DNA of 63,893 nucleotides, counting the filler, from Licmophora abbreviata (Eukaryota), in the NCBI GenBank assembly GCA_900291995.1. It is 11 parts of 11 records of this genome, joined end to end, with 100 filler letters (N's around TTAATTAATTAA, not from the genome) between each part and the next. Parts side by side here need not be neighbours in the genome. Positions count along the whole stretch, not along the records: positions 3,324 to 15,035 come from OLMU01002937.1; 10 more parts are not named here. One strand, written 5' to 3'. Position numbers and translations under genes: made by a program. Below are positions 1-63,893 of the stretch, piece by piece. Positions within the stretch are counted from its first letter, which is position 1. The number at the start of each line of letters is the position of its first letter. The notes below the pieces were generated by a model that saw only the letters and a list, made by a program, of their open reading frames with translations, did not search any database and was not told the origin of the DNA.

Positions 1-225
1 TTGCTTAATTGGAGTAGGTGGTTGGTGATGAGTGATCTATTGTCTAAGAGACTTTCAACTTGAGGTTGGAAAGGAGAAGTCGGTATGAAGGACGGCGTTG
101 ACGTGTCTAAACGAGCGTGACGTCATGCATCGTCAATCTGCAAATTGAAAATCTTTGATGCGCATCGCATCATGATGTGTCTCTCATGTCGCATCACATC
201 ATCATGCTCCTTGTCAGCCGACGCG

Positions 226-699
226 ATGTTGTTGCTGTTGCCTTTATTCTTGTCGCTGTTTGCGGTGAGTCGAAAGCCCACGACATGGTTCATTGACGGA
301 AATAATCTCATGGGCCATAAGGGCACCCCTCGAGAAAGGGACATGGTCACGGACAAGCTCAAACCGATGGAAGCCGCCGCCGCCGGCCTCAATGTGTTTG
401 TCGTCTTTGATGCCCGACGCGGCGAAGGGCCCGAGACCAAAATCAGCAAGGATGGTCGCTTCTCTACCGTCATAATGGGCGAGGGCCAGTCCGCGGATGA
501 CTTTATACTCAGCGAAATTGACAGGCTTACTATGGACTCAGAGGAAAGATTTGTGCAGGTTGTGACCGCGGATCGTGAACTGCGCCGGCAAGCTTTGGAA
601 GTAAGAAGTGTCGTTCGAGGAGTCATCAATCCTTTGGTGTTCTGGAAACGATACCTGCCGCGGCTGACGGGTGCGAAGAAGGCAAAGACGTGTTGCTAA
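226..699 (+). CDS. YacP/Rae1-like NYN (PIN-fold) domain protein with hydrophobic N-terminal leader
   Basis: Motifs FIDGNNLMG, VFDA, SADDFI, VVTADRELR match the YacP-like NYN pattern. ATG 226 gives MLLLLPLFLSLFA (signal-like); an in-frame ATG at 172 is also possible. Confidence 0.75.
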   Translation: MLLLLPLFLSLFAVSRKPTTWFIDGNNLMGHKGTPRERDMVTDKLKPMEAAAAGLNVFVVFDARRGEGPETKISKDGRFSTVIMGEGQSADDFILSEIDRLTMDSEERFVQVVTADRELRRQALEVRSVVRGVINPLVFWKRYLPRLTGAKKAKTCC

Positions 700-923
700 T
701 TATGAGAAAGTGCGAATGTATAAAGTGTATCATGTATTATTCGAAGAAGTGGCCGCGATTGAAAGGCTGGACGAAGCCAGCTTGAAATACGAAGCCTCTC
801 GCTTGTGAAATTGGGTCTGACTAGCAAGAATACACTACAGGCCTGCTAAACAAAATCATCGCGTAATCTTACATTTAAAAAAGACAGTGCCCATCACTTC
901 TGGACGTCATCAAGCTTTCATTC

Positions 924-3223
924 TCAAACTGCTGCTGGGTCGTCCGCGTCGGTTGATACTGGTTCTATTGACTCATCAATAATTTCCTCAGCTCCTGCGA
1001 AGAGAACTTTGCGACCTTTATCATCTCCAACAGCGATGACTTCAATGTGCTTTCGTTCGGACATGTGCTTACCCTCAATGTAATTTGCACGAGCCAGAGT
1101 GCTGTTTTCCTTGGCGTTGTCTTCTTCTAAATCGCTCTTGATGGAGCGGATCGAAAGCTGATTGTCTTCGCTTTCCGTGTCGCCACCAAAGGAAGACCTG
1201 CCTAATGAAACGAAGGATGGCTTGATCTCTTCGTAAAGATTGTCGCGCTTCTCTTCGCTGCGCGACTCCCAGAGTGCCAAAAACTCTGAGTACGATATTA
1301 GACTGTCCTCTGTAAGGTCAACCTCCTTGATGATTTCGTCGATCTCTTCCTTGGGAAACTCGTTACCAAGCATTTCGGCAAGATTAGAAGCCGAAATGTA
1401 CCCCGAATCGTCAGAGTCCAGTCGATCAAAGGCCTCGGCGAGGCGTTCTTCGCTGATGGCTCCGTGGGCCTCGATGGTGGCGGCGAGAAACTGCAAAAGG
1501 CGGAAGCAGAATGTAAGCCTCGTGTCCTCGACATCAATGCATTATAATGGATACATGTTCACGTACCTCAGTGTAGCGAATCTTGCCTGTTCCATCGAGA
1601 TCCACAGCATCAAACATATCCTCGATTTCATCCTCCGAGTAGCGATACTGTCCCATTGCCTCTTTGAACTCTTCAAAGCTGAGACAACCATCCTTGCGAA
1701 CGTCATACTGCTGGAAAATCTTGCGCAAGATACCGATTTCCTCACTAGTCGACTTGTGCGCAATCACCATCAGGGATAATTTCTTCAACTTGCTGTATCC
1801 CGCAAATGCTTTCAAAGACTTGTTGGATTCTGTCATTTCGTCCATTGTCGGCGCACGCACCGTAGCACCATAGCGTTTGTTCAGCCACAGGTTGCTAAAT
1901 GCTTCGTCGGCTGTCGGACGATCGTCCGGGTCCACCACCATCATGCCCTCGACAAAGGCCTTGGCCTGTTCCGAGATGCGCTTCCAGCGGCGACCACGGA
2001 AATCGAACTGGCACTTCATGATTTGCTCTACAATGTGACGTCGCTTGCGCCCATAGAACGGCATCTGACTGGACAGCAGCATATAGGCGATGACTCCGAT
2101 ACTCCAAATGTCAGCCTTTTGCGTGTACGATCCTTTGAGCACTTCAGGCGCCATGGTGTAAATCTATGGAAGTACCAACGGCATGAGAGAGATTGAACGT
2201 ATTTTCGGCGCCAACGTACGAACCATTCCAAACGTACCGTTCCAACGCCGTCGGTGAGCATCTGTCCACCAATGTACCTTTTGGACAAACCAAAATCAAT
2301 GAGCTTGACCTCGGCGTACGGGCTGTCGTTGACAAAGAGGACATTCTCGTACTTCAAATCTGCACGTGGGTGTATGTGAGCGACAGAGGGGTGCGCCACA
2401 CCTGCATCTAGCACCGATACACACACATGTCCAACTTACCTCGATGTGCAATGCCTTTGGAATGCATAAAGGAAACAGCGCTCAAAATGGAACTTGTAAT
2501 GCGAGCCGCCTCTTCTTCTGTGTACGGATCACGCGAGTACAAGTCCCCGCCTCCACACAGTTCCATGACGATAAAGAGCTGGTTACGATGAAAGAAGGTC
2601 TCAATGGGACGCACAATGTGCGGGTGATCGAGATTCTTGAGAATTTCAATCTCATTCTTGAGCTCTTCAATGAAAGTTTCGTCCTTGACTCGATTCAAGT
2701 GAATACTCTTCATGGCGTATACCATGTTCGCCCGACTGGTTCGCGACGACACGGTGTCTTCGTCCGAGGTGACTCCCGATTGTGTCGAATCCACCGACTC
2801 GAAAGCATTCCTCTTAGAGAGACTGGAATGGTGCGAAGAATCGATGACACTCTGATCCAATGTGCCCTTCATGCAAAACATGAAGATTGGACCAAGCACT
2901 GGAATCGAGAAGCATTCCTTTTCCTTCTTTTGCTTTTTGAATGACTCGACAAGGATCTGGCGAGCAGATCCTCCGACTACTTCGTCTCTCTTTTTAACAG
3001 TCGCCACTGATCCCATACTGCCGACGCCCACGACATTGACGACTTCGTAAAAGAACAACGGGTCGCGGCCTTTCTGCTCTCTCATCAGATGAGACCGGAG
3101 TCCCTCACCAGCATGAAGGCCAACGGAAGACCCCGATCCCGTGGATCGAGTTGATCGCTGAGACTCTGTGACGAGTTCTTCCGAGTCTTCTGGATCGGAA
3201 AATCGTACCGAGCGCCGCTGCGG
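924..3223 (-). CDS. Calcium-dependent protein kinase-like #1 (kinase + 4 EF-hands), 5' end lost in gap
   Basis: Exons 3223-2440, 2359-2238, 2163-1567, 1490-924 with GT-AG introns. Motifs GVGSMG, YAMK, HRDLKYEN, DFG, MAPE. EF loops DVRKDGCLSFEE, DLDGTGKIRYTE, DSDDSGYISASN, DLTEDSLISYSE. Confidence 0.92.
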
Positions 3224-3323
3224 NNNNNNNNNNNNNNNNNNNNNNNNNNNNNNNNNNNNNNNNNNNNTTAATTAATTAANNNNNNNNNNNNNNNNNNNNN
3301 NNNNNNNNNNNNNNNNNNNNNNN
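3224..3323. other. Artificial scaffold linker N44-TTAATTAATTAA-N44
   Basis: 100-bp N run with a six-frame stop core; identical structure at 10 sites. Confidence 0.98.
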
Positions 3324-3695
3324 CCTCTTTCGCTCTCGCAGCTGTGTCGAAAGATTCGTGTTGGGTTCGTCGCGGCGGTCGCATCTCTCGCAGGATTCAA
3401 TGTTCGCTTCTTGTCAGATGACTAGAAACATCAATGAAGCGATATTACATTATGTAAATGCGTCATTACGAAATCCAATAAGTAAATGACACAAATAACC
3501 CGGATTTTGTCTCCAAACTTCCGGCTCGATTTCGGAACATCCGTCATCGCATCACGACACGCATATGCTCTCGCGTTGGGATCGGCATCATCGCTGTGAT
3601 CGGTGATGATGTCGATGTCGCTACTGTTGTTGATCCTGTAGAGACCTGAACATCGTCTCCTGAGATACCGCAACACTACGACTGTGCTCCTCACA

Positions 3696-5768
3696 ATGGG
3701 AAATAAGAATGCAAAGAGCGCCGAGGCGGCAGAAGAGCATCCCTTGGGAGGATCCACTCCGATTCTAGGGCTTCACGACAAGCTGCTGCGACACCAGCAG
3801 AGCGGCCGCGACCCTCAAAAGATCTACGACGTCGTCGAAGTCCTGGGTGTCGGATCGATGGGATCCGTCAGTAAAGTCAAGAAAAAAGAGTCGGTGCTTG
3901 GCGGCTCGGCTCGGAGCTCCTTCGTCGAGAGCTTTCGTCCTGGCAGCAGCGACTGCTTTCGCATCGTACCCTTCTCGTGGTGTTTTGGAAAGCACTCGTC
4001 GCCGCTCACAGCCAAAAAGGGAGCCCTCGTGACGACGCCCGATACTAGCTCCCATGACAGCGTAGCATCGAATCCCAGAAAACTTCTGCGAAAGACGTCG
4101 TCGCTCATCACGTACAATCACAAGGAAACCTACTTTGCTCTCAAATCCATCATTCTGGACAAGACGGGAAGCGCCGAGCTCAAGGAAGAACTGCGCAACG
4201 AAGTTGCTATTTTGAAAACCCTCGATCATCCCAACATTGTCACACCGCTGGAAACCTTTGAATACAAGCGCCAGCTCTGTATCGTCATGGAACTCTGCAG
4301 TGGCGGTGACTTGTATTCGCGGGATCCCTACACGGAGCGGGAAGCCGCGCGCCTCACTAGATCCATACTCAGCGCCCTCAGCTACATGCACATGCGCAAG
4401 ATCTCGCACCGCGACTTAAAGTACGAGAACATCATGTTTGTCTCCAGTGATCCCCTGGCCGATATTAAGATTATCGACTTTGGATTGTCCACCAAGTATG
4501 GTGACAATGAAGTCATGCACGATGCGGTTGGGACCATTTACTCCATGAGCCCTGAGGTGTTGCGCAGCGACTACTCGTACAAGTCGGATGTATGGAGTAC
4601 AGGAGTACTCTTGTTCATGCTCCTGTCGAGTAGCATGCCGTTCTACGGAAGGAGTAAGAAGCATGTCATGCAAAAGATTCTTCGTGGGACGTTTGCTTTC
4701 AAAGGACGCGTCTGGAAGTACATTTCAGAAGAAGCCAAGGATTTTGTGACGGAACTGTTAAAGTACGATCCAGAGGACCGACCAACGGCAGAAGCCGCCC
4801 TGGACTATGTGTGGTTAACAACGCAGAATGACTTGTTGGCACCGGAGGTGGCCAAGATGGACGTCGTCCAGGCGACAGTTGAGAATTACGCGACCTACGG
4901 CACCTTGAAACGACTGGCCTTGATGGTGATTGCCTACCAGTCTACAAACGACGATATCGGCTTTTTACGACGAATGTTTAAAAAGTATGACAAGAATCAG
5001 GATGGTGATATGACGCTAGATGAGTTTCGATCGGTGTTGGCTGAGGATTACGACTACACGGACGAGGATGTGGAACGAATGTTCCGTGCCATGGTAGGGC
5101 CGTGTTACGCATGGATGTTGATGGGTCTAGTTGTGAAACTCACTCACGTCGATCTATGCTTTGCACAGGACTTGGACCGAACGAATTGTATACACTATTC
5201 AGAGGTACGTACCGATTGTGAAGTGCCAGAAGACGCTACCTTGATGTTGGTGACGCTGATACTTTTTGTCTCTCCACTGCCGCTGTCGTTCCAGTTTCTG
5301 GCCGCCACTATCGAAGCTCACGGCTCGTTGGACGAGGAGCGACTCGCCGAGGCGTTTGATAGATTGGACAGTGACGACTCGGGCTATATTACTGTCCAGA
5401 ATTTGGCCGACATGCTTGGTAAGGATGTAAAGAAGTCATACATTGATGCCATCATCGACGAAGCGGACATGACTCGCGACCACCAAGTTTCTTACGAAGA
5501 ATTCCTGGCGCTATGGTCGAATGAGGATGACGAAATCCATAGACAGGAAACCTTGTCGCGCATCACCAGGCGGCGACTAGGACGACAGACAAGCTCGACG
5601 TTATCTCCAGCGTCATCATTTTCAGATCATACAGACATGGATCACTACCTCGAAGTGGAAGAATTGACTGCTAACTACTCCGACTTCAGCGGGGACGAGC
5701 CCGTAAGTGGTACCTTCCTGTTTCAAAAAGAGAAGGCAAAATCCGTTCGCAGCTTTGCAGATATATGA
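3696..5768 (+). CDS. Calcium-dependent protein kinase-like #2, N-myristoylation-type start MGNKNAK
   Basis: Exons 3696-5093, 5169-5204, 5295-5768; introns of 75 and 90 bp are both in-frame and stop-free. GVGSMG, FALK, HRDLKYEN, DFG, MSPE; four EF-hands. Confidence 0.93.
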   Translation: MGNKNAKSAEAAEEHPLGGSTPILGLHDKLLRHQQSGRDPQKIYDVVEVLGVGSMGSVSKVKKKESVLGGSARSSFVESFRPGSSDCFRIVPFSWCFGKHSSPLTAKKGALVTTPDTSSHDSVASNPRKLLRKTSSLITYNHKETYFALKSIILDKTGSAELKEELRNEVAILKTLDHPNIVTPLETFEYKRQLCIVMELCSGGDLYSRDPYTEREAARLTRSILSALSYMHMRKISHRDLKYENIMFVSSDPLADIKIIDFGLSTKYGDNEVMHDAVGTIYSMSPEVLRSDYSYKSDVWSTGVLLFMLLSSSMPFYGRSKKHVMQKILRGTFAFKGRVWKYISEEAKDFVTELLKYDPEDRPTAEAALDYVWLTTQNDLLAPEVAKMDVVQATVENYATYGTLKRLALMVIAYQSTNDDIGFLRRMFKKYDKNQDGDMTLDEFRSVLAEDYDYTDEDVERMFRAMVGPCYAWMLMGLVVKLTHVDLCFAQDLDRTNCIHYSEVRTDCEVPEDATLMLVTLILFVSPLPLSFQFLAATIEAHGSLDEERLAEAFDRLDSDDSGYITVQNLADMLGKDVKKSYIDAIIDEADMTRDHQVSYEEFLALWSNEDDEIHRQETLSRITRRRLGRQTSSTLSPASSFSDHTDMDHYLEVEELTANYSDFSGDEPVSGTFLFQKEKAKSVRSFADI

Positions 5769-5824
5769 GCTAGGGTACCAGTAGTCACTTTTGTATATAT
5801 TAAATTATGTCTCTATCGGTGATA

Positions 5825-6973
5825 CTACATCTTCTCTGTGGTAGTTTTGGGTAGAGCTTTCTCAGCCGGCTTCACTATGGTCTCATCGTTTGCTTCAACG
5901 CTAGTTATCTCTTGTGGTACATTCCCGTGTTCTGGCTCTTCTGCCCGGGCCTCGACTTCTTGTTTGCGCTTCTCCTCTCTTCGTCGCTTGGCTTGTCGAC
6001 TCGAAAATGGCTTGCGGAAGGCTTCGTACAGTCCACGCACTTTCATCGGACCCACTCCCGGACAGGTACAAAGTTCATCCACTGACGCTGCTACCACTGC
6101 CTTCAAGCTTCCAAACTGCGACAACAGCTGAGCCGCATCAGTCTTGTTGACACTCTTGGCGGTCACCAAAACGTCCGCCACTTGATCCGCAAAGTTGGTC
6201 TGCTCTCGTTTCTGAATCGACGATGCATCCTTACCGTCAAGTGCCTTGAACGTTTCCAGGTACCGAGCTGCCTCTTCTTCCGTCCAACTCAATATCAACG
6301 TCATATTGTGCTGTACCGCCAGGCGATTGAGCTGCAAGAGGGTGTTGACGTTGTCTTCCACATCTACCAGCACCAGCAAGATTCGAAGGACAAAATCTGT
6401 CTTTAGCTCCGCTATACGACGATGGATGTAATCCGGGTATAGACTGTGATACTTGCAAGACAGAAAGAGAGCACACCGACTTGTGTGAAGTATGTAATCA
6501 GGGACCATGGTTGCGAATTGAAACGGAACGTTTCGAACGAACTTGAGCAACCCATTGCCGCGTTGCTTGGTCGAAACGTACAAGACATGTGGTTGCTGAA
6601 GGAGCGTGTGGTGATCTCGCGCAGTCGTTAAGCCAGAGGCGTCAGATTGCGCTGCTGTAGCTTCGTCAAACGCTCGTTGCTGCGCCCACGATTCACTGGC
6701 GGCCTCGCTGGATCCAGGTTTTCCATCACCAAGTTTGGACAGCTCACTCCGAAAGTGAGTCGTATCTTCCACTGACGAAAAGGCTTGACTAAAGCTTGCT
6801 GTAGCTCCGATCTCCACTGCCGTTAAGGCCCCTTGTTCCTGTGGCGGTCGTTTCTTGGAAGAGCTGTTGCCTGGGACGACATTGCTATTTCCGCTACTCT
6901 TGTCGACGCTAGCATCAGTTGTGGCCGCAGTCAGTTTCGTTGAGTTCTTAGCGGCTGTGTAAGGATTCTTCAT
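5825..6973 (-). CDS. ERCC1: DNA excision repair protein ERCC1/Rad10
   Basis: KQRGNGLLKFVRNVP, ALFLSCKYHSLYPDYI, LRILLVLVD, SWTEEEAARYLETFK, plus C-terminal HhH2 (VNKTDA...FGSL...CPGVGP). Confidence 0.95.
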   Translation of the reverse strand: MKNPYTAAKNSTKLTAATTDASVDKSSGNSNVVPGNSSSKKRPPQEQGALTAVEIGATASFSQAFSSVEDTTHFRSELSKLGDGKPGSSEAASESWAQQRAFDEATAAQSDASGLTTARDHHTLLQQPHVLYVSTKQRGNGLLKFVRNVPFQFATMVPDYILHTSRCALFLSCKYHSLYPDYIHRRIAELKTDFVLRILLVLVDVEDNVNTLLQLNRLAVQHNMTLILSWTEEEAARYLETFKALDGKDASSIQKREQTNFADQVADVLVTAKSVNKTDAAQLLSQFGSLKAVVAASVDELCTCPGVGPMKVRGLYEAFRKPFSSRQAKRRREEKRKQEVEARAEEPEHGNVPQEITSVEANDETIVKPAEKALPKTTTEKM

Positions 6974-7281
6974 ACCCTCTCGAGCACCACCACTTGCTCT
7001 GTCTCGCCTTGTAACGCGGTTGATGACACTCCTTCGTTCGAATCAAAGTTGCCGCCGGACACCGGTCGCGATGTGCTCTCATGGGCAACACTGATGATGA
7101 GATGTTCGCGGCGCCGCATGGTCTGAATCGACTCGCTCGACTCAATCTTTGCGAGCTATGCGAAGAGCTCATCGGTGTGGCTGTGACCTTTTTTGAAACT
7201 ATTTTGGTGCCAAGAACTCTATGATACGACGAGTGCAATCCAACGTGATCAACATGGAACAATTCTACAAAAAATGGTGTG

Positions 7282-9562
7282 CTAAAGGCCCTCCAGATAT
7301 TGGACTTGCTCCCAGGTAACGGTCTCCTCGACAATGTCGCTCCCTGACATGTAAACGATGGAGATCAAGTCACCTGCGACGTAAATAAGCTCGTCTTCGC
7401 CTTCTGCAAGATGACGAGCCTCATGCTGGCGATTCTGCCTCAATTTCTTGGCTGCAAAGGCATGAGCGGCAACCCTGCCCTCTTCGCTTACGCGCCCTGC
7501 GCTCGGGCTGAGATGACGAGGTACCCGAAGCATCCTGTTGGATCCGGGGCCCGGGCAATGAATGCCACAACCAGGTAAATTGAGATCAGCAATGGAGAAC
7601 GGGTCGGCCGCATTATAGTTGACGGTATACCCAATGTCCTCTAGAGAGGCGATTGTTATGGACGACAAGGGTTGTTCTGCTCCGGAGAGAAACCCCGTCA
7701 TGAGCTCGTGGGAGAGACATGCTTCGTCGAAGTGTCCATTCTTTGTGCCGGCGCCTCCATCTTGTTCCACCGGCAGAGGACCAGAGCAGCCAAGTTGTTC
7801 CCATTCGTACTGTGCATTGGTTACCGTACTGTAGGCAGGGCTATCTTTCACGTGTACAGAGTTCGTCTGCCACACACTGCCAAGGCCAAGAATCTTTGAA
7901 AAGGAGACGAGTAAGATTCAGTTTGATTATTCCTTTCATTGAATACATGAACAAGCGATCACAACATTAAAGAGTACTTACATGGCCCAACTCATGCATG
8001 ATTACCTCCTTGAAAGTATTTCCATTGACCAGTCCTGCAACATCGCTTGCGTCGAATTTCATTACCCCAGTAAGGGCCATTTCGTACTTTTTCCCATTGT
8101 AGGGATTGATTTCTTGCACTCGCCGAAGATACACAGGACCCGCGTATGCCAGGATCCCACCGCTCCCGTCCATAGGTTCGTCTCCACCACACACATAAAT
8201 ATCATCAACCGTTTGTGGTACTTGGTTGCATGTGTATGGATAGTTTTCCAGGGTCGTGGGCGAAAATGTATAGGACTTCACATCTCCGCTAAGAACACTC
8301 TCCCACCTGGCTTGAACCTCAGTGAAGGCTTGTGCGTCCTCCAGAGAAATAGAAGTGGAGACTAAGTCGAGACATATGCTACAAAGAGATATTTAGAAAC
8401 AGAGCAAGTTGAGAACAAACATGCGCAAGCTTGGGACCACTCCGTTTTTGCCGAGATCTCGCCACTTACTTGTAGCGACTCGTGTCATCGAAACCACATG
8501 ATGACGGCAGAGCAAACTCTGCAGAAAGATGAGCGAATCGCAAAACGTTGAGACCCGTCTACATATCAGACTGAACATGAAGTCGAGCTACTTACGTGCA
8601 GGAGGGACTTCGACGGGGTCGGGGCTTGTAGGCGGCGGAACATAAACTTTGGTGTCGTAGACCAACCCGGCATCCATCGTATAGAAGACGTTGTCTGATT
8701 CACCAATTTGAGTCGCTTGCAGGCCAATGAAAGCCCCTTCGGTCACGACCACCTCCTTCTTGAACGATAGAATCTGGTGCATCAGCCCATCTCCGCTCAC
8801 AAGCGCGATAGCATGCTTGCTCTTCAGCGAATTCCAATTCGTGGTGCGGTCATCGTTGAGAAGGTAAGTCGCAAAGTCACCATCCTCGGATGTCCCATGA
8901 CGCTTCCCAAGAGAGCTGTATTCGACATTGATTTCTCCATTCTTGTTAAACACAATAACAGAGAAGTCAAACGGAATCAGACTGCGAGGGAAGGATATCT
9001 CGATGAAATTTGCGCGCTTGTACGACACTTGAGAGAAGAATCCTCGAGTGCCCGAGGTGAAATACTCGGATGTGCTGAGAATACCGGGTGTCCCAACGAT
9101 GCTCGGCACGTATTCTCTGCCTTCATCTTCTGTGTAGAGACAACGTCTCACCTTGCCTACCTTGGTGGACTCTTGGCCGACAGCTGGTCCCTCAGAGGCC
9201 GTCACGGAGTTCTTGAAAGAGAGGAACTGTTCGATCTCGTCTTGAGCATTGACCAATGCGAAAGCGTCGTTGCTGCTAAACTCTTCAAACGCGCCACCAG
9301 CGCTCTCCTCATTGATAACGTACAGGTTCCAGCCGTCAACCATCTTGACCGGAGAGCCCATGCTGTAGGATGTCTCGACCCGGCCCTTCTTGTCGTACAC
9401 ATACAACAAGAACAACGATGCATCGGCGGTGCTTGCGGGGATCACCACCTCAATGAAATCTTCTGAGCTGCATACCTCGGAAATATAGCCAAGACTCAAA
9501 ACAGGTACAAGGTTTCCTAATAAGAGCGATAGAGTTGCAATCAGTCCCAATGGGTGTCTCAT
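7282..9562 (-). CDS. Secreted leishmanolysin-like (M8) zinc metalloprotease #1 with two N-terminal LTD-like repeats
   Basis: Exons 9562-8596, 8518-8470, 8378-7982, 7893-7282. Signal peptide MRHPLGLIATLSLLLG; HELGH|ILGLG zinc motif; PVEQDGGAGT..GHFDE..ELMTGF; LEDIGY. Confidence 0.88.
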
Positions 9563-10227
9563 CTTGTTTCACTGAGTTGGGGATTGTGGAAGGTTTCAGA
9601 TTGTGTCACGATGTATTCACGGTTCACTGTTCACTGTTCACAGAAGGTTTGCACGACAATTGAAGTTCAAACGCGACTGATATTGTCTTGCAGTATCCTC
9701 CGTGGTCCGAGGCATGAGCGATTCACATCTGCGTGATGACTTGAAACTCGTGCGTGATGGGCGCTGATAGCAATGCCCGTCAGCATGCGTCCCGAAACCG
9801 TTAATGCAACAGGTTTCCCAACTTATCATACCCCTCCTCCTGAACACCATATATGACTGTCCTATTTACTGTCATTCGTTGCGCTGTATCAGACTTCCCA
9901 TCGTCGCCGACGGTTTATGACACTCAATGTTGCTTCACGCCGGATCACGAGACGGAACGCGCGGTATCTTTTCGGGGGCTTTCCCGCCAAACTCTTGGAG
10001 GTGCTGTACCTCGGGTATCGCGCGTGCTATCACAGCGCGTTATCGAGTCGCGAGTCGCGACTCACTCATCACTCGGGACTAATGTGCATCGCGAGCTCAG
10101 ATTGGCAACATATGTAGCTCATAACCCACATACTAGTGAATATGTAATACTGAGTTCAAACAATCTTTCGCGGCGAAGAAAGAGATAGCAACAGCAACTC
10201 ATATGGTAGAAGTATATTGACATTCAC

Positions 10228-13200
10228 CTAGCCCCCATACATATTCTTTACTTCCTCCCACCCGACCGTAATCTCGTAAATAGTCGTATTCTCCATGTAC
10301 ACAACAGAAATTAGGTCGCCTCCGACAAAAATGAGATCGTCTTCGGAAGTCTCCGCTATCCGACGCTCTTTGTTCTCTTGACGTATTTGCTCCATTTGTT
10401 TTCTTGCAAATGCATTAATAGCAGACCGACCCCCTTTGCTGAGCGGAGGGGGAGGAGCATCCTCCTTCGTGTTTTTCAGAAAGCGTTCGCGTCGGTAGCC
10501 CGGGCATTGTATGCCACATGCGTCCAAATCTAGATCATCGAGAGTCATCGGATCTGCAGCGTTGTAGTTAACTTCATATCCCATGTCTTGAAGAGTGCCT
10601 ACCGTCATTCTTGACAGTGGTTGCTCTGAACCAGTAATCCATCCTGTCATTAGCTCATGGCGCATACAGGCTTCATCGTAATGTCCATCTTTGGTTCCTG
10701 GACCACCATCTTGCTCGACTGGAAGGACAGAGTAGGTACAGCCTTGTGTGAGCTGCTCCCATTCGTATTGGGCATGAGTTCCTGTAGCGTATTCCGGGCT
10801 GTCCGTGACGTGTAGGCCATTGCCAAAAACGGTGTTGTACGTCCACAAAGTACCAATTCCAAGAACCTAGGAAAGAATATGGATAAAAATGGCATAGGGG
10901 TGAGAAAAGCAACCTGGAACATGTTGGCGCTCAACGTGCTTTCTTTTACTTACATGTCCCATTTCGTGCAGTATCACGCCTTCGAGTAAGTCTCCTTGGA
11001 CCATCCCGGGGACGTCGGAAGAATCGAATTTCATGACCCCTGTTATTGAGATCCAATAGTTTTTCCCAGTTTTCGGATTGGTCGTTCCAGGTAGTTTTCG
11101 AATGTGATATGGCCCGGCAAACCCTAGAACACCTCCAACTCCATCAATAGGCTCGTCGCTACCACAGATGTACGTGTCATCAAGTACATCGGGCATCCCA
11201 TTGCAAATAGCAGCCCCCAATCTAGACGGCGCATTTCCGAACTGTGGTAAATCCCCCATGATGACAGACTCCCACTTGTTTTTTGCATTGATGAACGCTT
11301 GGGCGTCTTGAAGGGAGATGTCGACCAGATTCAAATCGAGACACATGCTACAACCAATCAAACAGTAAGATATGAGCGACGAATGGAAGTCGTCCTATCA
11401 ACCACCTCTCCAAGTCACGAACACTCACCGGTATGTTGATTCATCGTTGGAATGGCACGAAGACTGAAGACCGAATTCTACAAACGCGAGAGGGAACACG
11501 ATACGGGTCAGCTTGTGCACTCATGGCACTGGTTCCACCTCATGGCTGTGTCACTTACCGGCGGAAATCGACACCGAGGGGGATGTCGGCTCCGGGGTGG
11601 GAAAAGGAGTCCATTCAGGAGTAGGCCACGGTGTGGGTTCAGGCGTCGGCTCTGAAGTAGGCCACGGTGTGGGGAAAGGCGTCCATTGAGTTGGCCATGG
11701 AGTTGGCCATGGAGAGGGATATGGAGTTGGCTCTGGCGTAGGATACGGCGTGGGTTCTGCGGTGGGAAATTTTGTTGGGACAGCCGAAGGCATCATTGTG
11801 GAAGGTCCAGGTGTGGGCCATGGAGTTGGCTCTGGTGTCGGCTCGGGAGTCGGATGTGGTGTTGGGTCAGGTGTCGGCGCAAATGTTGGCCAAGGAGTAG
11901 GCTCTGGAGTTGGCCACCATGTTGGGTCGGGAGTAGGCCATGGCGTAGGCTCTGGAGTTGGCCACCATGTTGGGTCGGGAGTAGGCCATGGAGTAGGCTC
12001 TGGAGTTGGCCACCATGTTGGGTCGGGAGTAGGCGACGGCGTAGGCTCTGGAGTTGGCCACCATGTTGGGTCGGGAGTAGGCCATGGCGTAGGCTCTGGA
12101 GTTGGCCACGGTGTTGGGTCGGCTGTCGGCCAAGGAGTAGGCTCTGGAGTTGGCCACGGTGTTGGGTCGGCTGTCGGCTCTGGGGTTGGGTCAGGCGTTG
12201 GCCATGGGGTAGGTTCCGGGGTTGGTGCGGGAGTTTCTTGTGTGGGTATGAGCGTTGTAGGCGTAGGTTCAGGGGTTGGGTCGGGCGTTGGCCATGGGGT
12301 AGGTTCCGGGGTCGGCTCACCTGTTGGTTCTGGGGTGGGTTCGACTGTGGGCACCCAGGTGGATGGCGTTGGCTCAGGCGTGGGATCCGATGTTGGATCC
12401 GGTGTGGGCTCTGGGGTTGGCTCGGGTGTAGGATCGGGAGTCGGTTGAAGCGTCGGATATCGAGTTGGTTCCGGGGTCGGCTCACCCGATGGCTCTGGGG
12501 TGGGCTCGATCGTCGGTACCCAGGTGGACGGCGTGGGCTCGGGAGTCGATTCTGGAGTTGGAACATCAGTAGGTGCAACACCCTCAGCTTCTGGTGTGTC
12601 AGTTGGCCATGGTGTTGGTTCCGGAGTCGGCTGTTCAGTGACAATAGGGGCGGGCAGAGCTGCCGAATCAACAACTGTGAACGTTACACTCAATGCTCCT
12701 CCTGCCGCCTGAGAGGCTCCAGCACCTTCAAATGGAATTGCTGTGACTGTGTGCTCCCCGACTGAGAATGATCCTGATTTATAGTCTCCACCAGAATCTT
12801 GGAATAGCGCGTACGGTGCAACGTTCTCCGTATGATAATTCTGGTTATCGTCAAATTGGAATTTCACCGAGCCAGCATTGCCCACAACGTTGGCCCGCAT
12901 ATTGAGGGCAGCGCCAACTACCGATAGATTTATCGTGCTTCCACCTTGCAAAGAGGCTCCGATCGGAAGGTTGGTGTTCGCATCAATCAGAGATAGACTC
13001 TCAACATACATTGAATCGATTGACGAGTCCGTCGGTTGCTTCGTGGGTACCATTGAGGGTGCAGAAATCGGAGGAGCTGGAGGACTGGTCACATCAATGA
13101 CCTCGATAGTTAGAACAAGAGTTGCACCCCTCGTTCCTTGCGCTTGCTCGTACAAATAGGGTGTCGCTGTGATGGTATGAGTACCAACCTTAGACAGACG

Positions 13201-13505
13201 AGGGACAGGAGAATAGTCACCATTGGTGTCGCCACTCAACGACCAGGGCTGCACATTCTCGGTCTGATCTAGCGCTGGCTTCCCGTCCAGCTCAAAGACG
13301 ACAGACCCTACGGTCCCAACAGTATCTGCGCGTACTGAGAGCGAGGTTCCCGTTTCCGATAGGTGAATGTGATCGCCATTCATAAGACCGAAGATCTCCT
13401 CATTTGTGTCAGCATTGATCAGCGAGAAACCCGTCACTACTCCTTGGCCGGCTACGGCGCAAAGAGACGATAAAAGATGACAATGGAGAGGGAAATAGAT
13501 CTCAT
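10228..13505 (-). CDS. Secreted leishmanolysin-like (M8) metalloprotease #2 with two beta-sandwich repeats and a long Pro/Thr stalk (1-nt frameshift in signal peptide)
   Basis: Exons 13505-11559, 11477-11429, 11347-10954, 10866-10228. [31 protein letters not shown]. Adding one base to the A4 run at 13472-13475 restores the signal peptide [20 protein letters not shown]. Confidence 0.87.
11585..12630 (-). repeat. Coding tandem repeat: [16 protein letters not shown] mucin-like stalk (12-bp basic unit, ~48-bp higher-order unit at ~11894-12100)
   Basis: Repeated ggagtaggctctggagttggccaccatgttgggtcgggagtaggccat-like units; translation is (PTxx)n. Confidence 0.95.
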
Positions 13506-13989
13506 CTTCGACTAGTCAGGCCCTCAGTCACCATTCCCAATGCGAGAGTGGATAATACGATGGAGTGTTGGATTTCGAAAGGTGAAGCCTCATGAGAATA
13601 ACGCTCTCGAAGGCCGGCGAGCTCGGCGTTATGACATAGTATCGGATGCCCACTGAGCACTGCTGTACAGATTGTAGACCAAGTCTAAGACATTGTACAT
13701 AGAAAATGTCCAAAGAAGGCGCCAGCTTTCCATCGACAGACTGTCAGTGAGTGAATCCACGATTCACGCATCCGTGACCGAGCATGTGGCGCGACTGCCC
13801 ATTCACGGCGCATACTATTAGTGTCAACTTTTTGTCCAAACCATCCGGAGATGAGCCTCAATTGCGACTTACGGTACACTGACGCCAATGCTAATCATCA
13901 CGCATCAGTGACTCGTGTGATCATTGGGAAGCGTAGCTACGTATGGTTATTGTCGATGCGGAAGTGCTGGCAGTCTTCTAACATCCTCG

Positions 13990-14680
13990 TTCTATTTCGA
14001 ATCCTCCCATCTACCGCAATGACTGGCGCCGCCTCCAACAAAGGCGGGCTTCCGCTGGCTCATTTAAGCAACGACCTTCGCTCGCAGGAAGCCGCCCAAA
14101 CTCTATGGTGGCATTTCTCACAGTATAGCTGTCTCACTCTTTGCGCAATGACAGTCTACTCGCTGCGGTCTGGCTGTCATCTCTCAGCGGACCCACTCGA
14201 AAAAATTGTTCAGTGCCCATTTGGACCCGGCAAAGATCTCCGGAAACGGTGATATTCAAGTCAAGTGGGGTGAAAACATAGGCTTCGGGGTTTTTAATCG
14301 GATACCCAAGGTCGATTAAACTGCTCACGACTATTCGTGGCGGCGACTTATTTCCGAAAATACAACTGGAAGTGACGCGGCTCGTTGTCGGTGACCTCCT
14401 TCAGCAGCGATGGGACCTGACGACCTGACGGGTTCGGTGATGAACAAGTCCCATGTCCATCGATTGTACTCGCTCCTTTAGAGGCCTTTCAATTTTTCTT
14501 TTAGAACGCGAGTGTCCTATTTCGAGCAGATTTATCAGAAGATGGCACAAAAATGATCGTCTCGTCTTCGCTCAATGCCAATCTCAGCTCCTTTGCAAGA
14601 AACACCGGTGAGCGGGTCGATGGAACACTAGCCTATCGTTTCCGGCCTTGCCGAAGCCATAAAAAAGGTCAGGAGTTGAG
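13990..14680 (-). pseudogene. Decayed third copy of the M8 metalloprotease catalytic region
   Basis: Collinear fragments across frames and stops: IDPLTG..A.IG, LLEIGH (14529-14512), SGPIAAEGG, RIVVSSLIDLGYPIKNPEAYVFTPLDLNITVSGDLC (aligns without gaps to [36 protein letters not shown]), FVGG. Confidence 0.6.
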
Positions 14681-15035
14681 AGCAGCTTTCGTTGCTTAGA
14701 TTGCATCGCTCGAACATGCCAGTGCTGTATCTGGCTAACGTGAAAGCATTTAGCAGAACACGGCTAATGTTGCTTTGTTGTCGTCAGCGTTGTTGTGACT
14801 GGCCTGTTGGCTCTTCAGAACTTTGCTTCGGTGGATTGAATCTTCTAGACAGTTGTGGACAGGTCGTTTGTCTCACCAGAGTATCTTTTGTCTTGTCCAT
14901 GTAGTAACGCAACATCGCTGGTAGTCTAGTCGCCCGGCATATGCAAAGGGTTCACGCAGCTAGGAATAACAGGCATCAACTGAATGCGGATGGCATCCGA
15001 GCGCGCATTGCGACGCGCTGGCCCAGCCCTTTTTC

Positions 15036-15135
15036 NNNNNNNNNNNNNNNNNNNNNNNNNNNNNNNNNNNNNNNNNNNNTTAATTAATTAANNNNNNNNN
15101 NNNNNNNNNNNNNNNNNNNNNNNNNNNNNNNNNNN
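15036..15135. other. Artificial scaffold linker
   Basis: N44-TTAATTAATTAA-N44. Confidence 0.98.
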
Positions 15136-15177
15136 ACAGTCTTCCACACGTCACATTGAAACAAAGCACACAAAAAG

Positions 15178-16575
15178 ATGACAGCTCAAACGAGCTATCT
15201 CACGATGACCGGGACACGGAGACGACTCCCACAGTGGAGATTGATCTTCCTCTTGATAGCTTCTAACGTTGCTCTGTTCTCAAATTTGTCGGTGTTGAGA
15301 CAACTGCATACATCGCAGACTATTTGGAACGGAGGCGAGCGGGCTGTCATCTCCTATCCTCCGGGGCACAATCAAGATGACTCCATGCATCCTCGTCAAC
15401 CACGAGATGCCGTCGAAGAGACGCTGATCTTCGATTCTACTCGAAAATCTCGACCTGCGCCATTTAGCAATTATGCCTACGCGTTTCTTGTGGCTGGATG
15501 TAATCACGATACGCCCGCGTGTCTGGGCTACTTGTACAACATTCTGAACGCTAGGTATATTCTGAATGAGACAGGCTCAACCGCCGATATGGTGGTCATG
15601 GTACGCATGGCGAGCGATTCATCGTCAGAGTATCTTCCGTTCGATCAAGCCAAACTTTTGAATGACAACGGAATCCGAATAACGTACCTACCGAGAGCTG
15701 CCCAGGATAATTTCTACTCTGCCGTCATGGATAAGTTCTACATTCTCAACATGACCGAGTACCGTCGTGTCCTCTATCTCGACAGCGACGTAATCCCATT
15801 GTGTAACTTGGACTACGTCTTCCATTTATCGGATGGAGATCACCCTGTTCTGAAAGAAAACTTTGTTATTACGTGGCAGAACGAGCCTGCCCAAGGTGGA
15901 TTCTTCATGCTCAAACCTGGTCGTGGAGAGCTCGAAGAGCTCCAGGGTATCGTAGAGGCCCAAGAAGCAAAGATGCAAGACAAAAACGAAGATTGGAACG
16001 AAACCATTGGATGGGGACATAAGATTGAGGCGCCAGACTCATGGCAATCACTGAGGAAGGCAAACCAAACATGCTGGAATTTCTATGGAGCATATGCCGA
16101 CCAAGGATTGCTTTATCACTGGACCAAGTACGTCAAAAAGAGCGTATCGATCGTTATCTTCGATACTCTACAGACATGGTCAGCCACGCGAATGGACGGC
16201 ATTGATCTTGTACACCTGGAGCGAACGGATCCAGGAGTGCTCGACAAATACACATGTTCTGAAATGGACCTGGGCGGTGCAGCACGTCTACGCCATGCCC
16301 CCATGAAGGACTTTTACCATTTCGCTGGACACGAAAAACCGTGGACCAAGACGTACGAGAAACTGCCGATCGACGTATTGGATACCAAATCGGCGGAAAC
16401 GCCTGTGCAGCTTTGGTTCCACGCCGCCCGAAACGTGATCGCGCGAAACCATCTCACCATAGATCCTATGAACATGACAGATCTAACAGTCGGTCCGCTA
16501 GGCAAGACTCTTGTACGAAAGATGAAACTTGCATCTATAGTGGCAAAACGAGACAAAATGTCCGATTTCCACTAA
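15178..16575 (+). CDS. Type II membrane GT8-family (glycogenin-like) glycosyltransferase
   Basis: N-terminal TM; KFYILNMTEYRRVLYLDSD (DxD), ADQGLL, HFAGHEKPW. Intronless. Confidence 0.85.
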   Translation: MTAQTSYLTMTGTRRRLPQWRLIFLLIASNVALFSNLSVLRQLHTSQTIWNGGERAVISYPPGHNQDDSMHPRQPRDAVEETLIFDSTRKSRPAPFSNYAYAFLVAGCNHDTPACLGYLYNILNARYILNETGSTADMVVMVRMASDSSSEYLPFDQAKLLNDNGIRITYLPRAAQDNFYSAVMDKFYILNMTEYRRVLYLDSDVIPLCNLDYVFHLSDGDHPVLKENFVITWQNEPAQGGFFMLKPGRGELEELQGIVEAQEAKMQDKNEDWNETIGWGHKIEAPDSWQSLRKANQTCWNFYGAYADQGLLYHWTKYVKKSVSIVIFDTLQTWSATRMDGIDLVHLERTDPGVLDKYTCSEMDLGGAARLRHAPMKDFYHFAGHEKPWTKTYEKLPIDVLDTKSAETPVQLWFHAARNVIARNHLTIDPMNMTDLTVGPLGKTLVRKMKLASIVAKRDKMSDFH

Positions 16576-17998
16576 TAAGAACTCGATTTCTTACATCGGT
16601 CCGACGATCGCCGGTATGTATTCGCCGTGGACACCCGAGCTTTTCTTTCACGCTCCTTTCGACAAGATTCGCATACACAGGTATCCAGGCATGATGGGCA
16701 GCTGCAGTACGATGGGGTAGACACATAGCGCTGTTAGTAATATAGTGCGTTGTAGCCAACAGTCGCCATTGTCGGGCAAAATCTTTCGCGTACTATACTC
16801 ACTGCCAGTCCTTTTCATTTGCTTGGACCGCCCCATCCCAGTCGTCATGATGAGGTTCCCCATATTTTGCTTCCAAACACTGACGACAAAACTTCTTTGT
16901 ACAGCGACTGCCATTTGCAAACCAATACGCGCATCGTCGGTACATGGTAGAGCTCGACTTGCAGTCATGACATCTTCGCGGCGGAACAAGATCGCGTCGT
17001 TCGGAATGCCGGCGGCTGGAGAGTTTTGAAGAAGGAGAAGAGTTCAGTTTGGTATTGTCAACGTGTGTCCCATCCTCATTGTCGTTCTGGATACTTGATG
17101 ACAGGGATGGGGATGGTTTTCGTTTCTTGGGGGCAGTATCAGTAGTGGTGGTGCTGGTGGTCGGCGCCAATAATGTTTTGCTGGGGCGCGACGGAAGACG
17201 TTCTGTTTGGTACAGCCGATGATCTTTTCGTATCTTCCCGGATGCAGGGCCCATGGCAGTCTCTTTTTCTTCTGGTGAGGTTGGCAGTATGCTAGCCCTG
17301 TTCGGATTTGCCGTCGGTGCTGCATGGAGCATCAAGCGATGAGACGGCAGAGGTCTGGGAGTAGCTCCTTCCGGAACAGCTGCACGGCGACTTTCCGGCA
17401 CAGCATCCTGGGCCAATGGAAGGGCACCTGGCCTTTTGCGCGTATGAATTCCTATGGAAGTCCCGCTGGCGGATGCATAGCTTGCATCCCTCGATGCAGC
17501 CTGATGATGTTTCGAACGAGCCGTCATCATGGCTTGTAGGTGATCGTCAATGAGCTTCCTGGCAGCCTTCTCCTTCTGTTTCTCCTGTTCCATCCATCGA
17601 TTGTAATGATCGTAATCGTCCAACGTGTAGTTTCCCTCCAGAGCTTCTGTCAGACACAGCCAACGCGCCACATCCGGAGCATAGTGTTCGCGCAAAACAG
17701 TAGCCTCTGGCCGCGACGACGCTTCGTCTGCGGCACGCTCCAGTCTCTGTCGCAGCTCGATCGCGAGCCGATGCTGTTCTACCTCACGTTTCTTCCGACT
17801 CGGTTCTCGAGCTTCTGCTGTCCATAGACTGTCGGTATCATTGTGATTCCCCACTACTACGATGCGCTTTCCTTGAAGCTGTTGGCGCAATCGGACGACT
17901 GCCGCGGGCGTGGATGATGATGATGATGATGATGATGGCGGACCATGATGATGACTCGGATCATGGTCGTCGTCGTCGTCATTCAGAAGACGATTCAT
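16572..17998 (-). CDS. Protein with C-terminal 4xCXXC (zf-4CXXC_R1/CDCA7-like) zinc finger
   Basis: Exons 17998-16803, 16701-16572. CHDC..RC..CTKKFCRQCL..YG..WH|CPSCLDTCVCESCR; the N-terminus is low-complexity. Confidence 0.82.
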
Positions 17999-18295
17999 TC
18001 AATGAAGACTGCAGTCAAGGCTGATTCTACCTTTCTTCCATCGTCGCTCCTATAGCTTCCCATGATACTGTTGGATGCTGTGATCATCCATCTTTACACA
18101 TTCTCATCGTCGCTGTGTGATTGTGTTGCCGCGAGCCTTTCCCATTCGATTGCGATCCGATCTGCCACGTGGAAGCAAACCGCTTTTTGGCGCGCCACAC
18201 GACGATTTGTGTTGTTTTTGTGTTTCGTGTTCACTGCGGATTTCGAAGCTCAAGATCCAGCACAGCAACAACAACAACCCCACTCTATACAAACA

Positions 18296-21200
18296 ATGGA
18301 AGCAAAGCAGTCAACAGATCGCGCATCAGGGGAAGCACCCGTAGAGGAGACTACGAAAGAGATCTCATCGCATCCTCGAGAAAGTCGAAAACGTTTGCGG
18401 GCTGATATTCAAGACATGAGTCTGGAGGACGACTCGAAACATCACGACGACATGACCACTTCACACAATCCTCTTGTCTTGCGTCGGATGCGACTCGAAG
18501 CCATTTTTCATCCCAAATTTGAAAATGAAGGTCCAAAGCAAAAGAAATCTCTCAACAACAAGAACGACGACCAACAGATCGACCCAACCTCCGAGACGAC
18601 TGAAGATGACTTTGATCCATCGGACATTCGCTCATCAATGAAGCATCGGGTCCACCAGGGAAAGGGATATCTGGAAGTTTCCCTGAAGCATTCGGGATCT
18701 TTACTGCTGTGGAGTGGAGGGCAGCGCTACTACAGCAAGAACTCGACACATAATCTCTATACTCATGTCGGAGAAATCTTGCTACGACAGCATTTTGCAA
18801 GAGCGTGGTGGAGTGAAGGTTCAAAGGACGATACGACCGCTCCTGCTACTAGCCTGGAACAAGCGTATCAGGAATGCAGTGACTATGTTGAGAAGCATCG
18901 CTTGACGCTGGCTTTTGAGGTCGTCACGTCTCTATTGGGGCACCACGGGGCACTTCCACACCGCGACTTTCTTATCTTGACGGCTATTGCAGATCGACAA
19001 CAGGAAGGCTTCTACACAACAGAGCAGTTGCTGGAATTCTGTCAACGCTACCGACTGCCACACAATGACTTTTGGGCGTTCTTTGAAGATGCCTCTGTCC
19101 AGTGTCTCTTTCACTTGTACGATACTACACGAGAAACAGGCATGGCGCCAGATACTGAAAAGGCATTGAATCAGGCGGCAGATGCACACGTTGCGAGTCT
19201 GTATCCGCATGTTGCCTTTCAGGGCAACCTGTTAGAGGGAATCGTGATTCGATATGTGGAAAACGGTGGTGGGGTGTCGTCCGATTCCATGAAAGAACAG
19301 CACTTGAAGAGTTGGAGTCTTTTGTCGACCCGAGCGGAAGAAATCTTAGTGAAAGTCCCTCCTACCGCACCTCCATCGTTTGTGCTTGCCAAGCAACCCG
19401 GCGTTGTGGAAAGCCAGTTTCCAGCCGTCCTGACAACAGATATTCGAACACTCTCGAGTCTAACGGAAGACAGTTGCAAGATTCTTTTGGACAGCGATGT
19501 GGGCAGACGACGAGTCGTAGAGCGCAACTCCGATATCGATGTGTTGCAGTTGGTCCGCCGTTTGTTGCCGCTGGAAAGCAATAGTCTTGACGATGAGACG
19601 AGACGCATCGCGCAGTTGCTGCTGACTCTTGACAGTCTCAAGGCGCTTGTGAATTACAGTGTCGCAACAGAGACGTCTGTGGGTGCTACTACTTCACGGT
19701 GGCTATGTACGATTCATATTCGGTTTGATACGACGCATAAGAAGTTCCGATCAAGACGTGTCAAGGGAGGGATGGAGCTGTTTCGCGGCTTCACTATCGA
19801 ACTGGACTGTGGTCACCAAGATGGAAATGTACTTGGTGTCAATGGCATTGTAAGTCATGTCGATGAGCGCAAGTTTCAGAAGGACACTGCTGACAAGGAT
19901 AGCCTCATGCTCAAGATGAAGTTCCTTCCTTACATGATTCGTACTTTTGGATGCCGTAACGGCTTGTCCGTGATAGCGACAAAGGGTCCTGCTGCATTTT
20001 CCCAGTTCACAATGAACTTAATGAGGCGATGGGGCATATCGGACCCCTCTGTTGCTAAGTGGCAACCTTTCTTCGACTCGTGGGGGTTATATGCCAAATC
20101 TTGTCTCGACGGCGAGACGACAGAGAACACAAACGATGAACTACCTCCCCTCACGCAGGCGGACTATTTGTATCACTTTGATCATTTTGCGAAACTTTAC
20201 GAGAGCGGTAGAATCTCAGGGACCGTAGCTCCGTCTACTATATCGACAAGTACATTTCGTGGACTTGTTGTGGTTTTGTCGCTTACAAAGGAAAATGCAG
20301 ACTTTGCAGCCGATTCTGTTGCATCCTCGCTCGGTGGGCTTCGTCGATGCCAGAATATCAAAGCGATCACGATGTATGAACTCGCAATGTCTTGTGCGGT
20401 GACTGGTGGCGGCCTTGTCTGTAGTGCTAGCGTTGACGAGGGTGTCAAGGCGGTGCGTCGACACGTGAAGACTCACGCGAATTCCATATTTGTACTGCTG
20501 TTCGGATGTGACGAAGCCAGTATTGCATCCGTGTTCGTCGAAGCAACCGCAACAGAACGGAAGGTACGAAGCGGAGAGGTGAATTCGTGGCGCAAGACCC
20601 GCTGCAAAGCTGTTGTTGAACTTGCAGATTCGCTTTCTAGAATTAACAACGCTGGAGAAGCTGGGTCTGCCAAGCTCGCGCCGAGCGATGAGTTCAATGC
20701 TGCGTTGAAGCAGCTAGCAGACTTGTCTGAGAATGTGCCGGTCGTCGATATCCGTCCTGGACTCCTCGTCTTCTTTCCCAGTATCCCTGGGTCAGGCAAA
20801 TCATCCCTTTCGAACGACGAGGCAAAAACGGAGCTCGAGGCAATCATGAAGGATAAGTCCGATAGCGAGGGGTCTTCTCGAGGCCGCAAGATAGCGATTC
20901 TCATCGGTGACGAAATGAAGAAGAAATACTGGTCGCAGGTAGGAGAAGAGCGTGGAAAAGTCCCCTCTAGTGTTGTGATTGCTGACAAGAACGCCCCTCC
21001 GACGGCCTGGGAGGCGGTCGGCACTGCCTGCTCGAAATCATCCGGTGTTGCTGTGCCCGTACTGCCAGACGATGTCGCGTTGGCGACAACTTCCGTGTCG
21101 GGCGTTCAGATGCCCGAAGCTTCTATCGAAGAGGGGCGCGTTCATGTGTATCCTTTCTCTTTACGTTACCTTGCTGTTTGCATTGCGCGTGTCTTGTCTC

Positions 21201-22317
21201 GACCGCCCGGCTCGCACGCTGGACAACTTGACTGTTCTACAGAGAACGTTTGTATGGTGGTTGTCAAGTTTTTTGCATTTTATCGAAGACATTGCGCAGA
21301 GGATTTCGTTGAATCTATTTGGTCGGGCGTTAGTACTCAAACGTCGTCTAAGCCGATTCGGGTTCCTTTCTTTGCCAATCGCGAACTCCCGAACCTGCCA
21401 CCGGAATTAGAACAAATTCTTATCAGGGCGTTGCAGGTTCAGGTACGGTGACATGCAACGACTGTTACTGTTGAAACCATGAATTTGTTCTCATATATTG
21501 TCGTTTGCTTCTCTCACTTCAGTACGGCAACGATATCACAGAGCGCGATGGCAACCAAGTTGGAGCTGACACGATGCGAGACATGGAAATGGAGCTCCGC
21601 AAAGTGGTGGGAGATCATTCGTCCATGCTCCTGGCAATGACGGCAGACGAAGACACCTCAAGACGAGCATTTGTATCGCAAATCGTAGAAAAGGTATCTG
21701 AGCTCCCGACGAGCACACCAATTACTGTGCCGCCGACGACGGCATTGTCGAGTGTACCGTATCCCATTGTCTTGGCATCAGTGGATGTCAACGTTGAAGA
21801 CGTGCATGAAATTCTCCGCTCCAACCAAAGCAGCGCGATTGCTTTTCTAGAGAAGGTGCTGCTGCCCGAAGATGCCGATGGAACGGCAGGTCGCTATTCC
21901 GGAGATGGTTTTGTCACCGACACACACGTCACAATGGCTCACATGTCGGAAGCGACTCAGTCGGTGCTACGAGAGTCATTCGGAAACTTGATTGGAGACG
22001 CGGTAGACGTGACCGTGTCTGGCTTGATGTACAACCACCGCGTGGCTGCACTGCAAGTCGAGGTGGCTGGCCACGTGTCAAATGACCCCAACAAAGCAGT
22101 CCCAGCCTGCAACAACAAGTTCTCCCATGTTACGCTGTGGCACGATAAAGACACACACGCTGTCAAGTCAAATACGCTACCAGCCCTCGTGGAGAGTGGA
22201 AGCGCTTTCCTTGTGGAGTTCGAGAAGTCGGCAACATTACGTGGTCATATTTCTTTTTGGGGTCGAGACAGGAGCGACCCGATAGGGTCTTCTAGCGCCA
22301 AGGAGCACCAAAAGTAG
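18296..22317 (+). CDS. RNL: Plant-type trifunctional tRNA/RNA ligase (adenylyltransferase + polynucleotide kinase + 2',3'-cyclic phosphodiesterase)
   Basis: Exons 18296-21442, 21523-22317. EVSLKHSGSL (motif I Lys), YSKNS, FEVVT..LGHHG, LEGIVIR, LKMKFLPY, P-loop PSIPGSGKS, ADKNAP, two HxT motifs (THVT, SHVT). An in-frame ATG ~230 nt further upstream is also possible. Confidence 0.88.
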
Positions 22318-22367
22318 TGGGTTTAAGCTATACAATCTAGATTCAAGTTGGGCAATGGTGCTTCTGA

Positions 22368-23350
22368 TTACTCCATGTCGACAGACACCTTGGCGACACT
22401 TTCGACTTCCATAGACATGGTCTTCTCAGGGTCAAAGGGGCTGGGAAGTTCCATTGTCATAGTAGTTGTAGTTTCCGTCCAGCGGGCGAGCTCGCCCACC
22501 GGATCAAAGTAAATTGTTGCGGTCATCTTTCCTCCACTCGTCTTGATGTTAGCCATAGCCTCCGTCACAGTAGGATTGTCCATCAAGTCGCCCAAACCCT
22601 CCATATCCATGTCAAGCTCTCCCTCGAGCACGACAACAGCGCAGTCGTACCCTTCGTACTCCAAGTAGCCGACTAGTGTGCCCTTTCCAACGAAGGCAAC
22701 CGGAAGACCGTCTCCATCCATGGTGTAATCCCATGAATCGCCCGGTTTGACGGGCTCCGCAGGCAGAGCCTTGGTGATGCGCGTCATTTGACTGAACTGC
22801 TTCGATTGGTCTTGCAAACCCGCGGCCGCGACTTTCTCCACGATGGGGTTGTTGCTTTCGACAATGTGATCTTCGTCATCAACAATCAATGTCACCTTGG
22901 ACGCCATCATGGCTCCCAAGATGGGAGCCATAGGATTGTTGGGGTCCTGTGTGTCATCGGTGCTGTCAAAGGTCAAAGTCTGCCCTGCCACGGTCATCGA
23001 AAAGGCAATACGAGTGTATGCAATGTCAATCTCCTTTCCACCTTCGGGCAGTTCCGAAACATCCATTGTATTGTCAAGGTCCATGGTCATATGCTGATCC
23101 ATATTCGGGATCCCAGCCGGTCCTCATCTGAGCCTCCCAGATCCAGTACGTGCGTCGTAGTTTCCACGATGGAACTAGATCGATACGTAGTTCCCGGAAC
23201 GAATTCCGAATGCAGAAAGTCCACTCCACGGCTCGTATCCAGGTCAGGATCCTCAATCAAGGATCCAACCGAGGAGGCAACTGAGGTTGCCAAGAGGAGA
23301 AAGCATGATCTCAAGAGGAAAGAGAGCATGGTCAACATCGACGACTTCAT
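22368..23350 (-). CDS. Secreted DUF6263-like protein (1-nt frameshift near 23119)
   Basis: Signal peptide ORF 23350-23087 joins ORF 23102-22368 if one base is added at 23119-23120. Motifs TFDS..P..PILGAM, LPAEPVKPGDSW, IYFDPVG. Intronless. Confidence 0.6.
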
Positions 23351-23684
23351 GGTTGTTCCTTGTGATCCTTGACTGAAGTTTTCGTGAAGTCCAGAATTTT
23401 CATCCGCGCCTGCCGAGTCCCGGCACGAATCGAATCAAACGGGATCTGCAAATACGGATACCGCTATATGACAAAAGATTCCGGATTCCTACCCGTGTCT
23501 ACACAGATTTGCAGCACAAATTCACGTGGTAACAAACTTGTTTGTTCCAAACTCCGCCGGCGTCCGCGAGCGAGAAAGATCTCATTGAGTTCGACAGTCG
23601 ACAAGTATCATAAGTCGCCGTACGTTCCTGTCAACTTCGGTCGACTTTCTTTCGGTCTCTTCTTAGCCTCATCATTCACCCACC

Positions 23685-26600
23685 ATGTCTTTTACCTGTC
23701 TATCAGCGCAAGAGGCAGGGACTCTGCTTGGCGGAACGGCCTGGGCAGTCTTTTTGCTGACCTTGTTTGTCAGCCATGTGAACAGTGCAGTTCCACTCAC
23801 GCAACTGGGTCAGCGTCCAATGGGAACCGGATTGTGGTCCTATTACTATCACTTCATTGTCGATTCAGTTGGAGTCAAGGGATATGACTCGAGCTTGGGG
23901 GCTTGGTCGCCTTCTACTCGACTCGCATTTCACGCGGCCGCGGTGTTGGCAGTGTGGGCCTGTAGTGTCGAAGTAGTTTTTGTGTCAAATATGGAGGGGG
24001 AAACGGATGAATGTCCAGTCATGGGCTTATCGATTTCCGTCTTTCTGGTTGGACTCGCGGTGCTCTCCCTCTATCTTGCTTTCTTCTATTACTACTTTCA
24101 TTGCATGCCCAACGTGTCTCATCCGGGCGGACCGCGTGCTCACAGGATTCAGCGAGAACCGCAATGGGACGACCGCGTGTCGTCGTGGACCACTTCCACC
24201 CAACCAAAGTGGAGATGTGCTGTCGCACAAGACTCACATCACATTACAGAAATGGAATTTGCCGATGCCACGCCGGAAGCACCCACCCTATCGGGTGAGC
24301 CGTATGGACGTCAAATGTGGACGTGTACGCCGTCCAAACAACCGAAACGAGTCAAAAGTGTGGACGAGAAGATGGTGCAGGAAATGGCGTCTGGGGGACG
24401 ATCTGAAGGCTTTAATCCTTCCAAGAATCCAAACAGGTGCGTGGTATGGTTAGTCTTGTCGACGCGTTTGAATCTCGTAACGGTGCATCCCTGACCAAGT
24501 GTTCGATCCTGTCGATGCTGTTATCACTACTCTAGTTGCGACAAGATATTTCGGGCGCAGCAAATTCGATCCTATCTCGCCAGTGGTAAAAAGGCCCCAT
24601 CGACATCCGACAAGCCAAAAACGGTATCAGAGGCAGCGCGAAAGGCTGCCCACTTTTATTCGATGCTGCAAACAGAGGATGGTCACTTTGCGGGAGACTA
24701 CGGCGGCCCGCACTTTCTCATGCCGGGTCTAGTGACAGCATGGTATATACTTGGGAAACCGGAGCGTATGCTGGATGCATCGCAGGTGGCGTTAATGATT
24801 CACTATATTCGAGTGCACCAGCAATCGGATGGTGGTTGGGGAACTCACATTGAGAGTCCTTCGACCATGTTTGGAACAACTCTTATGTACTTGGCCCTGC
24901 GTTTGATGGGTGTTGACATGGAGGACGAAGCATGTATCAAAGGCCGCGCGTTCATTCAGGAAAATGGTGGTGCCATCATGACTTCTTCTTGGGCCAAGCT
25001 TAATCTGTGTCTGTTAGGCTGCATGGACTGGGACGGACACAACTCGGTTCCTCCCGAAATGTGGCTGCTGCCGAATTGGTTTCCGTTCCATCCTGCCCGC
25101 ATGTGGTGCCACGCTCGCATGGTCTATCTTCCCATGGGATACCTGTACGGATCGCGATTTGTCTACCAGAATGCCGACACAGACCCCACTATTCAATCGC
25201 TTCGAAAGGAGGTGCGTTCGTCCATTCAACGGTCCCTACGCTTTGGATTCAGACTCACACGGTGCTGCCGCTTTGCTCTCATCCTTGCAGCTATACTGCG
25301 AACCATATGAATCGATCCCTTGGATCAGAACGCGTCACTTGGTAGCCCCCATGGATAACTACTCGCCACTCCCGTTCGTCATGAGGTTTGCCCAAGACGC
25401 TCTTGCTCGGTATGAAACATGGTCAATCTTTCAGCCGTTGAAGAACTTTGTTCGGTCGCTCGGTCTCGAGTTCTGTGCAAAATACATGGCGGCAGAGGAT
25501 CTGCAGACGAACTATATTGATATTGGACCAGTGAATAAGGTCTTCAATATGATATCAGCTTTTCATGGTAAGGCTAGGGGGCGAGCGCAGAGCGCGATGG
25601 CAGCGATTGTTTGTTGTCCTCTTTCTCACACTTGGATCGCGTCTCTCTGTTCGTAAGTCGCGGGCAATAATATCGACCATCCAACTGTCGTCAAGCACAT
25701 GATGAGAATACCGGACTACTTGTGGGTTGCGGAAGATGGACTTAAAATGCAGGGCTACAACGGTAGCCAGTGTTGGGATACGTCATTTGCTATCCAAGCC
25801 ATTTGGGAAAGTGGACTTCTGGACGAGTTCCCTGATGTTTCGCGAAAGGTAGGTACACGCGGTTTTGTCGAGGTACGCATGTTGTTCGTTTTTCATCCGT
25901 CCCATCTTCTTTTGCGTGCTTTCTCTCGCAGGTCTGGGACTATCTTGAACGATGCCAGATTCTTTCTACGTCAACATCGCAGTAAGTAGTGTGTAGCTCG
26001 AGGTGTTGCGGCTCGCCATTGCATGCAGCCGGCATTTCACCTTTTCTCTGTTTCAACATTTAGATCCTCGCCCGCTTTTGAATACGAGTCAGCGTTCAAT
26101 CGCAACAAGTATTACCGTCATGTCTCCGAAGGCGGTTGGCCCTTCAGCACTAGTGCACACGGCTGGCCTATTAGCGACTGCACAGGAGAAGGTCTCAAAG
26201 GAATTCTGTGCCTTACCAAAAGCGAAACGATTGCCGCGGGCCTCAAAGATGGCACACTGCAGCCCGTCGACGAGAAGCGACTCGGAGATGCCGTCAATGT
26301 CATTCTGACGCTCCAAAACGAAGATGGTGGTATGTATTTTGTGTAGCTATTGTGTTTTGTCCGAGTGGTCACTATTGGCACTCATCTCGACGCTTCTCTC
26401 TTGTCGCCTCACTTTTAGGCTGGGCTACGTACGAAAACAACCGCGGCTTTGGGTGGTACGAACAGCTGAATCCCAGCGAAGTCTTTGGAGATATTATGAT
26501 TGACTACTCATATGTCGAGTGCAGCATGGCATCGCTCACGGCCTTGGCAGAGTTTCGCGCCGTCTACCCCCACCATCGTACGATTGAAATCAACCATTCC

Positions 26601-27140
26601 ATGGAGAAAGGCCGAAACTTCCTCAAGAGCATCCAACGCGACGACGGGTCGTGGTATGGGTCCTGGGCATGCTGCTTTTGCTATGGCGGTTGGTTTGGTA
26701 TCGAAGGACTTGTGCAAGGAGGCGAAGATATCAGGTCACCCGTCATTCAGAAGGCATGCAAGTTCTTGCTGTCACACCAGCGTCCAAACGGCGGTTGGGG
26801 TGAAGACTTTACGTCATGCTATGACAAGGATTATGCCGAAAATGGCATGGACGCATACGGCGATGGAGGCAGCGGCGTCGTGAATACCGGCTGGGCTTTA
26901 TTGGCTCTATCAGCGGCCAAGTGTGAAGATGTGGATGCGATACGTCGAGGAGTACAGTATCTGATGAAGCGACAGCTGCCGTGCGGAGACTGGCCGCAGG
27001 AGGGTATTGCAGGCGTGTTCAACCGCGCCTGCGGCATTACGTACACGGCATACCGGAACGTTTTTCCGTTGTGGGCTTTAGGTAGATGCGCGGCGACCTA
27101 TGGAGATGTTCTGGACCACGAGCCATTTAAAAGCAAGTAG
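23685..27140 (+). CDS. CAS: Oxidosqualene cyclase (cycloartenol synthase type) with hydrophobic N-terminal extension
   Basis: Exons 23685-24436, 24536-25211, 25291-25567, 25658-25848, 25932-25981, 26064-26329, 26419-27140. [32 protein letters not shown], and QW repeats ([22 protein letters not shown]). Confidence 0.94.
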
Positions 27141-27343
27141 AAGAACCACAATGAGTGAGTCGACCCGATGCGCTGTCATATGATCGAAGGTTGACAAGGG
27201 CGGAACTCTACATTTGTAGAATGACAATGCTCTCGCTTACCAAGTTACGTCTTGTAAGATACCAGCAGAAGAGAGATGCGCCGACCTACGTAAACTAGCG
27301 ACAATTGCCACGGCCGAAACACTTCCCTAAGCACAGCACTGCT

Positions 27344-27454
27344 GTATTTAGTATTTAGTATTTAGATAGCTTGTCGGTGTAGCCGTACATTCCGGTACGC
27401 TTTCGACTTCAACTCGAGAGAATCGAATCGAATCGAATCGAATCAATCGATTCG
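27344..27454. repeat. Short tandem repeats (GTATTTA)3 at 27344-27364 and (AATCG)~6 at 27421-27450
   Basis: Directly visible in intergenic DNA. Confidence 0.85.
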
Positions 27455-27529
27455 AAAGTGCTTTGCGGCATTGGAGCAATTCCTGACGTTTGTGAGCGGC
27501 GTAAGGTTTGTTCACGATTCGTAGTATGG

Positions 27530-27629
27530 NNNNNNNNNNNNNNNNNNNNNNNNNNNNNNNNNNNNNNNNNNNNTTAATTAATTAANNNNNNNNNNNNNNN
27601 NNNNNNNNNNNNNNNNNNNNNNNNNNNNN
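27530..27629. other. Artificial scaffold linker
   Basis: N44-TTAATTAATTAA-N44; truncates the 5' end of the multicopper oxidase. Confidence 0.98.
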
Positions 27630-29294
27630 GGACTCTGTCATGGGACCCACAATGCGTGTACGGCCTGGACAATCCCTGTGGATCAAGCTGACGAACAACA
27701 TGAACGACACGTCGCTCGGACCCCACGAGCCGACCGCCGACGACTATTGGAGGATGCTGCAAAATCCCGGAGAGAACATCAAGTATCAGTACTACAAGAA
27801 GACGGTCGACGATCCCTCTCTACTCAAGGTCGACACCCCAAACATGGCCCATGGCTTTGATACGACGAACTTACATCTCCACGGCCTCGACACGGACGTG
27901 CACATGTTTGATCCCCTTGGTACGCACAGCAAAACAGCGCCGCACATTGCCATCGGTCCTGGGCAGTGCTACTGCTACCAATTCAGTGTTCCAGAGCACC
28001 ACCCCTCTGGTTTGTACTGGTACCATCCTCATGTTCATGGATCCACCGCACTGCAGATATGGAGCGGCATGCTCGGGCTCCTCTATGTTGAGGGTCCCTT
28101 GGAGGAGGAGCTCGCGGGGTACGGCATCACTCTATCCGAAGAGTTTGCCATTTGGGACCCCGCGTTCAAGAGTGTCGACAAACCTACACACAATCTTGAG
28201 GTAGACGAATTCCTCATGGGTCAAACTACGCTTTCCAAGATACATCCCTTCTTGGTAAATGGCGAAATTACTCCCAGTTTCAGTGTCGGCGTTGGCGAAG
28301 TCCTTCACCTCGCGCACTCTGTGGTACTATTGAGAACGAAAATACATTCATTGTCTATCCTGAAGGCATGGAGGATGAACATTGGGACGATGCAGCTATT
28401 CCGTTTTGGGTAATTGCTTCGGACGGTGTCACGTATCCAAAACCACGTCAAAGGACCATGATGGTCATGGCAGGCGGGCAGCGCGAGGAGGTTCTCTTGC
28501 AATTCGACAGACCCGGCAAGTACGTGATTAGTCAACAGGGAATCGAGGGCATGCAGTTCTTTGACATGATGGGACATCCACACTCGCAGATTCTCGCCAC
28601 CATCACCGTCGACGACAACATTCGCAGTCAGCTTCCCACCATGCCAATTTCGGAAATGATCTTTACCCCAGGCTATGGAGAAGATGAAACGATCGACGCC
28701 GCGGATATCACTGGTTCTGAGACTATCGTCTTTTCCATGGGCGCCAATCGCGACGAGGCTCCCTTCCCACAGTACTATGTCAATGGCAAGTCGTTCGAGC
28801 CAAACCGAATCGACTTTTCGGCACGTCCGGGGGAGGCACGCGAGTACATTCTGATCAATGCCAACCACAACGTCCATCCCTTTCATATCCATGTCAATCG
28901 CTTCCAAGTCAAGGAGATGGGATCGGAACTGTCGACGGAAAAATACCCCGTGCTGGCGGGTCTCCTGGACTTTTACCCCGACGTGTGGCGCGACACGGTC
29001 GTGGTCCCGCCCAACGGACGGGCTCGTGTGTGGGTGCAATACAAGAACTTGACCGGAAAGACGGTCCTCCATTGTCACTTTCTGGCACATGAAGATACTG
29101 GAATGATGTCAACTCTGTTCATTGGTGAACCCGATTTTCATTGGAAGGATCACATGCTGTTGCTCATGGGTGCTGGCGCGGGAGTGATGTTCGCTGCTAG
29201 TGTGTTGCTACTGGCGATTGTATTCATGCGGCGTGAGAAGGAAACCTACGAGCCGGTTGTGATGAACGAGCTGAAGTCAAAGGCGTTGGACTAA
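27630..29294 (+). CDS. Three-domain multicopper oxidase with C-terminal TM helix (5' truncated; frameshift ~28310)
   Basis: All four Cu-binding motifs: HLHG, WYHPHVH, HPFHIH, HCHFLAHEDTGM. The two ORFs join with +1 nt (LHLRALCGTIENENTF). C-terminal TM LLLMGAGAGVMFAASVLLLAIVF. Confidence 0.9.
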
Positions 29295-30031
29295 TTTTGA
29301 GATATCATTTCTTTATGTAAAACCTCGTAGAAGTTTACAGTTTAGTTGTGATTGTGTGCAAGTGGACTTGACTTGACATGGGTCTCTGTTGGAGCGAGCG
29401 ACGTACACGAACGAACTATATCTAATATTACTTGCTTGTTGTTCTGTGCATCCCCGACTTGGGCGTACCGGTACGACCATCTCGGGTACCAGTACGAGAG
29501 TGATGGGGTATGCAAGAAGGTGGTGTCTTACGATTTCAAATGGGGCCGTGCCGGCGCAGAGTAAGCTCAGAACCTGGCGGATGATGCGATTGCGCTCGCG
29601 CTGTATTGCATTTTTTGTCCTGCATCGGCGACGTGTTTGCTTCTTGTGTTGAAAGCTTCTGGTCACATTGGAGATTCAGCAGCCAATAGCAACCTTGTGT
29701 CCCGCCTTAATCATCTTTTGTAATCCCTGCAACCGTGCAGATACTACAGCAGACTTCGATCAGCCCTCCCTTGTTTAGATTCATCAAAACCGATCTCGCA
29801 TTTTTTCGCTCCCGACTAGAAGTATCGCTGCGAGACCGCGAATATACATCACTGCGTTCCTGGTAGCTCATCCCATTTGTTCGCGTCCCTTCGATCAAGC
29901 TGTCAACGTCCACACCGCCCTCCTCTTTTACTGCGTCCCCTCTGCGACGCTGTACTACCTCCTTGTGGACTGTCTCGTCGTGCTTCCTGCGCGGTCTGAA
30001 TCTTCTCTGCGTGGATATCCTCACTGACAGA

Positions 30032-32098
30032 ATGGGCACGTATCTCTCGACCCCCGTCACTGAAAAGTGCCAAGAAGCGGGACACGATCTTGATAGCAAG
30101 GTCGTCCCATGTCGTTGGGCTGTTGTCGATATGCAGGGATGGAGGAAGGGTATGGAAGACGCGCATATCGCTCAGACCGCTGTGGTGGACGGCAACACGA
30201 CGAAGGGCGAGCTCAAGGTCTTTGGCGTCTTTGACGGCCACGGCGGACCGGAAGTGGCGAAATTTTGTCAGCTGTATCTGGTGAATGTCTTGATAGAGCT
30301 GTCAAAGGAAAGTCAAGAGAAGAAACTTACAGGCGAAAACGTAGGGGACACGCTCAAGGCGACCTTTCATGCATTGGATCGCATGATTGATCAGGACGCG
30401 CGACGGTACGTTTCTCGTTTTGCCGGGAGTCAAGTGTGGTGGTGATGACTGTCTGCCGTAATAAGGCTCCTTTACTGATTGTCCATCTTGTCGCTTTTTG
30501 ATTCGCGCACAGTGACGAACTTCTCTTTTTGAGAACCGACAAGCTGCAGCCCGGGGAGACCCGTCCGATTGGCTCTGTTCCGATTCCAAAGGCTACGGGC
30601 GAACCTATCCAGGTTCGAGGTGGCATTGGAGCCCCGGTGCACGTACCTGTCATGGATAAGGATGAACCACATGTGACGTCTTTGGAAGAAGTGGAGGAAG
30701 ATGGTGAAGCATCGAACAACAACGATGAGGTCGACAAGAAGACGTTGACGGATGACGATACAACCGAAGAGAGTTCATTGGAAAATACTAGCCCAGAAGT
30801 AGCGAATGAGGGCACATCGGGGAAGTCGAATGTCATGCCAGAGAATATGAACGCAGAAACAGAAACATCTGGTAGCGAGGATGGCGACACATCCAATGGC
30901 GATGACAGCGAGGACGCAGACAGCGACGATGCCGTGGGCCTTGACGAGGCTGCCAAGCTAGACCAAGACCTTATGAAGGACGACGACGACGACACTGACG
31001 CGTCTAGCAAGGAAGCGGCTGCTGTAGACGTCGTAAGCGTGACGCTTGGTGAGCCTGCGTCCCCCAAGAGTCGGAAAGTTTCAGGAATGTTCAAGTTTTT
31101 GAGTCTGAAGAGCAGCAAGAGCAAGGGGCAAGTCCCCGCCAAAGGTGAGCTGTCCTCGTCATGTATGTGGATACGTATTCTCGGTGATTCGCAGTGCTTT
31201 CCTTCGGCTTTCTAACCCACTCTTGCCATTTTTGATCTCTTATCGTCTCAGCTCGGTCATCGAGTGCGTCCCTTCCTGGACAACCGACGGAGGGGCTCCG
31301 AGCTTCTATTATCCAAAATGGCCGACAAGTGAGTCGTTTCCCTCATTTACCTTGCCTGTTTAGTTGTTCACAACGTTTCATTGATATTCGACTCGTATTT
31401 TCATTGCACGTTACAGATTTGCAATCTTCCAGACCACCCGATCCACGCTGGGTGCACCGCAGTTGTGGCCGTCCTCATTGACCGCACTCTGACAATCGCA
31501 AACGCCGGCGACTCACGCGCCGTCCTTTGTCGCGTAGGTGGATTGACAGACCCCTTGAGTTTCGATCACAAGCCCCAACAAGATCGCGAACTGTCCCGTA
31601 TTCGCAAGGCCGGTGGTTTTGTCAACCAATTTGGACGCGTCAATGGCAATCTCAACTTGTCTCGGTCCATTGGAGATCTGAAGTACAAGCAAGTTCCCGG
31701 TATTCCGCCCGCCGAACAAATGATCACCGCCGAGCCCGACATCGTCCAGTAAGTGCAGCAAAGGGTGATTCTCAAATGCTTCAGCCGTCGCTAGTCCGCT
31801 CTCCAACCTCGTTTATCTTTCCTTGTGCTTTTACAGGACGACTTTGCATCCACAGGATGAGTTCATCATTATCGGATGCGACGGAATTTGGGACTGCCTC
31901 ACAAATGAGCAGGCTGTTCGCTACGTCCGAAGTCGCATAGACAAAAAGACTCCGACCGAAATCGGCATCGAAATGCTAGACGAGATCATTAGCGAAGATC
32001 CGAGAGCTACGCAGGGAATTGGGGGAGACAACATGACGATTATGATTGTCGATCTGCAGCCACAATCAAGACCGTATTCTGCTTCGTCGCCAGCTTGA
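30032..32098 (+). CDS. PP2C/PPM phosphatase, PPM1G-like with long acidic insertion
   Basis: Exons 30032-30405, 30513-31144, 31252-31328, 31417-31748, 31837-32098. MGTYLSTP, MQGWR..MEDAH, VFDGHGG, ANAGDSRA, SRSIGD, CDGIWD, GDNMT. Confidence 0.93.
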
Positions 32099-32286
32099 GG
32101 AAGAAATACAACGTATGACGGGTACTCTCGTTGAAGTAGAAACGAGAGTAAAGAGGAATAACCCCAGATAGTAGATTGTGGGAGTACGGAACGAGAAGAG
32201 AGGCACTATTCAGTGTTCGTTTTTCAAGTTCTAGTGTGTTTAATCGACCGCAGTCGACGATTCTATCTCTGTCGTACCGGTACTCT

Positions 32287-33301
32287 CTAAGATGAATGAA
32301 CCTTGATGTCAGGTATATCCACGTGAACAAGCTTGGGCGCCTCGATGGTCTCACCCGACGTCGAATAGTGTCTCGATCGCCGTCCCTTTGCAGTCGACCG
32401 ATGCATGTTCGTCTGATGCAGCTCGCCTCTTCCCTTGCTCGACTCTGGTACTGGCTCGAACGGATCAAGGAATTGGTGCTCATGGGGCGAGTTGGGGTTC
32501 GATTGCTGGGATGATGTTGAGGCTGCTTCCGTGTCGTCAGTCGACGGCGTCTGGGACAGAGTCGATGCCCTACTCTTCACCATCATTGTGGGNNNNNNNN
32601 NNNNNNNNNNNNNNNNNNNNNNNNNNNNNNNNNNNNTTAATTAATTAANNNNNNNNNNNNNNNNNNNNNNNNNNNNNNNNNNNNNNNNNNNNCATCATTG
32701 TGGGTTCGTTCGCTTTCTTAACCTTTGCCTTTCCCGCAGCTTGAGTCGCTAGGATCGTAACCCACAATATCTCACACACATCGACCCACAGCAATCGATA
32801 CTCGACGTGAATCACTCCATACGTAATGCAGTGCGCTGGAAACCATACTTTGAGTCCACTCATAATCAAGGGCAAGGTCGTCCTCCGAATGTCGCGGACT
32901 ATCCGAAGCGGTGACTCCGACTTCATGATTCCCAATAGAACGATATACGTGTTATTCCAAAACGGTCCCCAAGTACTTTGATCCAAGAGGACCTTGAGAA
33001 AGACTGTCCACCAGGACGTCCAGTGAAGTTCTTCAAAGAGACTCTCGGAATAGATGTACCAGTAGTGAGACATGGGTCCATGGCCTAAACCGCCGGCAAC
33101 TAGCGATCGTAGCGTACGTCTCCAATCGATTCTCTTGGAGCCCTCTGATTTTTGTGCAATGATATCGCCAATGGTGTAAACCGTAGCAGACGTAATGGCC
33201 TTGGTAATGACGGGGGCCTCTTCGAGCATGATGGAGTAGTCATTCATCAAGGAACCGAGGAATGACAAGAACATCATCGGAGCAGGCGATGAAGAAGCCA
33301 T
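32287..33301 (-). CDS. Mpv17/PMP22 family membrane protein, reading across the linker
   Basis: PVITKAITSA..GDIIAQ, IDWRRT, GPMSHYWY, KVLLDQ..WGP, KVWFPAH, YRLLWV. A 12-bp contig overlap fuses it to ORF 32586-32287. Start codon uncertain. Confidence 0.85.
32593..32692. other. Artificial scaffold linker between overlapping contig ends
   Basis: catcattgtggg occurs at both 32581-32592 and 32693-32704. Confidence 0.97.
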
Positions 33302-33877
33302 GAGACCTGAGTGCGTATCCTTGACTCGGACCGGTGTCGATCGAACAAGTCCGAGGGTGGCTTGAGAAGATTCGATGGTAATACTGAATGACCTGACCCC
33401 TGACCGGACGTGCGGACGAACTGAATCTGAGTGAAACGCAGTCCAAATTTGCTCGCTCAAAAGCCGATTCTCAGGTGTTCCCACAAATGAAGTTCAATTC
33501 TCTATACGGCACTATCGAACTCTATCGACGGGAATGGACCGCGTTGTTCCACCGCCGAGGCGCGAGGAATGAATATACAGCTATACGCGTTGTGTCGTGT
33601 GTCAGTCACATTCTTGTGAGGGACGACAGGCGCGAGTGATGACTGCTCATGACCGATTGGGCGTAATAAAAATGTCAATTGATAGGGAATCTGGAATCAT
33701 TGTACAACAGCTATCAGATCACTTTCACCTAAAATGTGGGGCCGTCGGTCGTCACATCTCATCAAGTGAAAACAGAGAGGTGAACACACAAACACAAAAC
33801 ACGCCCTTTGTTGGACCGACAACAACGATTGAACGACCAGAGCGCCTGCTGGTCAAACTACCGATCAGGATACAGCA

Positions 33878-35990
33878 ATGAGTACCCCCGAAGAGATTTC
33901 GACGAAAATTACAGAGCTTGGCGAGAGCATCAAAGCTGCCAAGCAGGAAAACAAGCCCAAGACCGTCTGGGAGGGTGCCTTGAAGGAAATGTTGCATCTC
34001 AAGGTGCGATGCCATAATCGGAGTGATCGAAGATGTGATCGCTTTCTGTTTTCCGGATCTCACTCCTGTTTGTGATCTGTCTCGTACCATTTGCTCAGGA
34101 CGCCTTCAAGGAAATGACGGGAACTGACTTTGGCCCTTCCAGGCAGGAGAAGAAGGCCACGGGCCCGGCGGAGCAGGAAGCGAGCGAAAAGAACAAGGCC
34201 AAGAATGCAGAAAAGGCCCGCAAAAAAGCAGAAAAGGAAGCAAAGAAGGCAGCCAATCGCGCGGATCGAGAACGTCGGGAGAAAGAAAAGGCAGAGAAAC
34301 TTTCCGGCATTGGACAGGACAATTTTGGGGACATGAAGATGGTTCAGTCGGGCACTGTTACCGACAAGCTATGGACCAAGGTTGAGCACCTCAAGCCAGC
34401 CTTGGCAGGAAACACTGTGTTGGTGAGGGGACACTTGCAGACAACGCGAGCGGTCGGGAAGGGTGCCTTTGTTCTCGTGCGCTCGTCTTTGTATTCGGTG
34501 CAAGGAGTGTGTTTTGAGAACGGCAAAGACATTTCTTCGGCTATGATCAAGTACATCGCTGGTCTCCCCGCTGAGAGTGTTGTTGACATGCAGGGCACTG
34601 TCACCGTCCCCGACAACCCGATTGAGTCAGCGACGCAGAAAATGGTCGAGATTCAGATTACCTCATTTCACTGTGTCTGCAAGACGAAAATGCCGCTGCC
34701 GTTTCAGATGGAGGATGCTTGTCGTCCAGACTCGGGCAAGGAAACTGACGTGGGAGCGTACAATGAAGAGGAAGAAGAAGAACACGAGGACGGATTGGTT
34801 CGTGTCGGCCAAAAGATGAGACTCGACTATCGCTGGCTCGATTTGCGGACACCGGCGAATCAGTCGATATTCCGTGTTGAGTCCATGGTGGGGTGTCTCT
34901 TCCGCGAATGCCTCATGAAGAAGGATTTTGTGGAGATTCACACTCCCAAGATTATCGGAGGTGCCTCTGAAGGCGGATCGGAAGTCTTTACCTTGGACTA
35001 CTTTGGCGAGCCTGCGTGCTTGGCCATGAGTCCGCAGCTGCACAAGCAAATGACGGCGGCATGTTCCGGCTTTGAACGTGTCTTTGAGACTGGGCCCGTC
35101 TTTCGAGCGGAAAATTCGAATACGAGACGACATCTTTGTGAGTTTACTGGAATGGACCTAGAAATGACCATTGACGAGCACTATGACGAAGTCCTCGATG
35201 TGTTCAGCGACCTGTTCATCTACATTTTCGATGGAATCAATGAGCGATGCAAGAATGAACTGGAACGCGTCCGGGAGCAACACCCATTTGAGGATCTCAA
35301 GTATCTTCGACCGACGTTGAAGCTGACCTACGCCGAAGGCTGCGCACTGTTGCGGGAAGCCGGTGTCACGCAGGTAAGTTCATTGTTGTACACAGGGTTC
35401 TCGAGGTATGATCTTGGCACTCATTCGTAAGGGCACTGGATTGCTCGTTCTATGATTACAGGGTGACTACGACGACTTGAGCACAGAGAACGAAAAGAAG
35501 CTGGGGGGTATTGTCCGAGAAAAGTACGACACTGATTTCTTCTTCATGGATAAGTACCCGCTGGCTGTCCGTCCGTTCTACACGATGCCCGATCCTGAGG
35601 TAGGTTGGACAGTGACAACTCATGCATTCGCGACAAACGGTGCCATCACTCTCTAACACTGTTCGAATGCTGCTCTGAACGCATTAATATGTGCTTACAC
35701 CCCCATAGAACTCGAAACTGTCCAACAGCTACGATTTCTTCATTCGCGGTCAAGAAATTCTGTCGGGCGCTCAGCGTATCCACGATCCCGACCTTCTCAA
35801 GGAGCGCGCAAAGGCTTGGGACATTCCCCTTGAGGACATTGAGTCCTACGTCAACTCCTTCTGTCACGGTGCGCTGCCCCATGGCGGCGGTGGCATCGGA
35901 CTCGAACGTGTTGTCATGTTGTTCCTCGGTCTACCGAACATTCGTAAAGCAGCATGGTTTACGCGTGACCCGAAGCGCATTGCGCCGTAA
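33878..35990 (+). CDS. DARS: Cytosolic (eukaryotic-type) aspartyl-tRNA synthetase with N-terminal WHEP-like domain
   Basis: Exons 33878-34003, 34099-35373, 35462-35599, 35709-35990. [61 protein letters not shown]. Confidence 0.95.
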
Positions 35991-36046
35991 CTTGGGATGT
36001 GAGTGTGTAGACTCTGGCGCTGCCTTAGTAGAGATACCGAAAGAGT

Positions 36047-36765
36047 CTAGATTAGTGTTTGGTTATCTTCATTGGCGTCTGTAGTGTAGGGAAGAAATCT
36101 GTGATCGTCATCCGGAAAGGAAGCCTCCGTGGAAAGAATGGATTGCTTCCGCTCGGAGAAGTCATCATAGAGCTGACTCCGCTTTCCCGTTCTGAGTTTA
36201 GAGGTATGGTTGATTGTTGTCACATGCTGCTCCGTTCCGACGCTTTGTTGGCTATTGCCGTAGCTAGTTCGATGGTTGCCCTTGATTCCTTGACGCTTGC
36301 CCATCTTCATGCAGTATTGAAGGGGCATGGTTTTATCCTGGCGCACAGGACCTTTTCTCAAGCCAAGGCTTCGTTGAACAGCCGACCCAAAAGATTGTTT
36401 TCTCTCGCTGCGTTGGTTCTCTCCTTCTCTGCGGGTCGTGTGATTGATGATTGGGTTTGTACGAGAGAGAGACGCGCTGACGCAGTTTTCTCTTTCCAAC
36501 TTGATGTTTTGCGCCTCGCGATCCAAAAAGTGAGGCGTGCGAACAGCTGGAACCATCGGCGCTGCGTAGAAAACTGTCGTAGAAATCAACGTGAAGAGGT
36601 ATATTGGTCTGTCCCTCTGTCCACTGATGTTCTTTGGGAGTGACTTGGATTTCTGCCTTCCATTTTTCTCAAGTCGCATGGGAAAGACACAACATCTGAA
36701 AAGATACGCGTATCTTTCCATCATGGTGTACTTCAAAGCGGCTGCCGCCGCTCTCCTCACAGTGG
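36047..36765 (-). CDS. Possible 3' exon of a hypothetical protein truncated by the gap
   Basis: Long open frame preceded by a ctgac...ttgacag branch/acceptor-like sequence; no recognisable domain. Confidence 0.3.
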
Positions 36766-36826
36766 GGGCTGTCAAAGCGTAAGTCAGGTGTTTCTTTTTA
36801 TAGTTTGCAAGCACAGGGAGCACAAG

Positions 36827-36926
36827 NNNNNNNNNNNNNNNNNNNNNNNNNNNNNNNNNNNNNNNNNNNNTTAATTAATTAANNNNNNNNNNNNNNNNNN
36901 NNNNNNNNNNNNNNNNNNNNNNNNNN
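36827..36926. other. Artificial scaffold linker
   Basis: N44-TTAATTAATTAA-N44. Confidence 0.98.
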
Positions 36927-37191
36927 ACCGTGATTGGTCGGGTGCGTTCGCGTCGGTGTCGAAATTTTCATCCGGGTGCCGATCCATTGAAGTTGAAGTA
37001 TCGCGCGTAGAATTCAGTACAAAACCTACGTAGACGAAAAAGTGAAGGCTTTCTCGATTGTCTTTCGACGCGATGGGTCGGGGTGGAGACCTTCGATGCT
37101 GATTTTCGCGTCTTGGATAGCCGTTTGAACTGTAATCCTTTCACAAGTGTAATCCTCACCCCATCCATTGCCTAATTTTCTGCTTTTTCAG

Positions 37192-40100
37192 TTGGCAGAG
37201 CAATGTCCCTTCCTTTGTTTCGTCGAAGAACATGCAACATGCAACCGGGGCGCGAAGTGCGATACCCCTCCCCAAGCATACCGCGATCCAGTCTCGCTCT
37301 TCCTCTTCCCTGAACATGGTCGTCACTGACCCCACCTCATCAGGTCCCATGGGTGGCGGAGGCGGCATGTTTACTGCCACCAACGCCGAAAGTCGCCGCG
37401 TCGTCCCCGAGGATGTTCGCGGTCGTCCCGTCATGAAGGTCGTATACGTCGTTCTGGAAAGTCAATACCAGTCATCCGTGACGGCGGCCGTCAAGCGTAT
37501 CAATGCTGGATCCGAGAACATGGCCGTTGAGTGTGTTGGGTATCTCTTGGAGGAACTTCGTAACGACGATGCCTACGAGCAGTTCAAAAAGGACGTAGAA
37601 GAAGCCAACATCTTCATCGGATCGCTCATTTTCGTCCAGGAGCTCGCGGAGAAAGTCGTCGATGTCGTTCAGCCCGCTCGCGAAAACCTCGACGCTGTCC
37701 TCGTCTTCCCTTCCATGCCGGAAGTGATGCGAATGAACAAGGTTGGATCCTTCACCATGAAGAACTTGGGACAGTCTAAGAGTGTGATTGCTGACTTCAT
37801 GAAGAAGAAGAAGCAAGAGGACGGATCTTCCTTTGAGGAGGGTATGCTAAAGCTCTTGCGTACTCTTCCCAAGGTCCTCAAGTTCCTCCCAAGCGACAAG
37901 GCAAAGGATGCTCGCACATTCATGATGTCTTTTCAGTACTGGCTTGGTGGCTCCCCGGAGAACATCGAGTCGCTCCTCATGATGGTCGGACAAGACTACG
38001 TCGATCCCATCATTGAGAACATGAAAGGCAAGGAAAAGATGAAGGCTGAGGAGCCTGTGTTGCTTCCCGACAAAGCTATCTGGCACCCTGTCGCCCCCTC
38101 GATGGTCTTTGAGTCGAACGCGAAGTATTTCGACTGGTACAACAACGAGTTCTGTCCCGATGCCGGTATTGACCCCAAGACAGCGCCGACCATTGGCCTG
38201 ATTCTGCAAAAGTCTCACATCAATACGAAGGATGACACTCACTACGTCTCCCTGATTTCAGAGCTTGAAAGTCGCGGTGCTCGTGTTGTGTCGATTTACT
38301 CGGGCGGTCTTGATTTCTCTGGACCGGTGGAAGAGTACTTTTACGACCAGTCTGGAAAGTAAGTTACGCTTAGAGCTCTAGCCATATTCACGGGTGATCT
38401 GACATTCGAACGTTGAAGGATTTCGCACGAGCTTACGCCCGTTTCTCTCTCTCCTTACGAATTGACAGGCCTATTGTTGACACTGTCATCAACTTGACCG
38501 GTTTCGCCTTGGTCGGAGGACCGGCGTCTCAGGACCATGCCAAGGCTTCCCAGGTCCTGAAAAAGCTAAACCGTCCCTACATGTGCGCTGTCCCGCTCGT
38601 CTTCCAGTCTTTCGAGGAATGGCAGTCGTCGGAGCTCGGTCTTCATCCCATCCAGGTCGCCCTCCAAGTTTCTCTTCCGGAGATTGATGGCGCGATTGAG
38701 CCGATTATCTACGCTGGTCGCGAAGGAGCGACTGGACGCAGTGTCCCGCTTGCTGATCGTGTCAACCTGCTTGCCGATCGCGCGATGAAGTGGTCCAATC
38801 TTCGCTCCAAGCCCGTCGAAGACAAAAAGATTGCCATCACTATCTTCTCCTTCCCTCCGGACAAAGGAAACGTCGGAACCGCTGCATACCTGGACGTCTT
38901 TGACTCCATCAAGGCTGTCTTGCAGCAGTTGAAGGGCGAGGGTTACGACATTGGTGATGCCCCGTTGGACAAGGAGGCCATTATGGAGTCAATTCTCAAC
39001 GATCCGGAGGCCAAGATTTCGTCGCCGGAGCTCAACGTTGCTTACCGCATGCCTACCGATGAGTACTACGAGCTGACACCGTATGCCCATGAGCTCGAAG
39101 AGAACTGGGGACCTGCCCCTGGCAACCTTAACTCTGACGGACAGAATCTTGTTGTGTATGGCAAGCAGTTCGGAAATGTTTTCATCGGTGTTCAGCCGTC
39201 GTTCGGATACGAAGGAGATCCCATGCGACTTCTTTTTGCCAAGTCCGCAAGCCCTCACCATGGTTTCGCAGCCTACTATACGTATCTCGAGAAAATTTTT
39301 AAGGCGGACGCCGTGCTGCACTTTGGAACCCACGGCAGTTTGGAGTTCATGCCTGGAAAGCAAGTGGGTATGTCGGGAACTTGTTACCCTGACCGCTTGA
39401 TCAACTCGCTGCCATCGGCTTACTTGTACGCAGCAAACAACCCATCGGAAGCCACGATTGCTAAGCGCCGCTCGTACTCGGCTACAGTTTCTTACTTGAC
39501 GCCGCCAGCGGAGAATGCGGGACTTTACAAGGGATTGAAGGAGCTGAAAGAGCTGATCTCGTCGTATCAAGGATTGCGAGAGAATGAGGGTCGTGGTCCA
39601 GCCATCGTCAACTCTATCGTCTCGACCGCCTGGACGTGCAACCTTGACAAGGACATCGCTGATCTTCCTGATCTTGAGGGATACGACGCCAAAGAGGACA
39701 CGCCCGAACGCCGCGACGAGATTGTTGGAAAGGTCTATTCTCAAATCATGCAGATTGAGAGCCGATTACTTCCTTGTGGTCTCCACACTGTCGGAGTTCC
39801 TCCCACGGCGGAAGAATCGGTTGCTACACTGGTTAACATTGCACAGCTTGATCGCCCAGAAGACGACATTGACGGTCTTCCCCGCGTTATTGCTGCATCC
39901 ATTGGGCGTGATATCAATGATATTTACCGGGGAAATAATGCTGGTATTCTTGAAGATGTTGAACTCAACGACAAGATTGTCGAAGCGTCGCGGGCGGCCG
40001 TTCATGCGTTGGTGGACCAGTCTACCGACTCGCAGGGTCGTGTCCAGGAAGTTAAGTCTGCCTTTGATGACCTTGGAAACTTCTTTGCCGGAGCAATGGG

Positions 40101-41236
40101 ACAGAAGAAGCCTTGGATCAAGGCTATCGCGAATGCTGGCTTCCCCAAGGTAGACGAAGCCCGGCTCGATCCTCTTGTCAAGTACCTGGAGTTCTGCCTG
40201 AAACAAGTCGTCGCAAATAATGAGCTTGGCGGTATCATGGAACTCCTCAACGGAGAATTCTTGATGCCAGCGCCTGGTGGAGACCCGATTCGAAACCCTG
40301 ATGTGCTACCCACCGGACGTAACATGCACGCCCTGGACCCCTCTGCGATTCCCACAGCAGCCGCTGTCGAAGTCGCGCAAGACGTCTCCCGTAAGCTACT
40401 TGAAAAACTTGCTGAAGAGAACGGTGGACAGTTTCCCGAAAGTATCGCATTTACGCTCTGGGGTACTGACAACATCAAGACGTACGGCGAGTCGCTTGCC
40501 CAGGTTCTTGCCCTCGTTGGAGTGCGTCCTGTCCCCGACTCTCTTGGGCGTGTCAATAAGGTCGAGCTGATCACTCTGGAAGAACTTGGCCGCCCCCGTA
40601 TCGACGTTGTTGTCTCGTGCTCTGGAGTGTTCCGTGATCTCTTCATCAACCAGATGAACTTGATGGATCGTGGCATCAAGATGGCCGCCGAAGCTGATGA
40701 GCCGCTCGAAATGAACTTTGTGCGGAAGCACGCATTGGAGCAGGCTGAGGAACTCGGCGTGACGCTTCGTGAAGCGTCGTGCCGTGTCTTTTCAAACTCT
40801 GCTGGATCCTACAGTGCAAACGTTGGACTTGCTATCGAGAATGGTGGATGGGAGGACGAAAGTCAGCTCCAGGAACAGTTCTTGACTCGAAAGGGCTTTG
40901 CCTTTAACGCTGACAAGCCCGGCATGATGGAGCAGCAGGCTGATCTCTTCAAGACGGCCTTGAAGACTGTCGATGCGACTTTTCCAGAACCTTGACTCTT
41001 CCGAGATCTCTATCACCGACGTGTCGCACTACTACGACTCTGACCCAACCAAGGTTGTTCAAGGTCTCCGTGACGACAAGAAGAAACCCATGTCTCTTAT
41101 GGCCGACACCACTACTGCCAACGCGCAGGTACGCACTCTGTCCGAGACTGTTCGACTGGATGCACGAACCAAGCTTTTGAACCCCAAGTTCTATGAAGGA
41201 ATGCTGTCTACCGGATACGAAGGTGTGCGAGAGATT

Positions 41237-41268
<32 letters not shown>

Positions 41269-41500
41269 GGCAACGGCCGGTGAGGTCGATAACTTTGTCT
41301 TTGAAGATGCGAACAGTGTCTTTATCGACGACCCAGAGATGCAACAGCGCTTGCTTGACACGAACCCGAACGCATTCCGTGACATGGTTACCACGTTCCT
41401 GGAAGCCAACGGCAGAGGCTACTGGGAAACGTCTGAGGAGAACATCGAGCGACTCCAGGAGTTGTACGCGGAGGTCGAGGATAGAATCGAGGGCGTATGA
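37192..41500 (+). CDS. CHLH: Magnesium chelatase subunit H, plastid-targeted (signal-peptide exon missing; frameshift ~40980)
   Basis: Exons 37192-38358, 38469-41500. [75 protein letters not shown]. An extra T in the T4 run at 40980-40983 breaks ATFQNLDS. Confidence 0.96.
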
Positions 41501-41975
41501 AGGGAAGTGTTACGAGTTCGCTAGCAGTAGTCTTCCTCAAATTTTCTAGAAAGCAGCTGCATGTTTACAATCCTGTTCCACGATACGGGTATTCATTGTT
41601 TCTCGATCGTTAGCGTAGTCTGTTTACCAGAATTGGAATCCGTCTTCCAAAGCACTGTTTAATAACTCTCTCTGTACAGGCACTCTCTATCATGTCACTT
41701 GACGGCACGAAAGAGAGTTCAAATTGAAAATCGGCGGGAGCCCTTGCTTCCAGCTTCTTATCTCAAGTCTTCAGCCACGATGATGTAATAAATCCAAGTC
41801 TAATTTTCTCGCATTTAGGTCCGTCATCACTCCCCAGCGCTTGGTAGGTATGATACAGAAGGACAGAATGATTCTCTTGTCTAGAAGAACGCTAGACAAT
41901 ATGAAAATTTGGAGGGAACAAAGCATCAGTCAAAACACAACTCTTTACGATGACAGTCACGGGAGGTGCGCCACG

Positions 41976-42704
41976 ATGCCACTCTCCGTGAAAGGATCGA
42001 TGAAGCGCTCTTTCAAGCGGACCAAAGGCCAGATGTCGCCCTTGGATGGCGGAGTCGTCATCAACGCGGCATCGGTTTCAAAAAATACCAGGTTTCAGTG
42101 GTAAAGCAATTGCACCAGTTTGGGAACTCCGCTTACTATCTGGCAAAAGAAGACACACCTGTTGTGACTCCAAAGAAACAAAAAGGGAAATATGTGAGGG
42201 ATTTTTTTATCAAGACAGTGGAAGCTGAGACGAGGGAACAGTCAAAGAGGGCACAGGCGGAAGCAAAGGCGCTGAAGCGACTATCGAATCATCCGAACAT
42301 TCTGCGCTTGCTGGATAGCGGGGTTTCCTCTTTCAGCGGCGCTGTGAACGATAGTATACCGAGAGAGATTTTCTGTGGTGGCGAGAAGATATATCGTCCG
42401 AAGTTGTACTGCTTTCTGTTTGATTATCACTCAAGTCAACGCTCAAAGAATTTGTAGAAAGTCGGCAGCAGGGCAGAGTCAAAACCCGAAGGCGAAGGAG
42501 CATATTTGGAAGTTCACGTGTTCCTCAGGGCGAGTCTTCACCGGAATTCGTAGATATTTCGGTGATTCTAGAAGTCTTTCGGCAAATGGTGGACGTCGTT
42601 ATGTTTCTGCATCAGTCAGAAGTTCGATCTTCCAAGTCAGAATCACAGGAGCACGCGTCGTCCGATGATTCTCACGATCCCCCGGGAATCATTCATATGA
42701 ATTT
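41976..42704 (+). CDS. NAK-like protein kinase domain, N-terminal part (two 1-nt frameshifts; HRD replaced by HMN)
   Basis: VVKQL..YYLA, FFIK, EAKALKRLSNHPNILRLLD, TLKEFV, ILEVFRQMVDVVMFLH..PPGIIHMN. Frameshifts at the A6 run 42080-42085 and near 42438. Confidence 0.65.
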
Positions 42705-42804
42705 NNNNNNNNNNNNNNNNNNNNNNNNNNNNNNNNNNNNNNNNNNNNTTAATTAATTAANNNNNNNNNNNNNNNNNNNNNNNNNNNNNNNNNNNNNNNN
42801 NNNN
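42705..42804. other. Artificial scaffold linker
   Basis: N44-TTAATTAATTAA-N44; interrupts the kinase-like gene. Confidence 0.98.
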
Positions 42805-45386
42805 GATCATTGGGAAACGACAGACATAGATGCTGGAGACGACGATGAACGCCACTTTGCAGATAGCAAGTTACAGGAGGCCATGTTATGCAGCCAACAC
42901 GCGATTCTGAACTCGATTGCAGGCGACTCTGATTCGTCTGTCAAGGTTTACGCTGCATCAGAAGACACAACTTCAGGCAGCGAGGTAAGGCACAAGTTCG
43001 TAATTTTTACTTTCATATGCTGGCTACCTGCCTCACGCAGTCTTCTTTTATTTTGCAGAGCGATTCGGCTTTCGTCGTCCCACGTGGACATGGGAAATTT
43101 CCTTTAGTCGCCGGCACCTCGGATTCCACGAATATCCGCGCGAGCAGCCCTCTTGATTTGAATCAGAACAGTAGCCACTCTTCTTCGTCGGTAGGTTATT
43201 CTTCACGCTGTTTTGGCCACTGCTATCCGTGTTTTGAAGAGGATTCTGACCCTTCTGCTTTGCGCTTACCTCTTACGAACGAACGTTAGTGGCTTGAATT
43301 CGACCCCGAGTATAGAGACGACCACAACAACTTGACGCAGCGGACTGGGCCGCTTGTCGTCTCTACACCGAAAGAATCGCGGAGGTCGCCAGACAAAATG
43401 AAGGACGACTCTGGCAAACAAATCTTGGCTTCACAAGAGACTACCGCTTGTGGCAGTTTCGCTGATAGTTCTCCAGCTCTATCCAGTATGCAGGGCTCCG
43501 CTAGTAACGATGTTGCCGAGGCGGCTGAGCTCGTACAGCCTAGAGAATACTCTGGCCCATTTGTGACGGATGGCGTTGGCTGTAGTGGTGAAGAGGCACC
43601 ACAGCCGGATGTCCGTTGCTTCATAGATGGCCCTGTATCGCCGTCCGGTATGCATGGCTCCGCTGGTGACGATTTTGCCGATGAGGCTGTACTTGGACCG
43701 TCAGAGGATTACCCTGGCCCATTTGTGACGGATGGCCTAGTGGGCATGGCTTTCACTAGCTTTGGCGGAAGCAGTGAAGAGACATCGCAGCCGGATGCTT
43801 CTACGTACAGGGATAGTTGTCCACCTCCGTCCGACAACCATTGTATAGGTGGTATCGATGGTGCCAGTGCGCCAGAACTCAAGCATAGCATGTCGAAGAA
43901 TGCGACAGTGGTTCCAAAGGATTTCTCCGTTCCATTTGTAGCGTGCGATCTCGCGGGAACATCCTTTGACATCCATGGTGAGAACAATGACGAGGCGCTG
44001 GCACCGAATGATCGTCCCTGCTCGGACGGTCCTCCACCGCAGCGGTCCGACAAGCATTCCATCCTCGCGGAGGGCGATGACGTTGCCTATGTACCAGATG
44101 ACCATAGGATGTCTTCAAAGGATCAGCCTGGTCCTGTTTTGACAGAGGCCTTCGTGGGAGCAGCGTTCTCGAGTCCTTATGGAATCAGCGAGGAGGCCCC
44201 AGCGCAGCGCACCACATCAATCGCGGTGGAACCGATTACCGATACCAAAGCACCGCCAGAGGTTGGGCCGGCTCCTGGGACGAACGACTTTTTAAGACTT
44301 CTTACAGAAATAGCAGGCGAACCTACGATCGACGAGACACACATTCATAGCAACCGAAAGGAAAACTGGTCAGATGACGGGGGCGTTGCGAAGCGATCAC
44401 CCTCTCTGAGCGGCGCTCCACTCCCCCTGCCTCAGGGGCAAGACGCGGGGACACAGATAATCTCCCCAGTCGCCCCAGAGACGCTGGAAGAATCTGGCAG
44501 AGTGACCTCGCCGACCGAATGGTCCTATTATAGCGTCGCAAACACCACGCGGTCACCCTCCCCAGGGATGGAATTGAACGATAGCACGAGTCGTGAGACG
44601 GCTCATTCGTCCCCCAACGAGCGCAGGCTATCGACTGTTGCTCGAAAACAGGCACCGAGTGCCACTCCTGAACCTAGTGATTTCGACGAAGGCGTCGCCG
44701 GAACGTCGCACAAGGAATGGGCCAACAGCTTGTTCGGTAGCGATTCCGAGGGACCATGGGAACTTATCGATGGAATGTGCACGACACTGTTTGACAGTGA
44801 TTCGATTGACTTGACGCGAGATGGCAGCACGAGGCGTTTGCAACTGGCAGCTTCCCCCGATGTCGAGAAACAGCAACAGAACTCGTTTCACAGTACAGCA
44901 TCTCCAAGTCAGAGTATAACGCCACGCACGTCCAATTGCAGTGTCAAGCCGATTGAGCTGCAGACTCCGCAGGCGGTGTTTATTCCGAGACTGACGCCAA
45001 GCGCTGCGTATCCAGCGTTACAGGAGCAAGCTCCCCCTCCGACTCTACGTGGCAGAGATCGAACGCCCGGACACGAGAAAAAGAAGAAGAAAAAGAAAAA
45101 GAAGAGCTGGACAGAGGGCAGTTTGAAGCGCGACATGCGCAAGTTCGACCCAGATGCCCGGCAGCCATCGTCACATCCGTGGGCACCCCGAGCCTTTTCT
45201 CCATCGACGAGCAGTGCAAGTCGCAGGAGAGTCAAGGTGCAGGAGGCGACAGGCGCCAGTAGCAGGAGAGCCCAGATGGGCCCATCGCCACCTCGCTCGC
45301 AACCAAGAACTTCGCGAGGTGAAGACCACTCGCCGACACCGCCACCGCCACCGCCCTCTGGGATGTGGGACAGTCTACGTTTCTAA
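42805..45386 (+). CDS. Long disordered Ser/Pro/acidic protein region with internal repeats and poly-Lys; probably the tail of the upstream kinase-like gene
   Basis: Exons 42805-42984, 43059-43190, 43290-45386 splice in frame through GT-AG introns; same strand as the kinase fragment. Confidence 0.65.
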
Positions 45387-45489
45387 GATATGGGCTACTA
45401 CAGTATCCTACTCCCTGCTCATCTACGGGGTAACTTTTCATTTATGTACGAGCAGGAGGAGAGTAGCGAATGGGAACTTTTATTGCATT

Positions 45490-46554
45490 TTATAGTATAT
45501 GTGGAATTACTGCATATCTCTGAAGTAGAGGATAGTCCTGGGGGAACCTTTGCATATACCACCTGTGAGACTGCACGGCCGACACGGACAGATTCGTCGT
45601 CACCCAGAGAAGTAAGGCCAAACAACGATATCGTTGCAGCGATAGGAGCAGTGTTCTCAGATGGTAGATCCTTGACGCCGTTCTAGTAGTATCCGTGCGC
45701 AAGAATTCACATGGACACAGCAGTATCACAAAGCCAACATAGACTAGCATCTCGGCCAGGTAGTGCGGACAGCTCACGTACCAAAACCATCCACCGAAAG
45801 GAAGGGAGTAGCGGCGGCTTGTCGTCGTGGTTGCGGTACTACTAGTTGTAGAAGTAGAAGTAGTTGTAGTAGTATCCCGCAATTTGGCTAGTATTGCATG
45901 ATGCCGATACTGCTGATACTGGCCCCCCACGCAAATCGAGGTCCCCAAGAATAGCTGGAGTAGTTCTGGAAAAGACAATGCTGAGAGAGCTCCTTCGACC
46001 GCGAACGAATCTACGCCGGTCGTTTGGAAGACATCCTCATGACACAGATCGACAAACACCAGTGGGAGAACGAGGTAGTGAAGTATACCAAGAAGGTAGC
46101 CCGCTACATGCATTCGACTCATACAATGCCAGGAATGAACGTATCGACATTCAAACCAGCGACGAAGTAGGTGTAACAGTAGCAATGACAAGGCCGCGAC
46201 ATGAAGCGGGGTTCGACTGGTAGACGTAGCAGTAGATACTGTCGTGTCCCTACTATGATAATTCGCTTGATAGAGGACACACGCCCACGTCGACACGAGT
46301 CCAACTGTATAAAAGTGTGAAAAGTAAGATTTCGGGACAACCCAGGATGCCTGCATCAGAACAAGCGGTGCCGACCGCTTGTTGTTGACGGTGCTGATGC
46401 TTCCGCTCGTCGTCCCATCGTCCCGCCGTGTCTTGCCGTGAGACGCCAAATCGCGCAAAAATGGGATTGTCTGGGAGGCCACGGCCGTGAGGCTCAGTAT
46501 CGCATAGAGTGGAGTCAAGAAGGCGCACAACGGACACAGCAAAGAGGAGACCAT
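45490..46554 (-). CDS. SRD5A3: Polyprenol reductase (SRD5A3/DFG10; steroid 5-alpha reductase family)
   Basis: HGKT, VPKSYFSHFY, RRWFEC, SRMHVAGYLLGILHY, QYRHHAILAKLR, PFGGWFWYVSCPHYLAE. Confidence 0.9.
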   Translation of the reverse strand: MVSSLLCPLCAFLTPLYAILSLTAVASQTIPFLRDLASHGKTRRDDGTTSGSISTVNNKRSAPLVLMQASWVVPKSYFSHFYTVGLVSTWACVLYQANYHSRDTTVSTATSTSRTPLHVAALSLLLLHLLRRWFECRYVHSWHCMSRMHVAGYLLGILHYLVLPLVFVDLCHEDVFQTTGVDSFAVEGALSALSFPELLQLFLGTSICVGGQYQQYRHHAILAKLRDTTTTTSTSTTSSTATTTTSRRYSLPFGGWFWYVSCPHYLAEMLVYVGFVILLCPCEFLRTDTTRTASRIYHLRTLLLSLQRYRCLALLLWVTTNLSVSAVQSHRWYMQRFPQDYPLLQRYAVIPHIL

Positions 46555-46890
46555 GATGGTTCATGATGAGAAACGCCATCATCGCATCTTCGTCGCCCTA
46601 TCAAAAAGAAACTTCTGAGTTTCCAGCTGACGACGGCCGGACGCCTTCCTTCCTTTGGATCGCGCGAAAAGCGATTCATTCGAATCAAATCATTCAAGAT
46701 CGCGGATACCATAGTCGAGGTCCGCGCTCTCAAAAACAACACTAACTTCACTGCTTGGAGGGATCTTCCGATCGATACGTGGGTGCTAGGATGACGAGGT
46801 TCACAATGGCGGTCGGAAGTTAAGAAGAACCTCACGTTTCTCATCGTCCCTGTCGCTGTTACACTGCAAGAACACGAGTCACACTCAAGA

Positions 46891-48982
46891 ATGGGTTGTT
46901 GTCTGAGTGTCGAAAACGATGAGGATGACGAAGGCGGCTACGCAGAAGGCGAATCTCTGCACAACAACATGCTGCGGGAGCGGAACGAAAACGTCTTTGA
47001 CAAGTACCAAGTCGTACAGCGACTGGGAGAAGGAAGCATGGGGGCTGTCTCTCGTGTCAAGGTGAAAGAAGAAATGATTGGAGGCTCTGCCTTTAATCCC
47101 AAGACGACGGGGTGCTTTGGATGGTGTGTCAAGAGACCAGTGACGAATCACCAGACCACGGTCCTGTCGGAACGAAGAGCCGTCGACGTAGAGTATGCTT
47201 TGAAGACCATTATTCTAAGTCGCATCTCGCAAGAATTCATTGATGAGCTGAGAAACGAAATTGCGCTTCTGAAAGAGATGGATCATCCCAATATTGTCAA
47301 GGCCTTTGAAGTCTTCGAGACGAAAAGTCAGATTTACATCATCATGGAACTCTGCTCGGGGGGAGACTTGTACCGACGCATCCCTTACTCGGAAAAGGCG
47401 GCCGCAAGGATCATTCAAAAGATGTGTTCAGCTATTTCGTACATGCACAATCACTCCATTGTACATCGCGACCTCAAGTTTGAGAATATCATGTTTGAGA
47501 ATGAGGCAGCCGACGCGGAGATCAAGGTCATTGACTTTGGATTGTCCAAGAAATTCTTGCCGGAACAGCAATTCATGACAGAAGGTGTCGGGACGGTCTA
47601 CACCATGGCGCCGCAGGTGCTGCAAGGTGTGTATACATCGCAGGCGGATCTATGGAGTATTGGTGTTATTACCTATATGCTCCTTTCGTCGGAGAAACCA
47701 TTCTATCATCGACGTCGGTACGTACCATCGACGAACATGTCAGGAATTTCATGTTGACAATGACGCTATCTCAACAAACATTGTTCCTCATTTCATATAG
47801 GCGCCGCGTGATCGACAAGATCATGAGGGTAGACTATGACTTCAAGAATCCGATTTGGAACATGATTTCCAAGGAAGGAAAGGATTTTGTCCAGCAATTG
47901 ATTGTTCTCGATCCCAAGAAGCGTCTCACGGGCGAACAAGCCCTCGCGCATCCGTGGCTCAAGAGTGAAACCACCAAGTCCACCGAGCTCCCATCGCCCT
48001 TGCAGATGGCGGATATCAAGGCTAATCTGATCAACTATAAGAACACTTCGGAACTGAAAAAAGTGGCATTGAATGTAAGTCGGCCGTTGCGTGAATTGAT
48101 GGCGACTGACATTTGCGGGTATCGTCTGACTTTACGATTGTCGTCCTCCGCACAGGTAATCGCGCACCAATCTTCCACAGAGGAGATTCTGATGCTGCGA
48201 CGAGCCTTTGCTGCCTATGACCAATCAGGTGATGGTGTTATTTCTTACGAAGAGTTCAAGAAAGCACAGGAGACCACGGATATAAGCGATGCCGTCCTGT
48301 CCGAAATATTCTCGAGTATTGTGAGTCGCGACCGGCGGTGTGACAGCAATCTTTGAGCAAAAAGGGTCGAAACTGACGTCTTCATTTTCTCTTTTGTATA
48401 CTGTGCGCATCACAGGACGTAAATAAGAATGGAGTCGTCATGTACAGTGAATTCATCGCGGCAACCCTGGAAGCTCACAGCCACATTGAGGAGCAAAGAT
48501 TAGCAGAAGCATTCGACAGGATTGATTCGGACGATTCAGGAGTAAGTTTTTGCGTACTATCAGGTCTGACCAGAATCGTGATTGTCACACTGTCCATCTC
48601 ACCAGAGCCCGTCGACCCCGCTTTCAGTTTATTTCAAGGGATAATCTCCGTAAGCTACTTGGTCGCGATGGCACGAAGGAGCGCATCGATAAGATCATCA
48701 AGGAGGCCGACGAGAATGGCGACGGGAAGAGTAAGTATTGAGTTGTGAGGCTCAATTTCGTGGACTATCATCCCACTCACATTTTCGCTCGCTATCTAAG
48801 TTTCCTTTGATGAGTTCGCCAAGATCTTCCGAAAGGAGTCGACCATGCTTGCTGCCGCACAGCTCGGGCACGCTGAATCTTCACTTCACGAATCAGAAAC
48901 ACACCTCGTTGGACTGGACGCCCGCATTCCTGGAGGCATGCATTCTGCTCACACAGCCGCAAGCGCGCAAGGGCGGGGATAA
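46891..48982 (+). CDS. Calcium-dependent protein kinase-like #3, MGCC dual-acylation start
   Basis: Exons 46891-47717, 47801-48074, 48156-48320, 48416-48541, 48628-48730, 48801-48982. GEGSMG, YALK, HRDLKFEN, DFG, MAPQ; four EF-hands. Confidence 0.92.
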
Positions 48983-49163
48983 TGAATTTTGAAACATCTC
49001 GGGGGCTCTTTTGCGGTCGACCCGAGCTGACGTTGTGTGTCGGAGATAGTTTACTTGGCTACAGAGTTCTTATGTCGTGTATTGCGTGTCTTTGTGATGA
49101 TGATTAACAAAAATGTAAACACATTCAGAAGATGATAAGAACAACAACACCCGCTTCTCCGAG

Positions 49164-50851
49164 CTAACAAGATTCAGCTCGTTCGCACATCTGTTTTACG
49201 TTTGAGTCGACGGCCACCGCAAAAGCCTGCCTGAACTCATCGTACGATATTATTCCGTCACCGTTATCATCCAGTTCGTTGATCAACTTGTCAATGTAGT
49301 CATCGGAGGAAACAGGATCTGAGGACCGTTCCTTTCCTAAAATCTTACGTAGGTTGTTTTTGGATATATATCCAGTATCATCTGAATCAATTTGATCAAA
49401 GGCTTCTGCGATGCGGTATTCGTCGACGCGGCCTTGTGCCTCCAATGTTGCCGCAAGAAACTCTGTATATTGAATAACACCATTGCGATTCTGATACAAG
49501 TGACGACACAACGGTTAGACCCACAAAGACGAGAGCACGCTTCACGAACAACGGTATCATGTTTTGTTTGCTAACTCACCATATCCTTAGAAAAAGATGG
49601 CAAGTCATTTCAAGGGATGAGCACAGGGTGACGGAAAGCGTTCACTCAGTGCACAAAGTAGGGTTCGGGTCGTACCATTTTGTCAAACATGGACTTGATA
49701 TCACCGTCGGAATAGTTTAAGTCTGAAAGAGCCTTACGAAACTCCTCAAACGTAATCGTTCCACTGTTGTTCTTGTCTATGTCATCAAAGATCTTTCGCA
49801 GCTCGAAGATCTCTCGAGAGGTGCTCTTCTTGGCAATCACCATCAACGCTAGCTTCTTGAACTCTGGACTATCCGCGTATCGAACTAGATTGGATTGCGC
49901 GCTCTCCCACGTTTCCAAATCAGGCTTCTCCTCTGACCAGTTGGTGTTATGAGAAAGCCATCTATGTTTCAAAGCCCTGCTTGCCGATATTCGTACCTCC
50001 GGTCTGAGCATCAATAGTGACCGGATGAAGGCCTTCCCCTCGCTCGATACATTCTTCCACTTCTCTCCACGAAAACTGTATTGCGCAGACACGATCTGAC
50101 TCACCAGTTCAGACTGGATCTTACTCCAGAACGGCTTTTCACCCGAAATGAGCATAAAGGTCACTACTCCTATACTCCACATGTCTGTCTTGGACGTGTA
50201 CTCTCCTCGAAGGACCTCTGGGCTCATGGTATACAAGGTACCGCACCGCTCTGTCATTTTCCGATCAAGATAGACTCTGGCCAGTCCAAAGTCGATCAAT
50301 TTTACTCTCGCATCCGGCTCTCCGTTTTCGAACATAATATTCTCGTACTTTATATCTCGATGTACAATATTGCAATTTTCGTGGAGGTAAGCTACAGCTG
50401 ACAGCACCTGTCGGACAATCCGAGCAGCCTGTGCTTCCGTGTACCTAGAAGCGGTTGAGACGGAGTACGCAGAAGCGAGCGGTGAACGTAAGTGAAACTC
50501 TCNNNNNNNNNNNNNNNNNNNNNNNNNNNNNNNNNNNNNNNNNNNNTTAATTAATTAANNNNNNNNNNNNNNNNNNNNNNNNNNNNNNNNNNNNNNNNNN
50601 NNGGGATTGGACGACCCCCCAATAGCAATTTTTCTCCTTCGGATCTTTGATATGTTCGATATGCTTCCCTCCCCAATAAGGTCTACAACGACGTAGACTT
50701 CGTGAAAGTCAATGTTCTGTTCACGGACAAGATTGCTGTGAAGGACCGACGATCCTCGCTGTTTCAAAGTCGCAGAAGCTCCTTTCTTGGACGTCGACGA
50801 GGAAGCACCGTTGCTTTCGGCGATAGCATCCGTACTCAAACACTGACCCAT
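49164..50851 (-). CDS. Calcium-dependent protein kinase-like #4 (MGQCLS start; middle part lost in gap)
   Basis: Exons 50851-50603, [gap], 50444-49676, micro-exon 49585-49580, 49490-49164. GEGSIS, HRDIKYEN, DFG, MSPE; four EF-hands. Confidence 0.9.
50503..50602. other. Artificial scaffold linker inside CDPK #4
   Basis: The gene is collinear on both sides, supporting true contig order here. Confidence 0.98.
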
Positions 50852-51124
50852 GGCTTGATCTGCCACGCTGCTCTTCGTTGTGTTCGTGCTCCGCAACCTA
50901 CAACGCAAAGTTGATATTAAGTTGATGCGTGCTTTCGATATCGAATCTTGCGGTGAATCTTTCTGTTTTGGCGGGCTATAACATTTGATGACTCGAGCTC
51001 TGCCGTATCGCCCTTCGGACGAGCTCACGTTCCAAAGCGCCATTCAAGCATCACTTTCTGCCATGGAGAGAGCCATACTACGACACATTCTGAACATGCG
51101 AGAGACATCTTCCATTGAAACGCA

Positions 51125-53155
51125 TTAGTTTATGTTAGTGGAACCAAACAACTCTCTCATTCCGACCCTCGATCCAAACATCGCACTGGCATTGTGACCT
51201 ACACCCGGCACCTCGATAAGGGCGTGTACCGGTTCCCCATAGAGTTCTCTCAGATAGCGTAGATACTGCTGGCCCCGCGTCCGTCGACACGGACCCTGCA
51301 GCATCGCTGGGCAGCGAGTGTCCATTTCGTTTCGATAGCATGGCCACTCAACCCCTGGTACGAAATCGGTTCGCTTCCAGCAAGAAGCGTCGCAGGTAGG
51401 AAGCCTGTCGTTGCACGTATCGTTCTGCCCGACCATGTAAACAACGTGGAGCTCACGATAGATACGCAAGGCACGATCCACGCCAATAAATCCATCTCTC
51501 AATGCATATGGTATAGACTGACCTTTCTTATTGGAGAAAGAACCGAGCCCATATGGCCACCTGTCATAGTTCCAGCGATGGCAGGGGAAAGACGAGCTGT
51601 TGTGCCATCGAGAGGGTACACTTAGTTTCGTGTAGGGTGGTTCTGTACAGCTTTGATCACACCTGCAGTCACGGCTGCTGCATTCACAGTGTCCGCACGA
51701 GTACTGATAACGGCGACTGTCCAGATATGTGTAGGAGGAGGGGTTGGCAACGATGAATTCAACATTCACGTCTGTTCCAATGCCGTATAAAGATGCCAAG
51801 ACGCTCATCACGGCATAGCGTTGAACCTGCGAAAGTAAGACCGACGCCATGAGTGATGAGTTGGTATAGCATAGCAAAAGGACCATCGTCTCATGGATAC
51901 TTACCATCTGACCGCCGGCGCTGTGACCGACCAGCGAGAGCTTGTTCATGTTGGGATAAAGCTTCTTGCTGGTCAACAAGGCTACCATATGATCGAGGAC
52001 ATCAAAGCTCGACACGGTCCTCCCCGAAGCTCCACAACACTTTGGATCCGACTCCGCTCCGACTCTCCAGTCTCCCCAGGGTTTTGAGGAATTCCAAAAT
52101 GCGTCGTTTGGATGTTGGAAGGGGTCATGTTCATAGCTAAAATCCGGGGCAATGATCAAAATCTCAGAAAAGGGTCGGTAGTGTTGACGCTGCATGAGCT
52201 GCTTAAAAGAGCAGAAATAGTCAGGGGCATCGCGTAAGGCACCATGTTGTATGAAAAGAGCCATTGTATGGTTTCCACCATCGGACAGGAGCTGACTGGC
52301 ATAATATGGAAATGTAATGTTGCCATACATATGGAGACGATACGTTTTGAGACAGTTGCCGTCGTAGGTTACAGTCGGATCGTGGGACGCCAGAAACTTT
52401 TCTTCCATCGTTTCTGGTGTGTCTTGATCATTTTTCTCTTCATGTTTCTCGACTTCATCATCGTCGTGACCATAGTCCTCACTGTCTTCATCATTTCGTT
52501 TCAAGCGGCGACGCGCTGCTGCTCCACCAGCAAGTCGGTCACAGGCGGTCTGCCATGTAACTTCACGACACATTTCGGCTCGCTGGGCAGCAGCGTCTGC
52601 ATGTGCTTTGATCGCTGCGTCCAATGCCTTTTGTTGTTCAGCGGGTAGGATGACTCGCCAGTAGAGGAATGAAACGCCCACAAGGATAAGTACCAGGTTT
52701 GTCAAAATCAGAAAGAGGCAGAGGATCTTATTGAGTCGATGCCGTTGCTTCGATCGAATGCTGGGTTCATTTCTGTGCCGGAACTGGTGAAACAGTGCTG
52801 AAGCAGACCCGAAAGAGCCAAAGCTAGTCGTTTCTGACATCTTCTCTTGCCTCGCTTGATGTCGCCGCGGTTGATCTTTGTAGGATTTGAGGTTCGAGAA
52901 GTGATGCGAGGGAGAGCGCGACCCCATACTGTCGTAGCTGGGGCTTTCATGCATGTCCACCATATCAAGAGAAAAATCTGGAACGGACAAGTTGAGTCCC
53001 AGACCCCCCATGCTTCCGCTGTCCCCGCTCAGCCCTTCTTGAATGGTTTCCATACCTTGGAGCGGTGCGGCCTCGTCGTCGTCGACATTTCGAAGACGGT
53101 CGTCCCAGTTCATTGTCAATGCCTTAACTTTGTTCCAAATGTACTTGTGAATCAT
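51125..53155 (-). CDS. Type II membrane alpha/beta hydrolase with Cys-rich luminal domain
   Basis: Exons 53155-51905, 51826-51125 (78-bp in-frame intron). TM ILCLFLILTNLVLILVGVSFLYW; IQHG, GHSAGGQ nucleophile, ANPSSY, VGQND, VPGVGH. Confidence 0.82.
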   Translation of the reverse strand: MIHKYIWNKVKALTMNWDDRLRNVDDDEAAPLQGMETIQEGLSGDSGSMGGLGLNLSVPDFSLDMVDMHESPSYDSMGSRSPSHHFSNLKSYKDQPRRHQARQEKMSETTSFGSFGSASALFHQFRHRNEPSIRSKQRHRLNKILCLFLILTNLVLILVGVSFLYWRVILPAEQQKALDAAIKAHADAAAQRAEMCREVTWQTACDRLAGGAAARRRLKRNDEDSEDYGHDDDEVEKHEEKNDQDTPETMEEKFLASHDPTVTYDGNCLKTYRLHMYGNITFPYYASQLLSDGGNHTMALFIQHGALRDAPDYFCSFKQLMQRQHYRPFSEILIIAPDFSYEHDPFQHPNDAFWNSSKPWGDWRVGAESDPKCCGASGRTVSSFDVLDHMVALLTSKKLYPNMNKLSLVGHSAGGQMVSIHETMVLLLCYTNSSLMASVLLSQVQRYAVMSVLASLYGIGTDVNVEFIVANPSSYTYLDSRRYQYSCGHCECSSRDCRCDQSCTEPPYTKLSVPSRWHNSSSFPCHRWNYDRWPYGLGSFSNKKGQSIPYALRDGFIGVDRALRIYRELHVVYMVGQNDTCNDRLPTCDASCWKRTDFVPGVEWPCYRNEMDTRCPAMLQGPCRRTRGQQYLRYLRELYGEPVHALIEVPGVGHNASAMFGSRVGMRELFGSTNIN

Positions 53156-53564
53156 TCCAGACTCCACACCAAGAGGACCCAGGTAGGAGGAATCGGACCA
53201 CAAGTCTCACACAGATATCAGCTTCGCGGCACTCTCATGCAGACCGCTGGTATCCATCATGCGACTCCGTCGGCGCGTTCTGGATTTTTTCTTCTCATCT
53301 TTTGTCTTTTTCTTTTCGTCTTTTCTGTCTGTGTGCGTGTGTGTCGGCGCGCCACAAGATATCGTACGTTGGTGCTCGCGACGATTTCGGTGCATCATAA
53401 CCTCAAACCTCGCCGCGGTAGACCCATGCCGAGGTGTCGTCACTATGGCCGTGATGGACGAATTGCTTATTTTAGATTGTCTTTTAGATCAGATGCCATA
53501 CGACGAAAGGTTAACAACCTAAATAATATTGTTCATTATACCGGTACAACGTAGGCTAGTCGAA

Positions 53565-54539
53565 TCAATTCCAACCGTCTTCAACCTGTATCAGAACACG
53601 CCCGACCTTACTGCGTTCATTCTGCCGGGCAACTGCCTTCTCGAGATCCTTCACTGCAAACTTGGAATCGATGTCAATGACCAATCCATCCTGCAGCCAC
53701 TTGCCCAATAAATCCAGATCTTCCGTCTTGCTGCGGCATCCCACAAACTTGACTCCCTTGCGGGTGAACGGCGACAAGAGCATTCCAAGGACCATGCTCC
53801 AAGTCGGTATAGGCACCACATAGGTTCCATTCCTCTTGAGCTTCTTGAGAGCCTTCAACGCCGAATACGCAGCAGCAGCGTCAAAGATCACATCGTAGTT
53901 GGTACTGCCGTGCAATAGAGGATCCGCCACTTTGGTTCGATCAATCACAACGTCGGCACCCATTTTCTTGACACGTTCGACATCTTTGGTGCTGACTATA
54001 GCAGTCACCTCTGCACCAAAGCGTTTAGCGATGCCCACAGCCGCGCTGCCGACGCCACCACCTGCACCGACAATCAAGACACTCTTATCGGCACTCAGCC
54101 CTCCCTCATCTCGCATGGCTTGCAGGGCAGTGATGGCTTCTGTTGATGAAGCCGTAACTACATCTGTAGAAACATTTGAGGGTGCCTTGGCACAGCCTTC
54201 CTCGTCGACGACAATATATTCGGCAAAGGCACCTTGTTTCTGAGAGGGCTCATACTGCAGAAAACCCCATACCGCCTCTTGTACTTTGATACTCGTCACG
54301 TCACCCCCAACTACCTCGACGGTACCATAGAAGTGCCACCCCAAGACGAGAGGCTCAGACTTGCCGTGAATGAAAGAACCTGTCCATGTATTGTCTACTA
54401 CGCTTTTCGTGCCCGTATCCAAAGCTGACATTTTGACCTTGACCAACAGTTGTTTGGCGTCAGGAGCCGGTTTCGGAATGTCGACAAGGCGAGCTTTGTC
54501 GCTCTTGTAGTCAAGGGCCATTGCTTTCATTGTTGTCAT
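53565..54539 (-). CDS. NAD(P)-dependent MDR / quinone-oxidoreductase-like protein
   Basis: GAFAEY, TALQAM, VLIVGAGGGVGSAAV, GADVVID, GRVLI. Start chosen downstream of the (CAA)n tract; upstream in-frame ATGs extend to 54671. Confidence 0.88.
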   Translation of the reverse strand: MTTMKAMALDYKSDKARLVDIPKPAPDAKQLLVKVKMSALDTGTKSVVDNTWTGSFIHGKSEPLVLGWHFYGTVEVVGGDVTSIKVQEAVWGFLQYEPSQKQGAFAEYIVVDEEGCAKAPSNVSTDVVTASSTEAITALQAMRDEGGLSADKSVLIVGAGGGVGSAAVGIAKRFGAEVTAIVSTKDVERVKKMGADVVIDRTKVADPLLHGSTNYDVIFDAAAAYSALKALKKLKRNGTYVVPIPTWSMVLGMLLSPFTRKGVKFVGCRSKTEDLDLLGKWLQDGLVIDIDSKFAVKDLEKAVARQNERSKVGRVLIQVEDGWN

Positions 54540-54546
54540 GGTTGGT

Positions 54547-54572
54547 TTGTTGTTGTTGTTGTTGTTGTTGTT
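54547..54572 (-). repeat. (CAA)n microsatellite in the 5' UTR / leader of the MDR gene
   Basis: ttgttgttg... run of about 8 units. Confidence 0.85.
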
Positions 54573-54892
54573 TTGTGAGACGAAACCATGATGTTTCGAC
54601 ATGACTTTCGAAGAACAAAACTGTGGCGTCTGTGGATGTGGGGTTCTCATGAGGAATTCGCTCGACTTCATTCCCGGTTGAGAGATTCAAGAGCTTCGCA
54701 TACGTAGACATTATTTGTCGTGAGTCCCGCTACATGACGTCATTCTGACTTCGATGTTTGAATCATTAGTGATGCCTTTTCTCCGGATGAGTTTGACGCC
54801 ATTCATTCGGATTGTATCATGCCATTGCTTCTGTGGATATGCAATAGCCCGTGAATGACGGCGCTGTCTATCTCGTGCTTACATAAATCATC

Positions 54893-56905
54893 ATGAGATT
54901 CTCTAGTGCCTTTATGGGATGCCTGCTGGCTTTTGGAAGCGAGAGAAAAAGCGAAAATGTCGTCATGGGCCTGATGGTGGCTCCACGGCTAGGCGGTAAC
55001 AGTGCTGCGCATTGGACGGGACATCGCCTTGTCTGGGGAAGCCGCAATTCTTTTCATGCACGCCATGCGACGATTTTGCCGCCAGATTCGGAAACAGATC
55101 AACAGCAACATGTTTCGGCCACGACGATGGCAACTGGCAAGCTACTTGAAAGGATATCCGACTCCCAGCAAGCTTCGACGGAATGGGGCGACATGTTTGG
55201 GCTCGGCGAGTCGGAACAAGCATTTTATGCTTTATTTCGGGGAATGCGGGATACAGCTACACTAGGTTTGAAGGGACAGCCGTTTCATTTGAAGCAGAGT
55301 GAAGTTAGGAAGGCTCTCAAGTACGACGATGAGAGTAAGGAAGGTCCTTACAAGGGATTCTTTACCAGAGAAGATCTCAACAAGGCCGTGAACGACGACT
55401 TTCTGGACGCCGACCGAGGAAGTACCGACAATCGCAAAGGATGGAAAATTGCATCAGTGTCGGAACCACGCGGGAACTCCTTTGAAGAGGCTCGCATGAC
55501 AATGGAAGAGGTCGAGGCGGCACTCGAAAAGGGGACGGTCATTTTCAATTCAGCTGGAGCGCACATTCCAAAACTGGCCGGTGCGAATCTGGCGATCACG
55601 GATGCGAGTAGTTTACCATGCGCCGTAAATCTTTACGTGACTGCTCCTGGAAAGCGAACCAGTGCCCCGCCCCATACCGACAAACAAGATGTAGTCGTGG
55701 TGCAAACACAGGGAAAGAAGCACTGGCGCATCTTCTCACCACCCGATCCGTCTTTGAAGCCCAGTGCCGACATGGTAAGATCTCACGTTGCATAGTTGAC
55801 GGAGTCACACAACCAGTGCCTCATCGTTTTCGTGTTTATTCTGCAATCACAGTTCGCCAGAGGGAAGGGCGCTGACAACTTGCCTTTGCACACGCTCGAG
55901 TCGGAACTGGGCTGCAAACTGTTGTTGGAAACCACGCTGGAGACGGGCGATGTCTTGTATGTGCCAGCGGCGTTTCCGCACACGACCGACACAGTCAATG
56001 CAAACGAGGAAATGAGCATTCACTTGACGTTTGGGTTGGACACGCATGTGTGGGATTTGGATTATCTTAGTCTTCGACGATTTGCATTGCGTCGTGCCTG
56101 CGTCACGGACACGGCTTTGGGACAGCTCAACGACGAGGACAATCGCTACGTGGGGCAGTGCAACGAGCTACCCGAGGAGATTCGTAAAGATTTGTTTGCA
56201 GCGTTGCCTCGAGGACTCCTTGACGATACTCGTGAAGCGGAAGGCTTGTTGGAAGAGGCAACGGAAGAAGTCAAACGAATTAGCAAGGCGGTGGATGACG
56301 AGACTTTTTCAAAGGTAGACGACGTGATTTGGAAGGAGACGACGGAGCGGCTACGACAGCAGGGCGCAGAACTGTTGGAAATCCATCAAGATATGTTCAC
56401 CGCAGCCGTGGAGGAAGGACGCACTAGGGTAGCGGAGGATGCCATGACAGCTCATTTGGACGATTCGACTCGAAGAGCCTTATCTCCGGAACGTATGCAG
56501 CGCCTCAGTCTCTTCCGCGTCCCTCGTTACTTTCAAAAGATCAATGATAGTATGAAAGCGCTTCGCGACTGGAGCTATGGAGGCAAACCAACGGATGGAA
56601 GCGATGTGAAACCTGCTCTCGCCGAAAACTGGGCCTTTACCATGCCCGTCAAGACGGGGGACTCGGTCGAAGCGGATTTGGGCGGCGCGCTCTTTCCCGC
56701 CACAGTGACCAAGGTGCTCGGTGGCGGTACAACATTTGAAGTTCAGTTTTTCGATGGAGATAGGGAAACCGGCCTCGATCGAAGCATGATCAAACTGCTG
56801 GCGCCGCCGGCGGCTGAAGAGGAAGTGGATACATCCAGCATGACGCCGAAGCAGCTCAAGCGATGGAAGAAACAACAAGAGAAGAAATCCAAGATGCAAC
56901 AGTAG
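54893..56905 (+). CDS. JmjC/cupin_4 (ROX/NO66-like) 2-oxoglutarate dioxygenase with C-terminal Tudor-like domain
   Basis: Exons 54893-55774, 55853-56905. NLYVT, PPHTDKQDVVVVQTQGKKHW (HxD), LETGDVLYVPAAFPH; C-terminal GDSVEA..FPATV..FEVQFFDG. Confidence 0.85.
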
Positions 56906-56975
56906 TAAGACATTCGGCGAGTTATTGTCATCGCTGCTGCATACGTGAAACGATGTCGTGTTTGTTTTATAACTT

Positions 56976-58108
56976 TTAGTCTCCAACGTCACTGTCAAAG
57001 AACAAGTCGCCTTGTATAACTTCGGCCGTTTTATGGTATGGCGCTTGTGGCGGTGCCACGGCATATGGGTATGGGTCAGATGGCGCGTAGGAAACGGAGG
57101 ATTCTCCATCATATGGGTACTGGCCGCTCTCCAACTCTGTCTCTTTGACCGGTGGTATCGCTTCCTCTGCTCATCGTCCTCTTCCTCGTCCACCCTTTTC
57201 TTCCAAGGCGGGCAGATACAGGGATCGTTTTCATCATTTTCTTGTATTCGAATACACATTGGGACTGGCTTAGCTGCAACACAGACCGCCAAGGAGGTGA
57301 AGAAATAAAGTCCACACGCCACCACGGACGTTATTCCAGATCGATCGATATCACATGGATACACATCACTATTCTCGGAAGGGTTGCTATCATATATGTG
57401 TGATGTTGTCGCACAGCAAGCGCATAGTAGTGTTGGAAAAGGGAATGTCGTACTGGTATGTGAGAGCGTATATACACTCTACAATGACACACGGCACATT
57501 CACAAACATCGAAGGAAAAGTAACGTACCATGAATCCGAGGCAAACATCATGAACGTCAGTCCCTGTCCTACTGTGGCGAGAAAGTACATGGTCGAGGTG
57601 ATGCACCGACTCGTTTTGAAGCGAATCAAGAGAAACTCAATCCACATGATAATGAGAGCGACGGTTCCGAATCCCACCGCAACCAAGCTCCCGATCCGGG
57701 CTGTCCTCAGGTACGTATCCGCCACTCGATCGGGAATGCTTTGACAGGTACTACTGGTGGGACTCCATTTGAAGAGTCCAATGGTAGCGGCGGTCACGTT
57801 GGATCCAAAGGGTGGGTCCTGGACAAGGTCAAGCCCCTCGCGATCAAACTTGACAAAGTCGCAATTGATCATGACTACAATGGAGCAGGCTATCGCAAGC
57901 GTCCCTGTAATAAATCGAATTATGCTGAAATAGAAAAGAGAGAGAGAGAGAGAACGCAGGGTGGTTTTAGAGATGATCGACTCGACAGTAGTAAGTTTTG
58001 ATTTCTTCCAAGGAAGTTAGGTTTGGAACAACACTACAAATATACTTACGTCATGCAGACGCCACACTTGTCTCTCCAGCCTCTCTTTTCCGGTGATACT
58101 TCCGACAT
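56976..58108 (-). CDS. Four-TM claudin/tetraspan-like membrane protein (frameshift ~57170)
   Basis: Exons 58108-58050, 57924-57529, ~57388-56976 (acceptor ambiguous). CDFV, IGLFKW..C, four hydrophobic helices; a +1 nt correction gives a coherent tail ending DSDVGD*. Confidence 0.65.
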
Positions 58109-58148
58109 TGTTGTAAGTTTAGTCAAGTCAACTAGATCTGTTTACCCC

Positions 58149-58248
58149 NNNNNNNNNNNNNNNNNNNNNNNNNNNNNNNNNNNNNNNNNNNNTTAATTAA
58201 TTAANNNNNNNNNNNNNNNNNNNNNNNNNNNNNNNNNNNNNNNNNNNN
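58149..58248. other. Artificial scaffold linker
   Basis: N44-TTAATTAATTAA-N44. Confidence 0.98.
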
Positions 58249-58249
58249 G

Positions 58250-59110
58250 TCGAACTCATCACCCCCATCGTCCTATACTCCTCCAGAAGGAGACACGTCA
58301 CTTTCTTGGCTTCCAGTGACCTTGTTTCGTTTGGCGTCCGCCTTGAGCTTGGTACATGTCGTCTCTGAATATGGCATGACGATCACATTGTGTGAAGGCC
58401 CGTCCATGCAACCGACCATTCAACCGCGAGGAGAAATCATACTGCTTGATCTTTTGACCCCGCGGCTCTTTCGTAGTACGTGGATGGGAGAGACTCGCTC
58501 ACGACAAGCACGGAAACTGCAAGATCAGCATGAGCAGCAGCGAACTGAGGCGATGCCATCGTCGCCACATACTTCTTGGTACGAACCGTATATTCCTGTC
58601 AATGAGCTCTCTTCTCGTGGAAAGTGGAAGCGGTTCATGTCACAGATCACGTCTGGGATATCCGTGGGCGACGTCTTGGTCGTACAGCATCCGCAACGCG
58701 CTGGGACTGTGTGCAAGCGCGTCTTGGGCATGCCAGGGGATACTGTTGTGGTGTCGAACGACAATCTGCGGGGCGCGGCACCGACAGGAACATCACAGCG
58801 CAACCGCTATAGAGGAAGAAGCAATTTGAATTCTACCAACTTATTGGTCATTCCGGATGGGCACGTTTGGTTGGAGGGTGACAATGCCTTTAATAGCAGT
58901 GACTCGCGTCAGTACGGACCACTGCCGGCCGCCCTAATTGTGGGGCGCGTGCTTTGTCGGGTCTGGCCACTTGGAGGCAACATGAGGATGGAACGCGGAG
59001 GGCGCCCAGCGCCTGCATCCATGGAAATGCCACCTGGGGTTGTCTTTCCTGGATCAACGGTTCTCCCAGCAGGTTACGAAGGAGAAGAGATCGTACGAAA
59101 GGTATCATAG
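58250..59110 (+). CDS. IMP1: Mitochondrial inner membrane peptidase IMP1-like (S26), 5' truncated
   Basis: CEGPSMQPT (Ser), VCKRVLGMPGD (Lys), IPDGHVWLEGDNAFNSSDSRQYGP. Confidence 0.9.
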   Translation, partial: SNSSPPSSYTPPEGDTSLSWLPVTLFRLASALSLVHVVSEYGMTITLCEGPSMQPTIQPRGEIILLDLLTPRLFRSTWMGETRSRQARKLQDQHEQQRTEAMPSSPHTSWYEPYIPVNELSSRGKWKRFMSQITSGISVGDVLVVQHPQRAGTVCKRVLGMPGDTVVVSNDNLRGAAPTGTSQRNRYRGRSNLNSTNLLVIPDGHVWLEGDNAFNSSDSRQYGPLPAALIVGRVLCRVWPLGGNMRMERGGRPAPASMEMPPGVVFPGSTVLPAGYEGEEIVRKVS

Positions 59111-59368
59111 ATCGGTAGAGTGTATTGCAGACACACGCTCGCGCCGTCGCAAGCCGCACAATGTTGAGATCCTCACATACTAAGGACGACGAATAACAAG
59201 CGTAGGAAAACCAAAAACAGTACTTCCTGATTATCATAGTTTTATCAAAGCAAGGCGTCTGGGCGACAACACAATGATTCCGGTGACGATCAAGCAAAAG
59301 ATTACCCTTCTCCTCCTGGACGAACGAATAGACAAAACGTAGACTTTTCTCGGGACCCGCTGCTTCAA

Positions 59369-61456
59369 TTAGCTGAGCTTGAAAAGTCCAGCACCTCCGT
59401 TGGTTGCGTAGAACGTATCGGCAAACACAAGCGAAAGCACAGCCATCAGCTTCATGACAATGTTGAGGGCTGGTCCGGACGTGTCCTTGAACGGATCTCC
59501 GACCGTGTCTCCAACGACTGCCGCCTTATGGATGTCGGATCCCTTGCCCTTGAGCTCCGAGTCAGGAGAAGCCCTCTCAATGTACTTCTTGGCATTGTCC
59601 CACGCACCACCAGAGTTGGACATGGAAATGGCAAGCTGGATGGCAGCGATGAGGGCTCCGACGAGAAGACCAGAGACGGCCGTCACGCCAAAGAGGATGC
59701 CGGTAAGAAGAGGGGTGAAAATGACCAAGATTCCGGGAGGAACCATCTCCTTGAGGGAAGCTTTCGTAGAAATGCTAATGCAAGCATCGTAGTCGGGGCG
59801 CTCCGTGGGGTTGGCATCCAGCAAATGCGGCTTCTCGTCAAACTGGCGCTGAACTTCCATGACCATCTCCATGGCGGCAAGGCCAACACTTTTCATCGTC
59901 AAAGCGGCGAAGGCGAAGGGAATCATACCGCCAATGATGAGAAAGGCGAAGGTGACGGGTTCCAGCATGTTGACGCCGTTGGCAAAGAGGGCGTCATCTG
60001 AAGAGTGACGAATGCGAGTGACAAAGGCACCAAAGAGTGCCAACGACACGAGAGCAGCGGATCCAATGGCGAAACCCTTTCCGATAGCAGCGGTGGTATT
60101 ACCGGCGGCATCGAGAGCATCGGTCTTTTCACGGACCATAGGGTCAAGTTCAGCCATCTCGGCGATACCTTGAAAGACAGTGTGGCGTCACGATTATTGT
60201 GAGAGACATAGGTTCAAGCATACTGCTCGTGTGCACAACGTACTGAACCGCGCACGTACCTCCAGCATTGTCGCACACAGGTCCGTACACATCAATCGTC
60301 AATCCAGTGGCAAGATTGGAGAGGAAACCGATAGCGGCCAAGGCTACTCCGTACATGTCACACATGGCGAAGGATCCGTATACGACCACAGCGAGAACGA
60401 TAACGGGAATGATGGCAGACTTGTATCCAAGAGCAATGCCGTAGATCATATTGGTGGCGGCGCCAGTCTTGCAACTGTTGGCAACCTCACGGACCGGGGC
60501 GTAGGAATGGGAGGTGTAGTATTCGGTGACGAGACCGATGATGAGACCGCCCACAGCACCCATGGTGACGCAGAGCCACGCCTGCCACGGGTGGAGCTTG
60601 AAGATATCGTCGCCAACGGTCGCCCTGAGTTCAAAAGACTTGGGTAGGTAGTAGTTAGCAGCCCAGTAGACAGCGGGGAGCATTAGCACAGTAGTGCTGA
60701 TAAGCTGGATCTTGAGGGCCTCCTCGACCTGCTTCTCGGCCTTGACAGTCCGGATGTGAGTGGCAATGAAAGAGCAGAGCAAGCAGACGAAGATGCCGAC
60801 ACTGGAAACAATGATAGGAAAGACCATGGCATCCCATCCTCCAGATGCTCCAATGCTGCTTCCAATGACGAGAGCGGCGCAGGTAGACTCGGCGAAACTT
60901 CCGAAAAGATCAGAACCCATACCGGCGACATCGCCGACGTTGTCTCCAACATTGTCAGCAATGGTAGCTGGGTTTCGTGGATCGTCCTCGGGAATTCCGT
61001 GAACAACCTTTCCAACCAAATCAGCTCCGACATCGGCAGCCTTGGTGTAGATACCGCCTCCGACACGGCCGAACATGGCAATGACAGAGCCTCCCAATCC
61101 AAAACCAGTGAGACTTTCCGTCAGGTAGATCCAGTCAGCAGGGTCCGGATAGTACACGCGGAAGGCTACGGCAGTGCCGTACAGCATCAAGAGTCCGAGT
61201 CCGCAGAGGGCGAATCCCATGACGGCACCCGCGCGGAAGGCGGTGTTGAAGCAGGCGGTCCAGCCAGTCTGCTGCGCCGATACCGTGGTACGTACGTTCG
61301 AGTAGACAGCGACCTTCATGCCGAGGTAACCGCTGGCCATGGAGGTTAGAGCACCGAGAAGGAAGGAAAGAGCGGTGAATCCCCCGCGTGCCATGTCCCA
61401 TCCGGTTCCCCAGGTGACGAGCACAAGGATCACACCGGAAAAGCAGATAACGAACC
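59369..61456 (-). CDS. VP1: H+-translocating inorganic pyrophosphatase (K+-dependent type), 5' truncated
   Basis: Exons 61456-60260, 60168-59369. [63 protein letters not shown]. Confidence 0.96.
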
Positions 61457-61556
61457 NNNNNNNNNNNNNNNNNNNNNNNNNNNNNNNNNNNNNNNNNNNN
61501 TTAATTAATTAANNNNNNNNNNNNNNNNNNNNNNNNNNNNNNNNNNNNNNNNNNNN
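61457..61556. other. Artificial scaffold linker
   Basis: N44-TTAATTAATTAA-N44. Confidence 0.98.
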
Positions 61557-61609
61557 GGGTGAGGAATTCGTAAAAGTAAGTTAGTTTTCATTGTCATCAG
61601 CCTATTCTA

Positions 61610-62513
61610 TTATAGGAGCTTCTCGTACGCCTTGGTGTCCATCCACTGTTCCAGGGACTGAATGCTGCCGGCCGCTTCCTTGCCACTGGAGCGCTTTCGC
61701 TCATCCGTTTCGGGTCCGTAGTACTCGTATTCATCAAACCACTTGATCATTTCAGCAATCTCGTGAGCTCCAGGATACCACGTAGCGTACGTTTCCGGTT
61801 CGACAAACTCGACCTTGGCGGGTTTGCCCATCTTCCTTGAGATGATGGCCACCGATTCTTCCGGAGTCAAAAAGTCACCCTCGAGGAGAAGGTACTTTCC
61901 ATTGTACTTTTCAGGATCCTTCGCAGCCACGACCGTAGCAGGTCCGGTGTCAGATGGGTCGAATTGACTGATCTTTCCTTTGCCAGGGAACTTGAAGACG
62001 AGTGTCCCGTCTTCATCCGTAGGCTTGAAGAAAGTAAACCAGTTCGTGTAGTAGAACGCTGCTTCCACGGATGTAACATATTTGAATCCCAGAGTCTTTG
62101 CGTACTCCAGCGCCTTGGCCTTCATGGTGAAATGTGGCACAGTGAGAGATCCTTTTGAGACTGCGTCGACGTCTGCAAGAGAAGCATAGAGCACGTGTTC
62201 GACACCAGCCTTCTTAGCCACGTCCAGAATCTGTTTGGTGAGTTCTTCTTCCTTCATCATGATTTCAGGATCCCAGAAGTTTACAACAATGAAAGCTGCA
62301 TCCGCCCCCCTCAAAGGCAGTAGACAAAGTATCTGGCTCCTTTGTGTTTCCCGATACAATTTCCACGCCCTTTTCCTTGAGAGCCTTGGCAGAATCCGAA
62401 TCGACACTGCGAGTTACAGCACGAATCTTGAAGCTACCATCTTCGAGAAACGATTTGACGACAGATCCTCCTTGAGCACCGAGTGCTCCAAGCACAGCAA
62501 TTGTCTTGGTCAT
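61610..62513 (-). CDS. NmrA-like (NMRAL1) atypical SDR, frameshift at C6 run 62305-62310
   Basis: IAVLGALGAQGGSVV, RAVTR, AFEGADAAFIVVNFW (after removing one base), VPHFTMK, FYYTNW. Confidence 0.9.
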
Positions 62514-62660
62514 TGTTGGTTTCGGAGTAGCAGATGAGAGTTGAAGGCTTGCCGTGTGTTGAGTTCTTTAGAACAAAGTGTCAGTTGTTTCGATTTGTGT
62601 GTGATACAGGAGGTAGAAAGATAGGATAGATCGTGCTCGCCGAGCGCTTCACCGAAGACA

Positions 62661-62760
62661 NNNNNNNNNNNNNNNNNNNNNNNNNNNNNNNNNNNNNNNN
62701 NNNNTTAATTAATTAANNNNNNNNNNNNNNNNNNNNNNNNNNNNNNNNNNNNNNNNNNNN
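62661..62760. other. Artificial scaffold linker
   Basis: N44-TTAATTAATTAA-N44. Confidence 0.98.
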
Positions 62761-63148
62761 TTGCAGATTTGATCATGGTCGTCAACCGTCGCTGCAGCGT
62801 CGCGCGCGCCATCATTGTTTCACAGAGCGTTGTCTAGTCGACTCATTCGACTCTTTTCTTCAGCAATGACTGTAACCCGGTGGTAAGTATATTCATACGT
62901 TGACGATGTACTGAGACTTTGCCTTCGAATGGATACTTTATGACTTTGATACAAAGTCGTCGGTTGAGATCCCGCGTTCCTTTTTTGGGAGCTTTGCGCG
63001 AAGACTCTTCATCCAACCCAATCTCGCCGCCGCCGGCGACCCAAAATGCCTCGCTCCTCTTGTTGCTGGTGCTCTTCTTGTCGTGACATTATAGATTCAT
63101 CCAGCGAGACTGCTTCTTGCTGTTAGCAGATAAAGAGAGAGCTGTAGA

Positions 63149-63893
63149 ATGTCGAGCGACGGCTGGGAAGACGATGATGACATGGCCGATATGTTCTCGT
63201 TTGGAAATGACGACGGCGCGCCTGCTCCGCCTCCTGGAGGTGAGCAGCCGTCTCAGGAAGGCGAAGCGCAGACGGATACCGTCAATAAAGGCAAGGCAGG
63301 GAAAGAAGAGGAGGCACGAGACCGAGCCAATACGGACGACTCGTTCCTGGATTTGCTCGAAGAAGCTGACAAGGGAATTGATCTGAACTTAATGTCTCCA
63401 AGTGAGAAAGCGGCTCTGGTCATGGACGACAAGGAGACCCAAGACATCCTAAACTGGCTCGACGAAGAAGAGGGTACCGGAGACGATGGCTTGTTTCGGC
63501 TGGATGGAGCCGATACTGGAATATCATCAACAGAAAAGGCATCTGCAGTCGCCACTCCCACCACAGATAACGAAGACGTGACCGGTGATGAGGGCGAACC
63601 CCAACAGACCTCACCAGCACCAGCAGCTGAGAAGGCCTCGGTCGCAGAGACGGAAGAAATTAACGCCAATCCAATGCCGACAGAATCTGTTGAACCAGCG
63701 CCGACGGTTGTGGCGCTTCCGCCTGCACCTGCTCCACTTCCACCGACTCCCAAGCCGATTGTCTTTGATTCGCTCGAGGATGCGTTGCATCACAACAAGT
63801 CCACGTTGGATCAGATTCGTAGCTTGTTCGTTCAAGGTGGGATGAAAGTTGACGCGGAGCATCGTCCTCAGCTGTGGTGCCGGACCGTGTGTT
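63149..63893 (+). CDS. Protein with acidic disordered N-terminus entering a probable TBC (Rab-GAP) domain; runs off the window
   Basis: Open frame from MSSDGWEDDDD to LDQIRSLFVQGGMKVDAEHRPQLWCRTVC, resembling the TBC N-terminal IR..G...R..LW pattern. Confidence 0.6.
   Translation, partial: MSSDGWEDDDDMADMFSFGNDDGAPAPPPGGEQPSQEGEAQTDTVNKGKAGKEEEARDRANTDDSFLDLLEEADKGIDLNLMSPSEKAALVMDDKETQDILNWLDEEEGTGDDGLFRLDGADTGISSTEKASAVATPTTDNEDVTGDEGEPQQTSPAPAAEKASVAETEEINANPMPTESVEPAPTVVALPPAPAPLPPTPKPIVFDSLEDALHHNKSTLDQIRSLFVQGGMKVDAEHRPQLWCRTVC

Follow-up and report, generated by a model that had tools for sequence, protein, structure and literature searches.

Tandem leishmanolysin-like protease genes with unrelated N-terminal modules in the diatom Licmophora abbreviata

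Two neighbouring four-exon genes

The window, a 63,893-nucleotide stretch of DNA from Licmophora abbreviata, contains two neighbouring genes, A and B, arranged in tandem on the minus strand and each made up of four exons. Exon 1 of gene A (8596..9562) opens with an ATG at 9562 and encodes a hydrophobic N-terminus, two copies of a module that we call A-type (copy 1, 9143..9499; copy 2, 8648..9070) and a short Pro-rich linker, ending at a phase-1 GTAAGT donor. After intron 1 (8519..8595; 77 nt, phase 1, GT..AG), a 49-nt exon 2 (8470..8518) begins the conserved cassette (QFALPSSCGFDDTSRYN). Intron 2 (8379..8469; 91 nt, phase 2) separates it from exon 3 (7982..8378), whose last residues are HELGH, and, past intron 3 (7894..7981; 88 nt, phase 0), exon 4 (7282..7893) starts with ILGLG and carries the third zinc His, the Met-turn, a C-terminal extension of ~100 aa and a TAG stop at 7282. 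The spliced product is a clean ORF of 674 aa.

Gene B repeats this layout. Its exon 1, an open frame at 11559..13515, encodes two B-type modules (copy 1, 13093..13443; copy 2, 12646..13020) and a Pro/Thr linker of ~360 aa (11560..12645), and it too ends at a phase-1 GTAAGT donor. It is followed by intron 1 (11478..11558; 81 nt, phase 1), a 49-nt exon 2 (11429..11477), intron 2 (11348..11428; 81 nt, phase 2), exon 3 (10954..11347), which ends in HEMGH, intron 3 (10867..10953; 87 nt, phase 0), and exon 4 (10228..10866), which starts with VLGIG and includes the third His, the Met-turn, the C-terminal extension and a TAG stop. The linker holds a 48-nt coding tandem repeat (11888..12170, listed without strand; 5.9 copies, 93% matches). 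All six introns are GT..AG and 77-91 nt long (n = 6); their positions are identical between the genes, with phases 1, 2 and 0. Every coordinate and junction of the original prediction matches the sequence, including the Pro/Thr-rich end of both first exons with a phase-1 intron next to it, the 49-nt second exon in each gene, the exact end of exon 3 at HELGH or HEMGH and the opening of exon 4 with ILGLG or VLGIG.

Judged from the sequence, the structures of both genes are real. The predicted junction between exons 1 and 2 draws on intron phase, on the quality of the splice sites and on how relatives are laid out; the exon 2/3 (YN/ICLDL) and exon 3/4 (HEMGH/VLGIG) junctions are uninterrupted in relatives P0001 and P0003, the latter an entry of a Thalassiosira minuscula transcriptome set. 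That exon 1 and the cassette are instead separate transcription units, or are joined otherwise than modelled, would agree with the contigs from four sequencing runs (the best-matching runs had shares of 0.05-0.16): these are sparse and apparently genomic, and no spliced joint was found in them at any of the six introns. The single run guessed to be RNA gave short collinear pieces only, none bridging an intron as spliced, and one contig record (11312-11462) runs collinearly through intron 2 of gene B. However, at just 77 and 81 nt the first introns are too small for another start, and both long exon-1 frames finish at a consensus GTAAGT in the exact phase for exon 2. Moreover, the cassette by itself has neither a start codon nor a signal peptide, and relatives carry the N-terminal region, linker and cassette within one ORF. 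We therefore consider separate units extremely unlikely. Two contig joints were also seen within the gene B linker (11662 to 12610 and 12511 to 12545), with short sides or inserted letters.

Each first exon had been proposed to encode a signal peptide plus a module pair, which fits gene A and, as assembled, fails for gene B. Signal peptides were assessed by eye and by hydropathy. By these means the N-terminus of gene A is hydrophobic and a C-terminal anchor is lacking, in keeping with the secretion-type features first ascribed to it. In gene B, the ATG of the signal-peptide-like start (13503..13505, minus strand) is shifted by one base from the reading frame of the remaining exon 1, so that a continuous exon for signal peptide and modules requires an extra base or a different start. 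The frame opened by the ATG at 13505 stops after 17 codons, the long exon-1 frame (13515-11551) is closed upstream and contains no Met ahead of residue 45, and no signal-peptide-like ORF was found upstream on the minus strand (13516-13900). Given this broken start in the assembly, gene B may be a pseudogene, or it may be misassembled at the 5' end; if the frame break is real, gene A alone would yield a secreted protein. We regard this as unlikely. On the other side stand ~1000 open downstream codons over four exons, intact splice sites and a full set of catalytic residues, which argue for recent or current function. If the T run near 13474-13477 were one base longer, both frames would join and give a typical signal peptide, as fits a homopolymer miscount; contig coverage, among the matches listed, ends by 13438, and the frame break near 13474 is apparently uncovered. 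The sole GT..AG stretch that restores the frame (GTCTCTTTGCGCCGTAG) is 17 nt long, much shorter than the introns of this locus (77-91 nt), and was for that reason dismissed as an intron.

Catalytic cassette and N-terminal modules

The three exons downstream of intron 1 encode a cassette of ~350 aa with a family-wide starting motif, x(F/Y)GLQxxCxxxDxSxYN-ICLDL. From residue 1 of exon 2, the cassettes of A and B are identical at 185 of 362 residues (51%, E 2e-132), and in a tree of 85 rows they are sisters (SH-aLRT 99). The third zinc His lies 54 residues past HExxH and the Met-turn 11 residues further. With Pfam Peptidase_M8 (PF01457), whose gathering cut-off is 21, exon 4 by itself reaches 25.6 bits in gene A and 28.2 bits in gene B; exon 3 alone gave no match in the Pfam search. 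A profile matches leishmanolysin (PDB 1LML) with an E-value of 1.2e-9, and the alignment pairs HExxH, the third His and the Met: HELGH and HEMGH fall on HEMAH of 1LML, and GHWDE...ELMTG stands opposite SHIKMRNAQDELM, with a His-to-Met spacing of 11 in both. We take the third His and the Met-turn Met of 1LML to be His334 and Met345. The exon 4 scores in both genes and the 1LML match bear out the proposed M8-like identity. We infer that A and B are tandem duplicates of a gene for a secreted leishmanolysin-like (MEROPS M8) zinc endopeptidase, with activity predicted. The C-terminal extension of ~100 aa is present in A and B and in diatom-labelled and closest relatives (P0001 and P0003), and absent from the two bacterial relatives aligned (P0004 and P0011).

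In both genes the modules are tandem duplicates: copies A1 and A2 align with z = 21 and copies B1 and B2 with z = 26, in either case with none of 500 shuffles as high. The A-type and B-type modules are unlike each other (z from -0.6 to 2.3; hhalign probability 0.06%). The first exons are thus unrelated, each with its own internally duplicated module, as had been claimed.

The A-type module is a predicted beta-sandwich (pLDDT 84.9) whose lead is a resemblance to the lamin tail domain (LTD). Neither copy in the window reached the LTD (PF00932) gathering score or matched that model at E up to 10, and the bacterial relative P0015, with 17.1 bits (E 0.0075), fell short of the cut-off of 34.3; in the Atlas, 32% of one cluster bears this LTD lead. 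The predicted structure superposes on the lamin B1 Ig-like domain 7dtg_A with Z 7.0 (rmsd 2.8, 88 residues), which ties with the unrelated Ig-like 8ent_B (Z 7.2) and is below the informative Z level. The A-module profile had no match below E 0.04 among PDB sequences, and Foldseek returned none at E up to 0.001 for the models of either module type. The sole detected relatives of the A-type module are N-terminal modules of Rhodobacterales proteins, mostly fused to Hint_2, found in searches that were word-limited or pattern-limited and may therefore have missed eukaryotic relatives. Copy 1 is 40-43% identical to its counterparts in P0015-17, with a common start at a GYISEV motif. After a genome scan with P0016 as the query, tblastn found the module in six of the seven Rhodobacterales loci that include that part, and it was detected in 22 of 151 sampled Rhodobacterales genomes. 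None of the 152 relative proteins searched carries it. The module also occurs in some Rhodobacterales ORFs of 1400-2300 aa, in three genomes twice.

The B-type module, also a beta-sandwich, has a Big_7-like lead and 78 relatives, mostly multidomain bacterial proteins; it is common in secreted bacterial enzymes. Copy 1 scored 17.7 bits against the bacterial Ig-like domain Big_7 (PF17957), below the cut-off of 24.1, and copy 2 had no match; a passing Big_7 match lies within a B-type copy in P0019 and P0042 and between copies in P0033. This module also occurs in M8 relatives P0155, P0166 and P0203, the first two of which lie in a distant clade of the tree.

The wider M8-like family comprises 8708 representatives. 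Relatives are single ORFs composed of an N-terminal region, a PTS-rich linker and the cassette, and we counted 43 N-terminal types among 66 proteins. Where more than 60 aa precede the starting motif, the 40 aa before it are PTS-rich in 20 of 53 relatives. A metagenome scan with exon 4 gave one locus among 284 candidate stretches, covering 42 residues at a contig end and lacking the 5' part. Together with the sister cassettes and their unrelated fronts, the 43 types sustain the view of the cassette as a single unit to which exchangeable N-terminal modules are attached. On sequence grounds, N-terminal module exchange within this family is well supported.

How the front ends came to differ

Probably, A and B are tandem M8 duplicates on a diatom nuclear chromosome that share a cassette and bear different module pairs because at least one copy had its 5' exon replaced. 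The neighbouring genes, for an EF-hand protein kinase and ERCC1/Rad10, are ordinary eukaryotic ones; module GC3 is inside the local range, and neither GC nor GC3 of the modules gave a foreign signal. A gene for a secreted M8-like protease would have been duplicated in tandem and, after or during duplication, at least one copy would have received a new 5' exon by recombination at intron 1 or just upstream of it (in the intron or in linker-coding DNA). Gene A would thereby carry two copies of a Rhodobacterales-like beta-sandwich module, and gene B two copies of another beta-sandwich module and a long, repeat-built Pro/Thr linker. An N-terminal signal peptide would direct both proteins to the secretory pathway, and the Pro/Thr linker would act as an extended spacer, probably O-glycosylated. 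The module pairs may anchor the protease to a particular extracellular ligand or surface, and by holding it there they would let the paralogues cut in different places.

A stricter reading, the one originally proposed, is exon shuffling, in which repeated recombination within phase-1 intron 1 joins ready-made 5' exons, each with signal peptide, modules and linker, to the cassette and the family diversifies in this way in diatoms. On the one hand, the domain boundary coincides with intron 1: in both genes it is to the residue where A-B homology starts, and the family-wide conserved block begins there too. Each first exon is a long stretch free of introns, while two more introns interrupt the cassette, and N-terminal regions vary widely across the family. 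On the other hand, only two genomic loci are at hand, the closest relatives being known as proteins only, and, because A and B are sisters that inherited the intron together, the coincidence of boundary and intron counts once. Intron-less bacterial relatives also pair the cassette with P-domain, Big_1, Calx-beta and Hint_2, and the Pro/Thr-coding low-complexity DNA that adjoins the intron upstream, repeat-built in gene B, offers an equally good crossover site. Finally, what differs between the genes is the terminal exon at the 5' end rather than a symmetric 1-1 internal exon. Exon shuffling in the strict sense is therefore possible but doubtful, and the A/B pair is weak evidence for general intron-based shuffling.

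A bolder proposal is that the diatom lineage took Roseobacter-group (A) and Bacteroidota-type (B) modules from associated bacteria and used the phase-1 intron to graft them to an old M8 cassette, with transfer-fed shuffling aiming proteases at bacterial or bacteria-like ligands in the phycosphere. We hold it to be decidedly unlikely. Differential loss from an ancestor whose long first exon encoded A-type and B-type modules together, each duplicate having lost one pair, is very unlikely. Several kinds of module in tandem are common among bacterial relatives of the B-type module, and B-type modules in distant M8 clades mean that the B-type front may be old; however, the A-type module is found in none of the 152 relatives searched, and in neither gene was a remnant of the other's module type found. 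We read the A/B pair as ordinary but tidy domain swapping after gene duplication.

Diatoms condition their surroundings through secreted proteins. At this one locus, sister catalytic cassettes bear entirely different putative targeting modules, and relatives of these modules are detectable in marine bacteria, the Roseobacter group included. Should substrate or surface specificity depend on the modules, paralogue pairs of this kind would be natural experiments on the targets of diatom extracellular proteases. Mucilage, biofilm and bacteria as targets are speculation.

Comparison with known systems

Like leishmanolysin/GP63 (1LML), A and B have HExxH, a third His after an insert and a Met 11 residues later. 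However, only ~140 residues around the active site are alignable, the cassette is much shorter (~350 aa), and there is no GPI-anchor-like C-terminus; A and B have their own N-terminal Cys motif, C-terminal extension and N-terminal beta-sandwich modules. The bacterial M8-like proteases P0004-P0014 share the cassette core (36-56% identity across the part of exon 4 that aligns, 30-77% of it), but they are intron-less and their accessory domains (P_proprotein, Big_1, Calx-beta and Hint_2) differ from those of A and B. The Rhodobacterales proteins P0015-P0017 (loci L002-L027) have a single A-type module, no signal peptide, and a C-terminal Hint_2 instead of a protease; we found no literature linking the Hint domain and Roseobacter.

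Among stramenopiles, leishmanolysins are enriched in the secretome of the diatom Nitzschia putrida (PMC9054022), and PITG_08774 of P. infestans is an M08 metalloprotease with an EGF-like domain (PMC8035641). These proteases resemble A and B in their M8 catalytic domain, predicted secretion and, sometimes, an accessory domain. The available text of the two papers mentions no tandem LTD-like or Big_7-like modules, intron structure or paralogues with swapped fronts, although their supplements may list architectures. The suggestion that such a system had not been described in diatoms thus needs to be narrowed: secreted leishmanolysins are in print (PMC9054022), and it is for the modular N-termini that we found no description in the text available. 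The accessible literature on exon shuffling in diatoms offers a general remark only.

The adhesive-trail proteins of diatoms combine bacterial-derived CAA domains with PTS-rich regions (bioRxiv 10.1101/2023.03.06.531300). They are structural adhesives and not enzymes, and the available text of that preprint contains none of the words peptidase, protease and metalloprotease. Nevertheless, they are secreted modular proteins, as A and B are predicted to be, with PTS-rich linkers and domains attributed to bacterial transfer. If the module origins hold, A and B would be an enzyme example among the secreted diatom proteins known to contain bacterial domains.

Gene structures and the shared catalytic cassette

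Positions 7282-13515 on the minus strand hold two genes with an identical four-exon plan and, judged by its sequence, the pair is real and neatly organised. The exons of gene A lie at 9562-8596, 8518-8470, 8378-7982, and 7893-7282; in gene B, exon 1 ends at 11559 and is followed by exons at 11477-11429, 11347-10954, and 10866-10228. The six introns are 77-91 nt long, start with GTAAGT or GTGAGT, end in YAG in five of six cases (AAG in gene A intron 3), and occupy the same phases (1, 2, and 0) in both genes. Both have a 49-nt exon 2, the last residues of exon 3 are exactly HELGH (gene A) or HEMGH (gene B), and exon 4 begins with ILGLG or VLGIG, respectively. Joined by predicted splicing, the gene A exons give a clean 674-aa ORF. 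The coordinates given in the original prediction were correct to the base, and its 49-nt exon, phase-1 intron, exon end at HExxH, and (I/V)LG(L/I)G start were each found in both genes.

Over the part that begins with the first residue of exon 2, the two proteins share 51% of their residues (185/362, E 2e-132), and tblastn detected only these two copies of the cassette (exons 2-4) in the window. The proposed assignment to the M8 (leishmanolysin-like) proteases agrees with our searches: exon 4 matches Pfam Peptidase_M8 with 25.6 and 28.2 bits in genes A and B (gathering score 21), and the cassette profile matches leishmanolysin 1LML (E 1.2e-9) in an alignment that includes HExxH, the third His, and the Met 11 residues after it. 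The exon 2/3 junction (YN/ICLDL) and the exon 3/4 junction (HEMGH/VLGIG) are gapless in the relatives P0001 and P0003, the latter from a Thalassiosira minuscula transcriptome set. These two relatives share with genes A and B a roughly 100-aa extension at the C-terminus, common to the best-scoring family matches and absent from the two bacterial relatives in the same alignment. The extension (7285-7590 in gene A and 10231-10560 in gene B, minus strand) carries CGxxCPG, SxEGR, a 12-residue motif, and TVxWE, in that order, and received no family assignment.

Two unrelated pairs of N-terminal modules

The first exons were predicted to be unrelated and each to encode a tandem pair of domains, and this is what we found. 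The module copies A1 and A2 align with a score of 132 (shuffles, 28.9 ± 4.8), and B1 and B2 with a score of 172 (shuffles, 29.7 ± 5.4); 0/500 shuffles reached the real score in either gene. Comparison of A-type with B-type modules revealed no similarity (z -0.6 to 2.3; hhalign probability 0.06%) and no detectable homology between the two module pairs. The signal peptide also predicted for gene B is less straightforward: the module pair is in place, but the signal-peptide-like frame that opens at ATG 13505 (minus strand) stops after 17 codons and is shifted by one base relative to the long exon-1 frame. The long frame is closed at 13516 on its upstream side and lacks a Met in its first 44 residues. 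Inserting a single base into the T run at about 13474-13477 would fuse the two frames and give a typical signal peptide; the break may reflect either a homopolymer miscount or a true frameshift, and among the read-derived contigs listed for this region none appears to extend over it. The sole candidate intron that restores the frame, a GT..AG stretch, was rejected for its length (17 nt).

No Pfam match was found for the A-type module of gene A. AlphaFold models it as a beta-sandwich (pLDDT 84.9), with generic Ig-like domains as the best structural matches, the lamin B1 tail (Z 7.0) being among ties; a lamin tail domain match in one bacterial A-type relative was sub-threshold. A search of proteins of 177-564 residues identified only three clusters of relatives, each with a C-terminal Hint_2 domain, 40-43% identity to the module, and a common GYISEV start. 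Genes of this kind occupy 26 loci in Sulfitobacter, Yoonia, Loktanella, Litoreibacter, and other Rhodobacterales, and the gene A module matches six of the seven Rhodobacterales loci where the N-terminal part is present. It also matches 22 of 151 sampled Rhodobacterales genomes, in some of them (G046, G105, G108, and others) inside ORFs of 1400-2300 aa, with two matches within one such ORF in three genomes; thus, the module is mobile within Rhodobacterales too and not just found at the front of Hint_2 proteins. A bacterial-type Hint_2 also lies downstream of the M8 cassette in P0010, as it does downstream of the A-type module in P0015-P0017; each half of gene A therefore has relatives that carry this same domain at their C-terminus.

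The B-type module has 78 relatives, nearly all of them large multidomain proteins, many with tandem copies, T9SS sorting domains, and glycoside-hydrolase or other enzyme domains; the few with a named source are bacterial. It, too, is modelled as a beta-sandwich (pLDDT 79.6), for which the FN3/Ig-like structural matches are weak, and its match to the bacterial Ig-like family Big_7 (Pfam) is sub-threshold. The profile matched one solved chain, 7b5h All3314 (chain AA, residues 1290-1404, E 9.9e-8), in which the structure of this module family may already be present. In P0155, P0166, and P0203, B-type modules likewise lie upstream of the cassette; the first two of these proteins are distant from gene B in the tree of cassettes. 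In gene B itself, the modules are followed by a Pro/Thr linker of about 360 aa (11560-12645) containing a 48-nt coding tandem repeat (11888-12170; 5.9 copies, 93%). Two metagenome contigs have joints inside this linker (11662 to 12610 and 12511 to 12545), which hint faintly at length variants or repeat mis-joins.

A large family with changing N-terminal regions

An exhaustive profile search identified 8708 representative proteins at E <= 0.001 and 2595 at E <= 1e-30. Two relatives are labelled as diatom, from Thalassiosira minuscula and Nitzschia sp. Nitz4, the latter with an LRR region upstream of the cassette. In many relatives the conserved block opens with x-YGLQxxCxxxDxSxFNICLDL, the very point where exon 2 starts in genes A and B, and Pro, Thr, and Ser make up at least 45% of a stretch directly upstream of this motif in 20 of the 53 relatives with more than 60 upstream residues. 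Among 153 proteins matching the cassette (151 library proteins and genes A and B), 66 have N-terminal regions of at least 120 residues, which BLAST groups into 43 clusters, including 34 singletons. When 31 long relatives were scanned, Peptidase_M8 was detected at E <= 0.001 in 29 (27 reaching the 21-bit cut-off), and another named Pfam domain in seven: PT repeat (twice), PhyH, LRR, Chitin_bind_1, B_lectin, and Fibrinogen_C. P0002 has a partial cassette, then a complete second one, a hydrophobic segment, and a Gln-rich tail; it would represent a tandem form of the family with a membrane anchor. In a quick tree search on the 85 proteins covering most of the cassette (the other 68 of the 153, with partial coverage, were excluded), gene A is the sister of gene B (SH-aLRT 99).

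Origin of the gene pair and known systems

These data support the view that the two genes arose by tandem duplication of a predicted secreted M8-like protease gene, that at least one 5' exon was replaced in the pair, and that it belongs to a large family whose N-terminal regions changed many times. The original prediction attributed the exchange to exon shuffling at the phase-1 intron, a mechanism that is compatible with the data but unproven. Because the two loci are sisters, the intron is common by descent; the module/cassette boundary is flanked by Pro/Thr-coding low-complexity DNA; and intron-less bacterial relatives join this cassette to other domains.

The neighbours are an EF-hand protein kinase (CDPK-like; 3642-5768, plus strand), ERCC1/Rad10 (5825-7042, minus), a weak GT8-like ORF (15160-16575, plus), and a second kinase fragment (2408-3271, minus); with such ordinary eukaryotic neighbours as the EF-hand kinase and ERCC1/Rad10, the pair is not a bacterial contaminant. 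The GC3 of the modules is inside the local range, so any transfer from bacteria, the direction of which is unproven, was not recent. Sequence features and the roles of such modules in bacterial enzymes suggest secretion, linker glycosylation, and targeting by the modules.

The original prediction knew of no description of this system in diatoms. In the literature on diatom leishmanolysins, exon shuffling, secretome metalloproteases, and Roseobacter Hint domains, we found no description of the module combinations or of the paired paralogues, but an enrichment of leishmanolysins is reported for the secretome predicted for the diatom Nitzschia putrida (PMC9054022). In oomycetes, M08 proteases with several domains have been described (PMC8035641), and a study on diatom trail proteins reports bacterial-derived domains and PTS-rich regions and does not mention proteases (bioRxiv 10.1101/2023.03.06.531300). 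Secreted modular metalloproteases are already known, and what is new here is the domain combinations.
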